The notes under the pieces: model-generated | The model's database searches: none | What the model was told of the DNA's origin: nothing | What the model saw: the letters and a program-made list of their open reading frames with translations, nothing else | Program-made: the position numbers and the translations under genes | Virus record (IMG/VR): IMGVR_UViG_2695420589_000012 | Source: a virus | Lineage: Duplodnaviria; Heunggongvirae; Uroviricota; Caudoviricetes | Strand: one strand, 5' to 3' | Length of the DNA stretch: 13,874 bases | Part shown: in pieces, positions 1-13,874 of the stretch | Position numbering within the stretch: the stretch's first letter is position 1 | Layout of the letters: every line of letters begins with the position of its first letter

Positions 1-79
1 TATCAGGATGCTACCAATGAAAGATACTGGAAAGCCAACTGCAAAAAGCTAACAACCCGTAATCGAGTTATCAGAACTG

Positions 80-379
80 TTAATTTTTATGGTATACCGC
101 GNNNNNNNNNNNNNNNNNNNNNNNNNNNNNNNNNNNNNNNNNNNNNNNNNNNNNNNNNNNNNNNNNNNNNNNNNNNNNNNNNNNNNNNNNNNNNNNNNNN
201 NNNNNNNNNNNNNNNNNNNNNNNNNNNNNNNNNNNNNNNNNNNNNNNNNNNNNNNNNNNNNNNNNNNNNNNNNNNNNNNNNNNNNNNNNNNNNNNNNNNN
301 NNNNNNNNNNNNNNNNNNNNNNNNNNNNNNNNNCAAAATTGCGGATCCCTTTCACAATCAGTTCATAGTTTTGAGTCAT
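80..379 (-). CDS. Hypothetical protein in the endolysin position directly downstream of the pinholin; interior masked, identity unresolved
   Basis: ATG at 379-377 lies 5 nt after the holin stop, with a GGGGAGAG Shine-Dalgarno-like run inside the holin 3' end. Visible N-terminus MTQNYELIVKGIRNF and C-terminus AVYHKN; 231 nt of the interior are masked. Visible flanks are AT-rich. Whether the two visible ends belong to one 99-aa protein depends on the mask preserving length. Confidence 0.3.
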   Translation of the reverse strand: MTQNYELIVKGIRNFXXXXXXXXXXXXXXXXXXXXXXXXXXXXXXXXXXXXXXXXXXXXXXXXXXXXXXXXXXXXXXXXXXXXXXXXXXXXXXAVYHKN

Positions 380-383
380 TGAA

Positions 384-599
384 TTACTCTCCCCGTGCAG
401 CCTTACGACGGTCCTCTCTGATTTTGAAATACAGGTTAGTCAGATATGTCAGCAGCCCAAACAGCAGACTCCCCAGCACGCCTATTGCCGCCCACTGAGA
501 CGGGGAAACCCTGTCCAGCAACTGCAGGAACCAGTAGCCCGTTCCCACCGCTGACGTGGTGTATGACACACCTGTTGTGATTTTTTCCATCTGGTACAT
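384..599 (-). CDS. S: Phage-21-type class II holin (pinholin S), 71 aa, with Met1/Met4 dual-start motif
   Basis: The 71-aa product [71 protein letters not shown] closely matches the S21 pinholin as I recall it (two TM segments, charged C-terminus). SD-like GGGAGACGGGG precedes the ATG. The track's 97-aa version (to 677) is an upstream in-frame extension that runs through a terminator hairpin and is probably not translated. Confidence 0.88.
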
Positions 600-632
600 A
601 CCCCGTCTCCCGTTATCCGGAAGCTGACAACA

Positions 633-663
633 ATAAAAAAAGCCACCAGTTAAGTACTGATGG
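633..663 (-). terminator. Candidate intrinsic terminator between nanS-p and the holin
   Basis: Minus strand reads CCATCAG-tacttaa-CTGGTGG followed by CTTTTTTTATTG: a 7-bp stem (one G.U pair), 7-nt loop and U-run. Sits in the 150-nt gap between the nanS-p stop (750) and the holin start (599). Confidence 0.4.
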
Positions 664-749
664 CTCTGATAACTCATGCAGGCATCTCAGACGACCCACT
701 GACACTACCGGTGAGTTTAACGATACCTTCCATTTGGCTGGCTCACTTT

Positions 750-2703
750 TTATGATGATGCCGGTGCATTTATCTCCAGCACCAGACTTTCTATCTCAAC
801 GCCATACGCTGCATTTTTGGTAATATCCGTCAGCGTCAGCGCATTCAGCCCCAGTGTCAGACTGTCTTTTATGACCTGGAATGCCGGGCCAGCCACTCCA
901 TTCAGTTTCGGAGTAACCGTGGCACTGCCGGCGGTGAACACCAGCTCCAGCGTCAGCCAGTCGTTACTGTAATTCCCGAACTCGCCCAACTTTGTGTTTC
1001 CTGCTTTCTTGTGATGCATCAGATTCAGTTTGCCGTCTGTGGTCTGGGTGAAGAACGACATCAGGAACGGGTTACCAGTCCCGGTCATCGCCACGACGTC
1101 AGGTAACGCTACATCGGTATACAGATAAATTCCCAGACCGAACTGGTTGTTGGTCAGTGCGCCTGACAGTCGAAACTTACAGCTCAGTCTGCCACCCCGT
1201 GTCAGCAGGGAGACTGCGTCATCCACCGGGCGCGTCAGGGACCAGGCTTTATTGCTCTGCTTGGTGATCTTAAATACACCATCTGACAACTGAACTCCGC
1301 CATTCTTAATGCTCCAGCCCTGCGCAGCAGCGTCTCCGGCTGTCGGCAACAGGGAGATTGTGCGTATGGATGCATCTTCAGACGGCCCCGATGGCGTGTC
1401 GCCGCCGGGCGAGGGTTTGATTTCCGGTGCCTTACCACTAATGAAGGCTAAGGTGCGACCGGCTACGTTCAGAATAGCAGTTGCCATACGATCGGGAATA
1501 ATGCCACGACGCGCCCATGAGCTGAAATGCGTCGGGCGATTTGATGATACCCAGTTTTTGTTCGTTCGGGATGCCGAACCGTAATAACCAGACCCGGCAA
1601 TATCAGGATCTTCTGACGGGTTGNNNNNNNNNNNNNNNNNNNNNNNNNNNNNNNNNNNNNNNNNNNNNNNNNNNNNNNNNNNNNNNNNNNNNNNNNNNNN
1701 NNNNNNNNNNNNNNNNNNNNNNNNNNNNNNNNNNNNNNNNNNNNNNNNNNNNNNNNNNNNNNNNNNNNNNNNNNNNNNNNNNNNNNNNNNNNNNNNNNNN
1801 NNNNNNNNNNNNNNNNNNNNNNNNNNNNNNNNNNNNNNNNNNNNNNNNNNNNNNNNNNNNNNNNNNNNNNNNNNNNNNNNNNNNNNNNNNNNNNNNNNNN
1901 NNNNNNNNNNNNNNNNNNNNNNNNNNNNNNNNNNNNNNNNNNNNNNNNNNNNNNNNNNNNNNNNNNNNNNNNNNNNNNNNNNNNNNNNNNNNNNNNNNNN
2001 NNNNNNNNATCCAGCATATCGCCAGCAAAACGTTTTTCGGGTTTTTCTGCAATGCTGCCTTCGTGCGGAAAAGCAGATCCTGATATAACGGCTTACCCAC
2101 TCCCCAGCGAGCCGAATCCTGACTGGCCCCCGTGGACTCGCTGAATGTCCCCTCCGTGCCCTGGGTGAATGCCGAACCACCACAACAGCATGGTACCAGC
2201 AGGATCCCCGCATTATTAGGGATATACGGAAGCAGTTTTTTGGCAATATGTAAGCCCTGTCCGACACAGCCGTACTGCCCTTTGCTCAGGTCAGCCCGGG
2301 GATGGTTAATCGTACTCATATCCTGAACATCATGCAGACAATGGTCAGCAGGAATGATGTCGTTAAATACGCATACTTCACCACCGGGAGTCACTGTGTT
2401 ACGACGGGCCAGTTGCTTAATGCGCGGATGGGGCGCATCGTATGAATCCGGAAGCGGAAGACCTTCACCGTAAGCCATGGCATTGGATTGCCCGGCCAGT
2501 ACGATGACGTAGTACCACTCCGGCTCAGTTGCACCACTGACGACCACATCACCTTCTGCTGCAATCGCCTGCATCAGGGTATAAGGGGTTATGGCCACCG
2601 GACTACCAAACGGCTGCCAGCCCTCCTTCAGTTTTTGTGTCAGTCGTTTCGCAAGGTCTGACGGCGATGCCGCCCTGACCACGTCATAGTGTTTAAATGC
2701 CAT
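750..2703 (-). CDS. NanS-p-like prophage SGNH/GDSL esterase (sialate O-acetylesterase family); middle masked and the two visible halves are in different frames
   Basis: N-terminal part (2703 to 2009) begins MAFKHYDVVRAASPSDLAKRL and contains the SGNH block-I motif VLAGQSNAMAYGEG. C-terminal part (1623 to 750) is a Gly/Ser/Thr-rich domain ending LVLEINAPASS. SD GGGAGGA lies 6 nt before the ATG at 2703. The N-terminal frame stops at 1603 just past the mask, while the C-terminal frame is offset by one nucleotide (mask length 385 is not a multiple of 3). Confidence 0.65.
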
Positions 2704-4228
2704 GAATCCTCCCGGCCGGGATAATATTGTGAGTAAAATAAGGAGCGGGCTGAAGTCCGGAAGTTACAGGACAATGGCAGAAGAGAGACGACAGCCCGCA
2801 ATTCGAAAAAGACCGCGCAGTTGCGCAGAGTGATTACTATGGGGTATTATTCGCCAGCTGAAATATTACTTCACGTTTTATTGTTTATTCCTTGCCGCCC
2901 GCGTCNNNNNNNNNNNNNNNNNNNNNNNNNNNNNNNNNNNNNNNNNNNNNNNNNNNNNNNNNNNNNNNNNNNNNNNNNNNNNNNNNNNNNNNNNNNNNNN
3001 NNNNNNNNNNNNNNNNNNNNNNNNNNNNNNNNNNNNNNNNNNNNNNNNNNNNNNNNNNNNNNNNNNNNNNNNNNNNNNNNNNNNNNNNNNNNNNNNNNNN
3101 NNNNNNNNNNNNNNNNNNNNNNNNNNNNNNNNNNNNNNNNNNNNNNNNNNNNNNNNNNNNNNNNNNNNNNNNNNNNNNNNNNNNNNNNNNNNNNNNNNNN
3201 NNNNNNNNNNNNNNNNNNNNNNNNNNNNNNNNNNNNNNNNNNNNNNNNNNNNNNNNNNNNNNNNNNNNNNNNNNNNNNNNNNNNNNNNNNNNNNNNNNNN
3301 NNNNNNNNNNNNNNNNNNNNNNNNNNNNNNNNNNNNNNNNNNNNNNNNNNNNNNNNNNNNNNNNNNNNNNNNNNNNNNNNNNNNNNNNNNNNNNNNNNNN
3401 NNNNNNNNNNNNNNNNNNNNNNNNNNNNNNNNNNNNNNNNNNNNNNNNNNNNNNNNNNNNNNNNNNNNNNNNNNNNNNNNNNNNNNNNNNNNNNNNNNNN
3501 NNNNNNNNNNNNNNNNNNNNNNNNNNNNNNNNNNNNNNNNNNNNNNNNNNNNNNNNNNNNNNNNNNNNNNNNNNNNNNNNNNNNNNNNNNNNNNNNNNNN
3601 NNNNNNNNNNNNNNNNNNNNNNNNNNNNNNNNNNNNNNNNNNNNNNNNNNNNNNNNNNNNNNNNNNNNNNNNNNNNNNNNNNNNNNNNNNNNNNNNNNNN
3701 NNNNNNNNNNNNNNNNNNNNNNNNNNNNNNNNNNNNNNNNNNNNNNNNNNNNNNNNNNNNNNNNNNNNNNNNNNNNNNNNNNNNNNNNNNNNNNNNNNNN
3801 NNNNNNNNNNNNNNNNNNNNNNNNNNNNNNNNNNNNNNNNNNNNNNNNNNNNNNNNNNNNNNNNNNNNNNNNNNNNNNNNNNNNNNNNNNNNGCGGATGG
3901 GCCTGGAAGGATAGCGGTCATGTGATGCCGGTTTCCCGGTAACTCAGCACCGGTATCTGAGTCAACGTTTTCTCTACTGGGTCATTTCCGATACGCCCTG
4001 CCTGCTGACAGGCTTTCATCACATCTGACAAAATCAATATAAACAGCCCCTCNNNNNNNNNNNNNNNNNNNNNNNNNNNNNNNNNNNNNNNNNNNNNNNN
4101 NNNNNNNNNNNNNNNNNNNNNNNNNNNNNNNNNNNNNNNNNNNNNNNNNNNNNNNNNNNNNNNNNNNNNNNNNNNNNNNNNNNNNNNNNNNNNNNNNNNN
4201 NNNNNNNNNNNNNNNNNNNNNNNNNNNN

Positions 4229-4262
4229 TCCTTATGGACTAAAACAACAAAGTCCATAAGGA
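4229..4262 (-). promoter_or_regulatory. Perfect 12-bp inverted repeat (stem-loop) abutting a masked block; possible 5'-UTR structure or terminator
   Basis: tccttatggact - aaaacaacaa - agtccataagga: arms are exact reverse complements with a 10-nt loop. On the minus strand the 3' arm ends in AAGGA (SD-like) immediately before the mask. The repeat could extend into the mask. Confidence 0.4.
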
Positions 4263-4343
4263 GTTTACTCACATCTGAAAATATAGCACCCTGACTGATA
4301 CTGTAGTACCTAAGGTTCCAGAAACTGTGATGTATCCGGCACA

Positions 4344-4367
4344 GAAAAGCCCCTCCGGAGAGGGCTG
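4344..4367 (-). terminator. Candidate intrinsic terminator downstream of the 117-aa accessory ORF
   Basis: Minus strand GCCCU-cuccgga-GGGGC followed by UUUUCU: a short GC stem (4 G-C pairs plus one G.U) with a U-run. Modest stem, hence low confidence. Confidence 0.3.
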
Positions 4368-4758
4368 GAGAGTGGCGCTATGTGCCATTGCATGATGCCG
4401 GGTGCCTCCCGGTGAATTCAGTACCAGCACCTGAATCCGCGATTATCCCATATACCTACTCGCTGATTGCCCCTCCGCACAGGGGGATTCACCATGCCAG
4501 TTTCTTTTAACAAACTCCCCGCAAACCAGACAACAGTCAACCGCCTGAATTGTGAAGTATTTAAAAATTTCTCCCGCTAACTGATACCCGGCTAACAGTC
4601 TGGCGTTTTCTTTTTCAGCAACGGGAAAGCAACAACCACCACACCCGCCACCAGCACACCGTCAGCCAGCACTGACATTATCCGGCTGCTGCAATGCCAT
4701 TCACAAAAACAGTAAGCAATCACTTTTTACCGTAACAGGTGATAATCCAGATATGTAT

Positions 4759-5112
4759 CTACCCCAGATGAGTAATCCGAAGTTCATCCATACCACAGGT
4801 CCTGGCTATTCTGTTGTACTCCTGAACAAGAGCAAATAATTCTGAATTAGCAACCATGAACTCATCGCAAACCCTCTGTATAGCATCACTATTCAGAATA
4901 ATAACGTCTCTTCCCGAAAGACGATCAGGAGTACAGAACAAAACTGTCAAACGGCTGAAGGCCTTTGCTCGTGCTGCATTGACTATATCAATACGCTGCC
5001 TAAGGATGAAACACCCCGACGCCTCATCAATATTCACTCTACCCACACCATATGAATGATAAATATTTAATGCTGAAAAAACCATTAGACCGTATAACAA
5101 ACACTCAATCAA
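4759..5112 (-). CDS. Hypothetical low-GC accessory (moron) protein, 117 aa from a TTG start or 108 aa from the internal ATG at 5085
   Basis: Intact ORF starting about 110 nt downstream of the tRNA cluster. The track's M is a TTG codon; the first ATG gives MVFSALNIYHSYGVGRVNIDEASG. Codon usage is strongly skewed to rare codons: 6 of 11 Arg codons are AGA/AGG and 3 of 11 Ile codons are ATA, the codons read by the adjacent tRNAs. I do not recognise the protein. Confidence 0.45.
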   Translation of the reverse strand: MIECLLYGLMVFSALNIYHSYGVGRVNIDEASGCFILRQRIDIVNAARAKAFSRLTVLFCTPDRLSGRDVIILNSDAIQRVCDEFMVANSELFALVQEYNRIARTCGMDELRITHLG

Positions 5113-5222
5113 TACTTAACAGAACTTTTATTTTTGACAAACATAAAATATTTTCAACAATATCCTGAGCCAGGTATATTTCAGTATAAGGCTCTGCCGG
5201 AAGGAATCTGGAAGAATGAATA

Positions 5223-5299
5223 TGGCGCGCTGTACTGGATTCGAACCAGTGACCGATTGCTTAGAAGGCAATTGCTCTGTCCGGCTGAGCTAACAACGC
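5223..5299 (-). tRNA. argO: tRNA-Arg, anticodon UCU (reads AGA/AGG), 77 nt including CCA
   Basis: Hand-folded cloverleaf: acceptor GCGTTGT/ACAGCGC, D-arm GCTC/GAGC, anticodon stem ATTGC/GCAAT with loop CTTCTAA, T-arm ACTGG-TTCGAAT-CCAGT, encoded CCA. The symbol follows the ileZ-argN-argO order known from Stx phage 933W; which Arg gene carries which name is from memory. Confidence 0.85.
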
Positions 5300-5312
5300 A
5301 TGATGCAGATAA

Positions 5313-5389
5313 TGGACCGCCATCGGGGACTTGAACCCCGCGCAGCCAGCTTCGAAGGCTGGCGCTCTTTCCTGATGAGCTAATGGCGG
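5313..5389 (-). tRNA. argN: tRNA-Arg, anticodon UCG as read from the sequence, 77 nt including CCA
   Basis: Cloverleaf: acceptor CCGCCAT/ATGGCGG (C1-G72), D-arm GCTC/GAGC, anticodon stem CCAGC/GCTGG with loop CTTCGAA, T-arm CGGGG-TTCAAGT-CCCCG, CCA. The UCG anticodon is my direct reading; the symbol is assigned by position only. Confidence 0.78.
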
Positions 5390-5396
5390 TATGTGA

Positions 5397-5472
5397 TGGT
5401 GGCCCTTGCTGGATTTGAACCAGCGACCTGGCGATTATGAGTCGCTCGCTCTCACCACTGAGCTAAAGGGCC
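5397..5472 (-). tRNA. ileZ: tRNA with CAU anticodon, ileX-like (probable lysidine-modified tRNA-Ile2 reading AUA), 76 nt including CCA
   Basis: GGCCCTTTAGCTCAGTGGTGAGAGCGAGCGACTCATAATCGCCAGGTCGCTGGTTCAAATCCAGCAAGGGCCACCA. Anticodon loop CTCATAA. The body resembles E. coli ileX rather than initiator or elongator Met tRNA. First of three tandem tRNAs, 40 nt downstream of the methyltransferase stop. Confidence 0.85.
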
Positions 5473-5512
5473 GGGAGCCGCATAATAACGACGCGTAATT
5501 AATTCTTCAATA

Positions 5513-6470
5513 TCATCCGTTCTGGCTGACTAAATCCTGTACTTCCCGAACCGTCTGCTCAAAACGTTCAGTCTCCAGCTCAACGCCAATTGCACGACGC
5601 CCGAGCGCCAGTGCCGCTTTCACTGTCGAACCCAACCCCATGAAAAAATCTGCAATCAGGTCACCCGGACGACTGCTAGCGCTGATTATCTGCTGCAGCA
5701 TTTCTGCCGGTTTTTCGCACGGATGTTTCCCGGGATAGAACTGCACCGGTTTATGCGTCCACACATCGGTATACGGCACCTGCACCGTCACGCCAAAATA
5801 CCGCCGCAGATGTTTATATTCACTCAGCAGCTCCGCATACTGCCGGTTCAGTGAGGTATACGTATCCACCAGCTGGTGGTGGAGCTTTTCCAGTTCACCA
5901 CGCCGATGCTTCTCTTCTGCCACCCGGGCAAACAGCGCCTGTAATTTCAGATAATCGCTTTCATTCGGCAACTGCCACTGACCGGCACTGAACCAGTGCG
6001 ACACCATGTTTTTCTTTCCTGTGGCATCTGCAATCTGTTTTGCCGTTATCCCCAGGGCAGCTCGCGCATCACGAAAGTAAGAAATCAGCGGGGCCATCAC
6101 ATGCTGTTTCAGTGCACTGCCCTTCGCCGCATACCCGGCATCTTTCGGACGATACGGCCCCTGATAATGTTCCGCGAACAGAATGCGCTCTGTGGCGGGG
6201 AAATACGCCCGCAGGCTTTCCTTGTTGCATCCGTTCCAGCGTCCGGACGGCTTCGCCCAGATAATATGGTTCAGCACACTGAAGCGTTCACGCATCATGA
6301 TTTCGATATCAGATGCCAGGCGATGACCACAGAACAGGTAAAGACTTCCGGCAGGTTTCAGCACCCGCCAGAACTGCGCCAGACACTGGTCCAGCCACTT
6401 CAGGTAATCATCGTCGCCCTTCCACTGGTTATCCCAGCCCTCAGGCTTCACTTTAAAGTACGGCGGGTCC
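5513..6470 (-). CDS. DNA N6-adenine (or N4-cytosine) methyltransferase, beta-class; C-terminal 319 aa visible, N-terminus masked
   Basis: Visible part starts at catalytic motif IV DPPY (DPPYFKVKPEGWDNQ) and carries the AdoMet-binding motif I near the C-terminus (DLIADFFMGLGSTVKAALALGRRAIGVE). The IV-before-I order is typical of beta-class amino-MTases. Stop TGA at 5513-5515. Confidence 0.8.
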
Positions 6471-7248
6471 NNNNNNNNNNNNNNNNNNNNNNNNNNNNNN
6501 NNNNNNNNNNNNNNNNNNNNNNNNNNNNNNNNNNNNNNNNNNNNNNNNNNNNNNNNNNNNNNNNNNNNNNNNNNNNNNNNNNNNNNNNNNNNNNNNNNNN
6601 NNNNNNNNNNNNNNNNNNNNNNNNNNNNNNNNNNNNNNNNNNNNNNNNNNNNNNNNNNNNNNNNNNNNNNNNNNNNNNNNNNNNNNNNNNNNNNNNNNNN
6701 NNNNNNNNNNNNNNNNNNNNNNNNNNNNNNNNNNNNNNNNNNNNNNNNNNNNNNNNNNNNNNNNNNNNNNNNNNNNNNNNNNNNNNNNNNNNNNNNNNNN
6801 NNNNNNNNNNNNNNNNNNNNNNNNNNNNNNNNNNNNNNNNNNNNNNNNNNNNNNNNNNNNNNNNNNNNNNNNNNNNNNNNNNNNNNNNNNNNNNNNNNNN
6901 NNNNNNNNNNNNNNNNNNNNNNNNNNNNNNNNNNNNNNNNNNNNNNNNNNNNNNNNNNNNNNNNNNNNNNNNNNNNNNNNNNNNNNNNNNNNNNNNNNNN
7001 NNNNNNNNNNNNNNNNNNNNNNNNNNNNNNNNNNNNNNNNNNNNNNNNNNNNNNNNNNNNNNNNNNNNNNNNNNNNNNNNNNNNNNNNNNNNNNNNNNNN
7101 NNNNNNNNNNNNNNNNNNNNNNNNNNNNNNNNNNNNNNNNNNNNNNNNNNNNNNNNNNNNNNNNNNNNNNNNNNNNNNNNNNNNNNNNNNNNNNNNNNNN
7201 NNNNNNNNNNNNNNNNNNNNNNNNNNNNAGGCATANNNNNNNNNNNNN

Positions 7249-8068
7249 ACCTAGTTACCTTTTTTAACTGCCGCTCAGCCCATGCTTCTTCAATATCAAA
7301 CCGGGTCACCAGCGCATCATAAAATTTCTTAACTGTTTTTTCCCATGACGCGCGTGTTATCTGGTTTGTCACCTCGCATATAGCATTAAATGCCTCCGTT
7401 GATGGTAGTCTTTCATAGCCACGACCACCACAACGCTGGCAGTCTCTGATAACAGGCATACCACGTTTTACCGACTCTTCACGATGAATGGCGACACCAC
7501 GCCCACGGCAATCCTTACAGGCGGTGGAAACCTCACCCTTTCCGCCACACTCCGGACAGGCAACTTTTACCACCTCCCTGACTTTTTTCCATTCTTCCCA
7601 GTAAGACGGATACACACCTTTCGTACACTTTGCCCATACCGGCGGCTTACCATCCGGATACTGGATCTTGTTTGTAAAAACCTCGCTTTCAATAAATTTT
7701 TTTCCGTGACAGCAGGGGCACTGTTTTTTGCTCGCCGCGCTACGGGCATAATCTTCAAACGCATACGAAGCCATAATACGCATCACTGCCGGTTTTATTT
7801 CTGCCGGGAGTTTTCTTAACGCCGCCACGCGATCACACCGACTGAGTGCATATTCTGTCAGCAATTCTGTTGCCCGCTCTCTGTCATTCATACTAATGCC
7901 CATTTTCCCAAGGAACGCAGAAACCCCCATCTCAGCCCGATTCTGTGTCATGCCCTGCGCGGCCATCACATCAGTGATACTCAGCGCATCTTTCGACGTT
8001 GAGGCCGATGCATCAGTCAGGCCGGGGGATTTTGGGGAGTAGTATTTCGGTAAATCTTCCAGTTTCAT
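7249..8068 (-). CDS. Q: Probable late-gene antiterminator Q (phage-82 / QuuQ-like family) with four CxxCxGxG zinc-finger repeats; C-terminal end masked
   Basis: ATG at 8068 overlaps the rusA stop (ATGA), the conserved rusA-Q arrangement in lambdoid nin regions. N-terminus MKLEDLPKYYSPKSPGL resembles Q82-family proteins as I recall them. Four Cys pairs are visible (CPCCHGKKF, CPECGGKGEV, CKDCRGRG, CQRCGGRG). The family call rests on position plus memory, not a search. Confidence 0.55.
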
Positions 8069-8439
8069 TTTTTGACCTGCTCTTCATGCATTATGGGGTA
8101 AATCTTCACCCCCAGACGTCCACCAGATACTGGCTGACCACGAACGATATTGATTTCATCAAACTGCTCATCGTCCATTAACACTCCCGCATGTGTCAGT
8201 GCATCCAGTGGTGCTTTCAGGATATTGTCCAGGTCACGACGGCGCTTATCCGGTGGCTCTGCAATAATCTTTATCGCCAGTCTTCCGGACAGGCTTAATT
8301 TCAGTCGCTGCTGACGGACAATAAGCGCCACATCCCGGCGATAACGCTCACCGGCTTTTGATACAAAATATGTGTTGTCACGACGTCGCCAGTAAGTATT
8401 CACCGTCGGCGGATAAGGTAAAATAAACTCATGGCGCAT
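8065..8439 (-). CDS. rusA: RusA-family Holliday-junction resolvase (crossover junction endodeoxyribonuclease)
   Basis: 124 aa: MRHEFILPYPPTVNTYWRRR ... PDKRRRDLDNILKAPLDALTHAGVLMDDEQ, with the conserved DLDN catalytic core, similar to DLP12 RusA. Start overlaps the upstream gene's stop and its stop overlaps the Q start. Confidence 0.85.
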   Translation of the reverse strand: MRHEFILPYPPTVNTYWRRRDNTYFVSKAGERYRRDVALIVRQQRLKLSLSGRLAIKIIAEPPDKRRRDLDNILKAPLDALTHAGVLMDDEQFDEINIVRGQPVSGGRLGVKIYPIMHEEQVKK

Positions 8440-8681
8440 CAGCGCAGCACCTCCTGCACCAGTTTTTCAAACTTTCCGACTCTGGTTTCCAGCTCTGCCA
8501 CACAGTCCACCAGCTCATCTACTGCTTTCTGTGCGCGATGCTTCGCCTGCATCAGTTCCCGAAGCGCGGGTACCATATCTTTACGGATAGCGTCTTTTGT
8601 TATGCCCGTTTTTTCGAGTTGTTCAGCATGACGCAGCATTTCCTGCGCGTGTTTACGCAATTGTTCAGGGGTAAAAGTCAT
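8439..8681 (-). CDS. Hypothetical small helical/coiled-coil phage protein (nin-region), about 80 aa
   Basis: ORF MTFTPEQLRKHAQEMLRHAEQLEKTG ... VGKFEKLVQEVLR; its stop TGA overlaps the rusA ATG. The track start at 8696 is a TTG; the first ATG is at 8681. No strong SD, function unknown. Confidence 0.5.
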   Translation of the reverse strand: MTFTPEQLRKHAQEMLRHAEQLEKTGITKDAIRKDMVPALRELMQAKHRAQKAVDELVDCVAELETRVGKFEKLVQEVLR

Positions 8682-8816
8682 TGTCTGGTTGTTCAAAAGA
8701 AACGCTCCATCTTACTGCTGTCAGTTCGTTTATTACTGTATCTGCGCGGATTGCCGGGCTTCATGGGAGTGGAAAGCACCCGTGCACTTTCCTGGTCCAC
8801 AGGCAGAAAATGTCCG

Positions 8817-8973
8817 TAGACTGGCCCCCTGAATCTCCAGACAACCAGTATCACTTAAATAAGTGATAGTCTTAATACTAGTTTTTAGACTAGTCATTGG
8901 AGTACAGATGATTGATGTCTTAGGGCCGGAGAAACGCAGACGGCGTACCACACAGGAAAAGATCGCAATTGTG
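8817..8973 (+). mobile_element. IS2 left end (IRL plus first about 22 codons of orfA/insC), truncated by the IS21-family element
   Basis: TAGACTGGCCCCCTGAATCTCCAGACAACCAGTATCACTTAAATAAGTGATAGTCTTAATACTAG ... ATGATTGATGTCTTAGGGCCGGAGAAACGCAGACGG matches the IS2 left terminus and the InsC N-terminus [22 protein letters not shown] as recalled. Homology stops after ...GCAATTGTG (about 8973). Confidence 0.8.
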
Positions 8974-9030
8974 TCAACGCCACGATGTTTGACCGTTATT
9001 TGCCATTTTCATGCCCGCTAAATACTTTCG

Positions 9031-10616
<1,586 letters not shown>

Positions 10617-11675
10617 TTATGCTTTCCACTTCAGAACACCCGAATTTCTCGCGTGCATTAAAAAACGAATCAGCAACAACAGCTGACTGCCGTGTTTCTC
10701 TTCAAAATCTTTTACTCCGGCATGTAGTTCGTTACGGCATTTACGGCATAACGGAATAACAAACAAATCATCAGCCTTTGTTCCCATCCCTCCCAGTCCA
10801 TGACCAATGATGTGATGCGGATCATCTGCCTGATTGCCACACGTCATGCATTTCTGCGTTTTTACCCAGCGCGTGTATACAGGCATCTCTTCCCGTTGTG
10901 ATTTCTGGCGCTGGAGATACTGAGCCGGTGACTCCGGATCAACGGCAATGCTGACCACCGTCTTTTCCTGTGGTGGGTTCTGTTGCTGGTGGACGTGAGG
11001 CAGTAACGCAATATTTTTTGTGCGCTGCTTCAGTATGCTGGTGGCTGTCTGCTCTCCCGGTATGATGTCGCTTTCACTGTACACAGAGCGAATTTTTTCC
11101 GCACGCAACCCCAGCGAACGACGTAATACCGCTTCCGGTAGCGCGTCCGCCACCTGATTGCGGACCGCCCACCAGGATAATTCAGCCAGAGATAATTCAC
11201 GCTCCTGCGTACCGCTTATTGCGTGACCGATGACGTCAATCATCCATGCTGACAGGTTTTGATGAGCAAGTTGCTCGAGTGATTCGGATGTCTGGTCACG
11301 CAGCTGGTTGTCGCAGTGCCAGCACAACACCATTGCGCCGGTACCATAACGGTGAATGACGGTTTCGCTGTGATGATAATCGCCGTGTGGCCACTGGCAG
11401 GATTTAATATGGCGCAACAGCCAGTCAGACAATGCACCAGCACCACCAGCAGCACGAATCACCCGTGCGTTACTGAAAAACGGCAGCAATGTTTTGTCTT
11501 CCACCAGCGGCTGGCGAGCGGCAGGAACGACCCCGGACGGCAGATTACGCATGCTTTTTGGTTCCGGCTCCACCAGTATTCTGCCGTTATGGAATGCTGA
11601 CATTGATTCACGGCCTGGCTTAACGATAACCAGACCGAGTTCCGGTACCAGAACAGGTCGAAGTAATACCCGCAC
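10617..11675 (-). CDS. Prophage DUF968-like protein with C-terminal HNH-type zinc-finger nuclease motif; N-terminus probably continues into the mask
   Basis: C-terminus CMTCGNQADDPHHIIGHGLGGMGTKADDLFVIPLCRKCRNELHAGVKDF shows a CxxC ... HH ... CxxC ... H arrangement. Position upstream of rusA/Q matches ydfU-like genes of lambdoid prophages. The visible start is a GTG 3 nt from the mask edge. Confidence 0.6.
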   Translation of the reverse strand: MRVLLRPVLVPELGLVIVKPGRESMSAFHNGRILVEPEPKSMRNLPSGVVPAARQPLVEDKTLLPFFSNARVIRAAGGAGALSDWLLRHIKSCQWPHGDYHHSETVIHRYGTGAMVLCWHCDNQLRDQTSESLEQLAHQNLSAWMIDVIGHAISGTQERELSLAELSWWAVRNQVADALPEAVLRRSLGLRAEKIRSVYSESDIIPGEQTATSILKQRTKNIALLPHVHQQQNPPQEKTVVSIAVDPESPAQYLQRQKSQREEMPVYTRWVKTQKCMTCGNQADDPHHIIGHGLGGMGTKADDLFVIPLCRKCRNELHAGVKDFEEKHGSQLLLLIRFLMHARNSGVLKWKA

Positions 11676-12577
11676 ATTNNNNNNNNNNNNNNNNNNNNNN
11701 NNNNNNNNNNNNNNNNNNNNNNNNNNNNNNNNNNNNNNNNNNNNNNNNNNNNNNNNNNNNNNNNNNNNNNNNNNNNNNNNNNNNNNNNNNNNNNNNNNNN
11801 NNNNNNNNNNNNNNNNNNNNNNNNNNNNNNNNNNNNNNNNNNNNNNNNNNNNNNNNNNNNNNNNNNNNNNNNNNNNNNNNNNNNNNNNNNNNNNNNNNNN
11901 NNNNNNNNNNNNNNNNNNNNNNNNNNNNNNNNNNNNNNNNNNNNNNNNNNNNNNNNNNNNNNNNNNNNNNNNNNNNNNNNNNNNNNNNNNNNNNNNNNNN
12001 NNNNNNNNNNNNNNNNNNNNNNNNNNNNNNNNNNNNNNNNNNNNNNNNNNNNNNNNNNNNNNNNNNNNNNNNNNNNNNNNNNNNNNNNNNNNNNNNNNNN
12101 NNNNNNNNNNNNNNNNNNNNNNNNNNNNNNNNNNNNNNNNNNNNNNNNNNNNNNNNNNNNNNNNNNNNNNNNNNNNNNNNNNNNNNNNNNNNNNNNNNNN
12201 NNNNNNNNNNNNNNNNNNNNNNNNNNNNNNNNNNNNNNNNNNNNNNNNNNNNNNNNNNNNNNNNNNNNNNNNNNNNNNNNNNNNNNNNNNNNNNNNNNNN
12301 NNNNNNNNNNNNNNNNNNNNNNNNNNNNNNNNNNNNNNNNNNNNNNNNNNNNNNNNNNNNNNNNNNNNNNNNNNNNNNNNNNNNNNNNNNNNNNNNNNNN
12401 NNNNNNNNNNNNNNNNNNNNNNNNNNNNNNNNNNNNNNNNNNNNNNNNNNNNNNNNNNNNNNNNNNNNNNNNNNNNNNNNNNNNNTCCCCTGTTCGGGGT
12501 CCATCCCTCTTCTCCCTGCGCGCTACTTAAGTATTTTTGATTCTATTCCGGCACCATCTAAAACTTCAAACGCGTTG

Positions 12578-12609
12578 AAAATAAAAACAAAAACCCGCCG
12601 AAGCGGGTT
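12578..12609 (-). terminator. Intrinsic terminator downstream of hok
   Basis: Minus strand AACCCGC-uucg-GCGGGUUUUUGUUUUUAUUUU: GC-rich stem, tetraloop and long U-tract, about 70 nt after the hok stop. Confidence 0.55.
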
Positions 12610-12677
12610 AAGTGTGGGTGCATTGAGGATGCCTGACCCATCAGAGGTGGCGAGGGATTTCTCCCCCGCCTGGTCTC

Positions 12678-12833
12678 TTACTCCTCAGGTTCGTAAGCTG
12701 TGAAGACAGCGACCTCCGTCTGGCCGGTTCGAATTCGTACCTCGCAGAGGTCTTTCCTCGTTACCAGTGCCGTCACTATGACGGTTAAACAGATGACGAT
12801 CAGGGCGATTAACATCGCCTTTTGCTGCTTCAT
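12678..12833 (-). CDS. hok: Hok/Gef-family type I toxin (HokD/RelF-like), 51 aa
   Basis: MKQQKAMLIALIVICLTVIVTALVTRKDLCEVRIRTGQTEVAVFTAYEPEE: single TM helix plus conserved Cys periplasmic tail, matching HokD/RelF as I recall it. SD AAGGAG lies 7 nt upstream of the ATG. The track ORF (to 12890) is an in-frame 19-codon upstream extension. Confidence 0.85.
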   Translation of the reverse strand: MKQQKAMLIALIVICLTVIVTALVTRKDLCEVRIRTGQTEVAVFTAYEPEE

Positions 12834-13044
12834 AGCCTGCTTCTCCTTGCCTTTCGGCACGTAAGAGGCTAACCTAGATTTGCCGTTCATAGATTGAGCC
12901 TCAGATTAATGTTAAGCGTCTTGCCGGACGCGTAATGTTAACTGGGGCTTTTCTCTATCTGCCTTTTGGTGTTCATGCCTGAGACAGATAGCCTCAAGCA
13001 CCCGCTGCAATTCTACTTAACTCTCCTTTTCCCGCAAACCGTTT

Positions 13045-13128
13045 TTATCCCCAGCGGCAAATCGAATACACCACCAGCGCCACCGCCATCGCAATTCCTA
13101 CCGTTGTTAATGCTTCAGGCCAGGTCAT
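13045..13128 (-). CDS. Candidate 27-aa single-TM peptide, translationally coupled to the upstream gene
   Basis: ATG overlaps the stop of the 114-aa gene (ATGA). Product [27 protein letters not shown]; GGAGG lies about 10 nt upstream. Short ORF, so it could be fortuitous. Confidence 0.3.
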
Positions 13129-13469
13129 CGTAAAATATCCTCCACGCTTATCAGTCCGTTCCGCTCCAGATAACTCATCGCCTTATCCGGTAATTTGCAG
13201 TCTGGCTTCGCTTTCCTCAGTTGCCAGGTTAACTGCTTTACCAGCATGGTTAACTCATCGACCAGACGCTGATATCCCACTGGTTTGTATTCATGCAATT
13301 TACCGGCTGGCTCTGCTGCCAGCGATACCAGTGCGATTTCCAGAACAGCAATATCCATCTTATATGTGCGGATGATGTCATGGTCGATTGTGCCCGGTAT
13401 GCACAGTCTCTGTGCTTCAATAGTCTCCTCTGCGTGAGCTATTAACTGCTCTCTGGTAAAAGTCGTCAT
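13125..13469 (-). CDS. Hypothetical phage early-region protein, 114 aa
   Basis: [25 protein letters not shown] ... ISVEDILR; SD GAAGGGG upstream; start overlaps the stop of the 55-aa gene (ATGA). Shares N-terminal and mid-sequence motifs with the 55-aa protein. Confidence 0.6.
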
Positions 13470-13633
13470 GCCGTAGCCCCTTCTTGATATTTTTCAAACC
13501 AGAACACAACCGGCTCTGCTTCCAGCGATGCCAGCGCAATCCGTGCCAGTTCCATTTGTTCACCACGGGTAAGCCCGTTTTCAAGCGGGTTTTTAATGAA
13601 CAATTCAATACGTTCTTTGGTAATAGTGGTCAT
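13466..13633 (-). CDS. Hypothetical small phage protein, 55 aa (below the ORF-track size cutoff)
   Basis: ATG at 13633 preceded by the strong SD TAAGGAG at 7-nt spacing. Product [55 protein letters not shown]; stop overlaps the next ATG. Confidence 0.6.
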
Positions 13634-13643
13634 GTGTTACTCC

Positions 13644-13874
13644 TTAACCCGCAGTGCTTTCAACTGATGAGGGGAACAAAATCTTTTCATCAAACCCTGC
13701 ATTCATATCATGAACAGCAACACACCAATCCATCGACGAACGATTATCAAGAGCCTCCATGATTTCATCCATGCGGCGTAGGTCATACAGGTAAATGCTT
13801 TTATCGCCAATGGTGTAAAAGCCAATTTTTTTCGGTGATGGATGAGGTGTACTGGCAATAGCGGACACTACCAT
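13644..13874 (-). CDS. Hypothetical protein, probably 5'-truncated by the window edge
   Basis: ORF open to the window end (first in-window codon is ATG at 13874-13872), ending 10 nt before the SD of the 55-aa gene. Visible product ...YTIGDKSIYLYDLRRMDEIMEALDNRSSMDWCVAVHDMNAGFDEKILFPSSVESTAG. Confidence 0.45.
   Translation of the reverse strand: MVVSAIASTPHPSPKKIGFYTIGDKSIYLYDLRRMDEIMEALDNRSSMDWCVAVHDMNAGFDEKILFPSSVESTAG

Follow-up and report, generated by a model that had tools for sequence, protein, structure and literature searches.

Pinholins of the phage 21 type form small heptameric holes that depolarise the membrane and do not let a folded endolysin pass. In the window (the whole stretch of DNA analysed, 13,874 nucleotides), a holin gene of this type is followed by a small, partly masked open reading frame whose visible N-terminus does not resemble a signal-anchor-release (SAR) endolysin. 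The initial annotation offered two explanations for this arrangement, namely a rearrangement of the lysis cassette or the presence, between S and R, of a small accessory gene. The questions raised by this locus are therefore where the endolysin is, what the gene following the holin gene encodes, and what its product might do.

Organization of the lysis region

Positions 1-760 of the window carry, all on the minus strand, the 3' end of an esterase gene, a terminator-like hairpin, an ORF of 71 codons, a 4-nt spacer and an ORF starting at position 379 (Table 1). This segment would open the lysis cassette, an ordinary one, of the late operon in a lambdoid prophage of the E. coli type. Its genes would follow the order NanS-p/SASA esterase, terminator-like hairpin, class II holin, ydfR and, past the edge of the window, SAR-type lysozyme and Rz/Rz1. 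Judged by homology, such an ordinary cassette, in which the flagged gene is ydfR between pinholin and SAR lysozyme, is very probably the best explanation of the region as a whole. The gene itself and the holin-ydfR-SAR lysozyme-Rz layout are already annotated and widespread, and represent an ordinary feature.

Table 1. Features of the lysis region and their positions in the window.
Feature	Position	Strand	Remarks
Esterase gene (NanS-p/SASA-type)	750-2703	-	Stop at 750; DUF1737 N-terminus and SASA esterase domain
Terminator-like hairpin and T-run	639..667	-	Between esterase and holin genes; predicted by consensus scan
Class II (phage-21-type) holin/pinholin gene, 71 aa	384..599	-	ORF, PF04971 and PHROG
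Spacer, 4 nt	380..383	-	Holin stop (386-384) to ydfR ATG (379-377)
ydfR-family (DUF1327) gene	49..379	-	Readable: codons 1-15, last 17 codons and stop; middle masked
Apparent C-terminus 'AVYHKN*' of 99-aa ORF	80..101	-	Out-of-frame artefact of mask length
ydfR/SAR lysozyme intergenic spacer	1..48	-	Layout from relatives with identical 101-nt flank

The esterase gene lies directly upstream of the holin gene, as in Stx phages, and a mask makes it look frameshifted. A second, weak terminator-like hairpin with a T-run (49-74, minus strand) extends over the true stop codon of ydfR and precedes the lysozyme gene. A consensus scan of positions 1-900 found no promoter-like site, and a promoter of its own for ydfR, as a moron would have, was rejected on this ground. 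No Rfam RNA family matched positions 1-760.

The holin

The 71-aa product of the ORF at 599..384 matched the Pfam family PF04971, 'Bacteriophage P21 holin S', over residues 5-67 (E=9e-33, 112.5 bits, for a cut-off of 26 bits), and it also matched PHROG holin families. It is 79% identical to EssQ of E. coli K-12, and RefSeq lists an identical protein, WP_000284510.1, as a 'class II holin family protein'. The earlier call of a pinholin gene is thus well founded. No NCBIfam HMM match was obtained for this protein or for YdfR. Pinholins of this type are expected to have two transmembrane segments, the first of them weakly hydrophobic, and a dual-start motif. Here the second transmembrane domain has a Kyte-Doolittle mean of 1.99, the first was assigned by eye only, and the C-terminal end of the protein reads ...KAARGE. 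From family membership only, we infer that this holin would form the small heptameric holes typical of its relatives.

Codons 1 and 4 of the holin gene both encode Met (MYQMEK), and the longer form of such holins is thought to be made an antiholin by its extra positive charge. The dual-start extension (590-599) reads Met-Tyr-Gln here, versus Met-Lys-Ser (MKSMDK) in K-12 EssQ and in phage 21 S. As this three-residue extension does not contain the Lys of EssQ, antiholin behaviour of the longer form is uncertain.

The gene following the holin gene is a ydfR homologue

The next ORF has its ATG at 379, 4 nt past the holin stop, and begins MTQNYELIVKGIRNF, while a GGAG-type ribosome-binding site for it sits within the 3' end of the holin gene. 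The same 4-nt spacing between holin and ydfR is annotated in strains 042 and 55989, in the K-12 Qin prophage and in phages Perceval and BP-4795. About 70% of ydfR is masked in the window, and its identity is drawn from the visible flanks, which are 100% identical to the DNA of 042, 55989 and APEC E19035. The visible parts are also 100% identical to loci annotated as holin/YdfR family protein/lysozyme/lysis protein in these three strains and in Ecol_AZ155 and HCP5S3_I4. The readable codons 1-15 and the last 17 codons are identical to the 104-aa YdfR homologue of 55989. That protein matched PF07041 (DUF1327) with an E-value of 5e-39 and 132.8 bits, the Pfam gathering score being 25 bits, and phrog_2735, a PHROG of unassigned function, with an E-value of 3.5e-55. 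RefSeq names the gene of the relatives 'YdfR family protein'.

As far as homology shows, the small gene after the holin gene is ydfR (DUF1327), a known accessory gene and not an endolysin gene, and its product is predicted to be an accessory protein that is small and soluble, not membrane-bound. The quoted N-terminus MTQNYELIVKGIRNF had been judged unlike that of a SAR protein, and this agrees with the intact relatives, where no hydrophobic segment was found; nor did the intact homologue contain a lysozyme or peptidase domain. Of the two proposals made initially, the one that held is that of a small accessory gene separating S and R, since the gene is ydfR/DUF1327 and a lysozyme gene comes next in all close relatives. 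The description of the gene as AT-rich was only weakly confirmed, the intact homologue having 47% GC versus 53% for the holin gene and 51% for the lysozyme gene.

Mask length and reading frame

The ORF had been given as 99 aa long, ending at position 80, and its size had been used as an argument that it is too small for a lysozyme. Both the size and the argument fall with the mask on which they were built: the N-run at 102-333 is 232 nt long, versus 216 nt for the same interval in 55989 and Ecol_AZ155 and 217 nt in 042 and eight others, including APEC E19035 and HCP5S3_I4. When positions 1-760 were searched against 5426 complete E. coli genomes, all top matches linked both visible flanks over 743-745 nt, not 760. 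A second N-run (1624-2008) is 385 nt long versus 285 nt in all relatives, and taken literally it would frameshift the esterase gene. The mask length therefore keeps neither sequence length nor reading frame, and the assumption that it preserves the frame (length modulo 3) was rejected. A third N-run, at 2906-3892, is 987 nt long versus 313 nt in the closest relatives, and there the content may truly differ.

Read in the correct frame, the visible 3' part of ydfR (ORF 49..336) is RYTIKINSSDNSITGC*, with its stop at 49-51, and matches the 104-aa YdfR of 55989. In that strain the stretch corresponding to 80..101 reads ...ARYTIKI... in the frame that stops at 49-51. The ending 'AVYHKN*' is out of frame in intact relatives and was rejected as a real protein end. 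More generally, ORF sizes and frames that cross masks in this window cannot be trusted.

A SAR-type lysozyme gene beyond the left edge

Positions 1-101 of the window correspond to positions 6745-6645 of a related locus (L001), where the lysozyme CDS starts at 6753; its ATG is thus located 8 nt beyond position 1. These leftmost 101 nt are identical in 042, 55989, APEC E19035, Ecol_AZ155 and HCP5S3_I4, and all five strains carry a 534-nt lysozyme gene (177 aa) 8 nt past position 1, followed by a gene for an Rz-type 'lysis protein'. R and Rz, which the initial annotation had proposed to look for downstream, are hence both present in relatives with an identical flank.

The lysozyme of the relatives begins MSAKIKYGLSAAVLALIAAGASAPQ and matched PF00959 with an E-value of 2e-24. 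Its residues 7-24 (YGLSAAVLALIAAGASAP) are 61% Gly/Ala/Ser and have a Kyte-Doolittle mean of 1.82, and an E-x8-D-x5-T catalytic motif (EGNHTTAYRDGSGIWT) was spotted by eye. The features of a SAR endolysin, a lysozyme domain preceded by a weakly hydrophobic N-terminal segment rich in Gly, Ala and Ser, are thus carried by the gene after ydfR in relatives with the identical flank, a gene that lies outside the window. They are absent from YdfR, whose best 17-residue Kyte-Doolittle mean is 0.95, in the C-terminal half, and which has no PF00959 or other muralytic domain.

The pinholin gene is without a visible SAR endolysin partner because the window stops 8 nt short of the lysozyme start codon. To judge from these relatives, the pairing of pinholin and SAR endolysin is intact, with ydfR inserted between both genes, and since the pinholin has such a partner, lysis would need nothing from ydfR. 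A rearranged cassette, in which the pinholin has lost its SAR endolysin, has as its sole supporting point that no endolysin is visible inside the window, and can practically be discounted given that the identical left flank leads into a SAR-type lysozyme gene in the relatives. The apparent anomaly is thereby removed: this is the standard layout, annotated by RefSeq in thousands of E. coli genomes.

Integrity of this ydfR copy

The ydfR gene of the window encodes 104 aa if it is intact, as in 55989, and it may be frameshifted, as in 042. The two alleles differ by an A6/A7 homopolymer polymorphism at about ydfR codons 28-29 (L001 6463-6469), under the mask: A6 at the GACAAAAAACGC run is the open 104-codon frame, while A7 is a pseudogene. 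All nine complete genomes that match the window on both visible flanks with 100% identity contain one more A in the run GACAAAAAA(A)CGC, and RefSeq labels their ydfR 'frameshifted'. The closest intact haplotype differs at one visible base, window position 737, about 330 nt away.

There is about an even chance that this copy is a decaying pseudogene, with the +1 frameshift A7 as in 042, cut after about 31 aa and without a function here. It would be in line with this that every one of the nine complete genomes with exact flanks carries the 217-nt A7 allele, and that the IS21-family insertion upstream in the prophage suggests decay. The A-run of this copy, however, lies under the mask, and a single visible base, at position 737, separates it from the nearest intact haplotype.

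Features and distribution of the YdfR family

Proteins of the YdfR family are typically small (about 100-116 aa), and the homologue of 55989 has no transmembrane segment and a pI of 4.85. The first 75 or so residues of YdfR are conserved, and the dN/dS of this core is 0.25-0.45; ydfR encodes a real protein under purifying selection. In the AlphaFold model the core (about residues 1-73) consists of three antiparallel β-strands and a long helix, with a pLDDT around 90, and the C-terminal tail is predicted to be disordered. Fold searches with YdfR returned no informative relative, a profile search against PDB sequences gave no match, and no PADLOC defence model was matched.

The tails are swapped or extended among relatives, giving lengths of 104, 114, 116, 161, 176, 206 and 287 aa. 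In E. coli loci, the spacer between holin and ydfR has a constant length of 4 nt, while the junction between ydfR and the lysozyme gene ranges from a 4-nt overlap to about 370 nt. Varying tails, a fixed holin junction and a variable lysozyme junction together suggest that ydfR has a mosaic recombination boundary at its 3' end. The DUF1327 core also occurs fused to varied C-terminal modules (P0131, 287 aa; P0130, 206 aa; P0054 and P0033, 176 aa), which probably arose by read-through into downstream phage ORFs or by recombination with them. In loci with the 114-aa ydfR variant, a 90-aa antisense ORF (L002 3192-3464, strain AR_0013; also L003 and L004) is annotated ahead of the lysozyme gene, starting or ending within the 3' part of ydfR; a similar antisense ORF is found in Salmonella loci (L014 3309-3548).

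Of the 5426 complete E. coli genomes, 4249 contain DNA resembling ydfR. Among phage records, 101 encode the protein, including many Stx1a and Stx2c phages and H-19B. The order holin-ydfR-lysozyme-Rz is found in K-12 Qin, 042, 55989 and the phages Perceval (which encodes a protein 100% identical to the YdfR of 55989), BP-4795 and vB_EcoS-783R2; in Salmonella prophages, the DUF1327 gene is located between a holin gene of another family (PF16080) and a lysozyme gene. The family comprises 260 clusters at 90% identity. Its range is very narrow, with 61 representatives among 1.84 billion proteins, and all members for which an organism name is given come from Escherichia, Shigella or Salmonella. Two repeat proteins that matched YdfR were rejected: a 2356-aa protein (P0148) that on inspection proved to be a low-complexity T/S/G/A repeat, so that its match is compositional, and, by analogy with it, a 3128-aa protein (P0150). 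A distant DUF1327 member, 37% identical, is encoded outside a lysis cassette, with a lambda-I-like tail gene on one side and the gpJ tail-tip gene on the other (L012 3001-3285). This location among tail genes I and J speaks for an accessory gene that is mobile and not specific to lysis.

Comparison with known lysis cassettes

The essQ-ydfR-rrrQ-rzpQ/rzoQ cassette of the K-12 Qin prophage (YdfR P76160) has the same gene order and the same 4-nt holin-ydfR spacer, and K-12 RrrQ has the same SAR-type N-terminus as the lysozyme of the window's relatives. The YdfR proteins of K-12 and 55989 are 65% identical overall and about 81-85% identical in the N-terminal part (about residues 1-66 or 1-72), whereas the C-terminal 30 or so residues are unrelated between K-12 and this allele (...SEKVESYLQHQYSFKIENPANKHERPHHKYL versus ...CEGDELLPETRPCSEARYTIKINSSDNSITGC). 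In addition, there is a 4-nt overlap of ydfR with the start codon of rrrQ in K-12, whereas here 55 nt separate ydfR and the lysozyme gene.

The phage 21/JLK-2012 cassette (S21-R21-Rz21) likewise encodes a PF04971 holin, then a SAR endolysin and a spanin. JLK-2012 also has the same esterase, and its holin region shows 92% DNA identity, but the holin gene is directly joined to the endolysin gene, with no ydfR, as is presumably the case in phage 21 too. The endolysins are of different types, R21 (MSPSLRKAVAAAIGGG...) in JLK-2012 and RrrQ/RrrD (MSAKIKYGLSAAVLALIAAGASAP...) in the relatives of the window. The direct junction of holin and SAR endolysin in JLK-2012 and the frameshifted ydfR alleles of nine genomes indicate that ydfR is dispensable for lysis.

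A further subfamily of DUF1327 proteins is found in Stx phages (H-19B, BP-4795 ORF47, and Stx1a and Stx2c phages). Its members share the position between S and R, the fold-defining core and the Pfam assignment to DUF1327, but they are only 54-57% identical, have a different N-terminus (MKKKYELVVKGINNYPDK...) and carry the 114-aa tail variant.

Possible functions of YdfR

Residues 1-72 of K-12 YdfR bind the N-terminal half of RNase E in two-hybrid assays (PMC13232886, RNA Biol 2026). In the same study, Rne(1-598) co-purified with Strep-YdfR, RNA co-purified too, and overexpression of ydfR changed few transcripts (PMC13232886). The authors also cite a genetic screen tying K-12 ydfR to envelope integrity and note that the Qin cluster is up-regulated under cold stress (PMC13232886). 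The region that interacts with RNase E, residues 1-72 in K-12, is about 81-85% identical in the allele of the window.

From these data a possible function can be outlined. Since its start lies 4 nt past the holin stop and the scan found no promoter-like site, ydfR should be expressed together with the lysis genes, on their Q-antiterminated late transcript. Residues 1-73, which form the conserved N-terminal domain of three β-strands and a helix, would bind the catalytic half of host RNase E, as the K-12 orthologue is reported to do, and this binding would adjust RNA decay or processing in late phage development. The variable, disordered C-terminal tail would be a by-product of the mosaic recombination boundary that lies at the gene's 3' end. 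Taken jointly, a late-expressed modulator of host RNase E with a tail left by recombination is a tentative reading, drawn by analogy with K-12. The link to RNase E comes from one paper using overexpression (PMC13232886), the acidic pI speaks against general RNA binding and, the flank-matching relatives being frameshifted, this copy may be non-functional.

Phage-encoded modulators of RNase E include T4 Srd, T7 gp0.7 and phiKZ Dip. To these, YdfR would be related by functional analogy only, and the likeness holds if the K-12 result (PMC13232886) carries over, in which case YdfR would be a small phage protein contacting host RNase E. That YdfR further represents an unrecognised class of temperate-phage RNase E modulator, reprogramming host RNA decay in late development, seems unlikely to us. 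Encoded second on the Q-dependent late transcript, it might for instance protect the very long late mRNA. If true, RNase E modulation would explain why most lambdoid prophages of E. coli keep ydfR beside their lysis genes; to this idea the window adds only one more, possibly frameshifted, copy.

YdfR could alternatively be a moron-type passenger that helps the lysogen under cold or envelope stress, or a selfish element, with no lytic role in either case. The very narrow range of the family, the mosaic C-termini with their varied tails (104 to 287 aa), the different genomic position of the distant member and the response of the Qin cluster to cold stress (PMC13232886) would all fit a passenger. 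We nevertheless hold this to be improbable, as the scan found no promoter-like site, the tight junction with S implies late-operon expression, and ydfR is retained in viable, inducible phages.

YdfR might also be a lysis regulator, that is, a cytoplasmic factor tuning the triggering of the pinholin or the release of the SAR endolysin. This would account for its fixed site between S and R and for its 4-nt junction with S, and the position between holin and lysozyme genes is kept in E. coli as well as in Salmonella, even where the holin belongs to another family. YdfR has, however, no membrane segment or signal, the same holin adjoins its SAR endolysin without ydfR in JLK-2012, and the distant member sits among tail genes. 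As for the screen linking K-12 ydfR to envelope integrity (cited in PMC13232886), that phenotype could be polar, ydfR overlapping the rrrQ start codon in K-12. A role in lysis regulation is accordingly quite unlikely. The reported binding to RNase E gives a testable lead for ydfR/DUF1327, a family that is very common in E. coli prophages and under purifying selection.

Other features of the prophage

An IS21-family element (istA/istB), located at about 8434-10598, splits the prophage between a DUF968 gene and a rusA-like gene; over about 1.8 kb, the element matches IS21 copies at 98-99.9% identity. The insertion points to a defective prophage. Because of it, the unmasked block 7249-10597 (3349 nt) had no full-length match among the 5426 complete E. 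coli genomes, the best match reaching 84% coverage and 89% identity.

Rfam and ARAGORN matches on the minus strand (4337-4526, 5223-5472 and 12828-13003) correspond to the STnc100 sRNA, three tRNA genes and the sok antitoxin RNA of a hok/sok locus. The tRNA genes are Arg-tct, Arg-tcg and Met-cat, the last of which is annotated as Ile by RefSeq in the relatives.

Follow-up and report, generated by a model that had tools for sequence, protein, structure and literature searches.

A small conserved gene of enterobacterial prophages located at the stx2AB insertion point between Q and the lysis genes

In lambdoid prophages, the cargo of greatest consequence, Shiga toxin included, is carried between the antiterminator gene Q and the lysis genes, and the Q-to-S interval is also a known hot spot for defence, exclusion and anti-defence morons. 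Among the closest described systems is the stx2AB cassette of Sp5 (E. coli O157:H7 Sakai) and the 933W-type phages. The locus described here uses the same insertion point as that cassette, with the same left flank, the tRNA genes ileZ-argN-argO, and the same right flank, an STnc100-like element upstream of nanS-p. Small helical proteins on the mobile elements of enteric pathogens offer a second comparison, in particular the ANR family, whose members are below 10 kDa, have three helices and carry the signature A10, E14, A22, W26, A29, W43 and R47 (PMC4983702). ANR/Aar proteins bind AraC-family activators and H-NS. An earlier note, made by reading one prophage sequence, had singled out an open reading frame (ORF) in the stx slot as uncharacterised accessory cargo, and had proposed that its codon usage matches the neighbouring tRNAs. 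We find the ORF to be intact, conserved and low in GC, in keeping with an uncharacterised accessory prophage gene; the proposal on codon usage is taken up below.

The window (the whole stretch of DNA analysed, 13,874 nt) contains 3359 masked N in eight runs, and the target region, positions 4230-6470, is unmasked. Several of the long 'ORFs' listed for the window are artefacts, as their frames are read through masked runs. One of these, an 851-aa ORF at 5513-8068 in which a Q antiterminator domain is joined to a DNA methylase domain, was discarded on this ground. The order on the minus strand is RusA, Q, methylase, tRNAs, ORF, DUF3927 gene, STnc100-like element, nanS-p and holin. All features of the target region described here lie on that strand. 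The tRNA cluster begins with a tRNA of the ileZ type with anticodon CAU (5397..5472), which ARAGORN calls Met and both RefSeq and Sakai annotate as tRNA-Ile. It is followed by a tRNA-Arg with anticodon UCG, the argN equivalent (5313..5389), which is missing from 72 of 81 related loci, and by a tRNA-Arg with anticodon UCU, the argO equivalent (5223..5299), identified by tRNA scan and by comparison with Sakai Sp5. The Sp5 annotation names the three genes ileZ2, argN2 and argO2. An AT-rich spacer (5113..5222, GC about 0.30) separates argO from the ORF, which in its long readings occupies 4759-5112 (117 aa from TTG 5112, or 108 aa from ATG 5085). The distance from argO is 110 nt to TTG 5112, as the earlier note had it, or 185 nt if counted to a GTG at 5037. 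A mini-gene of the DUF3927 family (4592..4723; 43 aa, one hydrophobic helix) lies 36 nt downstream of the ORF in the same cassette. The STnc100-like RNA element (4337..4526; Rfam RF02076, 122.5 bits) then forms the conserved right flank of the slot and is closed by a terminator-like hairpin at 4366-4348. The ORF was correctly described as low in GC, at 0.41-0.44 against about 0.52 in its flanks. GC is 0.30-0.44 over 4755-5204 and 0.50-0.59 in the flanks, so that the composition of this segment differs from that of its phage neighbours.

Comparison with Sakai Sp5 by blastn locates the edges of the variable segment. Homology spans the tRNAs from window position 5623 to 5215 at 92% identity and ends there, 8 nt past argO2; it resumes at window position 4555, 46 nt past the stop codon of stx2B. 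As Sp5 homology breaks after argO and resumes after stx2B, the roughly 660-bp cassette at 4556-5214 (minus strand), which holds the ORF and the DUF3927 gene, is allelic with stx2AB. The assignment of the ORF to the stx position was therefore right, and the replacement of the ORF by stx2AB in Sp5 between the same conserved flanks is what dispensable, variable cargo would show. Across 5426 complete E. coli genomes, the ORF segment was found in 1315, at 95% identity or more in 1186 and at 60-80% identity in 128, with ST131, O104:H4 and EPEC strains among the carriers. In the same genomes the ORF occurs at 1488 places and the tRNA cluster at 7593 places in 3061 genomes, and about one in five tRNA-bearing late regions carries the ORF. 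Among the 81 related loci, the gene starts 184-187 nt after argO in 78 and is followed by the DUF3927 gene in 74. The block that makes up the main variant is at least 98% identical everywhere. When a plasmid collection was searched, the only records to come back were two of replicon size from E. coli, and the main variant had no true plasmid copy among them.

Whether the ORF is a gene, and where it starts, was addressed by comparing the window with two divergent lineages (L003/L004 and L005). Three pairwise comparisons, at roughly 70% nucleotide identity, gave dN/dS values of 0.26-0.27 in the ORF frame, with zero indels across the last 92 codons and with substitutions falling mainly at third positions (24, 23 and 44 at the first, second and third codon positions, for example). 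Other frames gave dN/dS of about 1, the mirror antisense frame excepted. A 67-aa ORF in the antisense direction (4856-5059, plus strand) was rejected, since relatives have this frame broken; the low dN/dS that it seems to show mirrors that of the sense frame, as would be expected. In none of the 81 near-identical loci (IMG/VR and GTDB) is the 92-codon core interrupted, so the ORF is conserved intact in related prophages.

The 108- and 117-aa readings of the protein are present as first read, but a shorter model of 92 aa, running from GTG 5037 to the TAG at 4759-4761, fits better. A start equivalent to GTG 5037 occurs in every distant homologue, and upstream of this position L005 has a stop codon and L004 a 4-nt deletion. 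Pairing with the anti-Shine-Dalgarno sequence is also best at GTG 5037 (-4.5 kcal/mol), compared with -2.4 at ATG 5085 and -0.9 at TTG 5112, and we base the gene model on these four observations. The 25 in-frame codons upstream (5038..5112), which yield the longer readings, are most likely a non-coding 5' leader. They carry more amino-acid variants per codon than the core across the 81 loci, and AlphaFold gives residues 1-23 of the 117-aa reading a pLDDT below 50.

The PGAP annotation places nothing at the ORF in the main-variant genomes inspected. This silence in RefSeq, together with a weak Shine-Dalgarno sequence and a GTG start, would fit a chance ORF in the AT-rich trailer of the tRNA cluster. 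Such a reading is extremely unlikely and is already contradicted by the selection evidence (dN/dS of 0.26, third-position bias and zero indels), by homologues in six genera that keep the same length and a proper Shine-Dalgarno sequence at 20-40% identity, by a confident AF2 fold, and by PGAP itself, which calls a divergent copy (WP_001017777.1, 92 aa) from the same start. Judged on its pattern of conservation, the ORF is a real protein-coding gene of 92 aa at 5037-4759 on the minus strand, under purifying selection yet skipped by current RefSeq annotation.

In E. coli core genes, AGR makes up roughly 5-7% of arginine codons and ATA 7-8% of isoleucine codons. The counts originally reported for the 117-aa reading are exact, with AGA 3 and AGG 3 of 11 Arg (6/11) and ATA 3 of 11 Ile; in the 92-aa core, AGR is 5/10 and ATA 3/9. 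These counts had suggested tRNA-coupled cargo, that is, an ORF whose efficient translation relies on the neighbouring ileZ/argN/argO, as has been put forward for stx. In favour of this idea, the distance from argO to the ORF downstream of it is 110-185 nt, depending on the start chosen, in 78 of the 81 related loci, and stx2A in the same slot is likewise rich in AGR (8/24) and ATA (15/20). The AGR share is also nominally above that of the other window genes pooled (26/163, or 16%, with frames checked; p = 0.018 for the core and 0.006 for the 117-aa reading). However, the position-specific base composition of the ORF predicts an AGR share of 0.42 (P = 0.42) and an ATA share of 0.22 (P = 0.32), and ATA is not enriched relative to the other window genes (3/9 against 30/115, or 26%; p = 0.7). 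Homologues lacking argO or any nearby tRNA have similar summed shares (AGR 21/65, ATA 24/84). The comparison with other window genes in fact finds a region that is already rich in both codons, with an AGR share of 43-50% in three other small genes (hok 2/4, holin 3/7 and the ORF at 13125-13469, 3/7). Copies of the main-variant block are all at least 98% identical, and the adjacency to argO therefore represents one recent module and not repeated selection.

The skew towards rare codons is thus real as a count, and AGR does nominally exceed the pooled genes, but the heavy and specific skew first described does not hold, as the AGR share is the one expected from composition and ATA is unenriched. 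A match between codon usage and the adjacent tRNAs is not borne out, because composition predicts the AGR share and homologues without argO are similar. Dependence of this ORF on the adjacent tRNAs is accordingly quite unlikely, and the rare codons appear to be a by-product of AT-rich composition, with specific tRNA coupling not supported by the sequence comparisons. Given that other window genes are also rich in AGR and ATA, it is plausible that the late region as a whole makes use of the tRNAs. Literature searches on ileZ/argN/argO and rare codons gave nothing relevant. For this slot, adjacency to ileZ-argN-argO combined with rare codons is by itself no evidence of tRNA-cargo coupling, and AT-richness explains the counts.

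The protein had been described as unrecognised, which holds for Pfam and NCBIfam, where no family matched the window protein at E <= 1 and its relatives gave only scattered single hits, all at E >= 0.018. It does not hold for PHROG, in which the protein has a full-length match and is deposited as a hypothetical protein. The profile of phrog_2873 matches residues 10-117 of the 117-aa reading along its whole length (profile positions 1-108 of 108, E 3.8e-70) and the 92-aa core over its full length (E 5.6e-58). The profile of phrog_4827 matches the window protein at E 2.2e-05 and its relatives at values down to 1.1e-19. Of 21 aligned family members, all match phrog_2873 and 20 match phrog_4827, and both PHROGs are without an assigned function. 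Among 1.84 billion representatives, 21 family proteins were recovered by exhaustive searching with HMMER, and a profile search of 5.8 billion clusters recovered 40 family clusters. The hosts are confined to E. coli/Shigella, Citrobacter (freundii complex), Salmonella, Morganella, Serratia and Xenorhabdus, and every member is named hypothetical. The family is therefore small and restricted to Enterobacterales, and the window gene is an uncharacterised member of an already catalogued but unstudied phage family. A literature search with a peptide of the window protein gave nothing relevant.

Family members are 91-99 aa long, and those of E. coli contain no Trp. Three residues are invariant (R23, N64 and N75) and five are nearly so (C9, L12, E66, V71 and A78). 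AF2 with the family alignment gave a model with pLDDT 88.1 and pTM 0.74, in which a helix at residues 3-34 and a helix at 50-81 are joined by a loop at 35-49, and an antiparallel two-helix hairpin is predicted with confidence. By inspection, the conserved residues map to opposing a/d stripes of the modelled hairpin, and a second hydrophobic stripe on each helix suggests further oligomerisation. The core also lacks any enzyme motif; inspection showed neither a signal peptide nor a transmembrane segment in it, and a net charge close to neutral. The profile and structure searches called for by the earlier note were productive up to a point: they found the PHROG 2873/4827 homologues and a confident hairpin, but the fold matches of that hairpin are generic and the PDB yielded only sub-threshold hits. 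A PDB sequence search with two family profiles returned matches below threshold to GapR, RAD23 and Rop-like coiled coils. For GapR/UPF0335 (DUF2312), the match was to GapR helix 1 alone (E 0.055-0.29), which does not place the protein in that family.

Most contexts of the family lie between Q and holin, in E. coli, Citrobacter, Salmonella, Serratia, Morganella and the L116 locus, and the distant members, at 20-43% identity, share this Q-to-lysis interval (Citrobacter, Salmonella, Serratia and Morganella prophages, and L116). Other positions are more scattered. In phage ST64B, the homologue Sb55 is located after the lysis genes; in Mu-like tail modules a family member sits between the tape measure and DNA-circulation genes; on Rep3 plasmids one lies opposite the PapB regulator of a K88-like fimbrial usher operon; and others follow a type IV pilus operon or a GerE/BglJ-like HTH gene. 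Terminator-like hairpins flank the Serratia copy on both sides, and no promoter was found there. These scattered positions, the AT-rich composition and the terminator-bracketed Serratia copy are hallmarks of a moron. With its Q-to-lysis position, shared strand, variable occurrence and distinct base composition, the window gene can be classed as a lambdoid late-region moron.

A location in the Q-to-lysis interval of six genera, and directly upstream of the holin gene in Morganella and L116, would also suit a late-function or lysis-timing factor of lambdoid phages, such as a cytoplasmic regulator of holin. Yet the gene can be replaced by stx2AB, and most sequenced lambdoid phages lack it: when 50,697 phage records were searched by tblastn with the 108-aa window form, the Serratia-type P0039 and the Citrobacter-type P0023, only 5 were positive. 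Family members also occur in Mu-like tail modules, on plasmids and by pilus operons with no holin nearby. A role in lysis timing is possible but, on this distribution, very unlikely.

Much the same low weight is given to defence, superinfection exclusion or anti-defence, possibly exerted together with the DUF3927 membrane mini-protein; such roles are likewise possible. What favours them, beside the reputation of the Q-to-S interval for such morons, is an AT-rich gene of variable position and its neighbour. The DUF3927 gene, whose equivalent PGAP annotates as a DUF3927 family protein, matches phrog_1470 (E 7.8e-13), a PHROG labelled 'TciB-like inhibition of cell division or resistance to colicin'; literature searches on TciB/DUF3927 gave nothing relevant. 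Against such a role, PADLOC-DB 2.0 had no match for the window protein, for DUF3927 or for three of four other family members, the sole hit in the family being a weak one of P0025 to HEC-06 (E 0.009). The partnership with DUF3927 is also narrow. An HMM search of 17 family loci found it, besides the E. coli main variant, only in one Citrobacter lineage (L089), and an obligate two-gene module was rejected.

The neighbours of some family members raise a different possibility, that of a small anti-activator or co-regulator, ANR/Aar-like, acting on horizontally acquired regulators of virulence or adhesin genes. In one E. coli lineage of 80 genomes the gene lies, in the same slot, 89 nt downstream of a YdeO/GadX-like AraC regulator, and the GerE/BglJ-like HTH gene, the PapB of the K88-like operon and the type IV pilus operon mentioned above adjoin other members. 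Like the ANRs (PMC4983702), the protein is small, all-helical and probably oligomeric. Most family members, however, have no regulator gene beside them, and O157 loci of the psrA/psrB type match only the regulator part of the query. Membership of the ANR family itself was rejected: the window protein has two helices and no Trp, where the ANR signature demands two conserved ones (W26 and W43), and an hhalign comparison between the family profile and Aar (strain 042) gave a probability of 0.7%, i.e. no Aar homology. A functional role similar to that of ANR/Aar, reached without homology, is conceivable, and we regard the anti-activator reading as unlikely, if somewhat less so than lysis timing or defence.

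How a moron at this position might be expressed can be read from the signals around it. The terminator scan found no terminator-like site on the minus strand from 5700 to the ORF start, that is, from the methylase gene to the start, and the first good terminator downstream of the ORF comes after STnc100. The lone sigma-70-like match upstream (TTGAAA-16-AAAAAT, 5157-5130) is weak, with 9 of 12 positions matching the consensus. In Serratia L104, a promoter-like site and a hairpin follow Q, as expected; in the window, PR' and tR' are masked. With Q, the tRNAs and the lysis genes on one strand and no terminator-like site between the methylase gene and the start, we infer that the gene is most likely expressed by Q-dependent read-through, on the Q-antiterminated late transcript, and possibly also from its own weak promoter.

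The explanation that best accommodates these observations, to which we give about even weight, is that the gene encodes a 92-aa cytoplasmic hairpin protein, a late-expressed moron that would act by binding another protein, its rare codons being a result of AT-richness. The gene would be an autonomous accessory moron of temperate phages and, more rarely, of plasmids, and with DUF3927 it would form the roughly 660-bp AT-rich cassette inserted at the point that stxAB occupies in Stx phages. An unusually broad hydrophobic face with the buried, conserved polar residues R23, N64 and N75 would make the protein oligomerise. The predicted hairpin would then bind a host or phage protein and act as a modulator or inhibitor, and probably not as an enzyme or toxin. 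This binding role is proposed by exclusion, from a protein with no catalytic, membrane or DNA-binding signature.

A bolder proposal, which we consider improbable but worth stating, is that the protein represents a new class of small late phage effector in which the face bearing R23, N64 and N75 locks onto one conserved enterobacterial protein, the cassette being an alternative to stx. If so, the target could be, for instance, a protein that regulates genes for adhesins or acid resistance, a sensor involved in defence, or a factor in lysis or the cell envelope. The cassette that the gene shares with DUF3927 would then stand in functionally for stx in roughly one in five of the E. coli prophage late regions that bear the tRNAs, and would alter the physiology of hosts in major lineages, ST131, O104:H4 and EPEC E2348/69 among them. 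With a fixed gene model (92 aa, GTG start) and a defined family and set of contexts, these proposals are directly testable.

Of the known systems, the true homologues are PHROG 2873 and PHROG 4827, Sb55 of Salmonella phage ST64B (33% identity to the Serratia type) and an unannotated ORF of phage mEp460 (mEp460_ev081) that is 99% identical to the window protein, but membership of this group adds no mechanism. Prefoldin beta subunit and other antiparallel coiled-coil hairpins are among the closest systems in form. The window protein is near neutral in charge, as judged by inspection, and in this it is unlike GapR. The ANR family (Aar, Cnr and Rnr) is similar in being small, all-alpha and probably oligomeric, and in its presence on mobile elements of enteric pathogens, sometimes by AraC-type regulators or adhesin operons; ANRs, however, have three helices, conserved Trp and a length of about 63-70 aa, whereas the window family is 91-99 aa with two long helices. 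With Stx itself the window protein, a 92-aa helical hairpin with no signal peptide, has no relation in sequence or fold, and the ATA bias of stx2A (15/20) is far stronger than that of the window ORF (3/9). What the two cassettes share is their place: they lie on the same strand and in the same late-operon position, both are AT-rich and hold two genes, and the gene described here is among the most frequent occupants of the precise site at which stx is inserted.

The 92-aa hairpin-protein gene of the cargo slot carried no PGAP annotation in any of the main-variant genomes inspected (RefSeq, hits H1, H2, H22-H57), the loci L001 (6443-6941) and L002 (6457-6955) being examples, and the same protein is deposited as hypothetical in GenBank/UniProt (e.g. 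AKK54112.1, A0A136WL65_ECOLX). The RefSeq omission is a systematic annotation gap that touches roughly one in four complete E. coli genomes. A 2.7-kb contig from a 'Bacillota bacterium' MAG (JAEWMQ010000075.1), binned as Bacillota, also encodes this enterobacterial phage protein at 1039-1314, in a copy with 62% identity; the contig is probably phage or Enterobacterales DNA placed in the wrong bin.

The second gene of the cassette, on the minus strand at 4592-4723, encodes a 43-aa DUF3927 mini-protein with a single hydrophobic helix plus a KKK tail. It matched phrog_1470, a family that carries the label 'TciB-like inhibition of cell division or resistance to colicin', and no literature support for the 'TciB-like' label was found.

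All three phage tRNAs lie upstream of the cassette in the window, including argN (Arg-UCG, 5313-5389, minus strand), which is absent from 72 of the 81 near-identical loci (L007, L009-L088); those 72 have ileZ and argO only. The cassette's upstream tRNA set is itself variable. The right boundary, where homology to the Stx2 phage Sp5 restarts, is an STnc100-like RNA element (4337-4526, minus strand; RF02076, 122.5 bits), and a terminator-like hairpin at 4366-4348 forms its end. L002 has a second copy, about 70% identical, farther downstream (5591-5820), and in the related locus L004 several tandem copies appear to lie at 3458-4955, in the stretch that separates the cargo slot from nanS-p.

Other cargo is also present in the Q-to-holin interval of relatives. 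L001 carries an IraM-like anti-adapter gene (5695-6030), and L004 encodes a protein with a TolA C-terminal domain as well as an AraC regulator that is YdeO/GadX-like and of the PsrA/PsrB/PatE type (5323-6048 and 6744-7172). Elsewhere in the window, a hok/sok-type type I toxin-antitoxin locus was located at 12678-13003 (minus strand), where sok RNA (12828-13003; RF01794, 112 bits) adjoins a 70-codon ORF (12678-12890) that contains the hok/mok reading frame; hokD is annotated at the equivalent place in L002.

The window contains 3359 masked N in eight runs (102-333, 1624-2008, 2906-3892, 4053-4228, 6471-7228, 7236-7248, 10598 and 11679-12485). Because they cross masked runs, the 851-aa 'Q + methylase' ORF (5513-8068) and the long ORFs at 2878-3921, 11620-12504 and 80-379 were rejected as artefacts. 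The halves of nanS-p on either side of the mask (750-1623 and 2009-2703) appear in differing frames.

In the Serratia prophage L104, the family gene is flanked by two terminator-like hairpins, additional to the hairpin after Q (promoter-like and hairpin features at 5291-5410, 5846-5870 and 6372-6393). A promoter-like site and that strong hairpin following Q form a PR'/tR'-like arrangement.
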